Origin: Bacillota bacterium
GTDB taxonomy: Bacteria; Bacillota; Clostridia; Acetivibrionales; DTU013
Direction of reading: 5' to 3'
Length of the DNA stretch: 64,000 nucleotides
Assembly: GCA_023439545.1 (NCBI GenBank)
Contig: JAEXNT010000011.1
Location: 139,659-203,658, forward strand
The notes under the pieces are model-generated. The model was not told where the DNA came from. It did no database searches and saw nothing but the letters and a program-made list of their open reading frames with translations. Each line of letters opens with the position of its first letter. Within the stretch, counting starts at the first letter, position 1. Made by a program: the position numbers and the translations under genes. Shown piece by piece: positions 1-64,000 of the stretch.

Positions 1-1053
1 CTATGCTGGCTGTCAGCCTGGCTAATCGGTTCAATCCCCTGGCTGATATCATTCGTGAGGTTATCAGGGTTACCTGATTCCGAAGTGACAGGAGTACTGT
101 CGGATTATATACGTTATTGCTTAGGCGGAATCTCATCGGGTATCCTGTTATCAAGCCTTATCCTGCCGGCGGGAATGCGGCTTGCCGACTTTTTGCGCGG
201 GCGCCTTAACAAGCGAGTCGAAACCGGCAGCCTGATAAATTTTTCGTCAGAGATGTCGGTCCGAGGCGCGTCTATACCTGTGATTCTTGTTGTCACAGCT
301 GTATACTCCATGCTGGCCTTTTCGCTTGTCACCAATACCGATATCCTGTTTCACAAAAGAAACCTTGGGCACGCCGTTTCCTATATTATGGGAAATCTGA
401 GCTACAACAGGTATACGGATGCACGAAACGAAGATGTTTGCCTTCTGGATATAAAGCTGCTGAACGAAAAGGACAAAACACCGGTGCGGGATATGCAGGC
501 AGCGATGTATCCCCTTGATTCCAAATCCGGCGGCAAGGTAATAGGCAATCAGGAAGCTTCTCCCGAAAAAACGGATGAGTACGGATCAGTCTCATTTTTA
601 CTCTCCGAAGGTGGATTCAGACTCGAACTATATCCTTCTGACTGGCCAGACTACGAAGGTCAGACTGTATCTGCTCCTCTTTCATATGATTTGAGTCTGT
701 CCTCACCCGGAATGACAGAGCTTATCGTTATACTCGGCAGCGACGCCGGAGCTGTAGACAACGGCAGCGGAATTGCAGACAACGACGTCGCTGCGAGCAA
801 TACCGTTACAGCGGCCAATCCTGTTAAGTCGAGCGAACCCACTAAATCAAGCGAACCCACTAAGTCGAGCGAATCCAGTAAATCAAGCGAACCCACTAAG
901 TCGAGCGAACCCACTAAATCGAGCGAACCCATTAAGTCGAGCGAATCCAGTAAATCAAGCGAATCAGGTAATTCAAGCGGCCCAAGCACAACAAGTATTC
1001 CCGCTATACCACGTTTGAAGATCGTAGAAGCATCGATGCAATACATGCCGTAA
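1..1053 (+). CDS. Hypothetical membrane/secreted protein (5' end outside window) with C-terminal (KSSEPT)n tail
   Basis: Reading frame is open from base 1 (ORF track starts at GTG 55). Hydrophobic N-terminal segments. No family recognised by eye. Confidence 0.45.
   Translation, partial: LCWLSAWLIGSIPWLISFVRLSGLPDSEVTGVLSDYIRYCLGGISSGILLSSLILPAGMRLADFLRGRLNKRVETGSLINFSSEMSVRGASIPVILVVTAVYSMLAFSLVTNTDILFHKRNLGHAVSYIMGNLSYNRYTDARNEDVCLLDIKLLNEKDKTPVRDMQAAMYPLDSKSGGKVIGNQEASPEKTDEYGSVSFLLSEGGFRLELYPSDWPDYEGQTVSAPLSYDLSLSSPGMTELIVILGSDAGAVDNGSGIADNDVAASNTVTAANPVKSSEPTKSSEPTKSSESSKSSEPTKSSEPTKSSEPIKSSESSKSSESGNSSGPSTTSIPAIPRLKIVEASMQYMP
826..969 (+). repeat. 18-bp coding tandem repeat, about 8 copies
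   Basis: Units of the aagtcgagcgaacccact type read directly; they translate to KSSEPT/KSSESS. Confidence 0.9.
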
Positions 1054-1131
1054 AATCAGGCAGCTATGGCAGCCGACTTTGGCAGGCGCATGTATCGTGG
1101 GGCAAGGTCCCTGTCCCTCTGTCCCACATAA

Positions 1132-1156
1132 AAAGCTGCCGTTTTCAGGCAGCTTT
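1132..1156. terminator. Hairpin terminator between convergent genes
   Basis: aaagctgcc-N7-ggcagcttt forms a 9-bp stem flanked by A/T runs on both sides. Confidence 0.6.
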
Positions 1157-1188
1157 CATTATGCTTTTGAATATTGGTTTACTTAGTC

Positions 1189-2562
1189 TTATTTAATATT
1201 GGGCAGATTTGCAATACTCTTTCTTACGTCCTCTTTCGAATAATCCACATCTATCATATTCCCGCTGAAATAGAGGTCATACGAAGACATATCGAAATAT
1301 CCGTGTCCGCTCAGGTTAAAGAGTATTACCTTCGATTCGCCCGCTTCCTTGTATTTCAATGCCTCGTCTATGGCAGCCTTTATGGCGTGGGAGGATTCCG
1401 GAGCCGGTACTATGCCCTCTGTACGAGCAAACAGGACGGCAGCGTCGAACACCGACTTCTGACCATATGCCTGAGCTTCGATGATGCCGTCATGATAAAG
1501 CTGGCTTACGATAGCCGAATCGCCATGATATCTCAGTCCGCCTGCATGGATGCCCTCCGGTGTAAAGTCATGTCCGAGAGTGTACATCTTTGCGATAGGA
1601 GCTACCCTGGCCGTATCACCGTAGTCATAAGCGAATATGCCTTTGGTAAGCGTCGGGCAGGCAGCCGGTTCCACCGCTACAGCTCTGACCTTGGCGCCAT
1701 CGAATTTATCCTTGATAAACGGGAACGAAATGCCTGAGAAGTTCGAACCTCCTCCGCAGCAGGCAAAAACCACATCGGGGTATTCATCTATTTTCTGCAT
1801 CTGAAGCTTTGCTTCCTGGCCAATGATAGTCTGGTGCAGGCATACATGGTTTAGAACGCTTCCGAGTGCGTAATTGGTATCATCATGGGTCGCCGCATCC
1901 TCTACTGCCTCGCTGATAGCTATTCCAAGGCTTCCTGTCGAATCCGGATCCTTTTCGAGTATCATCCTGCCCGAACCTGTCAGAGTGCTCGGGCTCGCAT
2001 GGACAGTAGCCCCGAAGGTCTGCATGAATGATCTCCTGTAGGGTTTTTGCTGATAGCTTACCTTTACCATGTAGACTGTACAATCCATGCCGAAATGACT
2101 GCAAGCCATGCTCAGAGCACTTCCCCACTGCCCGGCTCCCGTTTCGGTCGCGAGACGTTTGATGCCCGCTTTTTTATTGTAATAAGCCTGCGCAAGCGCT
2201 GAATTCAGCTTATGGCTTCCGGTGGCATTGACGCCCTCATACTTGTAATAGATCCTCGCAGGCGTATCCAGTGCTTTTTCAAGGCTCCTTGCCCTGAATA
2301 GGGGCGTAGGCCGCCACTGCCTGTACATGTCCCTTACTTCGTCAGGTATCTCGATATATCTTTCTGCAGACATTTCCTGGGCTATGAGCGCATCGGGAAA
2401 AATGGCCTTCATTTCCTCAGGCTTCATCGCTTCTCCGGTAAAGGGGCTGTAATACGGGGCGGGCTTGTTCGGCATGTCGGCAACGATATTGTACCAATGC
2501 CTCGGAATTTCGGACTCTTCCAAAAGAACTTTTACGACGTCATTTCTGCTCATGATTCTCAT
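1189..2562 (-). CDS. TrpB-like PLP enzyme (tryptophan synthase beta chain, type 2 group)
   Basis: 457 aa. TGSHKLNSA lysine context and GGGSNF glycine loop are typical of TrpB-like proteins. No other trp genes are adjacent. Confidence 0.85.
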   Translation of the reverse strand: MRIMSRNDVVKVLLEESEIPRHWYNIVADMPNKPAPYYSPFTGEAMKPEEMKAIFPDALIAQEMSAERYIEIPDEVRDMYRQWRPTPLFRARSLEKALDTPARIYYKYEGVNATGSHKLNSALAQAYYNKKAGIKRLATETGAGQWGSALSMACSHFGMDCTVYMVKVSYQQKPYRRSFMQTFGATVHASPSTLTGSGRMILEKDPDSTGSLGIAISEAVEDAATHDDTNYALGSVLNHVCLHQTIIGQEAKLQMQKIDEYPDVVFACCGGGSNFSGISFPFIKDKFDGAKVRAVAVEPAACPTLTKGIFAYDYGDTARVAPIAKMYTLGHDFTPEGIHAGGLRYHGDSAIVSQLYHDGIIEAQAYGQKSVFDAAVLFARTEGIVPAPESSHAIKAAIDEALKYKEAGESKVILFNLSGHGYFDMSSYDLYFSGNMIDVDYSKEDVRKSIANLPNIK

Positions 2563-2608
2563 CTCTCCTCATCTAATCTATTCTGACCTAATCTGATATC
2601 TGTTTTAT

Positions 2609-2637
2609 ATATTACAATATTATTACTTCATTTGCAA
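2609..2637 (-). promoter_or_regulatory. Sigma-A-type promoter upstream of the trpB-like gene
   Basis: On the minus strand: TTGCAA, 17 nt spacer, TAATAT. Confidence 0.4.
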
Positions 2638-2711
2638 GTAAATAATGGTAACGATCAAGTCGGCGTGTTGCCGTTTATCAGGTTACCGTCATCCTTAATT
2701 CAACCAGTTGG

Positions 2712-4019
2712 TCAATTACCAATATTGTCGCTGCCTGCTCCACTATCGCCTGCTTTACCTGTATTATTCCCATTCCCGTCGGACTTGTCCTTTTTCATGC
2801 CATAACGCTCGATATTAAGATCAACGCCCTTTGAACGGGCGAACCCGATCATATCGGTCAGCATAGCTTCGTTTGCAGCAGATAGTTTGTTTTGAGGAAT
2901 AACGAGCAGTACCTCCCTGCTTTTTATAGATTCCTTCTTAATTACTATTCCTTCGCTGCCCCAGGGTTTTTCCTGCCCCTTGTATTTGGCAAGCTCGTTT
3001 ATATAGCCCTTTAGCGTCTTCTCCGCATTTCCGCCGGTCTGATAACCAGCTGCCGTAAGATCCATGCTTTTTATCATAACCGCCTTCCCACCTTTGAATG
3101 CGGAGATTACGGGGAAGCTATCCGGCAGGTTCGCACCAAACAGCCTTCTTATTTTAAGCCCGCGCTGAAAATTGCTCAGCGACCATATATCCTCCTCGGC
3201 ATCGCCGGCCGTGCCGTCCAGGACTCCGCTGTCGTCATCTCCGCCAAGCCACGCCTTTGCCCGCGATCTCTGCACTATTTCAAGATCGGGCATAAAACTT
3301 AGCGGCAGAATCAGATTGACTTTATACCTCACTACTATATCGATATTTTCCTCACTGTCCGATAAAAAAGAAGATCCGCTGAAATCGAGTCCGTCAAAAC
3401 CGTTTTCTATATTGAGTATTTTAAGTCTCTGGTCAGCATTCTTTATACTGCCTGTCACCAGATACTTTTTCATATAGAGCTTCACAACAGGCGTAAAAAG
3501 CTGTGTCTTGGCGTCATTGACATAACCGGCGGCTATATAGCAGGCAATGGACTTAAGTTCGTCCAAAGGATCGGCAGCCGCAGCATCAGCCTGCTCGAGC
3601 AGCTTCCTGAAATTATCTCCGGCCTTGTCAAGCGAGTCGATATTATCTGCTGCGCTTCCCGCACTTTGCCCGGGGTTTTGTTCCGAGCCCTGCCGCGCGC
3701 CTGCCCCAATCGAGCTTAGGGAATCATAAGTCTCAAAGACACTGTTTATCTGATTTTTGAACAGTGCCGACCTGTCATTGACTTGATTACGTATCGTATC
3801 GTGAAGGTCCCGAATCCCGCTGATGTGGTAAACATAACCCGCAGACGCTATTTCGGATACGGTCTCATCAAGCGCATGCTGTATCAGCTCATATGTGCAC
3901 ACCGTCTTAACAAGGAAAAGCACCGTGAAAAAGGCGCATAAAAGAACAGGCATCACTAAAGCCGCTTCTACGGTCAATGCACCCTTCCGTTCCTTAAGCT
4001 TCGATTTCTCCGCCTCCAT
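2712..4019 (-). CDS. TadE-like protein with long C-terminal extension
   Basis: N-terminus KGALTVEAALVMPVLLCAFF is the TadE-like motif plus a TM helix. Last gene of a tight three-gene operon. Confidence 0.7.
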   Translation of the reverse strand: MEAEKSKLKERKGALTVEAALVMPVLLCAFFTVLFLVKTVCTYELIQHALDETVSEIASAGYVYHISGIRDLHDTIRNQVNDRSALFKNQINSVFETYDSLSSIGAGARQGSEQNPGQSAGSAADNIDSLDKAGDNFRKLLEQADAAAADPLDELKSIACYIAAGYVNDAKTQLFTPVVKLYMKKYLVTGSIKNADQRLKILNIENGFDGLDFSGSSFLSDSEENIDIVVRYKVNLILPLSFMPDLEIVQRSRAKAWLGGDDDSGVLDGTAGDAEEDIWSLSNFQRGLKIRRLFGANLPDSFPVISAFKGGKAVMIKSMDLTAAGYQTGGNAEKTLKGYINELAKYKGQEKPWGSEGIVIKKESIKSREVLLVIPQNKLSAANEAMLTDMIGFARSKGVDLNIERYGMKKDKSDGNGNNTGKAGDSGAGSDNIGN

Positions 4020-4030
4020 TGCAATTCCTC

Positions 4031-6520
4031 CTAATACCCTTCGTATACGAGCACCTTGAAGAGATATCTTCCGTCGGCAGTCTTCAGCGCCTTACTGATA
4101 AACGGACGCGTAATGAACAAATATTTCATCGATATCTCGGCCTCTACCCGAACATATGTCGAACTGTCCGTCATTCTGAAACTGCCTCTGCTTTTTTCGA
4201 GGTTCAGCTGTATCAGATCTTCGATCCTGTCGAGCTTTTTATTCTCGTCCACAGTAAGCAGGAATAGTCTCAAATAATCATGATAATTGAAATACAATCG
4301 TTTATCCGTATTAGGACCGGTTTGAGCGGGAATGCCTATATCAAGCTTCCAGTCGCCTTTCATTTTATAGATCGGGACTGATTCGCCCTGCATCAGGTCA
4401 GTGATATCTATTATCGCTTCGCCCATACCCCAGCCGCACATTATAAGGTTGGACAGGATAGGTATGCCTGCCCCTCCGGTCCACCAACCTGCGACTGCCG
4501 TTGCGACGCCGGTAGCCATCGACTTCTTTTTGGGATCGGTATAAACGTGGAGCGTATCGAGTCCGAACCTGACAAGCAGCACTTCACCCTTCGTCATTAT
4601 GCTATTTAGCTTTTGCGAAGGCTGCCCATGCAGTATGTACTCGGCTTCACCGTCATAGAAGGTATCGATTTTTCCTTTTTCGTTCCCGTGAAGATTTATA
4701 TCCTTTTCAGTACCGCTCCCGCTCTTCAATTCGGGAACGGCATTTTTAAAGCTTCCCATTATGTATTCATTAATATAGATATTATCCCTTAAGGCTGTAA
4801 GGTCTTCTCCCATCCTTTTCCCGATGTCTGAAACGAATCCGAGCACATTTTCCTGGAACATTCCATCCTCGTTATAAAGGTCCGCTTCCTCCCCTATATT
4901 CCCCAAGCAGCCGCCATATTCCACCGAGCCCCCTGAAGCCTCCGGAACCGAGCCGCCCTTTTTACCGAGCCCCAACAACTCCTCATCTTCCTTATCGAAA
5001 CTCGGAGTCGGTTTTTTAGTAACTGAAGGAAGGTCATTTTTCGATATCCCGGCTGTTTCATAATTGACATCCTGGAGGAGCTTCTCGGTAATGAATTTTC
5101 TCACGGCTTCTGCCTTGCCTTCTCTTGGATCCTCCTTTTCTCCGTCCCTGGCAGGCCTGAAATAATCATAGTCGACCTTGTAATAACCTTTTATCGTATC
5201 GAGCAACCCGGGAGGCAGGATAATATCGCCTATGTATCCCGTTCCTTGTCTGGCTGAATCGAGCTGTGACGCCACATCCTTCAGGAGCGAACTGTTGGAT
5301 CTCACATCTTCAAGTATTTCAGCTGCTTTCTGTCCGTCCAGTATCAATTGCTTCAACCCATCAAGCTCACTCTGCGTCCGTTCTCTGAAATCGGTGGAAA
5401 AAGCTCCGGCTTCGCCGGTAAAGTTTTCGCTGAGATATCCTTCGAGACCCTTAATAGCTTCCTGCGCTTTCCTTCCCTTCTCCGCTATGGCTTCCACCTC
5501 AATGACCGCGTCTTCGTTTTTCCCAATAAAGTCCTGTGTCAGTGAATTTCGCAATTGATCGAATACATCGCTCATTTCGTCTTCAGTGTCGTCGATGCTG
5601 TCCTCCAGCGACGAGCGTTCCTCCATCAGGCTACTCAGCGCGCTTTCCAGTGCATCGAGTGCGCTGCCGGAATCCGATCCGGAGCTGCTATCCGATCCGG
5701 AGCCCGTATCTCCGGTACCGCTACCCGATGCATTCCCTGCACTGCCACCCGTCTCCGTTCCCGGACTACTTTCCGAACCAGTGCTTTCCAGTTGCGATAT
5801 CTGCGACTCAAGCTCGCTGATATTGCTTTCTACGGAACTCAGGCTATTTTTCGCCGATGTCATGGCATCCTTGAGCGAATTGAAGCTTTTGAAAGCCGAC
5901 TCCCAACTGCCGTTCATATTGAAGCCGTTTATGAATTTCTCCGCGCTGCTTCCTAGGCCGTCGACCAGCTTCTTGAGCTTTTGCTGCGACTTATCCATCT
6001 TGCCGAGCAGTTTGTCTATTCCTACCTTTTGCTTGTACGCCCCGGACATTTTCCCAACATCCTTCACTGCGGAGAGTTTTTCGACAAATCCTTCGACCAA
6101 TTCCGCAGGCGCCCTGTATTTCATATATTCCAGTATCTGCTTCTTTGTGACATCGTTTTCACTGAGATTGAATACGGGAGTAACGCTTATCCTCTCGATC
6201 CTGAAGCCGAACAGGTCCGCGCTTCCCTTGTAGAAATCCTCCCCTGCCGGAATCGACAGATTGCAAGTAAGGTTTTCTTCGAAACAGTCCTGAAGACCGG
6301 CTTGATCATTTACCGTTATCGCAAAGATACCATAGTCATCTTTCAGCCTGCTGCCATAATCGGCAAGCAACGCTTTGGCCGCCGTATCTACAGCCCTTTT
6401 TACTATTGCCTTGCCGGCACTGATCCGCGATACGTCGACAAGCACTCCTGCCAATATCAGAAGAGCCGGAAGTAAAATAGCGGCAAACACTGTTACCTGG
6501 CCCGATCGTCCGTTTTTCAA
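4031..6520 (-). CDS. Large TadG-like (Tad N-terminal domain) protein, 829 aa
   Basis: N-terminus GQVTVFAAILLPALLILAGVLVDVSR resembles the TadG/Tad_N motif. Central coiled-coil and Ser/Gly-rich region. TTG start preceded by GGGGGT. Confidence 0.7.
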   Translation of the reverse strand: MKNGRSGQVTVFAAILLPALLILAGVLVDVSRISAGKAIVKRAVDTAAKALLADYGSRLKDDYGIFAITVNDQAGLQDCFEENLTCNLSIPAGEDFYKGSADLFGFRIERISVTPVFNLSENDVTKKQILEYMKYRAPAELVEGFVEKLSAVKDVGKMSGAYKQKVGIDKLLGKMDKSQQKLKKLVDGLGSSAEKFINGFNMNGSWESAFKSFNSLKDAMTSAKNSLSSVESNISELESQISQLESTGSESSPGTETGGSAGNASGSGTGDTGSGSDSSSGSDSGSALDALESALSSLMEERSSLEDSIDDTEDEMSDVFDQLRNSLTQDFIGKNEDAVIEVEAIAEKGRKAQEAIKGLEGYLSENFTGEAGAFSTDFRERTQSELDGLKQLILDGQKAAEILEDVRSNSSLLKDVASQLDSARQGTGYIGDIILPPGLLDTIKGYYKVDYDYFRPARDGEKEDPREGKAEAVRKFITEKLLQDVNYETAGISKNDLPSVTKKPTPSFDKEDEELLGLGKKGGSVPEASGGSVEYGGCLGNIGEEADLYNEDGMFQENVLGFVSDIGKRMGEDLTALRDNIYINEYIMGSFKNAVPELKSGSGTEKDINLHGNEKGKIDTFYDGEAEYILHGQPSQKLNSIMTKGEVLLVRFGLDTLHVYTDPKKKSMATGVATAVAGWWTGGAGIPILSNLIMCGWGMGEAIIDITDLMQGESVPIYKMKGDWKLDIGIPAQTGPNTDKRLYFNYHDYLRLFLLTVDENKKLDRIEDLIQLNLEKSRGSFRMTDSSTYVRVEAEISMKYLFITRPFISKALKTADGRYLFKVLVYEGY

Positions 6521-6535
6521 GTTATTACCCCCATA

Positions 6536-7189
6536 CTATTCCAAGAATTTAGAAAGCCTGTCCTTCATTTCCCTCATAGCATTTCTGGTCTTTTCAGCAA
6601 GGTTTTTCAACCCCGGGAACTTGTTTTCCAGCTTTTTTTCTACATCGAGTATGAAATCGGTCGTCCTGATCAATTCGGCAGGTTCGTCAACCGAGGAAAC
6701 AGCCACAGCAGAGATGTCGATGGTTTCACTTTTTCCGAGAAGCCCGCTCAGGCGTCCCAATGGATTTTTATAACTTTTGCTGACGCTTACGACCAGCTTT
6801 TTATAGATGACATAATCATTCAGTTCGGCTGAAACGGAGGTGTTGACCGGCTTAAGCAATTCATTGCGCGCTGCAAGCTTCAGTGCGTACTCTTCGACGT
6901 CGTCGAGCCTGCTTTCCTCTTCACTGTCAAAAAGCCTTCTATATATTTGAGGCTTTTTGATATCTTCAACGCCCGGTTTTCCTTCAAACGGCACATCCGT
7001 GCCTGAAGACCAGGCCAGAGCGCCCGCCTCCGCCGCACTTTCCGCGGCTGACTGTATCGCCGCCTTCTGCTGCAGCAGAAGCCCCATATATGCAATTGAA
7101 GCAATACAGAGTATTATTACCGGTATGATGATCGACGCCTCGACAGTAATACTCCCCTTGTTTTTTGCGCTTTCGACAATGATCCTCAT
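6536..7189 (-). CDS. TadE-like protein
   Basis: KGSITVEASIIIPVIILCIA motif. Start moved to ATG 7189 (GGAG 9 nt upstream); the ORF-track N-terminal extension lacks an RBS. Confidence 0.65.
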   Translation of the reverse strand: MRIIVESAKNKGSITVEASIIIPVIILCIASIAYMGLLLQQKAAIQSAAESAAEAGALAWSSGTDVPFEGKPGVEDIKKPQIYRRLFDSEEESRLDDVEEYALKLAARNELLKPVNTSVSAELNDYVIYKKLVVSVSKSYKNPLGRLSGLLGKSETIDISAVAVSSVDEPAELIRTTDFILDVEKKLENKFPGLKNLAEKTRNAMREMKDRLSKFLE

Positions 7190-7310
7190 TTGCTTAATCT
7201 CCATATATTTGTATATATTTCCATATTTATACATTTCATTGCTATTATACACCATTATTTGGTAAATATGAAGAAAATAATGAAGAAAATTAAAAAATAT
7301 CGCTCCGGTT

Positions 7311-9281
7311 TTATGAAAGCCTTATGTTTGTAATGTAAAAAGGATATCTCCCAGTAACTTTATCACGGGAAATATAGTTGAAAAGAAATACCGTATCGGC
7401 ATCGCTATCATATGAGACAGCGTTTTGCAGTCCTGCAGCATCCGGCAGCGTATAGGCGCCTTCAACGCCTTCAATTCCATCCTTGCAGCTTTGCCCGGTC
7501 TGATTGGACTCCGCCAAATGAAAGACTTCGAAATGAACTTTTTTGATCGATTGTTTGGGCGTCATGCCTGCAGTTTCAGGAATCAGGGCTTCTATTTTCC
7601 CACTGTCGCGCAGAAATTCAAAATATCTGTCCTGTAAAGCGGGTCTGCCCCTGCTCTCAAAAAATGCAGGCAGTGCGCCCGTATTATCGGATGCGAGAAA
7701 ATCAAGCCGCAGCAGCTCGCGGAACATACTCCGGCTGTTTTCATCCAGTTCTCCTTCGGCAAATCTGTCAAGCACCGTGTAAAACTCGCGAAGCGCCGCA
7801 GGTTTGGCCAGAAAACCGTTTTTCTCGTAAAACCCACGGAAGCTTTCAAAAAAGTCAAACGGAGAACCGAAACCAATTTTTATCAGATAGCCGAGCGAAT
7901 TGACAAAGCGTCCGCTGTTGTAGTATTTGTCCACAAGACCGGCTATGCCTTTCAGCGTCGTCAGTTCCTCATAATTTATATGTTCGCCCGAGAGTATCTC
8001 GTAGGGCGGTACATCCCGATACAGGTATCCCACGGCTTCAGCCGCGCTGCGGCGTGTTGTATGATTTGCGCGGCAGTTAGCTCCGGCCTCCGGACCTGTG
8101 CCCAAGCCCGGCCTTTGATCGGCTTCACGGCGCAGCCGCGTTCCCTTGAGAAATTTCAGGAAGCCAAGCTGCAGCTGATGAGGACCTGCTGAAAACACAC
8201 TGTCGAAAGAGCGGGCGAACGAGCTGTAATCCTCATATGGGAGCCCTGCGATCAGGTCCGCATGGATATGAACATTTCCCGCAGCCGTAAGCCTTTCGAT
8301 ATTTTGGAGCAGCCTTGCAGTATCGGTTTTCCTGCATACCGCAGAAAGAGCTTTTTCATTGGTGGACTGTACCCCTGCCTCTATCTGAATGAGACCCCTT
8401 GGCGAGTGTTCAAGGATTGACATGATTTCATCGTCAAAAAGGTCCGCTCCGACTTCGAAGTGGAAATTACAGCCGGACGAGCCATATCTTCCGGTTATAT
8501 GCTTCAGAAGCAGAGCGGCTCTTTCCCTGTTTGCATTAAATGTCCTGTCAACGAATTTTATCTGCGAAACACCCGATCCAACAAGCTTCTCCAAGTCTGA
8601 AAATATGCGTTTGGTTGAAAAAGTCCTGACCCCTTCCGAAACTGAAGAAAGGCAGTAGCTGCATGAAAAAGGGCAGCCTCTGGAAGCCTCGAAATAGGCG
8701 ATCTTGTTTTTAAGCGAAGCAAGCATTTCATCAGTATACGGCGACGGTATGTCATCCAGGTTTTTCACGAATGCCGGCGGCTTGCTCACGATGCCGGGAG
8801 CAGACCTGAAGGAAAGCCCGTCTATTAAGTCGAAGCCATCGATCGAGGCAATTCCCGTTTTGTCCGCAGAAGCAAGTCCCACCGATAACTTGTTGCAGAC
8901 TAGATGGGCTAATAGCTGAGGAAATGACTTTTCCCCCTCTCCCGCGAGGATAAAATCTATCTGCTCATGTTTTTCCAGCAATTCCCCGGCGTCATACGAT
9001 ACCTCCGGACCTCCCAGAACGATAATCGACCGCGGCAGAAGCTTCTTCAGGTCCGAGACAAGCTCGAGCACCAGACCAATATTCCATATATAGCAGGAAA
9101 AGGCTGTTACGTCAGGCTTATAACGATAGATGCCCTGCAGGATATCCCCGGCATATTCATTTATAGTACGTTCCAATATATCGACAGTCCCGCACTCAGG
9201 GCCGCATGACGCTTTGAGATACCAGGGCGCAAGAGCCGAATGGATATATTGGGAATTCAGCGCAACTATCAGCGTTTTCAT
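7311..9281 (-). CDS. B12-binding-domain radical SAM protein (DUF4080 type)
   Basis: N-terminal B12-binding-like domain, CPFSCSYC radical-SAM cluster motif, long C-terminal domain. Confidence 0.85.
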   Translation of the reverse strand: MKTLIVALNSQYIHSALAPWYLKASCGPECGTVDILERTINEYAGDILQGIYRYKPDVTAFSCYIWNIGLVLELVSDLKKLLPRSIIVLGGPEVSYDAGELLEKHEQIDFILAGEGEKSFPQLLAHLVCNKLSVGLASADKTGIASIDGFDLIDGLSFRSAPGIVSKPPAFVKNLDDIPSPYTDEMLASLKNKIAYFEASRGCPFSCSYCLSSVSEGVRTFSTKRIFSDLEKLVGSGVSQIKFVDRTFNANRERAALLLKHITGRYGSSGCNFHFEVGADLFDDEIMSILEHSPRGLIQIEAGVQSTNEKALSAVCRKTDTARLLQNIERLTAAGNVHIHADLIAGLPYEDYSSFARSFDSVFSAGPHQLQLGFLKFLKGTRLRREADQRPGLGTGPEAGANCRANHTTRRSAAEAVGYLYRDVPPYEILSGEHINYEELTTLKGIAGLVDKYYNSGRFVNSLGYLIKIGFGSPFDFFESFRGFYEKNGFLAKPAALREFYTVLDRFAEGELDENSRSMFRELLRLDFLASDNTGALPAFFESRGRPALQDRYFEFLRDSGKIEALIPETAGMTPKQSIKKVHFEVFHLAESNQTGQSCKDGIEGVEGAYTLPDAAGLQNAVSYDSDADTVFLFNYISRDKVTGRYPFYITNIRLS

Positions 9282-9326
9282 AATACCCCCGCAATGAGGC
9301 TATTATATATGACCTTGGGACCGTAT

Positions 9327-10505
9327 TCAAGTTCCCGCCGGAATGTCTGCGAAAATGCCCTCCTTCATCATTTTGCTCCACGACCCGAATACCGATTTCA
9401 GATAGTCTAAATACGTTTTCTTCCTTACATTGTCCGAAACGGTCAGAATACTTCTTCCGAGCACTTCTCCGTCCAGGCTGTATTCTATGAACCCGTTTTC
9501 GGAGCCTGCGTATACCGGCGCCTTGAGCATATCAGGCGTTACCTTCCTGATCCTGAGCCGGGTCTTCTCCTGCTCATTAAGCGGAAGCACGATGCCTTCA
9601 TCCGCTATAAGGTTGACTCTTTCGGAAGCGCCGCGGTATACCGGTACGCTTGCCATTATATCCCCCGGATCGAGTATTTTGGTCATTTTATAATTTTCAA
9701 AAGCATAATCCAATACCTCTCTGCTTGCATACGCTCTCGCATTCCTGGTAGGCGACCCCAGGACGACCGAGATCACGCGCATGCCTTCCCTCTTGGCAGT
9801 AGTGACGAGGCACCTGCCCGCCTTGCCGGTATATCCCGTTTTAACGCCGTCCAGTCCCGGATAAACACCAAGCAGTTCATTTGTATTAAACAGGCTGTGT
9901 CCGGGAATATACGTGGAATAGGTGGATACGATTTCGGCAAACACAGGATTGCGTAAAGCCTCTCTCGTTATGAGGGCGACGTCGTATGCGTTCGAATACT
10001 GGTTCGCGCAGTCGAGGCCATGAGGAGTCACATAATTGGAATTATCGGCTCCGATCGATACTGCTTTTTTATTCATCATAACCGCAAAATCCTCCACGCT
10101 GCCCCCGACATGCTCTGCAATTGCTATTGCCGCATCGTTTGCCGACACCATCAGCATTGCGTACAGCAGCTCCCTGACCGTATACTTATCGCCGGTCCTA
10201 AGCCCCATAACGGAACCTCCGATGCTTGCGGCCCTTTTGCTTACGGTCACCGTTTCATCCAGATCCGCTTTTTCCAACGCCACCAACGCTGTCATTATTT
10301 TTGTAGTGCTTGCAATCGAACGCTTCTGGGTGGCATTCTTATTGTACAGGATACGCCCTGACGACTCTTCGATGACGACGGCGGTAATGGCATTGATGGA
10401 AGGAGGGTTTTCTTCACAGAACGCAGCCTGCCCTGTCGTAAAGAAAACAATTATCAAAATCAAAAACGAACTTACCAGCTTGCTTGACAAACTCAGACAG
10501 ATCAT
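9327..10505 (-). CDS. D-alanyl-D-alanine carboxypeptidase (PBP5/DacB-DacF family)
   Basis: Signal peptide, SxxK motif (ASTTKIM), PBP5 C-terminal domain pattern. Confidence 0.9.
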   Translation of the reverse strand: MICLSLSSKLVSSFLILIIVFFTTGQAAFCEENPPSINAITAVVIEESSGRILYNKNATQKRSIASTTKIMTALVALEKADLDETVTVSKRAASIGGSVMGLRTGDKYTVRELLYAMLMVSANDAAIAIAEHVGGSVEDFAVMMNKKAVSIGADNSNYVTPHGLDCANQYSNAYDVALITREALRNPVFAEIVSTYSTYIPGHSLFNTNELLGVYPGLDGVKTGYTGKAGRCLVTTAKREGMRVISVVLGSPTRNARAYASREVLDYAFENYKMTKILDPGDIMASVPVYRGASERVNLIADEGIVLPLNEQEKTRLRIRKVTPDMLKAPVYAGSENGFIEYSLDGEVLGRSILTVSDNVRKKTYLDYLKSVFGSWSKMMKEGIFADIPAGT

Positions 10506-10633
10506 CTCCCGGTAAATTTAAACTACGAACAACACTAATTTAGAGTTGGCAGAGAGCCTTAATAATATGTATTTATACTGTTCCATCGAGCAGGTTTTTC
10601 CGATAATTATTATAGAATGAACAGGAGGTTTTT

Positions 10634-12193
10634 ATGAGCGCAAATATCATTTACAAAGATGAATATCTTGCGATCACCGCCGAAAATAGCGATGTTTTTG
10701 CCGAAACCTTTAAAAAGGGCTTCCCAATGGACAGAGTATCGTCTATTTTGTCTTCCCATCCGGAAATCGGTATTACAAGCCTCAGCGTTTTACGAAGTTC
10801 GCTCATGTCCGCACCTGCAAAACCCCGGAAGGTCGGTGAGCTAAGGGAACGAATCCATCTTGATGTAACGCCTTCGGGACTTACTGCAACCGTTACCTTC
10901 AACATTTCACCGGATGAATTGAATTCACATGATATTCTTAGGTCAGAAATATTAAAATTGTTGGAGCAGAATGGTATAATATATGGGATAAACCTTGATT
11001 TCCTCAATAAAGAGCTGCGTCAGGAAATACCCTATACTGCCGCGCAAGGATTTCCGGCTGAAGACGGTACCGACGCCAGGATCACGATGTATAAGCTCAA
11101 GGAATCAAAGCCCGAGATCCGCAAAGACGGTAAAGTCGATTATTACGAGGTGCAGTTGATAAACAGGGTCAAACCTGGAGACTGGCTCGGAGAAAGGTTG
11201 GAGGCGACAGACGGAAAAACCGGGAAAACTGTCAGGGGAGAAGAAATCAAGCCTGTCAAAGGTAAAACCGCCATATTGAACTATGACAGGAATTCTGTAG
11301 CCGAGGTTTCCACGGAAGGCAAAACAACGCTTTATTCCCGATTAAGCGGCGCCGTAAACTATACTTCAGGCAGGATAAGCGTTTCCAACCACCTTGAAAT
11401 AAACGGCGACGTAGGAGTTTCCACAGGCAACGTCAAATTTGACGGGTACCTCACAATCAAGGGCACCATACTGGATGGCTTTACAGTCGAAGCGACCAGA
11501 GACATCGAAATCAACAGCGAGCTGGGGCTCGGCAATATAAAGGGGCTTATTAGCACCAACGGCAGTATTTACATAAAAGGCGGAATATCGGCAAAGGAAA
11601 GGGTTGAAGTTCGTGCAGCCAGAAATGTATTCGTAAAATTTGCAGACAACGTCCGGATCGTATGCGGCGAAACCGCGCATATAGGCTATTACAGCCTGAA
11701 TTGCGACATTTCTGCCAGGGACGTCATATTCGACTCCACTAACGGTCAGGTCATAGGAGGGCATATAAAGTCGGAGATTCATGTATCGGTCCCCATAGGC
11801 GGTTCCGAAATGGAAAGGAAAACTACTTTAGAGGTCACCGGTTTCGACCGTCAGGCGCTGGTAACGCGTCTTGATGAAGTATTTCACGAAATCGGAATGA
11901 AAAAGGCGGAACAGCAGAAATTAAAGTCGAGCGTTGATGCCGGCATGAGCGGAACAGATCCTGCAAGCCTGTCTGACAGGATTTATCTGCTCAGGGAAGA
12001 AATAAAATCACTTGAAGAAGAGAGAAAGTATATAGCCGGTTATCTCAAAGCGAAGGGTGACGGCGAAATATCGGTAACAAAGCGCTTATTCCCCAACTGC
12101 GCCATTATTTTGGGCGGCAGGACTGCGGAATACACATCCGATACGGTCATAGCAACATTTTACCTCAAGGATGGAGAAATAAAGCAGACATAG
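10634..12193 (+). CDS. FapA/DUF342 family protein
   Basis: 519 aa with a beta-helix-like repeat region and C-terminal coiled coil, typical of DUF342. Confidence 0.75.
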   Translation: MSANIIYKDEYLAITAENSDVFAETFKKGFPMDRVSSILSSHPEIGITSLSVLRSSLMSAPAKPRKVGELRERIHLDVTPSGLTATVTFNISPDELNSHDILRSEILKLLEQNGIIYGINLDFLNKELRQEIPYTAAQGFPAEDGTDARITMYKLKESKPEIRKDGKVDYYEVQLINRVKPGDWLGERLEATDGKTGKTVRGEEIKPVKGKTAILNYDRNSVAEVSTEGKTTLYSRLSGAVNYTSGRISVSNHLEINGDVGVSTGNVKFDGYLTIKGTILDGFTVEATRDIEINSELGLGNIKGLISTNGSIYIKGGISAKERVEVRAARNVFVKFADNVRIVCGETAHIGYYSLNCDISARDVIFDSTNGQVIGGHIKSEIHVSVPIGGSEMERKTTLEVTGFDRQALVTRLDEVFHEIGMKKAEQQKLKSSVDAGMSGTDPASLSDRIYLLREEIKSLEEERKYIAGYLKAKGDGEISVTKRLFPNCAIILGGRTAEYTSDTVIATFYLKDGEIKQT

Positions 12194-12208
12194 AAAAGGA
12201 ACGACATT

Positions 12209-13333
12209 ATGTTTAAGAACATTTTAATAATATCTTCAGATGTAACGGGTCACGGTCATAAAAGTATCACTGAATCACTGCTGGAGCAGTTCAGAAATTA
12301 TCCCGAAACAAATGTGAAAGTCGTCGATGGTTTTGCGCTGGGCGGTAATCTCGGGCTTCGCGCCGGAAAAATGTACGGTTCCATAACGAGGACTTCAAAG
12401 GACGTCTGGAAAAGGATCTGGGAAATAACAGTAAAAAGGCCTTCGCTTATTATAGAGCTAAGCGAACTTACCATTTACGACCGTTTCGTCAAGCTTCTGC
12501 AGGAAACACAGCCCGATGTGATCCTTTCAACACACCCCAACTATAACGCCTCCATAACGAATATTCTTGCAAGGATCGATTACCGGGCGCCGATGATCGC
12601 AGTAGTTGCCGATCCCGTGACCATAAGCCCGTTATGGTGCAATCCGCAGGCGGATTATACCATATGCCCTACCGATGAGGCAAAGGAAGTTTGTATAAGG
12701 TGCGGAGTCCCGGAGGATCATGTCCGCATGTTCGGTTTTCCTGTAAGGCAGCGTTTTACGGAGCATCTTCACGGCCTTGACGAAAAGGCTGTCAATTCAA
12801 CCGATGTCGTTTATACGCCCCACTACCCCATCAAGTTCATGATCATGAGCGGCGGCGAAGGCTCGGGCAATATGAGCAGGCTTGCGAAAGTACTGCTCAA
12901 GAATTTCGACTGTAGCGTCAGAATATTGTGCGGGAGAAACAAACTGATGAAGAAGGCGCTCGAGCATACCCTTGCTGAAAAATACAAGGACAGAGTCGAT
13001 ATACTTGGATTTACGGAAAATGTACAGGAGATCATGCTGTCTACGGACATAATGTTCACACGCGCAAGCCCTAATACGATGATCGAGGCGGTCATGTGCA
13101 ATGTCCCGCTTGTAATAACGGGCGCGCTCCCCGGCCAGGAGGAGGGCAATCCCGATTTTGCCGTGAAACACGGGCTGGGAGTAGTCTGCACCGAGACTAA
13201 GGAATTAAAATATGTAGTATCGGGACTGCTTGCCGATAATTTCAAACAGTTGACCGAAATAAAGAAATCGCAGGCCGCATACAGGAATCCTTTCGCTGCG
13301 AGAGACATTGCCGATTTCATAATGAAGCTTTGA
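12209..13333 (+). CDS. MGDG-synthase/UgtP-family diacylglycerol glycosyltransferase
   Basis: N-terminal SSDVTGHGHKS motif. Overall resemblance to B. subtilis UgtP. Confidence 0.8.
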   Translation: MFKNILIISSDVTGHGHKSITESLLEQFRNYPETNVKVVDGFALGGNLGLRAGKMYGSITRTSKDVWKRIWEITVKRPSLIIELSELTIYDRFVKLLQETQPDVILSTHPNYNASITNILARIDYRAPMIAVVADPVTISPLWCNPQADYTICPTDEAKEVCIRCGVPEDHVRMFGFPVRQRFTEHLHGLDEKAVNSTDVVYTPHYPIKFMIMSGGEGSGNMSRLAKVLLKNFDCSVRILCGRNKLMKKALEHTLAEKYKDRVDILGFTENVQEIMLSTDIMFTRASPNTMIEAVMCNVPLVITGALPGQEEGNPDFAVKHGLGVVCTETKELKYVVSGLLADNFKQLTEIKKSQAAYRNPFAARDIADFIMKL

Positions 13334-13424
13334 AAATATTGACTATGTAAATGTTTGCTTGGTTATTACTTCAAGTAATAAACGTAATTATTTTAGGCAC
13401 AATAGTTACTGAGGAGGTGATAAA

Positions 13425-13628
13425 ATGGCAAACAACAGTAACAGCAGCAGGAATACAACTTCTTTCGATCAGATGAAATATGAAATTGCCAACCAGGTCG
13501 GAGTAAACCTGAAACAGGGTTACAATGGCGACATCGCATCAAGAGATGCTGGCAAGATCGGCGGAAATATAGTCAAGAAGGTATTTGAATCATACACCGG
13601 TAACAATTACGACATCAACAAGAAGTAA
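13425..13628 (+). CDS. Alpha/beta-type small acid-soluble spore protein
   Basis: 67 aa. KYEIANQVGV...RDAGKIGGNIVKK matches conserved SASP blocks. Strong RBS GAGGAGG. Confidence 0.92.
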   Translation: MANNSNSSRNTTSFDQMKYEIANQVGVNLKQGYNGDIASRDAGKIGGNIVKKVFESYTGNNYDINKK

Positions 13629-13635
13629 TAATAAA

Positions 13636-13672
13636 ACAAAAAGCAGGCGGTTTGGGCCACCTGCTTTTTTGT
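13636..13672 (+). terminator. Intrinsic terminator after the SASP gene
   Basis: aagcagg...cctgctt stem followed by a T run. Confidence 0.8.
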
Positions 13673-13791
13673 TTTATTATGGAACATAGCGAAAATTGCT
13701 GCGCAGCATAATAACGAAGCTTATGTGCTAGCGCAATAAGCATGCTTGTTCAAAGCTCACAGGCGCTCGATGCACCTGTGAGCTTTGAATT

Positions 13792-14073
13792 TTACATTAC
13801 ATTAATAGACGACTGTATCTTGCTGACTTCCTGCTTTGCAGCGGTGAGATCCTGCTGACTCGCCTGGGAAGTAGTATACCAACCCTTGGACGACAATATG
13901 TCGAATATATTCTTCTGATGCTGGAAAGTCCTGTTCAGTATTCCCGAGGCATCATTCCTGAGATTTATATCGGAACTCTCAAGGATCAGATTCGTCAACG
14001 AAGACGCACAGAGCTTATGTTCGTTCAACAATGTGTACATTATTTCCTTGTCGGTAAACTTGTTCATTTTCAA
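13792..14073 (-). CDS. Spore coat protein F-like (Coat_F domain)
   Basis: 93 aa with the pattern DKEIMYTLLNEHKLCASSLTNLILES...FQHQKNIF. Confidence 0.75.
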   Translation of the reverse strand: MKMNKFTDKEIMYTLLNEHKLCASSLTNLILESSDINLRNDASGILNRTFQHQKNIFDILSSKGWYTTSQASQQDLTAAKQEVSKIQSSINVM

Positions 14074-14077
14074 CCTC

Positions 14078-14275
14078 CTATTGGACAGATGTAGTGTTAA
14101 TGTGTTTGATCAGTGTTGTCAGATCCTGCTGATGCTCCTTCGCCATGCTTTGGCACAAGCCCTTTACCTGTGCATCGGTTGCCATATCGGCGCAGGCGTA
14201 CAGGAATTTGATCGAGTTTTCGGCCATTTTGATATTGTCCTGAACCAGCATCAATTCTTTTGATGTCAATGACAT
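14078..14275 (-). CDS. Small coat-associated protein (partner of the CotF-like gene, tentative)
   Basis: Start set at ATG 14275 with AAAGGAGGG 5 nt upstream. 4-nt gap to the CotF-like gene. Confidence 0.55.
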   Translation of the reverse strand: MSLTSKELMLVQDNIKMAENSIKFLYACADMATDAQVKGLCQSMAKEHQQDLTTLIKHINTTSVQ

Positions 14276-14406
14276 AAAATCCCTCCTTTGTAATGTTTCC
14301 AGAATAGCTTTTAACATTAATCCTCCTATTATTCAAAAACAGAAAATATTTATACTTTTTTTGGAGTTTGTATTATAATAGTGCTTATCTGAATTGAGGT
14401 AACCAT

Positions 14407-15783
14407 ATGAGATTGGACTTAATAAAAACAAAAATTAAAAACATCTTCAACGCCAGACCGACCGTGTTGATCGTACTCAGCTTTTTTCTGCTGATAATGG
14501 CGGGTACGCTTCTCCTGATGCTGCCAGTTTCAGCAAAAGACGGCAAAGGCACTAATCTGCTTGACGCCCTGTTCACCTCTACATCCGCCTCCTGTGTCAC
14601 CGGACTTATCGTGACGGATACATACCAGCACTGGACGTTATTTGGGCAGATTGTGATCATATCGTTGATACAGATCGGCGGCCTGGGCATAATTACCTTC
14701 GCGACCTTCTTCTATTCCCTGCTCGGCAAGAAATTCAGAATCAGGAGCATGGTACTTGCGCAGGAATCCATCAGCTTCTATTCATTCCAGGGAATAACGA
14801 GGCTCATAAAGAATGTTATGCTTGTAACCTTCGGTACGGAATTGATAGGAGCGCTGCTTTTGTCTATACGCTTTGTCCCGGAATACGGCATAAAGGGTTT
14901 ATATCTGGGAGTCTTTCATTCGATCGCCGCATTCTGCAATGCAGGTTTCGATTTGATGAGCATTTCCGGGAAAGGGCAGTTTGTCAGTCTTCTTTACTAC
15001 AACAATGATCCGCTGGTCATTTACACCGTAGCGTCGCTGATAGTAATAGGCGGCCTCGGCTTTGTCGTATGGAAGGACATATATGAATACAGGAAGAATA
15101 AGAACCTCGTTTTGCACACAAAACTGGTTATCACAATAGTACCTGTATTGATCGTATTGGGAGCTGTGGTTTTTTTCGCACTGGAATACAACAATCCCGC
15201 CACACTGGGTAAGCTTGATCTTCCCGGCAAGATCAACGCCTCCATATTTCAATCCGTAACGCCGAGGACGGCCGGCTTCAACTCAATAGACCAGAATGCG
15301 ATGAGCGACCTTTCCAAGCTGACGACAGTTATACTGATGTTTATTGGCGCGGCGCCGGGATCTACCGGAGGCGGAATAAAAGTAACGACCTTCGGTATTG
15401 TAATGATAGCTATACTTACTCAATTAAGAGGTTCGGACGATGTAATAGTGTTCAAAAGACGCATATCCTTCCCGACAATCATAAAAGCGCTGACTATCAT
15501 AGGCTTCAGCGCCATGCTGGTGCTGGTCGTGACTGTGATCGTGGTTTTGTTGGAAGGCCGTCCTATAATCAACGTCCTGTTCGAAGTCGTTTCAGCTTTC
15601 GCTACGGTTGGCCTGACTACGGGCATGACTCCTTACCTGCACCCGATCAGCAAGCTGCTGCTTATAATGATGATGTTTCTGGGCAGGGTTGGGCCTGTTA
15701 CATTTGCGCTTGCGCTTACGATGATATCCCACAAGAACAATACCGATATCGTATATCCTGAAGGCAAGGTAATAGTAGGTTAA
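14407..15783 (+). CDS. trkH: TrkH/KtrB-family potassium uptake membrane subunit
   Basis: 458 aa, polytopic, with repeated pore-loop GGLG/TGGG motifs. Confidence 0.9.
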   Translation: MRLDLIKTKIKNIFNARPTVLIVLSFFLLIMAGTLLLMLPVSAKDGKGTNLLDALFTSTSASCVTGLIVTDTYQHWTLFGQIVIISLIQIGGLGIITFATFFYSLLGKKFRIRSMVLAQESISFYSFQGITRLIKNVMLVTFGTELIGALLLSIRFVPEYGIKGLYLGVFHSIAAFCNAGFDLMSISGKGQFVSLLYYNNDPLVIYTVASLIVIGGLGFVVWKDIYEYRKNKNLVLHTKLVITIVPVLIVLGAVVFFALEYNNPATLGKLDLPGKINASIFQSVTPRTAGFNSIDQNAMSDLSKLTTVILMFIGAAPGSTGGGIKVTTFGIVMIAILTQLRGSDDVIVFKRRISFPTIIKALTIIGFSAMLVLVVTVIVVLLEGRPIINVLFEVVSAFATVGLTTGMTPYLHPISKLLLIMMMFLGRVGPVTFALALTMISHKNNTDIVYPEGKVIVG

Positions 15784-15788
15784 AAAGA

Positions 15789-15821
15789 AAAGCACCCGAT
15801 TTTTGGACGGGTGCTTTTTAA
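15789..15821. terminator. Hairpin terminator between trkH and trkA
   Basis: aagcacccg-N9-cgggtgctt followed by a T run. Confidence 0.75.
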
Positions 15822-15854
15822 TTCCTGGAGAATTTTCAATTTCCTTGAGAATAT

Positions 15855-16508
15855 TCAAAGGAAGAATTCCTTAAGTCTTTCCTGATCTTCGTTAGAGGAA
15901 GCCGCTATGATGTAATCGCCTTTTTGCAGCACCGTCTGCCCGTTAGGTATGAATACGTCATCATCCCTTATGATGGAGATCAGCAGACTGTTGCTTGGCA
16001 GCTTGAGATCCATTAGCTTCTTTCCGCAGGCTATCGAATTCTCATGCAATTCAATTTCATTCAGAGTGATTTTACCGTTTTTCAGTTTAATCAAAGTTTT
16101 AATACCGATGTAGTCTATCTCCTGCTCGATAAGCTCGGCTATCATCGATGTGCTGCTTACCGCTATGTCTACGCCGAGCTTTTTGAAAACGTCGATATTC
16201 TTGGGATTGTTTACCCTTGATATCGTTCTTTTAATATGGAAGTTATTCTTTGCGAGCTGGCAGGCGATCAGGTTGTCCTCATCCCTTCCCGTAGTTGCAA
16301 CGAATATGTCCGCCCTCGACGCATCAACTTCCTCGAGCTTTTCTATCGTAGTACCGTCTCCGTTGCATACTCTGATGTACAGCTGGTTGGCCAGCTTCTC
16401 GCAGAGATCTGCCTGCGGTTCTATTACCACAACTTCATGCTTGTATGATAAAAGTGTTTTTGCAAGATAATACCCTACTTTTCCCCCGCCTGCGATGATG
16501 ATATACAT
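15855..16508 (-). CDS. trkA: TrkA/KtrA potassium uptake NAD-binding subunit
   Basis: MYIIIAGGGKVGYYLAKTL Rossmann motif plus a TrkA_C domain. Confidence 0.9.
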   Translation of the reverse strand: MYIIIAGGGKVGYYLAKTLLSYKHEVVVIEPQADLCEKLANQLYIRVCNGDGTTIEKLEEVDASRADIFVATTGRDEDNLIACQLAKNNFHIKRTISRVNNPKNIDVFKKLGVDIAVSSTSMIAELIEQEIDYIGIKTLIKLKNGKITLNEIELHENSIACGKKLMDLKLPSNSLLISIIRDDDVFIPNGQTVLQKGDYIIAASSNEDQERLKEFFL

Positions 16509-16523
16509 GAATGCTCCTCCCTG

Positions 16524-17141
16524 TCAACGTGTCAGATACGCGACAATTATACTGTCGTCCTTATCCAGCCTGATGCCCGGATTCGGAAAGCTGAAGGCTC
16601 CGTTATGCACAATGCCGAAAATGTAACTATCCCTTTTTAGTTTTACCGAACTGAGCTTTTTACCGATATATTCTGCTTTTATCGCTTCTCTTTTAAATGT
16701 GAATGCTTCACCGCATATTGCATGATGCGATATATTTTCAGACTCGCCGAGAATTTTCGACCTAAGTACGTCTACCGTCAGGTTCGTGGGGCAGATCGTG
16801 TTGAGCCCGAACTGGTGGAATACATGTTCCCTCTCCGGATTATATATTCTGGCTATTACTCTGGGCACTTTGAAGATTTCCTTCGCGACCTGGCAAGCCA
16901 TAATGTTTACATTATCATCAGGAGTTACGGCAGCAAAAGCGTCTGCGTTTTCGATACCGGCCTGTTTCAGCACATCCTGATCTATCGGTACGCCGGTTAC
17001 CGTAATACCCTTGAAATCGTGCTTCAATGCCTTGAATTCATTTCTGTCGTTCGACACGACGACCACATCATGTCCGTCGTCGGCAAGAGCATGCGCAAAC
17101 TTGGAGCCCACCTTGCCGCAACCTATTATAATAATGTTCAT
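16524..17141 (-). CDS. trkA: TrkA/KtrA potassium uptake NAD-binding subunit (second copy)
   Basis: Start set at MNIIIIGCGKVG (ATG 17141). The ORF-track extension to 17279 only translates the upstream repeat array. Confidence 0.88.
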   Translation of the reverse strand: MNIIIIGCGKVGSKFAHALADDGHDVVVVSNDRNEFKALKHDFKGITVTGVPIDQDVLKQAGIENADAFAAVTPDDNVNIMACQVAKEIFKVPRVIARIYNPEREHVFHQFGLNTICPTNLTVDVLRSKILGESENISHHAICGEAFTFKREAIKAEYIGKKLSSVKLKRDSYIFGIVHNGAFSFPNPGIRLDKDDSIIVAYLTR

Positions 17142-17182
17142 AAATTCAGCCCTCGCTAAACTAAGTGTGTCCTCTAACCTTG

Positions 17183-17315
17183 TTTGGTGTGTCCCCTTTG
17201 TTTTAGCGTCAAAAAGGGACATTCCTTGGACAGTCCTTTGAAGGTGTGTCCCCATTGCTTTAGCGTCGAAAGGGGACATTCCTTGTAACGGTATTTGAAG
17301 GTGTGTCCCCTCTCC
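17183..17315. repeat. 57-bp tandem hairpin repeat, about 2.5 copies (GTGTCCCC...GGGGACAT units)
   Basis: ggtgtgtcccc(t/a)ttg(t/c)tttagcgtc(a/g)aaa(a/g)gggacattccttg seen at about 17186, 17243 and partially at 17300. Confidence 0.9.
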
Positions 17316-17452
17316 TTATTATACCCCCTTGAAGCTATTTTGCAATGCAATCTTTCATTATTTGGAAGGCGGTGAAAAAACAGCTTTGAATAACCGTAAA
17401 TCTCGCGGCAAATAATAAATTATTGTAAAAATTGTCTGACAGGAGTACGAAT

Positions 17453-18139
17453 ATGTTGGTAGTATTTGTTAGGACTCTCGTTTTATATTTGATCGTGGTA
17501 ATAGTCATGAGAGTTATGGGTAAAAGGCAAATAGGCCAGCTGCAGCCTTTCGAGCTTGCCATAGCGATCATGATATCCGAACTGGCAGCGGTGCCGATGC
17601 AGAACACCGGAATCCCGCTTGTGAACGGGATCATCCCGATACTTACGCTGCTCATCGCACAACTTCTCATGTCCTTCCTCACTTTGAAAAGTATCCGTGC
17701 GAGAGCAATAATCTGCGGCAAGCCAACCATACTTATTGAAAAAGGCAGAATCCGGGAGGATGAGCTGAGAAAAGAGCTCTATACCCTGAATGACCTGCTT
17801 GAACAGCTCAGGATCAAAAATTTCCCGAACATAACGGATATCGAATACGCGATACTTGAAACTAATGGCCAGCTCAGTGTTATACCGAAATCGCAGAAAA
17901 GGCCTTTGAATACTGCCGATATGAATATAAAGACCGATTACGAAGGCATAACCGTAGACGTCGTTATCGACGGGCATATCATGACGAATAATCTCAAAAC
18001 TATCGGAAAAGACAGACAGTGGCTGATACAGGAGATGCGGAAGCAGCATTATGACGACCCTTCCGAGATACTCCTGGCCAGCGTCGATCCGGCGGGGAAG
18101 CTTTCAATACAGGCCAGATACAGGGGAGGTGACCGGTGA
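17453..18139 (+). CDS. DUF421-family membrane protein (YetF/YdfS-like)
   Basis: Start ATG 17453 lies 7 nt after AGGAG. N-terminal TM helices followed by a soluble domain. Confidence 0.7.
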   Translation: MLVVFVRTLVLYLIVVIVMRVMGKRQIGQLQPFELAIAIMISELAAVPMQNTGIPLVNGIIPILTLLIAQLLMSFLTLKSIRARAIICGKPTILIEKGRIREDELRKELYTLNDLLEQLRIKNFPNITDIEYAILETNGQLSVIPKSQKRPLNTADMNIKTDYEGITVDVVIDGHIMTNNLKTIGKDRQWLIQEMRKQHYDDPSEILLASVDPAGKLSIQARYRGGDR

Positions 18140-18140
18140 T

Positions 18141-18539
18141 ATGAGACGCAGGGCTACTATAAGAATATTGGGTTCTATTATCGCTTTGACCCTAATAATA
18201 ATCATATTGAGCGTGGTCACGCAGAGGTTTCTTTACAATGGTTCGCAGAGCATGAAGCAGTCAATCGATTCGGTTGAGACAAGTATCGGGTCAAGCAACT
18301 GGAACCAGGCTGATACGCAGCTTACCCGGATGATAAATTCCTGGTCGGGCGTTAAAGGCTACTGGTCCTCCCTGATAGATCACCAGGAGATCGACAATAT
18401 CGACGAGACCCTCGCCAGATTGCAGATGTTCATAAAGGGAAAGGACAATGCGAGCGCGCTCGCGGAAGCAGCTGCACTGAAAAAATTCATAGTTCACATT
18501 CCGGAAAGAGAAAAGCCAAGCCTTGAGAATATCTTCTGA
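18141..18539 (+). CDS. DUF4363-like small membrane-anchored protein
   Basis: Start ATG 18141 directly after the upstream stop. One TM helix followed by a helical domain. Confidence 0.6.
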   Translation: MRRRATIRILGSIIALTLIIIILSVVTQRFLYNGSQSMKQSIDSVETSIGSSNWNQADTQLTRMINSWSGVKGYWSSLIDHQEIDNIDETLARLQMFIKGKDNASALAEAAALKKFIVHIPEREKPSLENIF

Positions 18540-18566
18540 AGCCTTCCCCTGAGGTTACACTAGACT

Positions 18567-19367
18567 TTACCTGAGCTGTCTTTGCCTCATGGCCTCGAAC
18601 ATCATCACGCCCGCGGCGACAGATGCGTTAAGTGATTCAGCGCGACCAGCCATGGGTATTTTCACCAGCAGGTCGGCATTCTTTACCGTTTCGGCGCTTA
18701 TCCCCCCGGCCTCGCTGCCTATTATCAATGCGATATTGCCCGAAAGATCGGCTTCATATATACTGACCGAACCCTCAAGGTGCGATGCGCAAAGCTGGAA
18801 CCCCTTCTGTTTCACAGACTGCATCATTTCGGCAATACCGCCCCCGCAGCAGACCGGTATGTGGAAGATCGAGCCCATCGTCGAGCGCAGTACTTTGGGG
18901 TTGTAAATATCTGCGCAGCCGTCCGATGCTACCACTCCCGCACACCCTGCCGCATCCGCCGTCCTTATGATAGTACCCATGTTGCCGGGATCCCTGATGT
19001 TGTCAAGAAGTACCAGAGTTCCTTCAACGATTGACGTATCCCGGAGCAGCTTCCTTTTCAGTTCGAGAACTGCCAGTACCCCTTGCGGGTTCTGGGTATC
19101 CGAGATCGAATCGAAAAGGTTGTCCGGCACTTCATAAGAGGTGATGCCCCTTTGTTCGACAGCACCGGTAAGTTCAGGAGAGTCGCCGCCCGATAAAAAA
19201 GTTTCCGAAAATATTATGTACCGGATACCTGCGTTCTCTTTAAACGCCTCCGAAACGAACCTGGTCCCCTCTATAAAATAAAGGCCTTTATCGTCCCTGT
19301 CTTTTTTGTTTTTGAGCGATCTTGCTTCTTTTATTACAGGGTTACTGGCGGCTGTCAGCCTGATCAT
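18567..19367 (-). CDS. TrmH/SpoU-family RNA 2'-O-methyltransferase
   Basis: SpoU methylase motifs (NPGNMGTIIRTA, IGSEAGGIS, SLNASVAAGV). Confidence 0.88.
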   Translation of the reverse strand: MIRLTAASNPVIKEARSLKNKKDRDDKGLYFIEGTRFVSEAFKENAGIRYIIFSETFLSGGDSPELTGAVEQRGITSYEVPDNLFDSISDTQNPQGVLAVLELKRKLLRDTSIVEGTLVLLDNIRDPGNMGTIIRTADAAGCAGVVASDGCADIYNPKVLRSTMGSIFHIPVCCGGGIAEMMQSVKQKGFQLCASHLEGSVSIYEADLSGNIALIIGSEAGGISAETVKNADLLVKIPMAGRAESLNASVAAGVMMFEAMRQRQLR

Positions 19368-19451
19368 AATTACTCCTCGCGCCTCCGGTTTGTTCCATAA
19401 AAATCAAATAAGGGGCTTTTCAGCCCCCTATCCAAAAATCAATGATTGTTA

Positions 19452-19802
19452 TCAAGCATTCTTTACGCTGTTAACGAGCTGTGCGAAGCCCTGCGCATCG
19501 TTTATAGCCATATCGGCCAATACCTTCCTGTTAAGGCTTATGCCGGCCTTTTTGAGACCGCTCATGAACCTGCTGTAGCTCATGCCGTTTATTCTTGCGG
19601 CGGCGTTGATCCTTGCGATCCAGAGCTGTCTGAAGTCCCTCTTCTTGGCTTTTCTATCCCTGTATGCGTATGAGAGCGATTTCATGACTGCCTGGTTGGC
19701 GATCCTGAAAAGCTTGCTCTTGCCTCCAAAATAACCCTTGGCCAATTTTAATATTTTTTTGTGCCTGGCACGTGTCCTAACAGCACCTTTGACTCTTGAC
19801 AT
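19452..19802 (-). CDS. rplT: 50S ribosomal protein L20
   Basis: [26 protein letters not shown]. Confidence 0.97.
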
Positions 19803-19818
19803 ATTATTCTTCCTCCTT

Positions 19819-19914
19819 CATGGATGTTGCAACGGTAATTCGCGCCGTTCGGCGCTAAACATCCTCCATGGATGTTTCAAAGGAATTTTGCGCCGCAGGC
19901 GCTAAACATCCCTT
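19819..19914. repeat. 48-bp tandem duplication of a hairpin element in the rpmI-rplT spacer
   Basis: catggatgtt...gcgcc-N3/4-ggcgctaaacatcc occurs twice (19819 and 19867). Confidence 0.9.
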
Positions 19915-19915
19915 C

Positions 19916-20113
19916 TTACTTGTACGGTATAAGCATTTTAACTGTCGCTTCATTGGCAGAAGAAGCATAAGCTCCGAGCCTGTGGTGTTTCTTTGCCTTT
20001 TTCGCCTTCGATACGAGTCTGTGGCTTCTGAATGCATGATTCATCTTAACCTTGCCAGTGGCGGTTATTCTAAATCTCTTTTTAGACGCACTGTGTGTTT
20101 TAACCTTTGGCAT
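19916..20113 (-). CDS. rpmI: 50S ribosomal protein L35
   Basis: [22 protein letters not shown]. Confidence 0.97.
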
Positions 20114-20186
20114 ATTTACTCCTCCTATTTTGTACTGTATCGCACACTTGAATACCTGCCGGTATTCCGTGATACTATGAAAGGTC

Positions 20187-20705
20187 CTATTGCTGTTTGG
20201 GATTGAGTATCATTATCATACTCCTGCCTTCCAGCTTCGGCTTTCTCTCCACGATTCCCACTTCTGCAACCGCATCCGCAAATTTATTAAGTACCTGTTC
20301 ACCCAGAGATGTATAATTCATTTCCCTGCCCCTGAAACGTACGCTTACCTTAACCTTGTCGCCGTCCTGCAGGAATTTGTACGCATTTTTTGCCTTGAAG
20401 CCGAAATCATGATCTTCAATCGTAGGCTTGATCCAAACTTCCTTAATGCTTACAATCTTTTGATTCTTTCTTGCTTCCTTTTCCTTTTTCGCAAGCTCGA
20501 ACATGTACTTTCCATAGTCCATGATCTTGCAGACAGGCGGTGTTGCTTGAGGGGCGATCTTAACAAGGTCCAGATTCTTGGTAGTTGCGAGTTTCTGCGC
20601 GTCCTTGACAGGCATTACGCCCAGCATGGATCCGTCAGAATCGATAACACGCGCTTCCTTATCCCTGATTTCCTCATTAATCATCAATTCATTTTTACTA
20701 CTGAT
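20187..20705 (-). CDS. infC: Translation initiation factor IF-3
   Basis: [14 protein letters not shown]... is clearly IF-3. The frame stays open upstream of the ORF-track TTG. Probable non-AUG start (ATC 20705), 9 nt after GGAGG. Confidence 0.9.
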
Positions 20706-20907
20706 ATTAAAACACCTCCGGATATATAAAAAATATCAAATAAAAAAGTGGATTGCAGAAGTCTGTCAATCCACCACATAGCTAAGTTACATATTGAACC
20801 TTCACTATTTACCTTACTGGACATGTCCGTAAGGTGAGAAGCGGATGACTTCTTCTTTGTTTTACTGAATAATAATAGCAGAAAGACAACGCCGTGTCAA
20901 GGAATAG
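20706..20907 (-). promoter_or_regulatory. infC operon leader, L20-leader-like attenuator region
   Basis: About 200-nt untranslated leader with stacked hairpins and a terminator immediately 5' of infC. Confidence 0.55.
20727..20774 (-). terminator. Attenuator terminator within the infC leader
   Basis: gtggattg-N11-caatccac stem followed on the minus strand by a long U run. Confidence 0.65.
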
Positions 20908-23211
20908 TTAACGTCCATGATCATGATCAATTTGCCTGTAAGACATTTCAGGCAGCTTTTTCAAAAACGCGGGCACTTCTCCGGCAAAATAAAAGTGCAG
21001 CCTGTGAAGCGCTCTCGAACATACCGTATACAAAAGCCCTTTCGCTTCTTCACCCTGATAAATGCCGCTGTCCGGGCAAATCATGAATACAGCGTCGAAT
21101 TCCAGCCCTTTTGAAAGATAGGACGGTATGACCACCGCGCCGGTGAAGAACTCCTGCCGTTCACCAGTTATCAGGCTGAGTTCCGTGTATTTGGCAAGTG
21201 CATTGTAAGCTTCGGTGCATTCACGTTCTGTTTTCATTATTACAGCAATTGACTTCAACCCATTACTCTTCAGTTTTTCAATATCCTCTGAAGCCGTACG
21301 GTATAATTCCTGCAGATTGGCGCAGCGGTGCGCTTCCGGCAGTTCTCCCTCCCTGTTTACGCTTTCGGCGTCGATATTACCTCCTATAATACCGTTGCAG
21401 AAATCGGCAATCTGCCTGGTGGAACGATAGCTTTTAACCAGCCTCGCGGAAATATAGGACGCATATCCCAGACTGCCTGCCAGGCGCTCCGTTTCCAGAG
21501 ACGGAATATATGGATTCAAAGCCTGGTTCGGGTCCCCCAGCAATGTAAGATTGCTGTTTCCGAACAATTCCCTCAGTATCTCGAGCTGAACGGGGGTGTA
21601 GTCCTGTACTTCATCGATCAATACATATTTGATAACATCCATATTGGGAAATCCATTCAGCAGACCATTCAAAAACACTATCGGAGCAATATCCTCATAA
21701 TTTGTATACCGTTTTCCCGATGCCCGATCGACACCGCCCGTTTTACCGGCATATACGTCACGATCCTTCAAGAACTCAGTGTAACAGTCGAATATATTGA
21801 GCTTTGTCATTTCCTCGATCAGCTGCCTCGTTGGCAATGCTTCCTCATGGACAATTGCGATACTGCGTCCGCGTATCTCCACAGCGTCGATGCATTCGCC
21901 CGTATTGGCGACCTCCGGGACGACTTCCTCCACCCTTTTTCTCACCAGTATATCGAGTTTGGAGGTCAGCCTGCTCCTGATCTTTTCGAGCCTCTTTACG
22001 ACCGGCAGGAACCTGAGGGCTTCGAAAAAATACTGAGAGATCTCTTCGGCGGTCTCTATCAGTTCCTCCCTGAAGATAACTTCATGGAAAACCCTGCCCT
22101 TTTCTGTCTTTTCCACATGCCGGCGCAGATGGCCAATGATTTCAAACGAAGCCTTGTATTTTATGCCTTCTATCCTTTGGCGACGGTTATCGAAGTCCCC
22201 GATCCCGGAGAAAGCGTCTCCATTTTCCTTGTTGTGGCCTGTATCACATTCAGCGATACCACCTTCTTCAAGCAGAAATTCCATATGCTGCGAGGCGCTT
22301 TCAGGACAGGCTCCGGGCCCCAGCGTCCTGACGGCATATTCGAACAGCGTGCTCCTGTTTATATCCTCTTCCCCGAGCTCTGGCAATACATCCGAAATAT
22401 AGTCGCTGAAAATTTCGTTTGGCGAGAATATGATTATATTTTTCGACGTTATACTGTCCTTGTGCCTGTACAAAAGGAATGCTGCCCTGTGAAGCGCTAT
22501 CGAGGTTTTACCGCTGCCTGCCGGTCCCGTGACAATCAGAAGCTTGTGGGTGTCGTTGCGTATAATGCTATTCTGTTCACGCTGTATGCTTGCAACGATA
22601 GTTTTCATCCTGCTGTCGGCACTCCTGCCGAGAATCTCCTGAAGTATCTCGTCATTTATTGTCAGGCTTGAATCGAACATCAGCGTAAGCTCGCCGTTCC
22701 ATATCCTGAATTGCCTCTTCAGGAGCAGCTCGCCTTCGATTCTTCCTGCCGGGCATAGATACCCCGCACCGCCCGGCTCATAATCGTAAAACATACTGGA
22801 AACAGGCGCTCTCCAGTCGTAGATCAAAAACTGCCCGGTCTTTTCATCCTTTAAATTTGAAATCCCGATATAGATTTTCTCGGCTAGGTTTTCGCCTGCC
22901 TCCCTGAAATCTATCCGTGCAAAATAGGGATTATTGGCAATCCTCTCGAGCTTCCGCGCCTGGTTGGTCAAAAAGATTGCCTTGTTTCCCTCCCTTATGA
23001 TATCTGTCTGGTACTGCCATATACCCGCCAGATCATCCAGGTCGTCAGGAGTCGGTTTGACGTTCTCCCAAATTGATCTCTGCATGCCGGTCAGATCCTT
23101 TTTCACCTTACCGGCTATACTCCTAGCAGCTTCCATCTGTATCGCGATCTGTCCTTCGACAACGATGAGCCTTTCCTTTTCAATTGCGTACTCTGCTTGA
23201 TCCGATCCCAT
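20908..23211 (-). CDS. helD: HelD-type UvrD-like helicase (RNA polymerase recycling ATPase)
   Basis: Walker A TGPAGSGKTS and UvrD-like C-terminal motifs. Start set at MGSDQ (ATG 23211, AGGAGGG 6 nt upstream). Confidence 0.85.
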   Translation of the reverse strand: MGSDQAEYAIEKERLIVVEGQIAIQMEAARSIAGKVKKDLTGMQRSIWENVKPTPDDLDDLAGIWQYQTDIIREGNKAIFLTNQARKLERIANNPYFARIDFREAGENLAEKIYIGISNLKDEKTGQFLIYDWRAPVSSMFYDYEPGGAGYLCPAGRIEGELLLKRQFRIWNGELTLMFDSSLTINDEILQEILGRSADSRMKTIVASIQREQNSIIRNDTHKLLIVTGPAGSGKTSIALHRAAFLLYRHKDSITSKNIIIFSPNEIFSDYISDVLPELGEEDINRSTLFEYAVRTLGPGACPESASQHMEFLLEEGGIAECDTGHNKENGDAFSGIGDFDNRRQRIEGIKYKASFEIIGHLRRHVEKTEKGRVFHEVIFREELIETAEEISQYFFEALRFLPVVKRLEKIRSRLTSKLDILVRKRVEEVVPEVANTGECIDAVEIRGRSIAIVHEEALPTRQLIEEMTKLNIFDCYTEFLKDRDVYAGKTGGVDRASGKRYTNYEDIAPIVFLNGLLNGFPNMDVIKYVLIDEVQDYTPVQLEILRELFGNSNLTLLGDPNQALNPYIPSLETERLAGSLGYASYISARLVKSYRSTRQIADFCNGIIGGNIDAESVNREGELPEAHRCANLQELYRTASEDIEKLKSNGLKSIAVIMKTERECTEAYNALAKYTELSLITGERQEFFTGAVVIPSYLSKGLEFDAVFMICPDSGIYQGEEAKGLLYTVCSRALHRLHFYFAGEVPAFLKKLPEMSYRQIDHDHGR

Positions 23212-23264
23212 TTTCAGCCCTCCTTCGATCTTTGTAAAAATGTTGTTTCGATCTGTAAAAACTA

Positions 23265-23293
23265 TTGACATCAGGTATAAAATGTGATAATAT
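23265..23293 (+). promoter_or_regulatory. Sigma-A promoter for rqcH
   Basis: TTGACA, 17 nt spacer, TAATAT, with a TG extended -10. Confidence 0.6.
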
Positions 23294-23426
23294 ATAATAG
23301 GAGAGTTATGTTGTATGCCTTTAACCAATAGTCTCTTCAGTGTATTACAAACATGCATAAATGTCAATATAAAAATCAGCCGGACTACTAAAAGTACGGC
23401 TTTTTTAATACAAAGGAGTGTTCCGG

Positions 23427-25184
23427 TTGCCATTTGACGGTATCGTAACAAAAAGCATAGTTGATGAATTAACCGAAAAACTGGTCGGCGGACGCGTGGA
23501 AAAAGTGTTTCAGCCTGAAGCCGACGAAATCGTCCTGCTTGTCAGGGCCTGGAACAAAAACTGCAAGCTGGTGCTGAGCGCCAGCCCCAATTACCCTCGC
23601 ATCCATATGACTGATGCTGTCAAGGAAAACCCTTCGGCTCCTCCCGTTTTTTGCATGCTCCTTAGAAAGCATCTGTCCGGAGGCAAGATACTGTCATTCG
23701 AATTTAATGACTACGAGAGAATAATAGGCGTCGTCATAGAAGCCGCCAACGAACTCGGCGACATATCGCAAAAACGCCTCGTTATAGAGATAATGGGCCG
23801 CTACAGCAATATAATACTTGTAAACAGCGAAGATAAAATAATAGATTCAATAAAGCATGTGGATTCGGATATCAGCAGCGTCCGCGAAGTCATGCCTGCA
23901 AGGCCTTACATATTACCACCCGCGCAGGATAAGCTTTCACCTGATGCCTTGGATATAGGGCTTCTGCTTGAAGGTTTGAAGACCTCCGAACAGGCCGTCG
24001 ATAAATACCTGCTTGAACGTATCAAGGGTTTCAGCCCTCTGCTTTGCCGGGAGGTTTGTTTCAGGGCAGGGATAGAAAACAGGACTCCGGCCTCTTCCCT
24101 TTCCGAAGAAGGTTGTCAAAGCTTGAAGGCAGCGCTTACAGCCATGCTCGACGATATAAGGGACGGAAGGTATGAACCCTGCATCATATTTGAAGATGAA
24201 GCCCGCCAGAAACCGTTGGATTTTCACTGTCTCGATATCAGGCAATACCGGTATCACTCGAAGCCCGGCTCGATAAGCGAAGTACTCGACGCCTTTTATT
24301 CCTCGCGGGACAATGCCGAGCGGATGAGGCAAAAAAAATCCGATCTCTACAAGGTATTGAACAACTCAATAGACAGATGCTCCAAAAAGCTGGCCATACA
24401 GGAAGAAACCCTCAGGGACGTGGCCGACAGGGACAAGCTGAAGCTCTTCGGCGAACTCATAACCGCTAATATCTACAGAATCCCGCACAATATCGGCAGC
24501 GTATCGCTTCAGAACTATTACTCGGAAAACGGCGACGAATATATCGAGGCGCCTCTTGATCCGAACCTTTCTCCTCAGGAAAATGCGCAGCGCTACTTCA
24601 GAAAATATTCCAAAGCCAAGAGCACCTTTACCTACACAACGCGTCAGCTCGAGGATTCGCGACAGGAGCTCGATTACCTGGAAAGCGTGCTTCAGCTGCT
24701 CGACAACTGCACTGCTCTCAGGGAAATGGACGAAGTAAGGCAGGAACTCGCGGAACAGGGCTATATGCAGCTTCACCGCAAGGTCTCGTCAAAAAAACAG
24801 CCGGCATTGTCCGAACCGCTGCATTTTATATCGACAGACGGGTTTGATATTTATGTCGGAAAAAACAACAAGCAAAATGATCAATTGACGCTGAAGCTGG
24901 CGCAATCGAACGATATCTGGCTTCATACCAAAAACATACCCGGCTCGCACGTAATAATTAGAAGAGGCGGCCGTGAGATACCTGACAGGACTGTCGAAGA
25001 AGCCGCCATCCTTGCCGCATGGCACAGCAAGGCCAGAATGTCGGCAAACGTGCAGGTCGATTACACCGCGGTGAAAAATGTGAACAAACCGTCCGGAGCG
25101 AAACCCGGGAAGGTTATCTATGTAAATTATGTTACGGCTGTAGTGACTCCGGACAAGAATCTGGCTGAAAAGCTGAAGAAATGA
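23427..25184 (+). CDS. rqcH: RqcH / NFACT-family (fibronectin-binding protein A-like) ribosome quality control factor
   Basis: PFDGIVTKSIVDEL N-terminus, NFACT-N and NFACT-R (DUF814) pattern. TTG 23427 lies 8 nt after AAAGGAG. Confidence 0.88.
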   Translation: MPFDGIVTKSIVDELTEKLVGGRVEKVFQPEADEIVLLVRAWNKNCKLVLSASPNYPRIHMTDAVKENPSAPPVFCMLLRKHLSGGKILSFEFNDYERIIGVVIEAANELGDISQKRLVIEIMGRYSNIILVNSEDKIIDSIKHVDSDISSVREVMPARPYILPPAQDKLSPDALDIGLLLEGLKTSEQAVDKYLLERIKGFSPLLCREVCFRAGIENRTPASSLSEEGCQSLKAALTAMLDDIRDGRYEPCIIFEDEARQKPLDFHCLDIRQYRYHSKPGSISEVLDAFYSSRDNAERMRQKKSDLYKVLNNSIDRCSKKLAIQEETLRDVADRDKLKLFGELITANIYRIPHNIGSVSLQNYYSENGDEYIEAPLDPNLSPQENAQRYFRKYSKAKSTFTYTTRQLEDSRQELDYLESVLQLLDNCTALREMDEVRQELAEQGYMQLHRKVSSKKQPALSEPLHFISTDGFDIYVGKNNKQNDQLTLKLAQSNDIWLHTKNIPGSHVIIRRGGREIPDRTVEEAAILAAWHSKARMSANVQVDYTAVKNVNKPSGAKPGKVIYVNYVTAVVTPDKNLAEKLKK

Positions 25185-25428
25185 GGTCAAGCTCCATTCC
25201 GGCCGGCTAACAGGCGGCTTCAAAAGTCCTGGTTTAGCTATACCGTGGTTAATAAATTCCAACCCCTTTCAACAATACTTTACATCCCTTGCGAAAAAAC
25301 CTATATGGTTCGGCTATGCTATTTTTATGCCCGGCAGTCATGGGGCGTATAACCTATAAGTTGCCACGGGCTTGCTTCTTGTATATAATTGTTTTATATT
25401 CAGAAAACATAGTCTATGGAGGTCTGGC

Positions 25429-25935
25429 ATGAATGCAGAAAAATATATCACAAAAGCGTTTGAAATGGGAGCTAACGACGCAGTCGAATTCAAAATAGAG
25501 GACATAGAGTTCGATCCCCGGACCTTGCTCAAATGCATGTTCGGCTGCGGCGACTGGGGCAAAGGCAACACCTGCCCTTCAAGACCAGGCTCGCTCGATC
25601 CCTGGGAATACGAAAAGCTGTTTAAAAAATACCATTGGGGAGTAATAATACACTCGAAGGATAAAAGGATATCGCAGGACGTTTCATTTGCCATTGAGAG
25701 CGAAGCATTTACGGATGGCTACTATTTTGCCTTTTCGCTCAGCGACTGCGCCCTGTGCAAGGAATGCGCGGGTTTCAAGGGCTGCGGCTGCGTGAACCCC
25801 AGAAAAGCAAGGCCGGCGTTCCATAGCGTAGGTATAGATGTTTTCAAAACGGTCAGGAAATTCGGACTGCCCCTCAATACATTAAAGAGCGAAACTGACG
25901 AGCAGAACTGGTATTCCGCCGTCTTTATAGAATAA
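25429..25935 (+). CDS. DUF2284-like Cys-rich metal-binding protein
   Basis: CMFGCGDWGKGNTCP and CALCKEC motifs. ATG 25429 lies 6 nt after GGAGG. Confidence 0.65.
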   Translation: MNAEKYITKAFEMGANDAVEFKIEDIEFDPRTLLKCMFGCGDWGKGNTCPSRPGSLDPWEYEKLFKKYHWGVIIHSKDKRISQDVSFAIESEAFTDGYYFAFSLSDCALCKECAGFKGCGCVNPRKARPAFHSVGIDVFKTVRKFGLPLNTLKSETDEQNWYSAVFIE

Positions 25936-25959
25936 CAAAAAAGAATTGGAGTGAAACGT

Positions 25960-27141
25960 ATGGTTTCTGAAAAAATATCTGTCAACCTGAGCAGATCGTC
26001 CTGGATCCGGGCAATGTTCGAACAGGGTGAAAAGCTTCGCAAGGAATTCGGAGCGGACAATGTATTCGATTTTTCACTTGGGAATCCGGATATAGAACCG
26101 CCTGCAATCGTCAAGGAAGCGCTTAAAAAAGCCGTATTGTCAGACGCACCCGGAATGCACGGATATATGAGCAATGCGGGTTACATGAATGTAAGGGCCG
26201 CAATTGCCGCAAAGCTCCAGCAGGCTACAGGCATCCCTGTCTACGCACAGCACGTCGTCATGGAGTGCGGAGCCGGAGGAGCCATGAATGTCGTACTTAA
26301 AACTATTTTGAATCCTAACGAGGAAGTCATTGTGCTGGCGCCCTATTTTGCCGAATATCTTTTTTACATCGACAATCACGGCGGAAAAGCCGTCATAGTC
26401 GACACCGACAAAAATACCTTCCAACCCGATCCGGCAAAGGTGTTCGACGCAATTACTCCCAGGACAAGGGCCATAATAATAAATTCACCCAATAATCCTT
26501 CAGGCGTGGTTTATAAGCGCGATATGCTGGAAAAGCTCTCGGAAAGTATACAGGCCAGGGAAAAGGAATTCGGAACGCAGATATGCGTCATCTCAGACGA
26601 ACCGTATGATAAGATAATATACGATGGCGCTGTGGTAACTCCGCTGTTCACTGTTTTCAAAAACTCCATCTCCGTCAATTCCTTCAGCAAATCGATGTCT
26701 CTCCCGGGCGAACGTATCGGCTTCATCGCGGTCAACCCGCTTATGGGCGACACCGCTGAACTTGTGGACGGGTTGATTTTCTCGACCAGGACATTGGGCT
26801 TTGTGAATGCTCCGGCGCTCTTCCAGAGGATACTGCCCGAATCGCTAGACGCCGTGGTTGAAACGGAGGCATACAAAAAGAGGCGTGATATGCTCTATGA
26901 AATCATCACGGGCGCGGGTTTCAGCTGCCTTAAGCCTCAGGGCGCATTCTACCTTTTCCCCAAGGCTCCGATCGAGGATGACGTGGCCTTCTGCAAGGCA
27001 GCTCTGAAATACAATCTCGTAATCGTGCCCGGAACCGGCTTCGGCTGCAAGGGCTTCTTCCGTCTGGCTTATTGTGTGGATGAAAAAACGATCAGAAATT
27101 CGAAAAAAGCTTTCGAGGCTCTGGCAAAAGAGTTCAGATAA
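25960..27141 (+). CDS. Class I/II PLP-dependent aminotransferase
   Basis: NSPNNPSG and SFSKS (PLP lysine) motifs. Confidence 0.88.
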   Translation: MVSEKISVNLSRSSWIRAMFEQGEKLRKEFGADNVFDFSLGNPDIEPPAIVKEALKKAVLSDAPGMHGYMSNAGYMNVRAAIAAKLQQATGIPVYAQHVVMECGAGGAMNVVLKTILNPNEEVIVLAPYFAEYLFYIDNHGGKAVIVDTDKNTFQPDPAKVFDAITPRTRAIIINSPNNPSGVVYKRDMLEKLSESIQAREKEFGTQICVISDEPYDKIIYDGAVVTPLFTVFKNSISVNSFSKSMSLPGERIGFIAVNPLMGDTAELVDGLIFSTRTLGFVNAPALFQRILPESLDAVVETEAYKKRRDMLYEIITGAGFSCLKPQGAFYLFPKAPIEDDVAFCKAALKYNLVIVPGTGFGCKGFFRLAYCVDEKTIRNSKKAFEALAKEFR

Positions 27142-27143
27142 AG

Positions 27144-27194
27144 GTGAAACATGGGGACGGTTCTTTTGTTCCATTAACCGTCCCCATGTTTCAC
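27144..27194. repeat. Perfect 19-bp inverted repeat with 13-nt loop between convergent genes
   Basis: gtgaaacatggggacggtt pairs with aaccgtccccatgtttcac. Belongs to the GGGGAC/GTCCCC family. No clean U run. Confidence 0.9.
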
Positions 27195-27204
27195 TCCCGC
27201 CGAA

Positions 27205-27840
27205 TCAATCCCTTGACAGCATAACGAGCAGGTAGCCCTCTTTAACGGTGACCAGTGCCGTATCTTCCGAGAATTCATTGCTGACGCCCCAGGAGGAACC
27301 TGTCTCCAGAACGGCGTCCCGCAGTGGATAGCGGAGACCTTCTGTCGATACTCCCACCGCATTCCCCGCCAAGGGAAGCAGAGTTACGAAAACGCCTTCT
27401 TCTCTTTTCAGTTTGATGCTGTCCCTGACAAGCCTGATCTCGTTTTTTTCGTCGGCTATCAAGCCTTCGCAGTTACTATCGGATAGCTTCTTCAACAAAA
27501 AAACGTTCGAGAGCGTATGATCGAGCCTCGATCCGACGGCCCCCAGCAGTATTACCTTGGTGCAGCCGCGCTCCAGCGCTATTTCGACGGCAAGCTCGCT
27601 GTCTGTCATGTCCTTTTCGGAAGGATATCTTATTATCTCTGTTCCGTTTACATTGAATTTATCCCAGTCGCTTTTGCTTATAGAATCAAAATCGCCCAGC
27701 AATATGCCGGGCTTGAGCTTTAGTTCACTGCAGTGCCGAGCTCCGCTGTCTGCGGCAATTACAAGGCTGGCACCGCCGGTATATTTTTTTACATATTCAT
27801 AATCGGTGATCCTGCCCCCGCAGAATATGATACAGGTCAT
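27205..27840 (-). CDS. thiN: Thiamine diphosphokinase
   Basis: 211 aa with the TPK catalytic and B1-binding pattern (GDFDS). Confidence 0.85.
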   Translation of the reverse strand: MTCIIFCGGRITDYEYVKKYTGGASLVIAADSGARHCSELKLKPGILLGDFDSISKSDWDKFNVNGTEIIRYPSEKDMTDSELAVEIALERGCTKVILLGAVGSRLDHTLSNVFLLKKLSDSNCEGLIADEKNEIRLVRDSIKLKREEGVFVTLLPLAGNAVGVSTEGLRYPLRDAVLETGSSWGVSNEFSEDTALVTVKEGYLLVMLSRD

Positions 27841-28502
27841 ACCATACCACCATACGCCCTTTGCCTCAGACCGTGGATTATTTCCGCGGCGTCGGCTGCA
27901 TTATATATCGTAGATCCGGCTACTATTATATTTGCGCCAGCTTCTGTTATCATATGTATGTTTTCGGTATCGATCCCACCGTCTACCTCTATGTCAAGCT
28001 TTATGCACCTTTGAACTGCCATTTGCCTGAGGGCCCTAACTTTATCCGTCATGCTTTCCAGATACTGCTGGCCTCCGAAGCCCGGATTCACAGTCATTAT
28101 CAGTACCATATCGATATCGTTCAGTATAGAGTCCAGGACGGACAAGGGCGTCGCCGGATTAAGTGCGACCGCCGGCCGCGCTCCGCCGTTTCCTATGAGT
28201 TGCAGCGTACGGTGCAGGTTATTATTGCCTTCGGCATGTACCGATATCATATTTGCTCCGGCCTCTATAAACTGGTTTATATACCGGTCGGGATTTTCTA
28301 TCATCAGATGTACGTCGAAAGGCAGTTTTGTCACTTTCCTGAGGCTCTGTACAACGACGGGTCCAACCGATATGTTGGGTACGAAATGTCCATCCATAAT
28401 ATCAATATGTATAATATCCGCGCCTGCTTTTTCGACTCTGACTATTTCCTCTCCAAGTTTTGAAAAATCGGAAGCTAATATTGAAGGTGCAATTCTTATC
28501 AT
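27837..28502 (-). CDS. rpe: Ribulose-phosphate 3-epimerase
   Basis: IAPSILASDF...HIDIMDGHFVPN. Confidence 0.95.
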   Translation of the reverse strand: MIRIAPSILASDFSKLGEEIVRVEKAGADIIHIDIMDGHFVPNISVGPVVVQSLRKVTKLPFDVHLMIENPDRYINQFIEAGANMISVHAEGNNNLHRTLQLIGNGGARPAVALNPATPLSVLDSILNDIDMVLIMTVNPGFGGQQYLESMTDKVRALRQMAVQRCIKLDIEVDGGIDTENIHMITEAGANIIVAGSTIYNAADAAEIIHGLRQRAYGGMV

Positions 28503-29413
28503 GATTTGGTTCCTTTCCGGTTTCCTTTTTTGTATTTCATATCATCTTCCTGCTTAAGTACCGTAAATAATTCCTTGTATCTTTCATATCTGCCGGCGCT
28601 CACAGCCCCCGAGCCCAATGCGTTTTTCACGCCGCAATCCGGTTCGTTTATGTGGCTGCAGCCGACAAATCTGCATTCGTTAATGTAATCGGCAAATTCC
28701 GGATAATAATTCTGCAATTGATCATACCTTATGCCGGTAAGCTCATACGAACTAAAACCGGGTGTATCTACTATATACCCACCCCTGGCCAGCTCCATCA
28801 GCTCTGCGTGCCTTGTTGTATGCTTTCCCCTGTCCAGCTTGTCACTGAGCTTTCCGGTCTTCATTGCCATTGTGTTCATAACTCTATTCAGAAGCGTTGA
28901 TTTTCCGACGCCCGACTGCCCGGCGAAAACTGAAATATGCCCTGTCAGAGCACTGTCAAGTTCCTCGAAGCCCTTATTTTCTTTCGAACTGGTTTCGATA
29001 ACACTATATCCGGCTTTGCTGTAAGCTTCTCGAAGTCCGGTCCTGCCGCCCTCGATATCCAGATCCGTTTTGTTTATACACAATACGGCGCCAATATTTT
29101 GCATTTCAGCCGATATAAGAAGCTTGTCGAGAAGGAGCAGATCCGGTTCAGGCGACCTGGCTGCGATAACCGCTATCAGTTGATCTACATTGGCTACCGC
29201 AGGCCTGACCAGTAAAGAGCTTCGCTCTTGAATTTCGTCAATATTACCCTTTTTCTGAACAGCATCAGTAATTGTAAATTCTACCCTGTCCCCTGTAAGC
29301 GGTGTCAGATCTTTCCTGCGGAAAATGCCCCTGGCTTTGCATTCATGGACTCCGTCATGCGACGACACATAATAAAATCCGCCTATTCCCTTTATGATAG
29401 TGCCTGTCGGCAA
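28499..29413 (-). CDS. rsgA: Ribosome small subunit-dependent GTPase A
   Basis: Circularly permuted GTPase motifs (NKTDL, GQSGVGKSTL) and a C-terminal Zn cluster. Confidence 0.93.
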   Translation of the reverse strand: MPTGTIIKGIGGFYYVSSHDGVHECKARGIFRRKDLTPLTGDRVEFTITDAVQKKGNIDEIQERSSLLVRPAVANVDQLIAVIAARSPEPDLLLLDKLLISAEMQNIGAVLCINKTDLDIEGGRTGLREAYSKAGYSVIETSSKENKGFEELDSALTGHISVFAGQSGVGKSTLLNRVMNTMAMKTGKLSDKLDRGKHTTRHAELMELARGGYIVDTPGFSSYELTGIRYDQLQNYYPEFADYINECRFVGCSHINEPDCGVKNALGSGAVSAGRYERYKELFTVLKQEDDMKYKKGNRKGTKS

Positions 29414-29448
29414 AACTGCAGACCTCCTCCGCCCGCGTTCGGTTAATC

Positions 29449-31479
29449 CTAATAATCGTCCTCCTGGACGATGGTGTTATTGAGCTTCACAATTATATGG
29501 GTCGTTCCCTGTTTTGCTAGTGGTACCTCAATACCGAACGGAAACTGACCTTTCACAATAGACTGGTTGAATACCACCGTCAGCTGGTTTGTATCGGAAG
29601 GCGTCGCCTCGACATATACGTTGACCTCGTCTCCATAAGCCATGGTCGGATCGAGTTCTATATTCAGGAGCATCTTTTTCGCCCCGTCAGCCGGCGTACC
29701 GTTCTGGTTTCCGGAAGCATCGTCCGCCCCGTTCCCGGTCTGTCCTGCCTGTCCGGCGCCATCCTCCTCGAAGGTCAGCTCGACGGCGGTCTGCTCATCG
29801 ACCTCTGCTCCGGCCAGTGGATACTGCTTTGTTATCTTTGCCACATCGCTGACCTGGTCGGACGGCAACATGGCGCCCAGCGTAAGCTTGCTGGAAAGTA
29901 TCAGCGCTTCGGCTTCCTTTCTTGTAAGTCCAACTACTTTGGGTACTTTTACTATTTCAAGCTTCGGTCCGCTGCTCACGAAAACAGTTATGGTTTCCCC
30001 TGGTTTCACCTCTTCGAGCGCAGCAGGTTCAGTCCGGATAATAACGCCGGTCGCAACAGTTTCGCTGAATTCCTGTTCTTCGGTACAATCGAGATTCTCA
30101 TTCCGGATGAGCTGTTCTCCAACCCTTGCTTCCTTGTTCGAAACATCGGGTACCTGAACAAGCTCCGGTCCGTCGCTCACTGTAAACTTGATGGAACTGC
30201 CTGGCTTGAGCTTGTTGCCCACCGCTGTATCCTGCGAGATTATGAGGCCCTGGTCCACAGTATCACTGTGTTTTTTTTCATCCTCGACCGCAGTGATATT
30301 ATACTTACCCAGTTCATCCCTGACTTCGTTGAAATCCCTGCTCTCATAATTCTGTACTACATACACATCCGTAGTATCAGGCATAATGGCATCAAGTAAA
30401 GGCTTTATGCCTATGAAGAATAAAATTCCCGCCACGACAAGGCCTGTCGCTATGCCAAGCCATACGCTCAGTTTATCTTTTTTACTCTTTCCTGTTTTCA
30501 TTTTTTTATTTTCCCCTGAGTCGGATTCGAAGCTCTCCCCGCCTGTATCAGCATCCTCATCCTCATATTCGTCGGGCATTTCGACATCCCTGCCGATAGC
30601 CTGCATCTTCCTCGTGGGAAGCTCATAATCGTCGGCATTGCTTCCCGAAATTTTGACGTTGGGCTCGCTGAGAGTTTTCTGCAGATCGTTGAGCATATCC
30701 GTAGCACTCTGATAGCGCAGGTTCTGATCTTTTTTCATCGCCTTCAGAATAACGTCGTTAAGGCCCTTCGGTATCGCAGGGTTGATGTCTGCAGGACGTT
30801 CGGCCCTTTCCTGGATATGCTTCAAAGCAACGGCTACAGGCGTCTCGCCATCGAACGGCACCTTGCCGGTGACCATCTCGTATATCGTTACTCCAAGAGA
30901 GTACAGGTCGGACTTCTCATCCGTAAAGCCTCCCCTGGCCTGTTCAGGCGAAAAATAGTGGACGGAGCCGATCGTGCTTCCGACCATGGTTATGGTAGCG
31001 GAAGTGACTGCTCGTGCAATGCCGAAGTCTGTGACCTTTGCAATGCCTTCCTTGGTTATCAGTATATTATGTGGCTTTATATCGCGATGTACGATGTGAT
31101 TCTTATGCGCCTGTTCAAGGGCCGAACAGATCTGGACTGCGATACTGACGGCTTCCTTCCACGGAAGGGCGCCCATCTGACCGATATATTCCTTTAAGGT
31201 GATACCGTTTATATATTCCATGACGATATACTGCATGTCGTCGTGTTTTCCTACGTCATAGATCGATACGATATTTGGGTGGTTCAGGCTTGCAGCCGCC
31301 TGTGCTTCGACCCGGAAACGCTTCACGAATTCCTCGTCGTCCGTGAATTCGCCTCTCAATATCTTAACGGCCACGAAACGGTTGAGCAGCAGGTCTTTAG
31401 CCTTATATACGACCGCCATGCCGCCTCCGCCTATTCTTTCAATCAATTGATATCTATTTCCAAGTATCTTACTTTCCAT
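29449..31479 (-). CDS. prkC: Ser/Thr protein kinase with PASTA repeats
   Basis: Hanks kinase motifs (HRDIKPHN, DFGIA), a TM segment and three PASTA-like repeats. ATG 31479 preferred (GAAGGTG 5 nt upstream). Confidence 0.92.
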   Translation of the reverse strand: MESKILGNRYQLIERIGGGGMAVVYKAKDLLLNRFVAVKILRGEFTDDEEFVKRFRVEAQAAASLNHPNIVSIYDVGKHDDMQYIVMEYINGITLKEYIGQMGALPWKEAVSIAVQICSALEQAHKNHIVHRDIKPHNILITKEGIAKVTDFGIARAVTSATITMVGSTIGSVHYFSPEQARGGFTDEKSDLYSLGVTIYEMVTGKVPFDGETPVAVALKHIQERAERPADINPAIPKGLNDVILKAMKKDQNLRYQSATDMLNDLQKTLSEPNVKISGSNADDYELPTRKMQAIGRDVEMPDEYEDEDADTGGESFESDSGENKKMKTGKSKKDKLSVWLGIATGLVVAGILFFIGIKPLLDAIMPDTTDVYVVQNYESRDFNEVRDELGKYNITAVEDEKKHSDTVDQGLIISQDTAVGNKLKPGSSIKFTVSDGPELVQVPDVSNKEARVGEQLIRNENLDCTEEQEFSETVATGVIIRTEPAALEEVKPGETITVFVSSGPKLEIVKVPKVVGLTRKEAEALILSSKLTLGAMLPSDQVSDVAKITKQYPLAGAEVDEQTAVELTFEEDGAGQAGQTGNGADDASGNQNGTPADGAKKMLLNIELDPTMAYGDEVNVYVEATPSDTNQLTVVFNQSIVKGQFPFGIEVPLAKQGTTHIIVKLNNTIVQEDDY

Positions 31480-31489
31480 AAAAGCACCT

Positions 31490-32224
31490 TCACTCACATT
31501 TGATTACTATTACCGTTATGTTGTCTTCCCCGCCCTTTGCTCTGGCGGCTTCTATCAATTCGGAACATGCCTTTTCCGGCTCGCACCTGATTATCACATC
31601 ATATATTTCGGCTTCATCGAGCATATTTGTAAGGCCGTCCGAGCAAAGCAAAAAAATATCATTCTTCACGATCTCCCGTGACAGTATATCTACTTCAAGA
31701 TCGGGCGAAGAACCTATCGCACGTGTTATTATGTTCTTTCCGGGGTGATGTTCCGCTTCCTCCCGGGTAAGCGAACCGTTTTTGACGAGTTCGCCTATGT
31801 ATGAATGGTCTTCTGTAAGCTGTGTCATTTTTTCATTTCTTATAAGGTATAGCCTGCTGTCGCCAACATGGGCGGCAGCGATCGTATTTTCATTTATAAC
31901 GGCCGCGGTAAGCGTAGTTCCCATGCCGTTAACTTCAGGCCGCTCCAATGATTTTTCATAAACGGCTCGGTTCGTATCTTCAACAAGTCTTCTGAGTCTG
32001 GCTCCGCCGTCTTCCGAAGACCAAATACCGACGCCTTCGCCGGTGATGGCTTCGCTCAGATAATCCACCGCCATCCTGCTGGCAACTTCACCGCAATTAT
32101 GTCCGCCCATACCGTCGGCAACAATAAACACACAGGGGGACTGTGAGCTGCCAGGCAATATCCTGTAGCTATCCTCGTTAAGTTCTCTTACCAGTCCTCT
32201 GTCTGTTCCCGCGGCGAATTTCAA
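31490..32224 (-). CDS. stp: PP2C-family Ser/Thr phosphatase
   Basis: VADGMGGH, SDGL and GGEDNITV motifs. Confidence 0.92.
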   Translation of the reverse strand: MKFAAGTDRGLVRELNEDSYRILPGSSQSPCVFIVADGMGGHNCGEVASRMAVDYLSEAITGEGVGIWSSEDGGARLRRLVEDTNRAVYEKSLERPEVNGMGTTLTAAVINENTIAAAHVGDSRLYLIRNEKMTQLTEDHSYIGELVKNGSLTREEAEHHPGKNIITRAIGSSPDLEVDILSREIVKNDIFLLCSDGLTNMLDEAEIYDVIIRCEPEKACSELIEAARAKGGEDNITVIVIKCE

Positions 32225-32330
32225 GTTATCTACATCCTTTGTTTTTTCACATGCGCCTGGCGCGCCTGCGATTTTAATTATTGAAACATAGCGAAGTCTT
32301 GTTTAAAATAAGTGGCGTTCGATACGCCGC

Positions 32331-33377
32331 TTATTTTACTTGGGGTCCCTCGCACATTTCACTTCTTCTGAGCTGTCCGCAGGCTGCATTTATATCGGAG
32401 CCCAATTCACGGCGGATCGTCGTTTCTATGCCCCTCTTTTGAAGCAGTCCGGAAAACTCTTCGATATGCCTGCGCCCGCTCTGCCTGTACCCGGTCCCTT
32501 TTACGGTATTGACAGGTATAAGGTTAACGTGGCACAGCATGCCTCTCAGCCGCGAAGCGAGTTCGGCGGCATTTTCGGGCGAATCGTTCACGCCCTCTAT
32601 CAGGGCGTATTCGAAAGTTATCCTGCGCTTGGTTTTCTCTGTATATATCTTACATGCTTCAATTATTTTGTCAATACTGTACTTCCTGCCTATCGGCATG
32701 ATCCCGGCCCGGATTTCGTCATTCGGAGCATGCAGTGAAATGGCCAGATTCACCTGTGTATTTTCATCCGCAAACTGCAGTATCTTAGGCACGAGGCCGC
32801 ATGTGGAAACAGTCATGTGCCTCTGTCCGATATTGAGTCCTTCGGGATCGTTTGCCAGCCGCAAAAATTTAATAACATTGTCATAATTGTCGAATGGCTC
32901 GCCGATACCCATTATTACCACGTTGCTGACCTTGACGCCGCTGTCGCGCTGTATTGCCAGTATCTGTTCCAGCATTTCTCCTGCCGTAAGATCCCTGCGG
33001 AAGCCTGCGATCGTCGAAGCGCAGAAGCTGCAGCCCATCTTGCAGCCTATCTGGGACGATATGCACGCCGTATAGCCATGCACATATTCCATCAGAACGC
33101 TCTCGATGATGTTGCCGTCCTGCAGTTCGAACAGGTATTTGGCAGTTCCGTCGACAGCCGATTCAAGCTTCCTTCTGATATTTAGACCGGAAACGCCGGC
33201 ATAAAGTTTCAAATCCTCTCGAAGCTGCTTCGACAGGTCGGTCATTTCATCGAAATCCCTTGCGCCCCTGGCTATCCAGCTGAATACCTGCTTTGCCCTG
33301 AACTTCTGCTGTCCAAGGCCTTTCAGGAATTCTTCGAGCTCTTTTATATCCATGTCGGGAAGATATGTTTTTTCCAT
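32331..33377 (-). CDS. rlmN: 23S rRNA/tRNA adenine-C2 methyltransferase RlmN
   Basis: Radical [11 protein letters not shown] motif. Overall RlmN pattern and conserved gene order. Confidence 0.93.
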
Positions 33378-33508
33378 GATGCAATTGCCATATGCCGCAG
33401 GGGGATCATGTGAAGTAAAATTTTACAGGCCCTTTAGGAATACCTCTGAGGAAAGTGCCGCTAGGTCAGCTCTGAAGCGTCGACCCGCGCGGCAGCTTTC
33501 CGATGCTA

Positions 33509-33568
33509 TTAAAATTTTATCTGCACAAGCAATTTCACCGTGAAATTGCGAATGAACACCTGCGGCAT
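33509..33568 (-). CDS. Candidate 19-codon leader sORF (MPQVFIRNFTVKLLVQIKF)
   Basis: ATG lies 5 nt after GAGGAGAG. Sits in the 260-bp rsmB-rlmN spacer. No homology evidence. Confidence 0.25.
   Translation of the reverse strand: MPQVFIRNFTVKLLVQIKF
33529..33549. promoter_or_regulatory. Perfect 21-bp palindrome (10-bp arms)
   Basis: gcaatttcac-c-gtgaaattgc read directly. Lies within the sORF. Confidence 0.6.
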
Positions 33569-33638
33569 AGTTACTCTCCTCATTATAAAACTTGTTGTAA
33601 CATCCATAATCATATAATCAATTACCCAGCAAAGATGC

Positions 33639-34961
33639 CTACCTCTCTATTTTCCGCAGCCTGGCCACGAAGAATCCGTCAATGCCGTCGCGGTTCGGGA
33701 ACAGCTGGACCATGCAGCCTTTCGCATGCTGCGCGAGCCCTGCCGGCAGGAACGGCGCTATATCATCCCCGGCATATTCCTGATGGTTTGCCAGGAAGTC
33801 CTTCACCATGTACTCGTTTTCGTCGGGCAGTATTGTACACGTGCTGTAAACCAGCACGCCTCCGGGTTTTACAAGCATAGCTGCGTTACGGAACAGTGTC
33901 CTCTGCAGTTCTGTAATAGCGTCGACATCCTTTGTTTCACGCGCCCACTTTATATCGGGTTTTCTTCTGACGATCCCCAGTCCGGTGCACGGCGCATCGA
34001 GCAATACCCTGTCGAACGCCTCCGCGTTTTTTTCATCGGGCAGCATAGCGTCGTACAATTCCGTTTGTATGATGTTTATCCCGAGCCGTGTCGCATTATC
34101 TTCAACCAGCTTCAGTTTATGTTCGAAGACATCCCTCGCTACAATTGTCCCCGTGTTGTGCATCAGCTGTGCCAGATGCGTAGTTTTGCCGCCTGGAGCG
34201 CTGCATGCGTCAAGTACTCTCTGACCCGGTTCCGGAGCCAGCACCCTTGCAGGCAGCATCGAGCTTTCGTCCTGTGCCTGGAAAAGCCCGTTTTTAAAGG
34301 CTTCCAGCCTGGAAAGCGAAACGGTGCTTTTGATTACTACCGCTTCTTCCGCGTACTTGCCCTGCTCCGCTTCAATTCCTTCATTCTTAAGTTTTTCCAG
34401 AAGCTCCTCTGCCGATACCTTCAGAGTATTTGCCCTTACCGTTAGTTCAGGCGTACCGTTTCCGGCGTCCAGCAGAGCTTCCGCAAATTCGTTTCCGAAT
34501 AATTCAGCGTATTTTTCAACCAGCCACTTTGGATAAGAATAGCTGACGGACAAATATCCTATCAAATCGTCTTCTTTCGAAGGTATTACCCTTTCAGCCC
34601 CGTTTCTGGCTATATTGCGCAGAACAGCATTGACAAACCCGGCTGAAGCCTTATGGCCATACCTTCCCGCCAGACTTACGCTTTCGTTACAGGCTGCCGA
34701 CGGCGGGACCCTGTTCATATACAGCAGCTGATATGCTCCCATTCTCAGTATGTTCAATATCCAGGGCGAAAGCTTCTGCATTTTGATGTCTGAATAGGCC
34801 GAAATGACCCTGTCGAGCGTAAGCTTCCGTTTGACCGTGCCGTAAACCAGTTCGGTGGCGAACGCCCTGTCTATATCCCTGAGCAGTTCAGCCGAAAAAT
34901 ATTTATTCAGCGCTATATTTGAATACGCACCTTTTTCGTTTATCTCATAAAGTATCTTCAA
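33639..34961 (-). CDS. rsmB: 16S rRNA (cytosine967-C5)-methyltransferase RsmB
   Basis: NusB-like N-terminal domain plus an m5C methyltransferase core (DAPCTGLG, STCT). Confidence 0.92.
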   Translation of the reverse strand: MKILYEINEKGAYSNIALNKYFSAELLRDIDRAFATELVYGTVKRKLTLDRVISAYSDIKMQKLSPWILNILRMGAYQLLYMNRVPPSAACNESVSLAGRYGHKASAGFVNAVLRNIARNGAERVIPSKEDDLIGYLSVSYSYPKWLVEKYAELFGNEFAEALLDAGNGTPELTVRANTLKVSAEELLEKLKNEGIEAEQGKYAEEAVVIKSTVSLSRLEAFKNGLFQAQDESSMLPARVLAPEPGQRVLDACSAPGGKTTHLAQLMHNTGTIVARDVFEHKLKLVEDNATRLGINIIQTELYDAMLPDEKNAEAFDRVLLDAPCTGLGIVRRKPDIKWARETKDVDAITELQRTLFRNAAMLVKPGGVLVYSTCTILPDENEYMVKDFLANHQEYAGDDIAPFLPAGLAQHAKGCMVQLFPNRDGIDGFFVARLRKIER

Positions 34962-35763
34962 CGCAGCTTCTCTTGCCTGATCCAGTCTGATTACCTTCCT
35001 CCCGCAATATTATGCTGTCGAGCTTTTCCCTGAGAAGCTCCACATCGACCGTAGTATTGACGCAAGGCCCGTTGGGTCTTTTGTTCAACACACCTATTAC
35101 CGGTATTTTGCTCACGTCCGATATCCCTATGGCCAGGTCGCGTTCGCAGGCAACGGATAGTACGATCTCCGGCTTTTCTCCGGCTATGGCGTTCCTTGCT
35201 GCAGTTCCGCCCGTCACAACGACAGCGTGGACCCCCTTTTCCTCGGCTAGCTCACGAATCTCTCCTATTGTACATCTTCCGCATTTCCTGCAATTGGCGA
35301 TATTGCCCGTGATTTTCAGGCCGCACTCCGAATTCTGCAGGCAATGCGGGAGCAGCAGCATTATTTTGTCAGGGCTCTTTCGGATTTTACTTGATTGTAC
35401 AAAGAGGTTGTTGATATCGATAAAAAGGCTCCTAATCACGTCCTTATCCTTTTTCAACAGGTCCGTTACAAAAAGTGCGAACGGAATGACAAGCTTGAGT
35501 CCGAGCCTCACGGGTACCAGCATGAAAGGACGCACCCTCCTGCTTTTGATCGCAGTGAAGATCGCCGCCGTGGCTATTAACACAAGGAGCATGATAATAA
35601 ACGCCATAAGTATCAATACGGAAATTATCCTGTTATACAGGTCGATCGAAAAAAAGCGGTATACATATGAAAACAGAGCAGCAACTGCACCGATCACAGC
35701 CAACAGCAGAAATGAATATCCCATAAAGCTGTTCAGCCTTTTATCCAAGTACTTCACCTTCAT
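34945..35763 (-). CDS. DUF116-family membrane protein
   Basis: N-terminal TM helices and a Cys-rich CRKCGRC segment. Conserved fmt-rsmB context. Confidence 0.7.
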   Translation of the reverse strand: MKVKYLDKRLNSFMGYSFLLLAVIGAVAALFSYVYRFFSIDLYNRIISVLILMAFIIMLLVLIATAAIFTAIKSRRVRPFMLVPVRLGLKLVIPFALFVTDLLKKDKDVIRSLFIDINNLFVQSSKIRKSPDKIMLLLPHCLQNSECGLKITGNIANCRKCGRCTIGEIRELAEEKGVHAVVVTGGTAARNAIAGEKPEIVLSVACERDLAIGISDVSKIPVIGVLNKRPNGPCVNTTVDVELLREKLDSIILREEGNQTGSGKRSCVEDTL

Positions 35764-36679
35764 CCATATTGTGTCCGCATTCGGAAGCGTTCATTCTTCT
35801 GCAGTTGTCAAACTGAAGCTCAGTAATTTGGAGGCAGCCGTCGCCTGTCTCAACTATCAGGCTATCCTTTTGTACTTTCAATAAAGCGCCCGGCTTTCCG
35901 GTCTTTAATGCAGAGCAGCCCTCGAGTACCGTCGTCTTCCAGAGCTTCATCCTGGAGCCCTTGTAATATGTAAACGCGCCGGGCCACGGGTTCGTTCCCC
36001 TCACAAGGTTGTGTATCTCGATGGCTTTCCTGTTCCAGTCGACAAGCCCGAGCTCTTTTGTCATCATGGGTACGTTTACAGCCTTGGAATGATCCTGGGG
36101 AGTTCTCATAAGCGTACCGTTTTCAAGGGCTTTCAGCGTATCGAGCAGTACTTCGGCGCCAAGGGGCATCAATTCGTCAAAAAGCTCCCCGCTCGTCATA
36201 TCCGTCGGGATCGGCACTTCCCGTGTAAGCAGAATATCGCCGGTATCCATGCCTTCATCCATGAACATGGTCGTGATCCCGGTTTTATCATCGCCGTTGA
36301 TGACGGCCCATTGAATCGGAGCAGCTCCCCTGTACTTGGGCAGCAGCGAGGCATGCACATTTATGCAGCCGAGTTTCGGCACATCGAGCACATTCCTGGT
36401 CAATATCCTGCCATAGGCCGCGGTAACGATCAGGTCAGGCTCAAGAGCGCGTACGGCTTCAAGGAATTCCGGCGTACGAACCTTTACCGGCTGCAAAACT
36501 GTCGCTATGCCGAGCTTTATTGCCGCTTCCTTGACCAGAGGCGCTTTAAGCTCGCTCTGTTTTCTGCCGAAAGGCTTATCGGGCTGCGTCACCACTCCGA
36601 CGACTTCATATTTGTTATGAACAAGGGCTTCCAGACATGGTACGGCAAAATCCGGAGTGCCCATAAATACGACTCTCAT
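35741..36679 (-). CDS. fmt: Methionyl-tRNA formyltransferase
   Basis: MRVVFMGTPDFAVP...HASLLPKYRGAAPI. Confidence 0.95.
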   Translation of the reverse strand: MRVVFMGTPDFAVPCLEALVHNKYEVVGVVTQPDKPFGRKQSELKAPLVKEAAIKLGIATVLQPVKVRTPEFLEAVRALEPDLIVTAAYGRILTRNVLDVPKLGCINVHASLLPKYRGAAPIQWAVINGDDKTGITTMFMDEGMDTGDILLTREVPIPTDMTSGELFDELMPLGAEVLLDTLKALENGTLMRTPQDHSKAVNVPMMTKELGLVDWNRKAIEIHNLVRGTNPWPGAFTYYKGSRMKLWKTTVLEGCSALKTGKPGALLKVQKDSLIVETGDGCLQITELQFDNCRRMNASECGHNMDEGEVLG

Positions 36680-36684
36680 ATTTC

Positions 36685-37158
36685 CTACTCCGATTTCTTC
36701 AATTCATCCTTGTCCAGATAACGGATAACCTTATCCCGGAAGAGTATTCCGTCAAGGTGATCGATCTCATGGCTCAAAGCCTGTGCCAGAAGGCCTTCGC
36801 CCTCGACCCGGAACTTCTCGCCCTTGCCGTTGAGAGCTTCAACAGCCACAAAAGACGGTCGGTTGACCTCTCCCCAGACTCCTGGTACGCTGAGGCAGCC
36901 TTCCGGAACGAGCTGCTGTCCGGACTGGCTCACTATTACAGGATTCACGAGCTCAATAAGTCCGTCGCCCGCATCGATAACGACGATTCTCTTCAGAACG
37001 CCGACCTGCGGCGCTGCGAGCCCGACTCCATCGGCCTTATATAAAGTGTCCGCCATATCCTTGAGTAATACCCTTATCTTGTCCGTTACCGAGTCGACTT
37101 CCCTGCACTTCTTCCGCAGTATCTCATCGCCTTCTTTTCTGATATTCCTTATTGCCAT
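36685..37158 (-). CDS. def: Peptide deformylase
   Basis: [13 protein letters not shown] and HEIDH motifs. Confidence 0.96.
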
Positions 37159-37324
37159 ATATTACTCTCCCTAATTAATTTGCATATAACAAAACTTTCC
37201 CATTTGAACTGAAATATACAATGATAGCGATGTTTCAGTGTCATCACATATTATATCAAATTGGTATGCTTTGCTGCAACCAAGGCAGAAATTATATATT
37301 ATTCTCTAAATGTGGGGTGCACTG

Positions 37325-37377
37325 TTGACATCCAACTCTGCCCATGTTATTATTGTTATATGTTACATGTAACATAT
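37325..37377 (+). promoter_or_regulatory. padR promoter with overlapping palindromic operator
   Basis: TTGACA, 17 nt spacer, TATTAT (TG-extended). This is followed by the perfect 20-bp palindrome atatgttacatgtaacatat, which contains ATGT-N8-ACAT. Confidence 0.65.
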
Positions 37378-37416
37378 GTTATGAATAATAATCCAGAAGG
37401 AAAAGAGAGTGGTACC

Positions 37417-37959
37417 ATGACAATAAACTATGCAATATTGGGACTTTTGAGCTGGAAATCCTGCACGGGGTACGAATTGAAAAAGATATTCGAGGAGTCG
37501 GCCTTCATGTATTGGTCCGGCAACAACAACCAAATATACAAATCCCTCGTCCAGCTGCTGGATGACGGGCTCGTTACGAATGAAGTCCTGCACAGCGAGA
37601 GCTCGCCCTCCAAAAAGCTCTATACAATAACGGAAGCAGGACGGTGGTATCTGAGGAACTGGATCGTTTCCTCCCCGGAATCCCCCGAATTCAAGAAAAC
37701 GTTCCTGATTCAGCTAGCCTGGTCTGACCGGCTCGACTCCGCCGAACTCGATGATCTGCTGTCCAAATACGAAAACGAAGTAAAAATACAACTAGTGATG
37801 ATACGCGAAAAACAGAAGCGCGGACAATATTCACCAGGACGCAGCAACCGTGAGACATTTATCTGGGATATGATCTATGAAAATCTTATTTCGTCATGCC
37901 GGAATGAACTGGACTGGCTCGGCCGCGTACGCGAGGGACTTGGCGAAATGAACGCTTAA
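37417..37959 (+). CDS. PadR-family transcriptional regulator
   Basis: MTINYAILGLLSWKSCTGYELKK winged-helix N-terminus. Start chosen downstream of the operator. Confidence 0.85.
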   Translation: MTINYAILGLLSWKSCTGYELKKIFEESAFMYWSGNNNQIYKSLVQLLDDGLVTNEVLHSESSPSKKLYTITEAGRWYLRNWIVSSPESPEFKKTFLIQLAWSDRLDSAELDDLLSKYENEVKIQLVMIREKQKRGQYSPGRSNRETFIWDMIYENLISSCRNELDWLGRVREGLGEMNA

Positions 37960-37982
37960 AGTAATAAAAAGGGGTGTTGAAA

Positions 37983-38837
37983 ATGGCACAAAAAGTAAAA
38001 AAATCGGTATTCAAATCTGAAGAAGGTAAAACTGCGATACTTTCTTTCTACGACAATCTGCTTGAAGGCTGGCCGATGGCCGTTAAAAAGCATATTGTCA
38101 ACTCACGCCACGGGGATATTTTTGTTATCGAGTGCGGAGACGCTGATAAACCGGCGCTTATACTGCTCCATGGTTCGGGCTCCAATTCTGCGGTATGGGC
38201 GGGCGAAATAATGGAATACACCGAACACTTCAGGGTATTTGCGGCGGATCTGCCGGGTGAGCCCGGGCATAGCTGCGAATACCGTCCCGACCTGTTTTCG
38301 GAGGCTTATGCAGAGTTTATGGCGGATGTTATGAACGAACTTGAAATAAAGCAGGCCGCTTTTATAGGAAATTCGCTTGGAGCCTGGTCTGCTCTTAAAT
38401 TTGCAGTGGCCTTCCCGGAAAAAGTGAAAGGGCTGATACTCATATCCACAGCCGGAATCGGACCCCAGAGGATATCCTTCATACTGCATGCGATACTTTC
38501 CCTGCTATTTGGCAGACCTGTCACCGAAAAGAGTCTCGCAGACCTGTCTGCAGGGAGTAAGGTACATCCGGTCGTCGTAGAGTATCTTGCTATGATTTTT
38601 AAGAACTATTCCCCATACTCGGGAAAAATACCAATACTCAGCGACGATGATCTGAAGAAGCTGAAAATGCCCGTTATGCTGACGGTCGGTGAAGAAGACA
38701 TAATGCTCGATCAGAGAAAAACCGCGCGGCGTCTTGCGGCTCTGCTTCCCAATGCAAAGATAAACCTGCTTCCCGGAGCGGGACATTTCATTCTGGAGCA
38801 GCAGAAAAGAAACATCGAATTTCTTACATCATGCTAA
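37983..38837 (+). CDS. Alpha/beta-fold hydrolase
   Basis: HGSGSNS oxyanion region and GNSLGA nucleophile elbow. Confidence 0.85.
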   Translation: MAQKVKKSVFKSEEGKTAILSFYDNLLEGWPMAVKKHIVNSRHGDIFVIECGDADKPALILLHGSGSNSAVWAGEIMEYTEHFRVFAADLPGEPGHSCEYRPDLFSEAYAEFMADVMNELEIKQAAFIGNSLGAWSALKFAVAFPEKVKGLILISTAGIGPQRISFILHAILSLLFGRPVTEKSLADLSAGSKVHPVVVEYLAMIFKNYSPYSGKIPILSDDDLKKLKMPVMLTVGEEDIMLDQRKTARRLAALLPNAKINLLPGAGHFILEQQKRNIEFLTSC

Positions 38838-41277
38838 CAGGGTTGATGTCCACGCTAAGGTCCACATCAGATCCGCCTTTATTTTTCCAGAATCCGTCCG
38901 ATACGTCGGAAAGCATCGCGGCAAGCCTGTCCTTGGAGTCGCACTTGATCAGCAGCCTCCATCTGTAGCGGTTGCGAAGCCTGGCTGCAGGTGCTCTCAC
39001 AGGTCCGGGCATCAACTCGTCTCCACTGGCAGGATCGATGATGGACGAAAGCAGCGAGGCCGTTTCCTTGGCCTTTGCAAAAGCCAGCTTGTCAAAGGGC
39101 GAGCTGACAACAAGACAGGCGATATTTGTGTACGGCGGATACCTGAGACGTCTCCTGATATCCGCCTCCTGTCTGTAGAATGCTTCATAATCGTGCGAGC
39201 AGGACGATATTATACTGTAATCGTCGGTATTATACGTCTGAATGACAACGCGCCCCGGAAGCTCTCCCCTGCCCGCCCTTCCGGAGACCTGTGTCAGGAG
39301 CTGGAAGGTCCTCTCGGAAGCCCTGTAATCATCCATGCCGAGCAGGCTGTCCGCCGCAAGAACCCCGACGAGCGTAACGTTCGGAAAATCATGGCCTTTC
39401 GCTATCATCTGAGTCCCGACAAGTATATTTATATTCTTCTCCCGGAATGAGTCCAGAATCTCTTCATGTGAATGCTTTCCCGAAGTAGTATCCATGTCCA
39501 TCCTGATAACGGAGCAGCCTGGAAAATGCTTCTGGAGATCTTCCTCCACCTTCTGCGTACCTGCTCCGAACTGGCGGATATGGTTACTTCCACATTCGGG
39601 GCATACGGAAGGCATTTTTACCGTGTAACCGCAATAATGACATATCAGCCTGTCTTCAGCCGCATGGTAGGTCATGGTCACACTGCAATACCTGCATTTG
39701 AGACTGATCCCGCAGTTCCTGCACAATACGAAAGAGGAATAGCCTCTTCTGTTCAGAAATAATATGGTCTGTTGTCCCAGGGCGATATTCTTCTCGATTT
39801 CGGCTGAAAGCGCTGAGCTGAACATGGTGCGGTTGCCCGCCTCGAGTTCCTTTCTCATGTCAACAAGCATGACTTCGGGCATCACAAGCGCATTGGTACG
39901 TTCCTTCATTGTAACAAGCCCTATTTCCCCTTCAACAGCCCGTTTATATGTCTCCAGCGAAGGAGTCGCAGAGCCGTACAGCAGTAATGCCCCGTCCTGC
40001 CGGCACCTGCTCGCTGCGACCTGCGCGGCGCTGTACTTTGGAGTGGTTTCGGACTTGTACGTATTTTCGTGCTCCTCGTCGATGATGATAAGCCCCAGGT
40101 TTTCAAAAGGCGCAAATACTGCTGAACGCGCACCCACGACCACCCGGACTTCACCGTTTCTTATGAGACGCCATTGGTCATAGCGTTCGCCAAGAGATAA
40201 TCTGCTGTGCAGCACAGCGACCCGGTTTCCGAACCTGCCCCTGAAGCGGTCTGTCATCTGCGGCGTGAGCGATATCTCGGGTACCAGCACTATAGCCTGC
40301 CTGCCCTTATCGAGCGAATACTGTATCATCTGAAGGTAAACTTCAGTTTTTCCGCTGCCTGTAACTCCATGCAGCAGCATTTCATTGAAAAGGCCGCTGT
40401 CCATGCGGGATCGCGCGTATTCGAGCGCCTCTGCCTGCTCGCGTGTGGGTTCCATCGGAGATGTGCTTTCCACTTCCCTGTGCTTAAGAGGATCACGTTT
40501 CACCTCGATATCCGTGTAATATATGTAGTTGTTTTTCCTGAGCGTATCGATGACGGAAGTCGAAACAGAGGCGAAACGCGCAAGATCTGCCACCGCTATG
40601 TATTCATTTTCCAGAAGCATCTCCAGTATACGGATCTGCTGTATTCTTTTTATAGCGCCGTTTTGGATATCCTCTTCGACTTCTTCGCGGGACATCGCCA
40701 GTCCTGCCACCCGGACGGATTTTTCCCTTACGGCTGCGGAATACTGTTCATCCACCCTTATTGCGCCGTCTTTCTCGAGCGCGCTTATATGCTTGGTGAA
40801 AGCTGTCTTGACATTGCTGAGCTTTTTCAACTCTTCCATCCCAAGGATACCGTCATTCGACTCCAACGCCGAAATGATGGCTTTTTGCGAAGGTGACAGC
40901 TTCAGCCCCCCGGCACATGTCAGCCTGACGACCTTCAGCGTCTTCACGTCGATTCCGGCAGGCAGCATGCATTTGATCGCAGACGCATACGTACAGAAAT
41001 ACCGCTGCTTCATCCAGCCTGCAAGCTCTATCTGCGAAACGGTCAATACAGGCTTTTTATCAATAATTTTTTTTATGGTTTTCATCCGGCTGAAATCTGA
41101 ATTCCCGGCAAAGCCCAAGACATAGCCTTCCTTAAGGCTGTTACCGTTCCCGAAGGGTACGATGACCCTCATTCCGGGAAGCAGGTTTTCCGAAAGGTCT
41201 TCCGGTACAAGATAATGATAAGGTTTGTCAAACTCCCGCATAGTGCCGTTTATGGCTACAACAGCGATTTTTTCCAT
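38824..41277 (-). CDS. priA: Primosomal protein N' (replication restart helicase PriA)
   Basis: GVTGSGKTEVY Walker A, DEEH box and Cys-rich Zn region. ATG 41277 lies 5 nt after AAAGGAG. Confidence 0.94.
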   Translation of the reverse strand: MEKIAVVAINGTMREFDKPYHYLVPEDLSENLLPGMRVIVPFGNGNSLKEGYVLGFAGNSDFSRMKTIKKIIDKKPVLTVSQIELAGWMKQRYFCTYASAIKCMLPAGIDVKTLKVVRLTCAGGLKLSPSQKAIISALESNDGILGMEELKKLSNVKTAFTKHISALEKDGAIRVDEQYSAAVREKSVRVAGLAMSREEVEEDIQNGAIKRIQQIRILEMLLENEYIAVADLARFASVSTSVIDTLRKNNYIYYTDIEVKRDPLKHREVESTSPMEPTREQAEALEYARSRMDSGLFNEMLLHGVTGSGKTEVYLQMIQYSLDKGRQAIVLVPEISLTPQMTDRFRGRFGNRVAVLHSRLSLGERYDQWRLIRNGEVRVVVGARSAVFAPFENLGLIIIDEEHENTYKSETTPKYSAAQVAASRCRQDGALLLYGSATPSLETYKRAVEGEIGLVTMKERTNALVMPEVMLVDMRKELEAGNRTMFSSALSAEIEKNIALGQQTILFLNRRGYSSFVLCRNCGISLKCRYCSVTMTYHAAEDRLICHYCGYTVKMPSVCPECGSNHIRQFGAGTQKVEEDLQKHFPGCSVIRMDMDTTSGKHSHEEILDSFREKNINILVGTQMIAKGHDFPNVTLVGVLAADSLLGMDDYRASERTFQLLTQVSGRAGRGELPGRVVIQTYNTDDYSIISSCSHDYEAFYRQEADIRRRLRYPPYTNIACLVVSSPFDKLAFAKAKETASLLSSIIDPASGDELMPGPVRAPAARLRNRYRWRLLIKCDSKDRLAAMLSDVSDGFWKNKGGSDVDLSVDINPVSMM

Positions 41278-41502
41278 TGCGACTCCTTTCGATCGGGAAG
41301 TCATAATAAGTAAACTGTACGGCGTATTTCAATTATACATCAACTATGCATCAGCGCAAACAGGAGTAAAACAACGACGAACCGTCCCTGCGTTTCGCCT
41401 GCGTTTCTCAAGCCTTACAGGAATTTCTTGTTTTAGTATCCGCATTAGTTTATAATGTTTAGAGAAAATACCCTGCAATAATTATTTTTAAGGATGGAAA
41501 AA

Positions 41503-42303
41503 ATGATAATCATAGGCGAAAAATTGAACAGTACATTGAAAGCTGCAAGAGCAGCGATCGAAACTGCCGACACGGCATTTGTGCAGGAACTTGCAAAAAA
41601 ACAATATGAAGCCGGAGCCACCTATATAGATGTAAATGCCGGTATGTTTATAAATGATGAACCTGAAAAACTGGAATGGCTTGTTAAAACCGTTCAGGAA
41701 GTGGTGGATGCTCCGCTGTCCATAGATTCGCCCAACCCATTGGCAGTTGAAAGGGCTTTGAAGGCGGTAAAAACGCCAAAGCCCATCATCAACTCGATAA
41801 CGTTCGAAAAGGAAAGATATAATGCCGTACTTCCTCTGGTACTCCAATACAACACCGGCATTGTTGCACTATGCATGGATGATTCCGGAATGCCCGAAAC
41901 TGTAGACGAAAGAGTGTCCATCGCCGAAAAGCTGATTGCGGGGATGACAGCCAAGGGCGTCTCGATTTCCGATATCTACATCGATCCGATGGTCAGGCCG
42001 ATAGGTACCGGCGATCATTACGGCAAAGTGGCTCTCGAAACCATACGCAAGGTAAAGAGAGAATTCCCCGAAGTGCATATAACCTGCGGCCTTAGTAACA
42101 TATCCTTCGGTATACCCGCCAGAAAGGTTATGAACCAGGCCTTCCTCATCGCCGCAATGACTTCCGGAATGGACGGCGCGATCCTCGATCCCCTTGACAA
42201 CAAGCTGATGACCTTCGTATACGCAACCGAAGCACTGCTTGGGTATGATGAATTCTGCATGAACTACCTTATGAAATTCAGGGAAGGTCTTTTTGAAATA
42301 TGA
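41503..42303 (+). CDS. Pterin-binding (DHPS-like) methyltetrahydrofolate-corrinoid methyltransferase family protein
   Basis: IIIGEKLNS...YIDVNAG pattern. Start could instead be ATG 41494. Confidence 0.75.
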   Translation: MIIIGEKLNSTLKAARAAIETADTAFVQELAKKQYEAGATYIDVNAGMFINDEPEKLEWLVKTVQEVVDAPLSIDSPNPLAVERALKAVKTPKPIINSITFEKERYNAVLPLVLQYNTGIVALCMDDSGMPETVDERVSIAEKLIAGMTAKGVSISDIYIDPMVRPIGTGDHYGKVALETIRKVKREFPEVHITCGLSNISFGIPARKVMNQAFLIAAMTSGMDGAILDPLDNKLMTFVYATEALLGYDEFCMNYLMKFREGLFEI

Positions 42304-43556
42304 AGGTTCTTGGAATAGTCGCCGAGTACAATCCGTTCCACAATGGACATTTGTATCATCTCGAGACTTCCAGGGCATTGACGGGAGCCGACTGTATCGT
42401 TGCCGTGATGAGCGGCAATTTCACACAGCGCGGTGAACCAGCCGTGGTCGATAAATGGGCCAGGGCAGAAATGGCTTTGCAATGTGGCGTCGATTTAGTA
42501 ATAGAACTGCCGGTGCTATATGCGATGTCAAGCGCGGAGTATTTCGCTTTTGGCGCCGTGAAGCTGCTTGACAGCCTCGGCGTGGTGGACACGCTATGTT
42601 TCGGCAGCGAGTTCGGTTTGATCAACAAATTGGAACAGACTGCGGCTATTCTCACCGATGAGCCTGACGAATACAAGGCTTTGCTCAAAGCCTGCCTGTC
42701 CTCGGGCAAATCCTTCCCCGCCGCAAGGCAGAAAGCTCTTTCTGAATATCTCAAATCAAAATATCACAAAGATGACCTCTCGGAGCTGCTCAGGAACCCC
42801 AACAACATATTGGGAATAGAATACCTCAAGGCACTCAGGCGCCTGAACAGCAGGATCGTTCCGCTGACTGTGGGAAGGGTGGAAAACGATTACAATTCTG
42901 TAGAACTGACCGGCAAAATCAGCAGCGCCACTTCCATAAGAAAGGTGCTGTCTTCAAACCCCTGGTACGGTGCAAGAGAATTGCTGGAGTCCTGCCTGCC
43001 CAATCCGTCGCTTGCGATAATGGAACGGGAGGTCGAAGTAGGCAGAGGTCCCGTCTTCCCTCTGGATTTCGCGCAGCTTCTTTTATCGACCCTAAGAAAA
43101 ATGACAATCGACCAGATAAAAAATCTTCCGTATATGGAAAACGGTCTTGAAAACAGGATCAGGCTGGCGACCGGGAATTCGGCCACCTGGCAGGAGCTCG
43201 TCGACAGGATCTGCACGAAGCGGTATACGATTACACGTGTGCAGAGGATACTGTTCAGTGCGCTGGCCGGTCTTGACAGCGAATCGCTGGAATATTTCAC
43301 CCGCCTTGGCGGACCTGCCTGCATCAGAATACTGGGCTTCAATGAAACCGGAAGGAAATTGCTTTCCGAAACACGAGGCAAATCAACGCTTCCCGTCATA
43401 ACAAAAACCGCCGGATATAAGAATTCAACGGTCGAGGGAGTCGCCAGAACGCTCAAGCTTGAAGCGGCAGCCACAGACCAGTATGTAATAGCCTGTCAGA
43501 ACCCATATATGCGCAAGTCAGGCGCCGAATTCACACGAAACGTAGTTATGTGTTAA
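42300..43556 (+). CDS. tmcAL: tRNA(Met) cytidine acetate ligase (UPF0348/DUF795 nucleotidyltransferase)
   Basis: GIVAEYNPFHNGHLYHL HIGH-like motif. Confidence 0.85.
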   Translation: MKVLGIVAEYNPFHNGHLYHLETSRALTGADCIVAVMSGNFTQRGEPAVVDKWARAEMALQCGVDLVIELPVLYAMSSAEYFAFGAVKLLDSLGVVDTLCFGSEFGLINKLEQTAAILTDEPDEYKALLKACLSSGKSFPAARQKALSEYLKSKYHKDDLSELLRNPNNILGIEYLKALRRLNSRIVPLTVGRVENDYNSVELTGKISSATSIRKVLSSNPWYGARELLESCLPNPSLAIMEREVEVGRGPVFPLDFAQLLLSTLRKMTIDQIKNLPYMENGLENRIRLATGNSATWQELVDRICTKRYTITRVQRILFSALAGLDSESLEYFTRLGGPACIRILGFNETGRKLLSETRGKSTLPVITKTAGYKNSTVEGVARTLKLEAAATDQYVIACQNPYMRKSGAEFTRNVVMC

Positions 43557-43641
43557 CAATTTGTTCCGTTTTTCTTTTTACAGAAGGAATTTTTCAAACT
43601 GTATAGAATAGGAATATATAAGAATATGATGGAGGTGTTGT

Positions 43642-44442
43642 ATGAAATATCTAACTAATGCAGTCAATTTCTCGATCAAAAACTGGATGCTCATACTCCC
43701 GGTTTTCGTATTGTCAGCGATAGTCAACTTGATCAGCAATGCGGCGACTCCTAGTCTCAGCACTATTACAGCATTGATGAACCCGAACAATATTACCGAC
43801 CCCACAGCATTGTTTTCGTCAGTAACCTCGTTGATGGGAGCTGCCGCTGGCGCTGGAATTATTGCTTTTATAGCGACGCTTATTTATTCACCGGCAACCT
43901 ACGGACTTGTCAACAAGGGCCTTGAAACAGGAAGCGCAGGCATGAACGACCTTGGTTCGGCTATCAGCAGCAATTTTGCAAAATTTATAATGTATGTTGT
44001 CGGTATGATCGTTTTAATACTTGGATTGTCCATCGCATTTTTCATAGTGGTATTCCTCCTCGGATTGCTGCTGGGACTCCTCGGTACTTTCGGAAATGTA
44101 CTTATGGTAATAATAATGCTAGCAATCGGGGTATTTTTTATAGCTTTAGCTGTTTTGCTGAGCATGTGGTTCGCCGCCATGGTAGTCGACGGACTGAGTG
44201 TCGTCGATGCTGCCAAGAAGTCTATCGACGTCGTCAAAGGCTGCTTCTGGACAGTTTTGGGGATAACCGTTCTGGTCTCGATACTGTTTGGCATAGCAGG
44301 TTTCATACTAGGCCTGTTAAGAGTAATACCGCTGCTTGGACCGATTATCTACAGCGCTGCTCCGGCTGCACAATATTTCGTAATGGCCGTATTCGTACTG
44401 ATGGTCTATCGCGACAGGACCGGCAGGGCTTCCGCGGTATGA
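43642..44442 (+). CDS. Polytopic membrane protein of unknown function
   Basis: 266 aa with several long hydrophobic helices. No family recognised. Confidence 0.6.
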   Translation: MKYLTNAVNFSIKNWMLILPVFVLSAIVNLISNAATPSLSTITALMNPNNITDPTALFSSVTSLMGAAAGAGIIAFIATLIYSPATYGLVNKGLETGSAGMNDLGSAISSNFAKFIMYVVGMIVLILGLSIAFFIVVFLLGLLLGLLGTFGNVLMVIIMLAIGVFFIALAVLLSMWFAAMVVDGLSVVDAAKKSIDVVKGCFWTVLGITVLVSILFGIAGFILGLLRVIPLLGPIIYSAAPAAQYFVMAVFVLMVYRDRTGRASAV

Positions 44443-44496
44443 TGGCCGTATGAAGATAACCGGTTTGATAAAGTCAGAATTTAAATAAAGTCAATA

Positions 44497-44531
44497 AAAC
44501 GGGGACCTGAAAACGGTCTCCGTTTATTTTT
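44497..44531 (+). terminator. Intrinsic terminator
   Basis: aaacggggacc-N7-ggtctccgttt followed by atttttg. Confidence 0.8.
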
Positions 44532-44537
44532 GACGTG

Positions 44538-44643
44538 GGAAAGGGATGGGACATTGGGACAGGGAAAAGTCAATGTCCCCATGTCCCATCCCTTTCCTTG
44601 TGTCCCACCTGTCCCCATATCCGACCATCCCTGTGTCCCACTT
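44538..44643. repeat. Long imperfect hairpin plus GTCCC-rich tract upstream of tyrS
   Basis: ggaaagggatgggacat (44538-44554) pairs with atgtcccatccctttcc (44581-44597). It is followed by three further (g)tgtccc(a/c) copies. Confidence 0.85.
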
Positions 44644-44712
44644 TACAGCCTTGAATTACTGGCGGCAGTATGGTAAAATACACAAAAAGCAAAACACAGA
44701 GGTAATAAAAAT

Positions 44713-45942
44713 ATGTCGAACAACGTGTATGATATACTTAAGGAACGCGGCTTTATCGCACAGCTCACCCATGAAGAGGAAATAAAAAAGCTTCTTGAGG
44801 ATGAGAAGGTCACCTTCTACATAGGCTTCGATCCCACGGCCGACAGCCTGCACGTAGGGCATTTCCTGCAGATGATGGTTATGGCGCACATGCAGCGCGC
44901 GGGACACAAACCGATCGCACTCATTGGCGGCGGTACCGCAATGGTCGGAGACCCCTCCGGCAGGACCGACATGCGTAAAATGATGACACGTGAAACTATC
45001 AAATATAATTCCGACAAATTCAAGCTCCAGCTCTCGAAGTTCATAGATTTCACAAACGACAGGGCCATGATGGTTAATAACTCCGACTGGCTCCTCGAAC
45101 TCAATTATGTCGAGTTTTTAAGAGATATAGGCGTTCATTTTTCGGTCAACAGGATGCTGACGGCGGAATGCTTCAAGTCCAGGATGGAAAAAGGCCTGAC
45201 CTTTATAGAATTCAATTATATGCTCATGCAGAGTTACGACTTCCTCGTGCTCAGCCAGAAATACGGCTGCCGTATTGAACTCGGCGGAGACGACCAGTGG
45301 AGCAACATACTGGGAGGTATAGAGCTAATAAGGCGCGTAGATGGCAAGGAAGCCTACGGTATGACCTTTACCCTGCTAACCAACAGCGAAGGCAAAAAAA
45401 TGGGCAAAACGGAAAAAGGCGCGCTCTGGCTCGACCCCGAAAAGACGTCGCCCTATGATTTCTATCAGTACTGGAGGAACGTTGATGACGCCGACGTTAT
45501 AAAGTGCCTGAAGCTTCTCACCTTCCTCCCGATGAGCGAAATAAACAAGCTGGCGGAATTGAAAAATGAACAGATAAATGAAGCCAAAAAAGTGCTGGCA
45601 TACGAAGTAACCAAGCTCGTTCATGGCGAAGCCGAAGCCTCCAACGCGCGTCAACTCGCGGAAGCCCTGTTTGGCGGCGGCGGAAACACCAGCAACATGC
45701 CGTCTACCGAAATAGCCGCAGACGAACTGGCAGTCGGGATCAATATCATTGACGCACTCGTGAAAACCGGGCTTGTGCCATCAAAAGGCGAGGGTCGCAG
45801 ACTGGTGCAGCAGGGCGGAATTTATCTCGAAGAAGACGCGGTAACGGCCTTTGACTTCACTATTACAAAGGAGCTGTTCAAAAACAACGAGCTAATCATT
45901 AAAAAAGGCAAAAAGACATACCACAAATTGATCATTAAATAG
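44713..45942 (+). CDS. tyrS: Tyrosine--tRNA ligase
   Basis: HVGH (HIGH) and KMGKT (KMSKS) motifs, with a C-terminal S4 domain. Confidence 0.96.
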
Positions 45943-45970
45943 CCAGTGAACCGTCCCTGCGTTTCATTAA

Positions 45971-45994
45971 AAAACCGGCCGAAGGCCGGTTTTT
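45971..45994. terminator. Bidirectional terminator between tyrS and rnj
   Basis: aaaaccggcc-gaa-ggccggtttt. Confidence 0.85.
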
Positions 45995-46013
45995 CCATTT
46001 CGCATGATCTTTG

Positions 46014-47684
46014 CTATATTTCCATTATTATAGGCAGTATCACAGGCTTGCGCTTTGTCTTTTCAAACAGGAAATTTCTCAATTCATCCTTTATCTGGCC
46101 TTTCTTTGCGGACCAGTCATTTTTGTTCTTTGAATTTTCAAATTTGGCGAGAGTATTCTTTATCAAATCCCGCGATTCCTCTATAAGATCCTCAGCCTCG
46201 CGCACATAGACAAAGCCCCTCGAAATAATATCCGGTCCGGCCAATAGCTGCCCTGATTCCTTTTCTATTGTTATTACGACAACTATCAAACCGTCCTGCG
46301 ACAGAAGCTTTCTGTCCCTCAATACAATGCTGCCCACATCCCCTACGCCAAGGCCGTCGACAAGTACTCTTCCCGATGAGACCGTGCCATTGATCTTTGC
46401 GGAATCCGAACTCAGCTCGAGTACCTTTCCGTTCTCCATCATAAAAATGTTCTCGGGCGGCATTCCAAGCTTGGCAGCAAGGTTGGCATGTTGTTTCAGA
46501 TGCCTGTATTCGCCGTGCACGGGCATAAAGAACTTTGGCTTTACAAGGTTATGAATGAGTTTGAGCTCCTCACGGCAAGCGTGCCCGGACACATGGACTT
46601 CAGCAAGGGATTCGTAAATGACGTCGGCTCCCTTTTTGAACAGTTCGTTAATCACCTTGATTATCGGTTTTTCATTACCCGGTATAGGCGATGCCGAGAT
46701 TATTATCAGATCGCCCGGTTCGATCTCGACCTTCTTGTGCTCCGAGGCCGCCATCCTTGACAGGCCCGACATGGGCTCGCCCTGGCTGCCGGTAGTTATG
46801 ACCACCATCCTGTCGGAAGGGTATTTATCGATAAGATCGATGTCGATAAGCATACCTTCGGGAATATTGAGGTAACCCAGTTCCCTGGCGGCGTTCACTA
46901 CATTTACCATGCTCCTGCCTACAACCGATACCTTCCTGTTGAATTTACCGGCCGCATTTATGACCTGCTGTATCCTGTCAACGTTTGAAGCAAAACTGGC
47001 AACTATTATCCTGCTTTTTGCATTTATAAAGATCTCGTCGAAGGTATCCCCGACGGTTCTCTCCGACATCGTGTAGCCGGGCCGCTCTACATTCGTACTG
47101 TCGCACATGAGAAGAAGCACGCCCTTTTTCCCCAATTCAGCCAGACGGGCAAGATCGATGGGTTTGCCCTGTATGGGCGTGTAATCGATCTTGAAGTCGG
47201 AGGTGTGCAGGATCATCCCTGCCGGCGTATGTATGGCAAGCATTACGGAATCCGCTATACTGTGCGTCGATCTGATGAATTCCACTTTGAACGCTCCGAG
47301 CTGTATAGTCTCGCCGGGCTCGACATCATTGAGCTCGACAACCGAAAGCAGCCCATGCTCCTCCAGCTTATATTTAAGCAGGCCGTTGGTAAGTCTTGTC
47401 GCATATACCGGCACATTTATCTCCTTGAGAAAATAAGGCATGGCGCCTATATGATCCTCGTGCCCGTGCGATACTACTATCCCCCTGATCTTTTCCCTGT
47501 TTTTGGCCAGGTACGAGACGTCCGGTATCACAAGGTCTATACCCAGCATATCGTCCTCGGGAAAAGCCAGACCGCAATCCACAACAATAATATCTTCACC
47601 ATACTCGAAAACAGTTATGTTCTTCCCTATTTCCTGCAAACCGCCCAGCGGTATTACTTTAAGTTTCTGTTTGCTCTTTGACAC
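46014..47684 (-). CDS. rnj: Ribonuclease J
   Basis: Beta-CASP metallo-beta-lactamase with HGHEDH motif; 556 aa. Confidence 0.94.
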   Translation of the reverse strand: MSKSKQKLKVIPLGGLQEIGKNITVFEYGEDIIVVDCGLAFPEDDMLGIDLVIPDVSYLAKNREKIRGIVVSHGHEDHIGAMPYFLKEINVPVYATRLTNGLLKYKLEEHGLLSVVELNDVEPGETIQLGAFKVEFIRSTHSIADSVMLAIHTPAGMILHTSDFKIDYTPIQGKPIDLARLAELGKKGVLLLMCDSTNVERPGYTMSERTVGDTFDEIFINAKSRIIVASFASNVDRIQQVINAAGKFNRKVSVVGRSMVNVVNAARELGYLNIPEGMLIDIDLIDKYPSDRMVVITTGSQGEPMSGLSRMAASEHKKVEIEPGDLIIISASPIPGNEKPIIKVINELFKKGADVIYESLAEVHVSGHACREELKLIHNLVKPKFFMPVHGEYRHLKQHANLAAKLGMPPENIFMMENGKVLELSSDSAKINGTVSSGRVLVDGLGVGDVGSIVLRDRKLLSQDGLIVVVITIEKESGQLLAGPDIISRGFVYVREAEDLIEESRDLIKNTLAKFENSKNKNDWSAKKGQIKDELRNFLFEKTKRKPVILPIIMEI

Positions 47685-47904
47685 GTTAGATCCTCCAAAA
47701 CTTTCTTACATAATATCTTTCAACATTTGACCGTTCAATATGTATACGGTTTTTGCATACCTTATCCATTATAACACTTTATGAATCATTTGCAAAATAT
47801 TTGTAACCTCCAAACGCAGTCATATAGGTTAATTGAAGTGTTTTAAGACGTCCGGCAATAAAAAATTCACAAAAACGGTATGCAAAAATAGGACTACGTA
47901 CTCA

Positions 47905-47933
47905 TTGACATGGTATTTTAGCACTAGTATAAT
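47905..47933 (+). promoter_or_regulatory. Consensus sigma-A promoter
   Basis: TTGACA, 17 nt spacer, TATAAT, an exact consensus. Confidence 0.7.
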
Positions 47934-47939
47934 GAACTT

Positions 47940-48033
47940 ACTCGTTCGTTGAACGACTCTCTTTTGTTTAACCCGGATAAAAAGTTTACAAGTGAGATAA
48001 TACAGAGTCCCAATTGGGGCTCTGTATTTTCCT
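47940..48033 (+). ncRNA. Candidate ~95-nt small RNA (orphan promoter-terminator unit)
   Basis: Starts about 7 nt after the consensus -10 and ends at a 12-bp stem (48000-48027) plus a U run. No RBS-preceded ORF inside. Confidence 0.4.
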
Positions 48034-48101
48034 TTTCAGCATTTTTTAAATAATCGGCCATGCTTCCTGGTCGTCCGGCTTCCGCCTTTCCTGCCCCGTG
48101 T

Positions 48102-48152
48102 CCTTGCTCTATGCCTCCTTTCCCGCCCTATGCCCTTGCTCTATATGCCTCC
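48102..48152. repeat. Direct repeat ccttgctctat(at)gcctcc, 2 copies
   Basis: Copies at 48102-48118 and 48134-48152, read directly. Confidence 0.8.
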
Positions 48153-48260
48153 CCACGTGCACTGTTCCGGAAATAGGTTCACAAAGACAAGTCATATTGC
48201 ATATATGGAATCACATATATATTTAGAGTTTACAAAACTCAACCGGTTCGGAGGCTCTTC

Positions 48261-49439
48261 ATGAAAAGACTGATAATAATGCTTGGTTTCCTGCTGCTTT
48301 TGAATGGATCGCTGATCACCGCCGCAGCGGAACAAGCGCCGATACTCAACAAACCGTCAACAGTAACTGCTGCTCCCGCGGTAAGCAATACAAATAAAAT
48401 CAATTATAAAACTGAGTTAAAAAAGCTGGGATTCTTTAATGACGAGAGCAGGGATTCTGCTCTGAACCTGCGGAACGCCGTGATTCGCTTTCAAAGCAGT
48501 TGCAATATTGCGGTGACCGGCGTGTGGGATAAAAAATGCCTCTCCATGCTTGCAGAGCGGCTGCAGACCGGAGTGGCCGACTGTGAGGATATAGTCGCCG
48601 CGCCTCCTGTTTCTGGAAAATGGATTTCAATAAATAAAACCAAAAGAATATTGACGTTGTATGAGGGGGACAAAGCAGTCCAAAAATATCCCGTAGCGGT
48701 GGGAAACCCGCCTTCGCGCACTCCCGAGGGCAAATATACTATTGTCAGTAAGGTAATAAATCCCTCCTGGGGCGGAGGCGGTTATGCCAAGCCCGTAAAA
48801 GGAGGCGTCCCTGAAAACCCGCTCGGATACAGATGGCTGGGGCTTTCGTACAAGAACGGCTCCACGCTCGGAATACACGGCAACAACAGCCCGTACTCGA
48901 TTGGAAAAAACGTGTCCCACGGCTGTATAAGAATGATAAATTCCGATGTAACCCAGCTTTTTACGATCATACCGCGATCGGCTCCGGTCTGGATCGGCTC
49001 CGAAGCGAAGCTGAAGGAATGGGGAGTCATACAGCCGGAATATGGCAGTAATAAAAAGATCGCTGCCGATTCCTCCGGCAAGGTCTCGTCAACGACCGAC
49101 GGAACCATCAAGGTTACCTATGACGAGGCAGTGCCGACCGCCGTGAAAGCTCAACCAACCAGTAGTTCAGCTATTGAAATTCCGGAGGGTACAACCGGTC
49201 CCGTTACAGGCGGGGGCATCGGTGTCTCAAGTGATGCCGGCGCACCCGGTGACAACGCAGGCAGCCCGGAAACCGGCGCCCCAAACGATACCGGCGCACC
49301 CGGTGACAACACAGGCAGTCCGGAAACCGGCGCCCCAGGCAATGCCGGCGTACCCGGTGACAACGCAGGCAGCCCGGAAACCGGCGCTCCACTAAACGGT
49401 ACGGTACCTTCGACCGGGGGCGCCATAAGCTTTCCTTGA
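48261..49439 (+). CDS. L,D-transpeptidase (YkuD domain) with PG-binding domain and repetitive C-terminal tail
   Basis: Signal peptide, PG_binding_1-like segment, and HGCIRM active-site motif. Confidence 0.88.
   Translation: MKRLIIMLGFLLLLNGSLITAAAEQAPILNKPSTVTAAPAVSNTNKINYKTELKKLGFFNDESRDSALNLRNAVIRFQSSCNIAVTGVWDKKCLSMLAERLQTGVADCEDIVAAPPVSGKWISINKTKRILTLYEGDKAVQKYPVAVGNPPSRTPEGKYTIVSKVINPSWGGGGYAKPVKGGVPENPLGYRWLGLSYKNGSTLGIHGNNSPYSIGKNVSHGCIRMINSDVTQLFTIIPRSAPVWIGSEAKLKEWGVIQPEYGSNKKIAADSSGKVSSTTDGTIKVTYDEAVPTAVKAQPTSSSAIEIPEGTTGPVTGGGIGVSSDAGAPGDNAGSPETGAPNDTGAPGDNTGSPETGAPGNAGVPGDNAGSPETGAPLNGTVPSTGGAISFP
49233..49394 (+). repeat. 54-bp coding tandem repeat, 3 copies
   Basis: ga(t/c)gccggcgcacccggtgacaac... 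units starting at 49233, 49287 and 49341; they encode (D/N)xGAPGDNxGSPETGAP. Confidence 0.9.
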
Positions 49440-49465
49440 AATGTCAACATCCACCTTTCAAGCGG

Positions 49466-50725
49466 TTAGGCTAATTTATTCAGGCTCGGGATATCCAAAG
49501 TGGCAAAATAGTCGGCTGGAGTCTCAGCACGGCGGATAAGCTCCGCACTGCCGTCTTCCTTCAGCAGAACCTCTGCGGAACGCAGCTTGCCGTTGTAATT
49601 ATAGCCCATCGAATAACCATGGGCGCCCGTATCGTGTATTACTACCAGATCCCCTATATCTATCGCAGGCAGCATCCGGTCGATAGCAAACTTGTCATTG
49701 TTCTCGCACAAGCCTCCGGTTACATCGTATTTGTGATCGCAGGGCATGTTCTCCTTGCCCATTACGGTTATATGGTGATAAGCTCCGTACATGGCAGGAC
49801 GCATCAGGTTTGCCGCACAGGCGTCGAGGCCGATATATTCCTTGTGTATGTGCTTCTCATGTATTGCCGTCGTTACGAGGCAGCCGCAGGGTCCGAGCAT
49901 GAACCTTCCAAGTTCGGTGTATATCGAAACATCCTCCATTCCGGCAGGTACGAGGATTTCTTCGAAGGCCTTCCTGACTCCCTGCCCTACTGCGTATATA
50001 TCGGCCGGCTGCTGCTCGGGACGGTATGGAATCCCTATGCCTCCCGAAAGGTTAATGAACGCGATATGCGCGCCCGTCTCCTTCTTAAGCTCGGCGGCAG
50101 TCCTGAACAGTATCGCCGCAAGCTGCGGGTAGTATTCGTTCGCCACGGTATTGCTGGCCAGAAACGCATGCAGCCCGAAATGCTTCACACCTTTGCCGAT
50201 AAGCTTCCTGAAGCCTTCGGTCAGCTGTTCGCGTGTAAAGCCGTATTTTGCGTCCTTCGGAGTATCCATAATGGCGTTGTTTATTACAAAAGCCCCTCCG
50301 GGATTGAAACGGCAGCTTATCGTTTCAGGTATACCCGCCGCTTTTTCCAGAAAATCGATGTGAGTGATGTCGTCAAGGTTGATCACTGCTTTAAGTTTCC
50401 TGGCATATATAAAATCCTCTTTAGGAGTCACATTCGACGAAAACATGATCTCATTGCCTTTAAATCCCGTCGCTTCAGCCAGCATAAGCTCCGTATAGGA
50501 AGAGCAGTCGGTTCCGCAGCCCTCTTCCCTCAGGATCTTCAGTATTGCAGGGTTCGGGGTGGCTTTCACAGCAAAATATTCCTTGAAGCCCTTGTTCCAT
50601 GAAAACGCCTCTTTCAGCTTACGCGCGTTTTCACGGATGCCTTTTTCGTCATACAAATGAAAAGGCGTATGAAATTCCTTGACTATTTCCTTAATTTGCT
50701 CATTGTTGAAAAATAACTTCTTCAT
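49466..50725 (-). CDS. Type III PLP-dependent decarboxylase (Orn/DAP/Arg family, LysA-like)
   Basis: FAVKATPNP PLP-lysine motif and alanine-racemase-fold pattern. Confidence 0.82.
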   Translation of the reverse strand: MKKLFFNNEQIKEIVKEFHTPFHLYDEKGIRENARKLKEAFSWNKGFKEYFAVKATPNPAILKILREEGCGTDCSSYTELMLAEATGFKGNEIMFSSNVTPKEDFIYARKLKAVINLDDITHIDFLEKAAGIPETISCRFNPGGAFVINNAIMDTPKDAKYGFTREQLTEGFRKLIGKGVKHFGLHAFLASNTVANEYYPQLAAILFRTAAELKKETGAHIAFINLSGGIGIPYRPEQQPADIYAVGQGVRKAFEEILVPAGMEDVSIYTELGRFMLGPCGCLVTTAIHEKHIHKEYIGLDACAANLMRPAMYGAYHHITVMGKENMPCDHKYDVTGGLCENNDKFAIDRMLPAIDIGDLVVIHDTGAHGYSMGYNYNGKLRSAEVLLKEDGSAELIRRAETPADYFATLDIPSLNKLA

Positions 50726-51426
50726 TTGATATTGTCCCCCTTCGTCATCTCGATAAGTTTTATCTCATTTTTTAGTGAATCCTTCAATAGATCTATCAGG
50801 TTCTTCTTTCTGGAATACAGGCAGGTGGAGTATTCGCCGTCCTCGATATCACCGGTGAGCACATTTGTGGAATCGGCAATAAGTCTTATCTGCCGGTGCG
50901 ACTTTTCCCCGAAATAGACGGTAGCCCCGTCAAGACTGAACGGCACGTTGGTGATAAGCACCGTCTTGATGCCCCTGCCCGCGGCGGACTTTATTTCCGG
51001 CAGCAAACATTCGAGCACCTGCTCGGATACCGATACATACACCCTCTCCCTTGCTTCCGAAATCATATTCCTCATCTTGTCAAGTATGTGGGTCTTGCCT
51101 TTTATAGTAACGTAACCTTCAACGTCGTCCCTTTTAACAGGAATGTTCCTTAACAGCTCCTGCTTTGTCTCCTCCAGCTTCCTGATCCTGTTGCTGCAGA
51201 ACTCCTCAATGGGGACAGGCGTATATCTGGTGGCCGGCCCCTCTATCACGAAGGCGCCTCCCTTGTCGACCAAAGCGGCCAGAGAAGTGTATGCATTGGA
51301 ACGTGATATTCCTGTTATTTTGGCAACCTCATACCCGTTCAGATCCCCCTCCGAAAGCAGGGTCGTGTATATGACGGCTTCCTGCCTTGTGAGATTGTAT
51401 TGGGTCAGCAGCTCTATCATATCCAT
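50722..51426 (-). CDS. TrmB-family transcriptional regulator
   Basis: LTRQEAVIYTTLL...GYEVAKITGISRSNAYTSL winged HTH. The ORF-track extension to 51603 runs through the tRNA fragment and is rejected. Confidence 0.8.
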   Translation of the reverse strand: MDMIELLTQYNLTRQEAVIYTTLLSEGDLNGYEVAKITGISRSNAYTSLAALVDKGGAFVIEGPATRYTPVPIEEFCSNRIRKLEETKQELLRNIPVKRDDVEGYVTIKGKTHILDKMRNMISEARERVYVSVSEQVLECLLPEIKSAAGRGIKTVLITNVPFSLDGATVYFGEKSHRQIRLIADSTNVLTGDIEDGEYSTCLYSRKKNLIDLLKDSLKNEIKLIEMTKGDNIK

Positions 51427-51532
51427 CGAAACCATTCCTTCTAATTTAGTGTTCCTGTTAGGAAATACTATATACCAAATTGCAATTTTTGTCCAGATTA
51501 ATTTTGTTCGAGGGCTTCCATGTGACAGGCAT

Positions 51533-51564
51533 AAAAAAACCCTGGAAGATCGTTTCTTCCAAGG
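51533..51564 (-). terminator. Intrinsic terminator immediately 3' of the tRNA remnant
   Basis: Minus strand reads ccttggaaga-N5-tcttccaggg followed by UUUUUUU. Confidence 0.8.
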
Positions 51565-51573
51565 CTTTCGTTC

Positions 51574-51622
51574 TGGCTGCGGGAGAAGGATTTGAACCCT
51601 CACAGACTGATCCAGAGTCAGA
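51574..51622 (-). tRNA. Truncated tRNA: 3' portion only (anticodon arm to CCA), anticodon loop CUCUGGA, so CUG (Gln-like)
   Basis: The T arm (gaggg-ttcaaat-ccttc), the acceptor 3' strand tcccgca, the discriminator G and CCA are all present. No D arm or 5' acceptor strand lies upstream. Confidence 0.7.
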
Positions 51623-51713
51623 ATTCTTTCTTATGGTATATTATTACAACTGTGTACAAGCCTTAATTTTACTGGCTTTTGCTTTTATTACTCTTAATTA
51701 TTTTCAGTAAAAA

Positions 51714-51754
51714 TTGTCTACCATTTATCACAGCGGTAGACAACCGGTAGACAA
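51714..51754. repeat. Arm-type repeat set: ttgtctacc (inverted) and two direct cggtagacaa copies 11 bp apart
   Basis: Copies at 51714-51722, 51734-51743 and 51745-51754, about 100 bp inside the element end. Confidence 0.7.
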
Positions 51755-51849
51755 TGTTTGTCCTAAATATCAGGGATCATTATAGGATGAAAATATGAAC
51801 CTTGGCTTAAGATTTCTAAACTGCAGGGTAAAGGCTCTAGATATTCATA

Positions 51850-52347
51850 TTACTTGTAAGCACTAATAATCTTAATTATTTGCTCTTTACTCAATGTATC
51901 ATATCTGCCGTACTTTCTCCATTCGTTTAGCATTGGCAAGTATTTATAAAGCCTATTACTGTGACTATTTATTTCTACATCCTTAAACTCAGAAAACCTT
52001 CCCAAATCCTCTAAATAGAAGCAGGCAAAAATGAAATGTTCTGTTTCTTCATTACCATCAAATCCTTGAAATATTACATTATCTTTATCTATACCGGTTT
52101 TGTCGCTTAACTCGTGATAAGATCCATATAATGATCTATACATTTGTAAAATATCAATAACCTCTTTACATATGTCTATAGGAATCCCATCTGACATAAA
52201 TTCAACCAGAGAATCATACTCAATTTCAAAGCCTTCTGCTAATATTTTTTGGGCATTTTGACATTCTTTTTCTTCCTCAGGATATAACTTTTCAAGTATC
52301 CGATATTGGTTAAATAAAATAAGTCTTTCTTTTTCATTTAATTCCAT
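51850..52347 (-). CDS. YfbU-family protein
   Basis: MELNEKERLILFNQYRIL... parallels E. coli YfbU (MEMTNAQRLILSNQY). ATG 52347 lies 9 nt after GGGAG. Confidence 0.75.
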   Translation of the reverse strand: MELNEKERLILFNQYRILEKLYPEEEKECQNAQKILAEGFEIEYDSLVEFMSDGIPIDICKEVIDILQMYRSLYGSYHELSDKTGIDKDNVIFQGFDGNEETEHFIFACFYLEDLGRFSEFKDVEINSHSNRLYKYLPMLNEWRKYGRYDTLSKEQIIKIISAYK

Positions 52348-52462
52348 ATGTATCATCTCCCTTTATAAACTATATTCTACAAAAGTAAACATAACCCTGC
52401 ATAAATAGATAATTAATTAGCAATTGTGGTTAATTCAGTGAAACCAAAAACTGACATTCAAT

Positions 52463-52477
52463 CTTTCGTCACTCGAC
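52463..52477. promoter_or_regulatory. Conserved element motif copy 3 (ctttcgtcactcgac)
   Basis: Matches the palindromic motif at 57397 and 56125. Lies 116 nt upstream of the YfbU-like gene. Confidence 0.45.
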
Positions 52478-52532
52478 TAGATTATTAATAATACAGATTA
52501 TTTCTTTTGCTTCGTTTTCTAAACTGTTATAA

Positions 52533-52805
52533 TCACCGATTGACTGTATTAGGCAAGCCTAGATTGCTCTCCATTGCAGCCTCGAGAACATTTATTCGGT
52601 TCCGAAGTTTTCCTGCTTCAATATCAGATACATTCCCGTTACCGGCCAGATCGCTTTCCGTGATCTCCCCTGCTATGAGCCGGGTCAAATCACCGAGAGC
52701 CTGCTGATCGTTATCATATACATTAAGGACCTTAACCAACCTGTGACAATTCTTGCCGGCGTTAACGATGCTATATTTATCTGGACTTTTACTTAGTATA
52801 TTCAA
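52533..52805 (-). CDS. Hypothetical protein, 90 aa
   Basis: TTG start 10 nt after GGGAGG. No family recognised. Confidence 0.45.
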   Translation of the reverse strand: MNILSKSPDKYSIVNAGKNCHRLVKVLNVYDNDQQALGDLTRLIAGEITESDLAGNGNVSDIEAGKLRNRINVLEAAMESNLGLPNTVNR

Positions 52806-52864
52806 TTATATTCGCCTCCCTCGCTATGATTTTATTCTACCATAATCAAGAAGAAAGCCCGAAG

Positions 52865-53032
52865 TTAATCGGGCAAAGTTTGTTTATGGGTAAAAGTAAT
52901 ATACTCTCGACTGATGATATGCTTGAAATAATGAGTATTCCCTTTGCTCCCCATATACATATACTGTTCGCGTTCAGCGTCTGTCTTAAAGCATTTTTCA
53001 AACACCGCGTCGGTATTATCCACAAAGTACAT
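52865..53032 (-). CDS. Hypothetical small protein (MYFVDNTDAVFEK...), 55 aa
   Basis: ATG 53032 lies 4 nt after the stop of the upstream small gene, suggesting translational coupling. Confidence 0.45.
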   Translation of the reverse strand: MYFVDNTDAVFEKCFKTDAEREQYMYMGSKGNTHYFKHIISREYITFTHKQTLPD

Positions 53033-53036
53033 TTCA

Positions 53037-53246
53037 TCACTCTTTTGTATTCCTTCCAATGAACAGGATCCAGTTGCCGAACCACCACGAGAGGTAATAC
53101 CTTGTACGTCCGAATGTCTTTATCAGCCATTCCTTGTGCGCTCGCTTTTTCGCTTTCTTCTTGTCTTTTGCCTTTTTAATCTTATTCCTGTTTTTGTAGC
53201 GGTCCGCCGCCATCCACATAAGTTTTTTCGTATTGAGTTTACTCAA
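53037..53246 (-). CDS. Hypothetical small basic protein with hydrophobic Trp-rich C-terminus, 69 aa
   Basis: TTG start 10 nt after GGAGGGG. Lys/Arg-rich N-terminal half. Confidence 0.4.
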   Translation of the reverse strand: MSKLNTKKLMWMAADRYKNRNKIKKAKDKKKAKKRAHKEWLIKTFGRTRYYLSWWFGNWILFIGRNTKE

Positions 53247-53292
53247 TGTTTTTCATCCCCTCCGTATAATTTTATTTTTGCTTTAAAAAAGC

Positions 53293-53844
53293 CTAGCGGA
53301 AGAGGGTATCCAACCCGGACATATCCAGACCCACAATTTTAAATTTAACGCCTATTTGGGGCAATTTTAGCGGCCTATCAGTGCAAATGATTACAATAGG
53401 TCGGACACCGAATACAGGCAGAAAGTCCATTTTATATTTGTCAAAGTCAAACTGATTGCTGAGATGTACCTCGACCAAAACGGGATAAACCACACCTTTA
53501 TTTCGTATATATGTGAGAGCATCCGGCCGGATATGATCGATTGTAAATTCATTATGCCATTCCAGGATCTCATATATCTGTTTCATAGTTGCATACAGTT
53601 CGGCGCGGATAAGATCATGGTGCAGCTGCTGCAGAAGAGATTTACGCTCCAGATAGTAGGCAAAATCATTATTAATCGTACTCCGGGTACGCTTGACAAA
53701 TCCCTGTTCCGTCAATTTCTGCAACCGGCTCCGGCTATTGCGCGTGATAGTCTCTGCAAAATAAAGTCGGTGAATTTGTGAAGAAGTGGCTACGTGGAAT
53801 TCCTCAAGGAAATTTAAAATATTCTGATCTCGCGTTGTTATCAT
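53293..53844 (-). CDS. Replication-relaxation family protein
   Basis: MITTRDQNILNFLEEFHVATSSQIHRLYF is a Replic_Relax-type N-terminal wHTH. ATGA overlap with the ftsK-like stop. Confidence 0.75.
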   Translation of the reverse strand: MITTRDQNILNFLEEFHVATSSQIHRLYFAETITRNSRSRLQKLTEQGFVKRTRSTINNDFAYYLERKSLLQQLHHDLIRAELYATMKQIYEILEWHNEFTIDHIRPDALTYIRNKGVVYPVLVEVHLSNQFDFDKYKMDFLPVFGVRPIVIICTDRPLKLPQIGVKFKIVGLDMSGLDTLFR

Positions 53845-55082
53845 TTCATCACCTTCTTCAAATACGGATTGATACACTTGCCACGCAATACCTTCATTTT
53901 GGCACGTTTTTCAGATTGGATTTCCTCTGTGGTTTTAAAGGCATTATGCTTTATCAAGATCGATCGTACGTCGTCTGGCTCAATATAAAGGCACTGGACT
54001 TCCTTTATTTCACCGTTGTATTTTATCAGACAGCGGCCCTTATTCTTTATCTGCTCTGCTCCGGCGACGTTTAGTATGACTTCACTGTCCACGTCTGTAA
54101 CGACTTTAAAGGCTAGGCGTGTAGGCATGCAACCTTTAGTACTTCCTGAGATAATTTTTATATCAGGTCTTTGCATGGATACAAGATATAATAAGCCCAC
54201 TTTTCTATCCAGAGCGACACGGACGCGGAATTTATCGAGCAATCCTTCGCTATCGGATATCCGGGAAAACTCGTCTATGATAATAACCTTATAGGGCAAT
54301 GCCTTGCTGGGGTAAAACTTATTCCACACGGCTAGATTTTGAACAAAGCGCTTTTTACGTACGCTGGTAAATAGCTTCAGCCTCCTGTCACTTTCCTGCT
54401 CCATTTCGTCAAGCAACTGTCCGAAGTCCTCCGGTTTCTCACCATATGACCGGACCTTTTTGCAGTCTTGGAAAATACCCAGTTCGACACCCTGGAAGTC
54501 AATCAGGTGCAGATCAATATTATGCCTGCTCAAAATCAGTGACAATATGATCGTTCGTAGGAAGGAGGACTTGCCGGACTTTGGTTCCCCGGCTACGATG
54601 GTTTGTATAGCATCGTCGATGTCGAAATAAAACTTGCCTTCATGAGTATATCCAATAAATACCTCTGTGGGATCCTCGCAGTCCTCGAATTCATATTTGT
54701 AATTCGCCCCGAGGTTCATCTGTGTCAGCTTCATTACAAGGTTTTTATTGAATCCATATTCCACCTTGCAGTTCAAAGCCTGCTCTATTTCCTGCTGCCG
54801 CTGCTCAAAATGCTTCTGCGATATCCCTTCGGGCATATGTATAACAAGGGTATCTTTATCATGCTTTATTACGAGCGGTATCTTATCATCACAAGATTTT
54901 ATCCCGCACTTACGGAACAGTGTTTCAAACCTGTTTTCATGGAGCAGAGCCAATTCGATTCCTGTTATCAAGGCCCCTCCCGCAAGCATCGCAAGAGTAG
55001 TTACTCCCGGCATAAGTATTTGACCTATGCCGCCTATACCCATCAGTATAAGCCCGCCGCCTGTCTTTCCATATCTATCCAT
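53841..55082 (-). CDS. FtsK/SpoIIIE-family DNA translocase (membrane anchored)
   Basis: Walker A GEPKSGKSS, Walker B VIIIDEF, N-terminal TM helices. ATG 55082 lies 6 nt after GGAGG. Confidence 0.88.
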   Translation of the reverse strand: MDRYGKTGGGLILMGIGGIGQILMPGVTTLAMLAGGALITGIELALLHENRFETLFRKCGIKSCDDKIPLVIKHDKDTLVIHMPEGISQKHFEQRQQEIEQALNCKVEYGFNKNLVMKLTQMNLGANYKYEFEDCEDPTEVFIGYTHEGKFYFDIDDAIQTIVAGEPKSGKSSFLRTIILSLILSRHNIDLHLIDFQGVELGIFQDCKKVRSYGEKPEDFGQLLDEMEQESDRRLKLFTSVRKKRFVQNLAVWNKFYPSKALPYKVIIIDEFSRISDSEGLLDKFRVRVALDRKVGLLYLVSMQRPDIKIISGSTKGCMPTRLAFKVVTDVDSEVILNVAGAEQIKNKGRCLIKYNGEIKEVQCLYIEPDDVRSILIKHNAFKTTEEIQSEKRAKMKVLRGKCINPYLKKVMK

Positions 55083-55103
55083 CACACACCTCCGTCCGCG
55101 CCC

Positions 55104-55132
55104 CCGCCTGCTCCACCCTGCTCCGCAGGCGG
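55104..55132. promoter_or_regulatory. GC-rich inverted repeat in the ftsK-like 5' leader (candidate oriT or regulatory hairpin)
   Basis: ccgcctgc-N13-gcaggcgg sits inside an ~80-nt GC-rich patch in otherwise AT-rich DNA. Confidence 0.35.
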
Positions 55133-55223
55133 CACTCCGTGGCTCCCATGAACTTGCTTTTTGCAATGTTTAGTAAAATTACCGCTTGGAAGTCTTATAG
55201 ACTTGCATATCCGTAAAGCCGTT

Positions 55224-55259
55224 TGGTATAGGGAATGGTATATGGTTTGGTACTGGTAT
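55224..55259. repeat. Cluster of five TGGT(A/T)(T/C) direct repeats (iteron-like)
   Basis: Copies at 55224, 55236, 55243, 55248 and 55254, read directly. Confidence 0.75.
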
Positions 55260-55351
55260 ATGTATATGGAACATAAAAGAAATGTTGCCTGTACGGTAGA
55301 GAATATCTAAAACCGATTTATTTAATAGATTTGTTGTTGATAAAATAATTT

Positions 55352-55379
55352 AAAAAAAGACCTGGAGATTAATCCAGGT
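55352..55379 (-). terminator. Intrinsic terminator overlapping the XRE gene stop
   Basis: acctgga-N6-tccaggt followed on the minus strand by cUUUUUUU. Confidence 0.75.
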
Positions 55380-55563
55380 AGAATATTTTTTTTACATCTT
55401 TGTTAAGCTTAAAGGCCATTTTTAAAGCCACTTCTAGGCTGGGCTGAATAGAATGCTCATATCGGTTATACTGCCTAAAATCTATTTCTAGAAAGCTTGC
55501 GAACTCTTTTTGATTCATCATATATTCTTTCATCCGGATCTCTTTGAGCCGATTCTGGACCAT
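55369..55563 (-). CDS. XRE-family HTH protein
   Basis: LKEIRMKEYMMNQKEFASFLEIDFRQYNRYE is an HTH_3 pattern. Confidence 0.8.
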   Translation of the reverse strand: MVQNRLKEIRMKEYMMNQKEFASFLEIDFRQYNRYEHSIQPSLEVALKMAFKLNKDVKKIFYLD

Positions 55564-55622
55564 AATAATCACCAAACTATATGTTCTCTATTTCCCGTAT
55601 AATACCTTTTTCTATCCGGAAA

Positions 55623-55934
55623 CTATTTTATCCCCAAAGCTCGTCTATGTTGTTCCTTTTCATGCCATTTTAGAAACTGCTCTTTTGGGATACATGCCCT
55701 TCTGCCCCATTTTAATTTGGTAAATTCCGGGTTGTTTATAATTTTGTAAGCTCTCGTTATTCCGCAATATAATAAGGATTTTATATCTTCGACAGTAATC
55801 ATACTGGGAAGCATGTCTTCTGTTATTTTCTTTTTATCATTTGGATTTTGTTTGCATTGTAAAGCGTTTAGGCTGCTTAAATGTTCATTTAACATTCTGA
55901 TCTCCGCCAATAACTGTTCAAGTATTCCTTCCAT
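55623..55934 (-). CDS. DNA-binding protein with C-terminal excisionase/MerR-type HTH
   Basis: ITVEDIKSLLYCGITRAYKIINNPEF...IPKEQFLKW. Strong RBS. Confidence 0.6.
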   Translation of the reverse strand: MEGILEQLLAEIRMLNEHLSSLNALQCKQNPNDKKKITEDMLPSMITVEDIKSLLYCGITRAYKIINNPEFTKLKWGRRACIPKEQFLKWHEKEQHRRALGIK

Positions 55935-56124
55935 AAAGCACCTCTTCCTTTCAATAATATTATATACAATTCCTTAACGGGGGTATTTTACCATACATAT
56001 TAAGCATAAAAAAGGAAGACGGTTTTTCGTCTCCCTTTAAGGCTAGATTCAATTGTATATTATATCCTGTCTTTTGAAAGTCTATCAAGAGCCTTATCAA
56101 TACCGAATTTGGTATCGCTATAGC

Positions 56125-56143
56125 TTTTGTCGCTCAACGAAAG
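56125..56143. promoter_or_regulatory. Conserved element motif copy 2 (ttttgtcgctcaacgaaag)
   Basis: Imperfect palindrome flanked by TGGTAT copies at 56110 and 56148. Confidence 0.45.
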
Positions 56144-56273
56144 ATCATGGTATAGGTTATCCATTCTTTTCTCAGTAAGCAGATCCAAAATAGCATTTAA
56201 AGCACTGGTTGCTTACATAATTTCCTCAATCCCCCTTTAAATTGTACAGATAAGCTTCGCCGGCCGTTCTCTT

Positions 56274-56453
56274 TTAGTCGATCAATTTGTATACCGGGAC
56301 ACACATTACCTTTGCTATTGCTTTTAGAGTTTTCATGGAAGGCTTACTTTTCCCGGATTCAAGTTCACACATATGACTCGGTGAAATGCCAGCAGAGTGA
56401 GCAATATCCTTTTGAGAAATGCGGCTTGCAAGCCTATGACTTTTGAGCTTCGT
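56274..56453 (-). CDS. XRE-family HTH protein
   Basis: LKSHRLASRISQKDIAHSAGISPSHMCELESGKSKPS. TTG 56453 lies 8 nt after AAGGGGG. Confidence 0.75.
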   Translation of the reverse strand, partial: TKLKSHRLASRISQKDIAHSAGISPSHMCELESGKSKPSMKTLKAIAKVMCVPVYKLID

Positions 56454-56760
56454 CAAATACTTTGCCCCCTTTGCAATCGGTATCATTTTTAATGACGTCT
56501 AAAAGAAACCTTATACCATCAGAAAATGCTTTTTTATAACACACCTTCATAGCAATTATCTCTTTGAGGTTATATTCATGATCGATTCTATCGCGTAAAG
56601 AACCGCATGTATGGCCTTTCGGATCACTCGCTTCAACTTCCTTCAAAAGGATTTCAATTTCTTCAAGTTCCTTAACATATTCGGGATTTCTATAAGACTG
56701 ACCATAAATTTCTTCGTCAAGCCATTCTTCGCATTCCTCTAATAAAGCATCTAATAGCAT
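56434..56760 (-). CDS. Hypothetical acidic protein, 108 aa
   Basis: AGGAGGTG lies 5 nt before the ATG. No family recognised. Confidence 0.55.
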   Translation of the reverse strand: MLLDALLEECEEWLDEEIYGQSYRNPEYVKELEEIEILLKEVEASDPKGHTCGSLRDRIDHEYNLKEIIAMKVCYKKAFSDGIRFLLDVIKNDTDCKGGKVFDEAQKS

Positions 56761-56849
56761 ATAAACACCTCCTAAGCATACTCCGCTTTACTTCAGGCAG
56801 TATAAATATTTACTGTCAGCTTTATCATGAGTAAATATAGAATCATGGT

Positions 56850-57005
56850 CTATTCATTTGGCATCATTCTTACAAGCTTTAAATTACGCTCCTGGATAGC
56901 TTGCTGAATAAGCTCCCTTTCCTCTTCAACACCTGATGTATTTAACTTTGAGTAAAGGATCTGCAGCTCAGACTCAATCTTTTCAATTTCGAATTGTTCA
57001 AGCAA
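56850..57005 (-). CDS. Candidate small helical protein, 51 aa
   Basis: TTG start 7 nt after AGGAGG. Not in the ORF track because it is under 60 aa. Heptad-like sequence. Confidence 0.35.
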   Translation of the reverse strand: MLEQFEIEKIESELQILYSKLNTSGVEEERELIQQAIQERNLKLVRMMPNE

Positions 57006-57138
57006 ATAGATAGCCTCCTTCCTATACCCTTGAAGGCAGGCCGCAGCAATGCTATAATATTCATAAGGCAGCCTTTATCAAGGTTGTTTTGTGTGCCGGT
57101 ATCCTCTAAGCTTTGGACGGTGAAGAGGTTGCCGGCTT

Positions 57139-57312
57139 TCATTTGACTGATTTTGTACATGATTCTATAAACTCCTTTAGCTGCTCATCTGTAATTCTCC
57201 AATGCTTCCCTATCTTCACCCCTTCTAATTTTCCTGCTTTTAAATACTTTCTTAAGGTTATTACAGGAATTTTTATTTTTTCCGATAATTCTTCAAGAGT
57301 ATAGAATTCCAA
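57139..57312 (-). CDS. Excisionase-family (HTH_17) DNA-binding protein
   Basis: YTLEELSEKIKIPVITLRKYLKAGKLEGVKIGKHWRI. TTG 57312 lies 8 nt after GGAGG. Confidence 0.8.
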   Translation of the reverse strand: MEFYTLEELSEKIKIPVITLRKYLKAGKLEGVKIGKHWRITDEQLKEFIESCTKSVK

Positions 57313-57333
57313 ATCATTCACCTCCTACCAATT

Positions 57334-57362
57334 ATTGTATAATGCATTTTCTGATATGTCAA
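57334..57362 (-). promoter_or_regulatory. Sigma-A promoter for the xis-like gene
   Basis: On the minus strand: TTGACA, 17 nt spacer, TACAAT. Confidence 0.6.
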
Positions 57363-57396
57363 TATCTATCAATAATTTTAGTTACCTGTCATTACC

Positions 57397-57414
57397 TTTC
57401 GTCGCTCGACGAAA
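57397..57414. promoter_or_regulatory. Conserved element motif copy 1: palindrome tttcgtc-gctc-gacgaaa
   Basis: Perfect 7-bp arms, about 35 bp upstream of the -35 element. Confidence 0.5.
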
Positions 57415-57503
57415 TTTTACTTATTTGCCACGCTGGATTACTTTTATTTATATCATGAAAAAAGCACTCGGTTAAGAGTGCTTAATGAGTATGTTCTTAT
57501 ATA

Positions 57504-57785
57504 CTAATCTTCATTTAGGTATTTATCTCTAAGAGTCCCAAGTAGTATATTTCCTCTTGCATTATTGTCATTTCCATCATAAACTATAAAATCATATCCA
57601 GGATATTGTTTTTGTAATTTTTCTTTTAAGTAAGAAACATTAGCAGAATTTTTAGTCATTTTAATCGCTTTGTAGTTTTCTGACAAGACTACTTCGCTTC
57701 TGACGTTTTTTCCGTCTTTAATAAAGTGAACCTTAACGCCTTCTACCTTGAAAATTGTTTTTTCAATATATCCAATTTTTGGCAT
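57504..57785 (-). CDS. Hypothetical protein, 93 aa
   Basis: ATG 57785 lies 6 nt after AAGGGGTG. No family recognised. Confidence 0.5.
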   Translation of the reverse strand: MPKIGYIEKTIFKVEGVKVHFIKDGKNVRSEVVLSENYKAIKMTKNSANVSYLKEKLQKQYPGYDFIVYDGNDNNARGNILLGTLRDKYLNED

Positions 57786-58384
57786 ACAAAGCACCCCTTT
57801 TTTATTGCATTATATACCATAATATAGCAATAAGCAATTAATAATCGACATTTGATGTTAGTTGCAGTAAAACTAAGCGCTATCCAATTACCGCATTAAG
57901 TCTGTAAAAATTTATTATAAGCATTCTGTGTAATATTTTGTGTAGGGTTGAAACAAATAGTACAGACAGTAAAAGACCTTCCAGCGTTCAACCTGAAAGG
58001 TCTTTTCAAAAATCATATCGCTAAACGATTCTTTGAAATGAAAGAAGCTATTATATTTATATTTGTTTCCCCCAAAAAGTACGTGAGATTCGTACTCCTA
58101 ATCATGGGTTAGAAAATACATTTCAACAGAAAATCTTTGCCTGGTTTCATTCACTACCCGGCCCCAGGTTCTTGATGCACTTTAATGATCCATCGAGAGA
58201 TCAAAGATATTCCCCTACTTTTAGTTTATCATGTTAAAAATTCCATAGAACCTTCAGGTAATTGAATCTCTGAAGGTACACCCTTTTTATCATCTGGGAG
58301 TAAATTATTTCAATAAAATTTTGTTGAACAATTATGTAAAATATTATAAAATGGCAATATCTTTATAGCAAAGGAGACATCAAT

Positions 58385-58942
58385 ATGAATCTTAGTCAGA
58401 TGAAAGAAATTGAAGACTTAAAAGCTCAATTAAGTGCTTCAAGAGATGAATATAGTAAAATATACCAACCTAAAAAGCAAAAGGCTTATAATGAAGTAGT
58501 AAATGGGTTTAAGACATATTTTAAAAATCAAGGTTTCGAAATTCAGGAGACCTCATCATTTGTATATGCAATTTATCGTGATATTAAATTTTCATTAAGC
58601 TTACCGGGAACTGATACAAGCTTTGTTGGCGCTGCTTCAGTATTCAATTTATCTGAGGAGCATAACAAAATAGATAAGCATTCGATAATGATTATTCAAA
58701 AAGGACATAGAACCGGAATACATATTACTTCATCTATATCTCCAAAAACTGAAGATGAAAAATATAAACAAGAAGTTGAAAGTCTAAAAAATAGCATTGA
58801 AGATTCCAAAAAAAACATAGAAGCTATGAAAGATGATGTACTGGTTTTTGGATTAAGGATAGATAATAATAGATCAGGCAGAGAATATGAACAATTTAAT
58901 TCTATGAATGACCTTATTGAACATTTATTTGAATCAAAATAA
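58385..58942 (+). CDS. Hypothetical coiled-coil protein, 185 aa; the only plus-strand gene in the element
   Basis: AAAGGAG RBS. Very AT-rich. An upstream hairpin with T run lies at about 58250-58292. Confidence 0.6.
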   Translation: MNLSQMKEIEDLKAQLSASRDEYSKIYQPKKQKAYNEVVNGFKTYFKNQGFEIQETSSFVYAIYRDIKFSLSLPGTDTSFVGAASVFNLSEEHNKIDKHSIMIIQKGHRTGIHITSSISPKTEDEKYKQEVESLKNSIEDSKKNIEAMKDDVLVFGLRIDNNRSGREYEQFNSMNDLIEHLFESK

Positions 58943-59419
58943 TTACTACCTATAGTTTGACTGGTCAAATCCAGCAAACGCTTATATATCAACAATTTGA
59001 TCGTATTTTGCAATGTAGTGTTTTCGGTGCAAAAGTATTCTGTTTTGTCTCGTTTTCATGCAGCTATAGGAGTATATATAATCTGTTCTTATGGTACTTG
59101 GTATCTATATAAGTATTAGTTATAATCAGTAAGTCAGCTCGTTGAATAAAGTCCTTATACCCCGAACCCTACAGATTGTTGGCCTACAGCTGGTATATAC
59201 AGGTCAGCAAATTACGGCATGGTATAGACAAAAAGCAAGACTGCACATAATTAAATTTATGGGTAGTCTGGGAATATGAGGCAAAAGATACATTTCGTGT
59301 AATCCATATCCCTTCATACCCGCTATGCATTGGTATTACAGTGTTTCGGGCTTTGCTCATTTTTTATAGGTGATTGTGCTTTTGATGCGTTTTGCTATAG
59401 GATACTATATATTGTGTTT

Positions 59420-59512
59420 ACCCTGCCCGAGATGCCACCGGAACCGGTTTTTGTCGGTTGCCCAGACCCCCGGGGGGCGGGTCGCCTGGCGCGCGGGAGA
59501 GTTACCTCGCGT
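59420..59512. other. GC-rich structured island in an AT-rich non-coding region
   Basis: Roughly 93 nt of GC-rich sequence with several local stems (aaccg/cggtt, gaccc/gggtc, cgcggg/ctcgcg). No credible ORF. Confidence 0.5.
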
Positions 59513-59640
59513 AAAAATGTAGACCATCTAGGCCTCAATTTTTGATTAGCAATCCTATGAAAAATCCTATTAAAAATAAGAAAATGCCATGAAAGCATTA
59601 ATTATAGGCGCTTTCAAGTAAGTACATATCAAAAAAATTA

Positions 59641-59904
59641 TCATCGTTTAAAATTAGTTTCAATGCAATTAATTCCTTTTCCAGAAATTCTATATCTCTG
59701 CTTCGTTTCCCTGACATATCCGTTTCGAACGAGAATCCCTAGCTTTTTCCTAAACTCTTTTTCAGTCATATCAAAATGCGTACTATTATAAAGTGTCTCA
59801 GCCGAGTACGTCCTGTCATAAAGCTGGTAAAGAGTACGTAAAATATAGCCTTCTGAGCTTAATTGAGTAAAATGCTTAATTGCATATTTGTATTTAGTTT
59901 TCAT
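59641..59904 (-). CDS. Small winged-helix DNA-binding protein, 87 aa
   Basis: LGILVRNGYVRETKQRYRISGKG is a wing-like C-terminus. Its own RBS is preceded by the inverted repeat caacaat-N20-attgttg. Confidence 0.55.
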   Translation of the reverse strand: MKTKYKYAIKHFTQLSSEGYILRTLYQLYDRTYSAETLYNSTHFDMTEKEFRKKLGILVRNGYVRETKQRYRISGKGINCIETNFKR

Positions 59905-59960
59905 ACTATTTTCCTCACAACAATATATAAATACATTTTATAACATTGTTGAGAAAGTAG

Positions 59961-59999
59961 TAAAAATGCACAAGGAAGCTTATAACAAAGCTTCCCTGT
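59961..59999 (-). terminator. Intrinsic terminator closing the ArpU-like-led operon
   Basis: 12-bp stem (59970-59981 / 59988-59999) followed on the minus strand by gcaUUUUU. Confidence 0.75.
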
Positions 60000-60013
60000 A
60001 TTATGAGTTACTT

Positions 60014-60997
60014 TTACCCGAATTCTGCAATAACGTTAGAAAGCCCTCTTACATCCGCATCGGTATAGTCGACAATGCCTCTGAAATAAGTCGTACAGTC
60101 GATGTACAGGCCACATCCACCGCCGCTCCAAACCTCCGTTCCTGGGCCATGTCCAGCTTCAGCAAAAAACTTCACTGTCAACGCGTTTCCATGCCAACCA
60201 TTCGAGTACCAGCCGCCAATAGTTATACCGCTTTCAAGCACGGGATCACTGCCTGGATTGACATTGAACATACCACCGTTGAATGAACCGGAATAAACAC
60301 CGTTTTGGTTTATATACGTCGCGTAACCGCTGTTCCTCCATGCCGCTAAAGAAGCGCCCAGCGGGACATACAACTTCTCGTTGAAGGTTTTAGGCTCAGT
60401 TTTGTCCTTGATCAGACGGTGATCAATCAAAGCAATGCCCCGCCTGTCAACCTGGAAAACTGTCATGAAGCCACCAACGGCTTCACACGCCACAGATTCA
60501 TAAGCTTGCAGGAAAAGTTGTTCTAGCGGCATGGTGTTAATATTTTGTTCGATAAAATGTCCGACCTCGGAAGTCGCCATTCCCTCCACCCGCGCTCCAT
60601 CATACCAGAACATGACAGCAAAATCATCATTCGAATTCATGCTGCAGCACACTGGAGCATTACGGGTGTTGTCATAATAGAATATCGCTAGATTGCATAT
60701 AAATGCATTTGCAGGATCAGCGATGTTATTGCCCTGGCAGAAAGCCTTTACTTTGCTTCTGGCTATCCCCTGAAGAGCTTCAATCGTATCGTTGTCCTGA
60801 TGCGCAAATTCAAAAATTACTGCTGCTCCTACCGCTTCAATGCCTGCCGAAAATATCAAACGGCTATGCACGACATGGAGCTTTTGGCCGTCGTCGCCGA
60901 GTCTGCGAAATTCACCATTGGCACACAATGACCTACGGGAATCGGAGGCCACGAATAGTGGGCCTGTATTTGAATAAATGGAAATACAACAACTCAT
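60014..60997 (-). CDS. Two-domain protein: N-terminal proteasome-beta/HslV-like Ntn-hydrolase fold (Cys in place of Thr1) plus a Gly/Trp-rich C-terminal domain
   Basis: By-eye alignment of CCISIYSNTGPLFVASDSRRS...QKL...SAGIEAVGAAV to [21 protein letters not shown]...RKV...GIAGTAAVAV. Not verified by a profile search. Confidence 0.5.
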   Translation of the reverse strand: MSCCISIYSNTGPLFVASDSRRSLCANGEFRRLGDDGQKLHVVHSRLIFSAGIEAVGAAVIFEFAHQDNDTIEALQGIARSKVKAFCQGNNIADPANAFICNLAIFYYDNTRNAPVCCSMNSNDDFAVMFWYDGARVEGMATSEVGHFIEQNINTMPLEQLFLQAYESVACEAVGGFMTVFQVDRRGIALIDHRLIKDKTEPKTFNEKLYVPLGASLAAWRNSGYATYINQNGVYSGSFNGGMFNVNPGSDPVLESGITIGGWYSNGWHGNALTVKFFAEAGHGPGTEVWSGGGCGLYIDCTTYFRGIVDYTDADVRGLSNVIAEFG

Positions 60998-61104
60998 TAA
61001 ATCATCCCTTTCTTTTTAAAAACATCTTTGCTTAAAAGCCGCACGGATAGCCCTCGCAGGGAATCCATGTTCCTGATAGCGCTGCATCAAGCCATACCTG
61101 ACCA

Positions 61105-61512
61105 TTAATTTAACCCTACACTAAGCATGTCTATGAACTGCGAGAACTTGCCGTCCGGTGCAGGAAGCTTCTCTAATTTTTCGCGCTGCTTGCCTAAGAA
61201 TTCGGCAAATTCTACAATCCAGTCCTGCAACAGACTTACAGGCGCGCTCTGAAAAAACCTTTCATCATAACCATAACCATTGACCAGGCTGTGAAAAGGG
61301 GTTTTTGTTGCTTCAAAATTCCCATTGTGCATCAGTTTACAGACATATTTGTCAACGCCGCCATTATCTCTTATGGTCTCGGGGATTTCCTCAAAGCTAC
61401 TGAGGATAGTGGCTTTATCGGTTTTCTGAATGCGTTCTGCTATATCCCAGTCCATAGAACGATAGCCGGTTGTCAAAAGCTCAGTCAGTTCATCTTTGTC
61501 AAGCGCGTTCAT
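61105..61512 (-). CDS. Hypothetical protein, 135 aa
   Basis: Start moved to ATG 61512 (GGAGG 8 nt upstream). C-terminal DWIVEFAEFL resembles DWFEEFAKML of the 139-aa protein. Confidence 0.55.
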   Translation of the reverse strand: MNALDKDELTELLTTGYRSMDWDIAERIQKTDKATILSSFEEIPETIRDNGGVDKYVCKLMHNGNFEATKTPFHSLVNGYGYDERFFQSAPVSLLQDWIVEFAEFLGKQREKLEKLPAPDGKFSQFIDMLSVGLN

Positions 61513-61535
61513 CTGCTCGGCCTCCTGCATCCTAC

Positions 61536-62969
61536 TTATTCCAACTTATAGCTTATTTCCGTCCAATCATGCTCCGGATCCTGCGCGACGTTGCCCACGG
61601 AAAGCCAGTCCTGATATGTGGGACCCCCGATAATACAGGCAACTCCGTTACGTTTACGGAACATTTCCTCAAGGAATAGATTGCTTTTTACCTGCCAGAA
61701 TCTTTGAGGATTGCAGTAATATGCAAAATGTCCGCCACGTTCGCTTTTATAACCCCCATAGACGATTGTGATTTTGCTTCCTCCTTCAGTTTTTTTGCAG
61801 ACAGCACCATCCTCTACTAGCCTTTCAAGTACGCGTGGACTAAGTCCTTCGATATCAAGCCGCCCAGTGTTCCGACATATTTTTAGCTTTATTCCTGGTG
61901 CCGAAGTCGGCTTCGCTTCTGTCGGTGCCCGCCAATTATCCGCAAATTTCATTATTTCAGCAGTTTGCATATCGGTAAACATGAAGCGCATTTGAAGTTC
62001 AGGAAAACTTGCTCCGAGAGCCTTTTTCCCCGCGGCGAGGGCCGATTCAATGATTTTCTGTCTCTCAAAGGGGTCTTCTACCTTCTTTTGAGGTTCTGTC
62101 TTGGGTGCGGGGACTGTGCCGGGGGTGAAGACCTTCCTGCGGTCTGACTTTTTCACCATGGTCAGCAATCCTACATTCGGACTATAAGTGGCTATAACGG
62201 GTTTTGCAGGATCTATATTCTTCAAGTCAGTTACTACCATAAATTCTCCATGGTCATTCTCTACAGTATCCCTAGCAGACATTGACATGACGCCAGCGCC
62301 GGGATAAGCTCCATCAAAGACAATACTATTTTCCCAAAGTGCGGCTGGTGGGTATGCTTTTATCCAGCATAGAGAATCCTTTTCATTCCCGGCAGTATCC
62401 TTGACCTTGTAGGTTTGGCCGGCATAGTGTTCGCAGTCGCGACTTGTGTACTCCTCACCACACACAGAACATATGCCCCGATTAAAACTGAAACCTATAG
62501 ATGTATCAAATAGCGTCCCGGCCTCGATACCTGCAATAAGGTCATCTGTATTTATACCGTCGATTTCCACGCCGCGTTTAATGTAAGTGTCGCTCAAAAG
62601 AGAAACCGTTTCGCCTTCCTCAGTAGGTTCTCCAAAACATGCATCAAAGGTTCTTCCATAGGGGATAGCAGGTTTCGGACGACCGCCTAAACCAAACAGC
62701 CCTCCCGAATGCCAGGAGTGGTCTATCAGGAAGGATACGCCTTTTCTTGCATCCATAGCGAACACATCAAGCGTCTCTCTCATTAGCTGGACATACCGCT
62801 CGGGGATTATCATATCTCCAGTTAATTTTGATGGGAACACGAATACTTCATCGGCGGTCAGCCTACGTTTCGCAAGCTTATTGATTTTTTCAAGTTGTGC
62901 TGTGGTCGGTACACCGAATTCACCCAATTCAATCATCCTTTCCTTTTGGGCGTTCGCCCAAATCTTCAT
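61536..62969 (-). CDS. Prohead-serine-protease-like protein (HK97/XkdF type) with Cys/His insertion, linker and extra C-terminal domain
   Basis: LIDHS (His), DTSIGF (Ser) and LWENSIVFDGAYPGAGV follow the Peptidase_S78-type order. CSVC...CEH...C cluster. Start uncertain (ATG 62969 or 62936). Confidence 0.6.
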   Translation of the reverse strand: MKIWANAQKERMIELGEFGVPTTAQLEKINKLAKRRLTADEVFVFPSKLTGDMIIPERYVQLMRETLDVFAMDARKGVSFLIDHSWHSGGLFGLGGRPKPAIPYGRTFDACFGEPTEEGETVSLLSDTYIKRGVEIDGINTDDLIAGIEAGTLFDTSIGFSFNRGICSVCGEEYTSRDCEHYAGQTYKVKDTAGNEKDSLCWIKAYPPAALWENSIVFDGAYPGAGVMSMSARDTVENDHGEFMVVTDLKNIDPAKPVIATYSPNVGLLTMVKKSDRRKVFTPGTVPAPKTEPQKKVEDPFERQKIIESALAAGKKALGASFPELQMRFMFTDMQTAEIMKFADNWRAPTEAKPTSAPGIKLKICRNTGRLDIEGLSPRVLERLVEDGAVCKKTEGGSKITIVYGGYKSERGGHFAYYCNPQRFWQVKSNLFLEEMFRKRNGVACIIGGPTYQDWLSVGNVAQDPEHDWTEISYKLE

Positions 62970-62984
62970 TTATTTTGCTTTGCT

Positions 62985-63296
62985 TTACTTTCCCGAGTAT
63001 TCCATATCATGCCACTCACGCAGCCCATGCCTATCAAGTTCGTTGGTAGAGAACATGTCATAGATTGTGCAATTAAGTTGGCCGTTTGGCCATATCCCTG
63101 GATAGTCCTGGTTAAACAGAGTACACAGTGTAGGGTTGGGTGTTACGGAGAACGTCGCTAGATTTGCATAGTACTTTACCCCATTTCCGGCCTCGCCTCG
63201 GGCTATAATACCTTCATTTACGAATTCTTGAAGCTGCGTCTCGCTCAAACCTCCAGTATCCAGCCTGCCGGATCTTTTACATATTCTGAAAATCAT
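62985..63296 (-). CDS. Hypothetical protein, 103 aa, sharing a motif with the C-terminal domain of the 477-aa protein
   Basis: ICKRSGRLDTGGLSETQLQEFVNEGII compared with ICRNTGRLDIEGLSPRVLERLVEDGAV. Confidence 0.6.
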   Translation of the reverse strand: MIFRICKRSGRLDTGGLSETQLQEFVNEGIIARGEAGNGVKYYANLATFSVTPNPTLCTLFNQDYPGIWPNGQLNCTIYDMFSTNELDRHGLREWHDMEYSGK

Positions 63297-63712
63297 AACG
63301 CTTTCTCGCTTTCAGTTAACATTTTTGCAAACTCTTCAAACCAATCACAAAAACTTTCCGTGTCCTTTTCAAAAATTAAAATGAGAATATCATCAGCCGG
63401 CTTGACTAAATCGTTGTCAAATGTCCTTCCCTTGATTAATTCGTCGATGCTTTTGTTGTCTCTATTATCTCTGTAAAACTCTAGAAAGCCCTGAAAAATC
63501 AGTGAAAACGGTACATCATCAAAGTCGCCATAGTTCACCATATCCGTGAAATATCTATGGTTATGGTTGCCTAAGAACATAATTGATAGATCCTCTGGCT
63601 CAATAACACAATTATCCTTGAATTTCCTGATCTCTTCTGGGGTCATAGAAACAGCGTGCGGCAACCGGGCCAGTTTCATCTCTTTGAATTGTTTGTCCAT
63701 CTTATTTCTCAT
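63293..63712 (-). CDS. Hypothetical protein, 139 aa
   Basis: ATGA overlap with the downstream gene. No family recognised. Confidence 0.55.
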   Translation of the reverse strand: MRNKMDKQFKEMKLARLPHAVSMTPEEIRKFKDNCVIEPEDLSIMFLGNHNHRYFTDMVNYGDFDDVPFSLIFQGFLEFYRDNRDNKSIDELIKGRTFDNDLVKPADDILILIFEKDTESFCDWFEEFAKMLTESEKAL

Positions 63713-64000
63713 CCTCTCTCATCCATTCCAACATCGATTTTATCTTTCTGCAGTCTTCTAAATTGATCTGGACTATAGTGATCATTTTTTGTAATGCTCT
63801 ATCGCGGCAACAATTTAAGGCTCGTGGGCTACATTTCAGTTCCTGGGCTATTACTTTCCACGTCTTATAGTGGAAATATTTCTGTTCAATCAGTAAACGC
63901 TCTTGCCGGTGTAATGCTCTGACTCCGATATCGATTTTCATGATTATAGCACTGACCAGCAAAATATCTTGCTGTATTTTTTCAATTTCTTCTGTAATCC
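63702..64000 (-). CDS. Sigma-70 region-4 / ArpU-like transcriptional regulator (5' end outside window)
   Basis: ERLLIEQKYFHYKTWKVIAQELKCSPRALNCCRDRALQKM is a region-4 HTH pattern. The frame stays open to the window edge. Confidence 0.6.
   Translation of the reverse strand, partial: ITEEIEKIQQDILLVSAIIMKIDIGVRALHRQERLLIEQKYFHYKTWKVIAQELKCSPRALNCCRDRALQKMITIVQINLEDCRKIKSMLEWMREDEK

What the first reader, a model, noticed from the sequence alone, without database searches (positions are those of the whole stretch)
61536..62969. Prohead-protease-like protein without capsid context, carrying a Cys/His insertion
Residues ~40-225 follow the order of HK97/XkdF-type prohead serine proteases. LIDH(84)S is the His block, DTS(157)IGF is the Ser block, and LWENSIVFDGAYPGAGV is the C-terminal block. 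Between the Ser block and the last block there is a CSVC-x8-CEH-x19-C cluster, possibly a zinc ribbon. It is followed by a Pro/Lys-rich linker, a helical segment and an extra ~115-aa domain. Such proteases normally sit between the portal and major capsid genes; here neither is present in the sequenced flank.
Basis: partly seen in the sequence, partly recalled or inferred. Interest (0 to 1): 0.7.

Follow-up and report, generated by a model that had tools for sequence, protein, structure and literature searches.

The report
Phage head protease captured by satellite
The gene is a copy of a phage head-maturation protease fused to a scaffold. It sits not in a phage but in a small integrase-bearing element that looks like a phage satellite, so it is probably used to tamper with a helper phage's head assembly.

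Summary
ORF 61536..62969 (-) most likely starts at 62936, giving 466 aa. It belongs to a large, unannotated phage family. In about 145 fetched loci the family member sits portal -> this gene -> ~135-aa virion protein -> major capsid protein.

The N-terminal ~270 aa are a diverged HK97/S78-type prohead protease:
- His84 and Ser157 are invariant in 129 sequences and align with HK97 gp4 His65 and Ser114.
- An intermediate homologue passes the Pfam S78 threshold.
- The AlphaFold model matches predicted viral prohead proteases at E 2.6e-11.
- The window protein itself has no Pfam hit.

The Cys/His cluster is real, but it is a trait of the whole family, not of this copy.

The context is the unusual part. 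The gene lies in a ~17.7-kb element with an integrase, a primase/helicase and a RinA/DUF722-like activator. No portal, capsid or terminase gene is present in the window or in the 9 kb beyond it. One other independent element of the same kind carries such a gene, and sister elements lack it.

Both element-borne copies have lost ~110 central residues of the scaffold half. The window copy has also replaced the capsid-targeting tail with a paralogue of an element-specific 103-aa protein.

Best reading: a PICI-like satellite uses an altered helper protease-scaffold to hijack capsid assembly. That function is inferred, not shown.

The parts
61536..62969 (-). Target ORF: prohead-protease/scaffold homologue (477 aa from the first ATG; probable start 62936, 466 aa)
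62145..62927 (-). Protease domain (res ~15-275) with His84, Asp155, Ser157 and Glu213
   Evidence: pLDDT >90 for res 20-215; BFVD prohead protease matches; hhalign to fHoEfm07 protease E 1.8e-20; these residues invariant in 129 sequences
62367..62471 (-). Cys/His cluster C167-x2-C170-x8-C179-x-H181...C201, a putative zinc site inserted relative to HK97 gp4
   Evidence: metal binding not tested
62073..62144 (-). Pro/Lys-rich linker (res 276-299). It sits where ~110 central scaffold residues of the phage homologues are missing
   Evidence: low pLDDT
61917..62072 (-). Three-helix remnant of the phage scaffold half (res 300-351)
   Evidence: aligns with the AIAMGVRAMGNDFP...TWE block of phage homologues; pLDDT ~87-95
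61539..61898 (-). C-terminal domain (res ~358-477), a paralogue of the element-specific p103 protein. It replaces the conserved phage C-terminal tail
62985..63296 (-). p103: 103-aa element-specific protein directly upstream of the target
   Evidence: 44-47% identical to the protein at the same position in L003, L093 and L097; only ~7 clusters in 1.84 billion representatives
63293..63712 (-). p139: small acidic protein whose stop overlaps the p103 start; possibly a distant paralogue of p135
   Evidence: hhalign E 0.005, weak
63702..64000 (-). 3' part of a 177-aa RinA/DUF722/sigma-region-4-like activator gene, cut by the window end
   Evidence: homologues in L003 and L093 hit DUF722/Sigma70_r4
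61105..61530 (-). p135: element-specific protein directly downstream of the target (gene caller start 61512)
   Evidence: conserved in L003, L093 and L097 (27-31% identity); not related to the phage post-protease protein
60014..60997 (-). p327: last gene of the operon; the N-terminal ~210 aa resemble the N-terminus of a phage tail-fibre protein
   Evidence: tblastn E 3e-5 to phage Perkons ORF185; no Pfam, PHROG or PDB hit
59969..60000 (-). Terminator-like hairpin (13-bp stem plus T run) that closes the operon
53293..55166 (-). FtsK/SpoIIIE-like and Replic_Relax genes in the right arm of the same element
   Evidence: flanked by homologues of genes that are adjacent in L097
51574..51601 (-). Candidate right end of the element: a tRNA-3'-half-like string ending in TCTCCCGCAGCCA. 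This 13-mer is repeated next to the integrase gene outside the window
   Evidence: a 13-mer is within chance expectation, and no tRNA is called; GC drop at the same place

Best explanation
The ORF encodes a two-part head-assembly protein of a group of Clostridia siphophages. The N-terminal ~270 aa are an S78/HK97-type prohead serine protease with a clade-specific Cys3His(+Cys) metal-site-like insertion. The rest is an internal scaffold-like helical half.

This copy is not in a phage. It was captured by a ~17.7-kb integrative element built like a phage-inducible chromosomal island. The element has an integrase, divergent regulators, a primase/helicase with iterons, and a RinA/DUF722-like late activator. 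Its late operon reads p139 - p103 - protease/scaffold - p135 - p327 - terminator.

The captured gene was remodelled. About 110 central scaffold residues are deleted. The C-terminal tail, conserved in the phage versions, is replaced by a second copy of the element's own p103 domain.

Proposed mechanism (inferred, not shown):
1. When a helper phage of this group develops, the element's activator turns on the operon.
2. The variant protease-scaffold enters helper procapsids in competition with the helper's own protein.
3. With a shorter scaffold and a different anchoring domain, it either redirects assembly to small capsids or derails helper capsid maturation. Small capsids would fit a 15-18 kb genome.
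4. The retained catalytic His/Ser lets it mature such capsids by itself.

Shown: homology, catalytic residue conservation, the phage versus element contexts, the deletions, the domain swap and the operon structure. Inferred: satellite lifestyle, helper identity, and any effect on capsids.
For: Protease identity:
- Invariant H84 and S157 align with HK97 gp4 H65 and S114.
- hhalign to the fHoEfm07 protease gives 99.3% probability, E 1.8e-20. That protein passes the Pfam S78 gathering score.
- The model matches BFVD prohead proteases at E 2.6e-11.

Normal phage role:
- The order portal - gene - ~135-aa protein - capsid holds in about 145 loci.
- For representative loci, the ~135-aa protein is PHROG 'virion structural protein', and the portal and major head proteins are confirmed by PHROG.
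- No separate scaffold gene is seen in that block, so the helical C-terminal half is the likely scaffold.

Element context:
- L001 and L092 show int, primase Zn-ribbon, AAA_25/DnaB_C helicase and the activator upstream. No portal, capsid or terminase is found.
- Iteron-like repeats lie in the helicase gene.
- A second element (L003, integrase only 36% identical, different replication genes) has the same order: activator - p103 - protease - p135.
- Sister elements L093, L095 and L097 have p103 followed by p135 with no protease between them, so the gene is a capture.
- L093 assembles as a 14,851-bp circle.

Link to helpers:
- The sister elements share a second gene with the same phage group, the ~90-aa gene just upstream of the portal gene. 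They also carry a Tal-like tail gene.
- Each element's protease domain is closer to phage copies (72% and 86% identity) than to the other element's copy (67%).

Remodelling:
- Both element copies lack the same central ~110 residues.
- The window copy's C-terminal domain is a p103 paralogue.

Precedent: the satellite scaffold mimics CpmB and Rcm compete with the helper scaffold (PMC12409344).
Against: - There are no experimental data, no identified helper, and no close (>72% identical) phage copy for the window gene.
- No small terminase or other packaging gene was recognised in the element.
- The att sites are not convincing. The direct repeat is 13 bp, which is within chance expectation.
- Only two element lineages carry the gene, and the p103 family is tiny.
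- Phage-borne copies also vary in length (389-600 aa), so a short scaffold is not unique to these elements.
- The same element carries FtsK and Replic_Relax genes, which point to conjugative mobilisation rather than, or in addition to, phage-mediated transfer.
- The scaffold role of the C-terminal half is inferred from position and helicity only.
- The p103 fold search gave no significant match.
Confidence: 0.5

Rival explanations
1. Pure interference. The element-borne protease/scaffold is not used to build satellite-sized capsids. It acts as a poison subunit or a mistimed protease that blocks helper capsid maturation, protecting the host population and the element.
For: The catalytic residues are intact. 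The conserved capsid-targeting tail is missing in the window copy. No packaging gene was recognised in the element. Satellites commonly interfere with helpers (PMC12409344, PMC10945586).
Against: The L003 copy keeps the phage-type C-terminal tail. Sister elements carry tail genes, and L093 exists as a circle of satellite size, which fits particle-mediated spread. PADLOC gives no defence-system hit.
Confidence: 0.2
2. Decaying prophage remnant. The gene is left over from a degraded head module and has no current role.
For: Only one head gene is present. The scaffold half is truncated.
Against: The ORF is intact, and the seven fully invariant positions scored (H84, D155, S157, C167, C179, H181, E213) are kept. 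It lies in a tight operon with a terminator. Its neighbours p103 and p135 are absent from the phage loci searched but conserved in four elements. The same arrangement occurs in a second element with a 36%-identical integrase. No portal, capsid or post-protease remnants are found.
Confidence: 0.08
3. The element is a mobilisable or conjugative island, not a satellite. The protease processes the element's own proteins (p103, p135, p327) for a purpose unrelated to capsids.
For: FtsK/SpoIIIE and Replic_Relax genes lie in the same element. A p103 domain is fused to the protease.
Against: The transfer module is absent from L003, L093 and L097 and looks inserted between two otherwise adjacent genes. 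The element's other late genes are phage-virion related: Tal-like, the pre-portal gene, and a tail-fibre-like p327. The scaffold remnant is retained.
Confidence: 0.12
4. The element is a very small autonomous or capsid-forming virus-like element whose capsid protein is too diverged to recognise (for example p327 or p135).
For: Several late proteins have no detectable homologues.
Against: The family's own capsid and portal HMMs find nothing. There is no terminase. The N-terminus of p327 resembles a tail fibre, not a capsid protein. L093 and L003 lack any ORF of capsid size apart from the tail protein.
Confidence: 0.05

Closest known systems
HK97 gp4 / Pfam Peptidase_S78 prohead serine proteases (herpesvirus assemblin-like fold)
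   Same: The order of the His and Ser blocks matches, and His84 and Ser157 align with gp4 His65 and Ser114. The family sits between the portal and capsid genes. The predicted fold matches annotated prohead proteases.
   Different: There is no direct Pfam hit. A ~30-residue Cys/His insertion is present. A long scaffold-like C-terminal half is fused to the protease. This copy has no capsid context.
SaPI1 CpmB and SaPIpT1028 Rcm (satellite-encoded alternative internal scaffolds)
   Same: These are satellite genes related to the helper's scaffold that compete with it and change capsid size (PMC12409344 and its ref. 18, Dearborn 2017). Here too, an element-borne homologue of a helper scaffold-bearing protein has an altered length.
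   Different: CpmB and Rcm are small helical proteins without a protease. Here the whole protease domain is kept with its catalytic residues, and the C-terminus is swapped for an element-specific domain. The function is untested.
Capsid-forming PICIs (cf-PICIs)
   Same: They are integrative satellites that encode a head maturation protease (10.1101/2022.09.08.507074).
   Different: cf-PICIs encode the full set: capsid, portal, connectors and packaging proteins. This element has only the protease/scaffold.
P2 gpO (protease-scaffold fusion), exploited by satellite P4 through Sid
   Same: From my own knowledge: gpO combines an N-terminal serine protease with a C-terminal scaffold. The phage versions of this family appear to have the same architecture.
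   Different: P4 encodes an external scaffold (Sid), not a copy of gpO. No sequence comparison with gpO was made here.
SaPIbov5 Ccm (satellite-encoded capsid protein homologue)
   Same: A satellite carries a diverged copy of a helper head gene in order to redirect assembly (PMC5052747).
   Different: Ccm is a homologue of the capsid protein, not of the protease/scaffold.

Membership tests
Peptidase_S78 (HK97 gp4-type prohead protease) | Match to the Pfam PF04586 or PF14550 profile at the gathering score | tested here: not met
   No hit at E<=1 for the window protein or for any of 69 family members. An intermediate homologue (fHoEfm07) does pass at 23.7 bits against a threshold of 21, and it aligns with the family at E 1.8e-20.
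Peptidase_S78 (HK97 gp4-type prohead protease) | Catalytic His then Ser in conserved blocks | tested here: met
   H84 and S157 are invariant in 129 sequences. They align with HK97 gp4 H65 and S114. The catalytic role of those gp4 residues is taken from my own knowledge.
Peptidase_S78 (HK97 gp4-type prohead protease) | Assemblin-like fold | tested here: inconclusive
Peptidase_S78 (HK97 gp4-type prohead protease) | Gene lies between the portal and major capsid genes | tested here: not met
   Met by about 145 homologues. Not met by this copy or by L003.
Peptidase_S78 (HK97 gp4-type prohead protease) | Proteolytic activity on capsid or scaffold proteins | not testable with these tools
   Requires biochemistry.
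PICI-like phage satellite | Integrase with divergently transcribed regulators at one end | tested here: met
   In L001, int (422 aa, Phage_integrase) and a 265-aa gene lie on one strand, facing small HTH genes on the other. The layout is the same in L003 and L093.
PICI-like phage satellite | Own replication module (primase/helicase plus origin) | tested here: met
   Zn_ribbon_DnaG and AAA_25/DnaB_C genes are present. Iteron-like 9-bp repeats lie at L001 8075-8124. Origin function was not tested.
PICI-like phage satellite | Size ~10-20 kb and no phage capsid, portal, terminase or lysis genes | tested here: met
   The element is ~17.7 kb between the candidate ends. The L093 circle is 14,851 bp. 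No capsid, portal or terminase gene is found.
PICI-like phage satellite | Packaging or redirection genes (terS, cpm, ppi and the like) | tested here: inconclusive
   No terS was recognised. The protease/scaffold copy is a candidate morphogenesis gene.
PICI-like phage satellite | Defined att site flanked by direct repeats | tested here: inconclusive
   A 13-bp repeat lies at both expected ends, one copy inside a tRNA-like 3' fragment. About one 13-mer match is expected by chance. No empty site was found.
PICI-like phage satellite | Induction and packaging by a helper phage | not testable with these tools
   Only indirect links exist: genes shared with one phage group.
cf-PICI | Own capsid, portal and head-tail connector genes | tested here: not met
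Integrative mobilisable element | Relaxase plus coupling protein | tested here: met
   FtsK_SpoIIIE scores 3e-14 and Replic_Relax 2.5e-9. The module is absent from the sister elements.

The most novel reading that the evidence does not exclude
A new way for a phage satellite to hijack capsids. Instead of a small scaffold mimic or an external cage, the satellite carries a catalytically competent copy of its helper's protease-scaffold. The scaffold is shortened, and in this element it is re-anchored through a satellite-specific p103 domain. The satellite would thus both size and mature its own small capsids from helper coat protein. The same element also carries a conjugative mobilisation module, which would give it two routes of transfer.
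Probability: 0.3. Interest if true: 0.8.

Novelty: new variant of a known kind. Interest (0 to 1): 0.6.

Why it matters
Known satellites change helper capsid size in three ways: small scaffold mimics (CpmB, Rcm), external scaffolds (Sid, TcaP) or a capsid-protein copy (Ccm). Alternatively, they encode a whole capsid module (cf-PICIs). A satellite that keeps only the helper's protease-scaffold, edited in the scaffold half, would be a further strategy.

It also defines a previously undescribed group of satellite-like elements in uncultured Clostridia. These elements pick up single virion genes from one phage group: the protease/scaffold, a pre-portal gene, and Tal-like and fibre-like genes.

Separately, the work annotates a large 'hypothetical' phage family (over 400 clusters with no Pfam domain) as prohead protease-scaffold fusions with a conserved putative metal site.

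Tried and rejected
- Pfam, NCBIfam and PDB sequence searches gave nothing relevant for the target. The chorismate mutase hit covers the linker and helices at E 0.002 and was judged spurious.
- A Pfam scan of 69 members found no S78 hit.
- I tested whether p327 or p135 is the capsid protein or the phage post-protease protein. They are not.
- I tested whether p139 is a paralogue of p135. The signal is only weak.
- I searched for more p103-bearing elements. Searches of metagenome and viral contigs with p103 or p135 found none. The exhaustive profile search found only ~7 real clusters.
- The p103 model (pLDDT 76) had no significant PDB match. It gave only non-significant winged-helix-like partial hits at E>0.6.
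- No tRNA, tmRNA or Rfam family lies at the island border.
- PADLOC found no defence system.
- No island-free version of the locus was found.
- The genome-contig scan gave only three loci, all phage-type.
Full report
**1. The observation**

ORF 61536..62969 (- strand) encodes 477 aa from the first ATG. The second ATG, at 62936, is preceded by AAGGAAAGG, whereas the first has no such site. Gene callers chose the second ATG (P0001, 466 aa), and homologues start there.

An alignment of 129 non-identical family sequences shows H84, D155, S157, C167, C179, H181 and E213 invariant. C170 is kept in 127 of 129 and C201 in 128 of 129. The pattern is therefore real and under constraint.

**2. What the protein is**

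Direct profile searches fail:
- There is no Pfam hit at E<=1 for the protein or for any of 69 relatives.
- NCBIfam gave nothing relevant.
- PHROGs gave only families of unknown function (phrog_16951 at 3.8e-19, phrog_37798 at 8.7e-15).

Four independent lines nevertheless identify the N-terminal ~270 aa as a diverged S78/HK97-type prohead protease:
- tblastn against phage genomes finds the 'head maturation protease' of Enterococcus phage fHoEfm07. The family profile aligns with it at hhalign probability 99.3%, E 1.8e-20, over 337 columns. That protein passes the Pfam Peptidase_S78 gathering score (23.7 vs 21 bits).
- A weak hhalign match to HK97 gp4 (E 0.05) and a six-sequence alignment both put gp4 His65 and Ser114 on His84 and Ser157.
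- The AlphaFold model has pLDDT >90 for res 20-215. It matches BFVD models annotated as prohead or capsid maturation proteases (best E 2.6e-11, TM 0.63, 29% identity).
- Synteny supports the same reading (section 3).

Relative to HK97 gp4, the Cys/His cluster sits in a ~30-residue insertion between the Ser block and the E-x-S block. The cluster is also present in distant homologues from Brevibacillus phage Jenst and Flavonifractor phage Cormatin. It is absent from fHoEfm07. It is thus a clade trait, probably a structural metal site, and not a peculiarity of this copy.

**3. The family's normal home**

The protein search returned 424 clusters, all 'hypothetical' and without Pfam domains. Their N-terminal ~270 aa are conserved and their C-terminal halves are more variable.

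I fetched the contexts of 83 viral and genome loci, 58 metagenome loci and several single look-ups. I classified them with HMMs and phmmer built from the family's own neighbours. Wherever flanks exist, the order is terminase - portal - this gene - ~135-aa protein - major capsid protein. In the most diverged loci the capsid protein, or both the ~135-aa protein and the capsid protein, went undetected, and one locus (L087) showed no recognised neighbour.

For representative loci:
- The portal is phrog_3753 and the capsid protein is phrog_3922, and the capsid protein also hits Pfam Phage_capsid_4.
- The ~135-aa protein is phrog_4588, 'virion structural protein'.

No separate scaffold gene is seen in that block. 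The helical C-terminal half of the protein is therefore the likely internal scaffold, with a conserved tail (...IPDEAFKVGK). The scaffold role is an inference from position and helicity.

**4. The context in the window**

Locus L001 carries the identical sequence and extends 8.9 kb past the window end (zero mismatches over the 12,465-nt overlap). Reading in the direction of transcription, it contains:
- a tyrosine integrase and a 265-aa gene on the opposite strand;
- small HTH genes;
- a primase Zn-ribbon protein and an AAA_25/DnaB_C helicase, with iteron-like 9-bp repeats in the 3' end of the helicase gene;
- a 92-aa gene;
- a 177-aa RinA/DUF722/sigma-region-4-like activator, cut by the window end at 64000;
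- the tight operon p139 - p103 - target - p135 - p327, closed by a 13-bp-stem terminator at 60000..59969.

Family-specific HMMs for portal, capsid and post-protease proteins, and terminase queries, find nothing in the window, L001 or L003. It is not met.

**5. It is a recurrent element type, and the protease is a capture**

L003 carries P0007 (389 aa). It is a second small element whose integrase is only 36% identical and whose replication genes differ (Lin1244_N, DnaA/IstB-like). Yet it has the same core: DUF722/sigma-like activator - p103 (44% identical) - protease homologue (56%) - p135 homologue (27%).

Searching with the p103 family found four more proteins. Their contigs (L093-L097) show the same element type, but p103 is followed directly by the p135 homologue with no protease gene between them.

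L093 has a 127-nt terminal overlap, so it assembles as a 14,851-bp circle.

p103 and p135 have no counterpart in any of the phage loci. The p103 family comprises only about seven real clusters among 1.84 billion representatives, and the window protein is the only fusion among them.

The sister elements share a second gene with the same phage group. It is a 94-97-aa gene whose homologues lie immediately upstream of the portal gene in 23 phage loci. They also carry a 571-623-aa Prophage_tail (minor tail, Tal-like) gene.

Over the protease domain, the L003 copy is 86% identical to a phage copy (P0021). The window copy is at most 72% identical to any phage copy. The two element copies are only 67% identical to each other. 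This points to separate captures or repeated exchange with the phages.

**6. How the element copies differ from phage copies**

Aligned with their nearest phage relatives, both element copies lack the same central ~110 residues of the scaffold half.
- P0007 keeps the last ~100 residues, including the conserved tail.
- The window copy keeps only a three-helix block (res 300-351, pLDDT ~87-95).
- The window copy replaces the tail with a ~120-aa domain that is a clear paralogue of p103. It is 27-32% identical to p103 proteins, BLAST E 1e-8 to 2e-10, and scores E 7.9e-42 against the profile, which included this domain itself.

The p103 model (pLDDT 76) has no significant structural match. It gave only non-significant winged-helix-like partial hits, so its partner is unknown.

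**7. Interpretation**

The element has the anatomy of a PICI-like satellite: integrase, divergent regulators, its own replication module, a late activator, a size of 15-18 kb and no capsid, portal, terminase or lysis genes.

Satellites are known to carry altered versions of helper head genes. CpmB and Rcm are scaffold mimics that compete with the helper scaffold (PMC12409344). Ccm is a capsid-protein copy (PMC5052747). cf-PICIs carry a complete capsid module that includes a protease (10.1101/2022.09.08.507074).

I therefore propose that this gene is a captured helper protease-scaffold, edited in the scaffold half, that enters helper procapsids. There it would either redirect assembly to small capsids or derail helper maturation. 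The retained His/Ser would allow it to mature such capsids.

A rough size check of my own fits this. Phage contigs of this group are about 36-39 kb. A T=4 shell holds about 0.43 of a T=7 shell, which is about 16 kb and close to the 14.9-17.7 kb of the elements. None of this has been tested.

Arguments against:
- No helper has been identified.
- No terS was recognised.
- The att evidence is weak: a 13-bp repeat, with about one such match expected by chance.
- Only two lineages carry the gene.
- Phage copies also vary in length.
- An FtsK/Replic_Relax module in the window element suggests conjugative mobilisation.

PADLOC finds no known defence system. The remnant hypothesis is unlikely because the ORF and operon are intact, the flanking genes are element-specific and conserved, and the arrangement recurs.

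**8. Verdict**

The Cys/His cluster is a family-wide feature.

The interesting part is the host element and the remodelled scaffold half. It is best classed as a new variant of a known kind, namely a satellite capsid-assembly hijacker. I rate the interest as moderate to high, conditional on experiments.

The host is an uncultured Clostridia MAG.

Noticed in passing
window 60014-60997 (-): p327 is the last gene of the operon. It forms a one-member cluster in the 15-billion-protein collection. Its N-terminal ~210 aa resemble the N-terminus of an 881-aa 'putative tail fiber protein' of Psychrobacillus phage Perkons (tblastn E 3e-5). It may be an element-encoded tail fibre or adaptor.
   Followed up: partly
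window 53293-55166 (-): An FtsK/SpoIIIE-like gene and a Replic_Relax gene lie inside the right arm of the same element. They sit between homologues of two genes that are adjacent in L097. The element may combine satellite and conjugative-mobilisation features.
   Followed up: partly
L001 8075-8124 (outside the window, ~0.8 kb beyond its end): There are four to six TAGTC-containing repeats with 9-bp spacing in the 3' end of the helicase gene. They look like replication-origin iterons.
   Followed up: no
L093 1-14978: The contig has a 127-nt terminal overlap, so it assembles as a 14,851-bp circle. It is a protease-less sister element and may represent an excised or packaged form.
   Followed up: partly
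L003 9056-11225; L093 10664-12668; L097 2034-4112: The sister elements carry a Tal-like minor tail protein (Prophage_tail, phrog_3475). They also carry a 94-97-aa (116 aa as called in L097) gene whose homologues sit just upstream of the portal gene in 23 phage loci. These elements seem to collect single virion genes from one phage group.
   Followed up: partly
window 51574-51601 (-): The string GAGGGTTCAAATCCTTCTCCCGCAGCCA looks like a tRNA T-arm, acceptor and CCA 3' end. It sits at the island border where the GC content changes. No tRNA, tmRNA or Rfam family is called there. Its last 13 nt recur next to the integrase gene.
   Followed up: partly
window 51850-52356 (-): A YfbU-domain protein (Pfam E 2.7e-41) is the last gene of the island before the host TrmB-like regulator.
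   Followed up: no
window 58385-58942 (+): A 185-aa coiled-coil-like protein lies on the opposite strand in the lowest-GC stretch (33%). It has a sub-threshold match to Pfam Phage_scaffold (E 0.0065, 16.9 bits against a cut-off of 35).
   Followed up: no
L002 8853-9815: In one phage, a LAGLIDADG-type homing endonuclease gene is inserted between the portal gene and the protease-scaffold gene. Other loci also have extra ORFs there.
   Followed up: no
L001 1-3600 (outside the window): A low-GC stretch lies beyond the integrase. It holds genes of 275 aa and 253 aa and an HTH gene, preceded by a Peptidase_M15 gene in normal-GC DNA. It may be a second island or a prophage end next to the element.
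   Followed up: no
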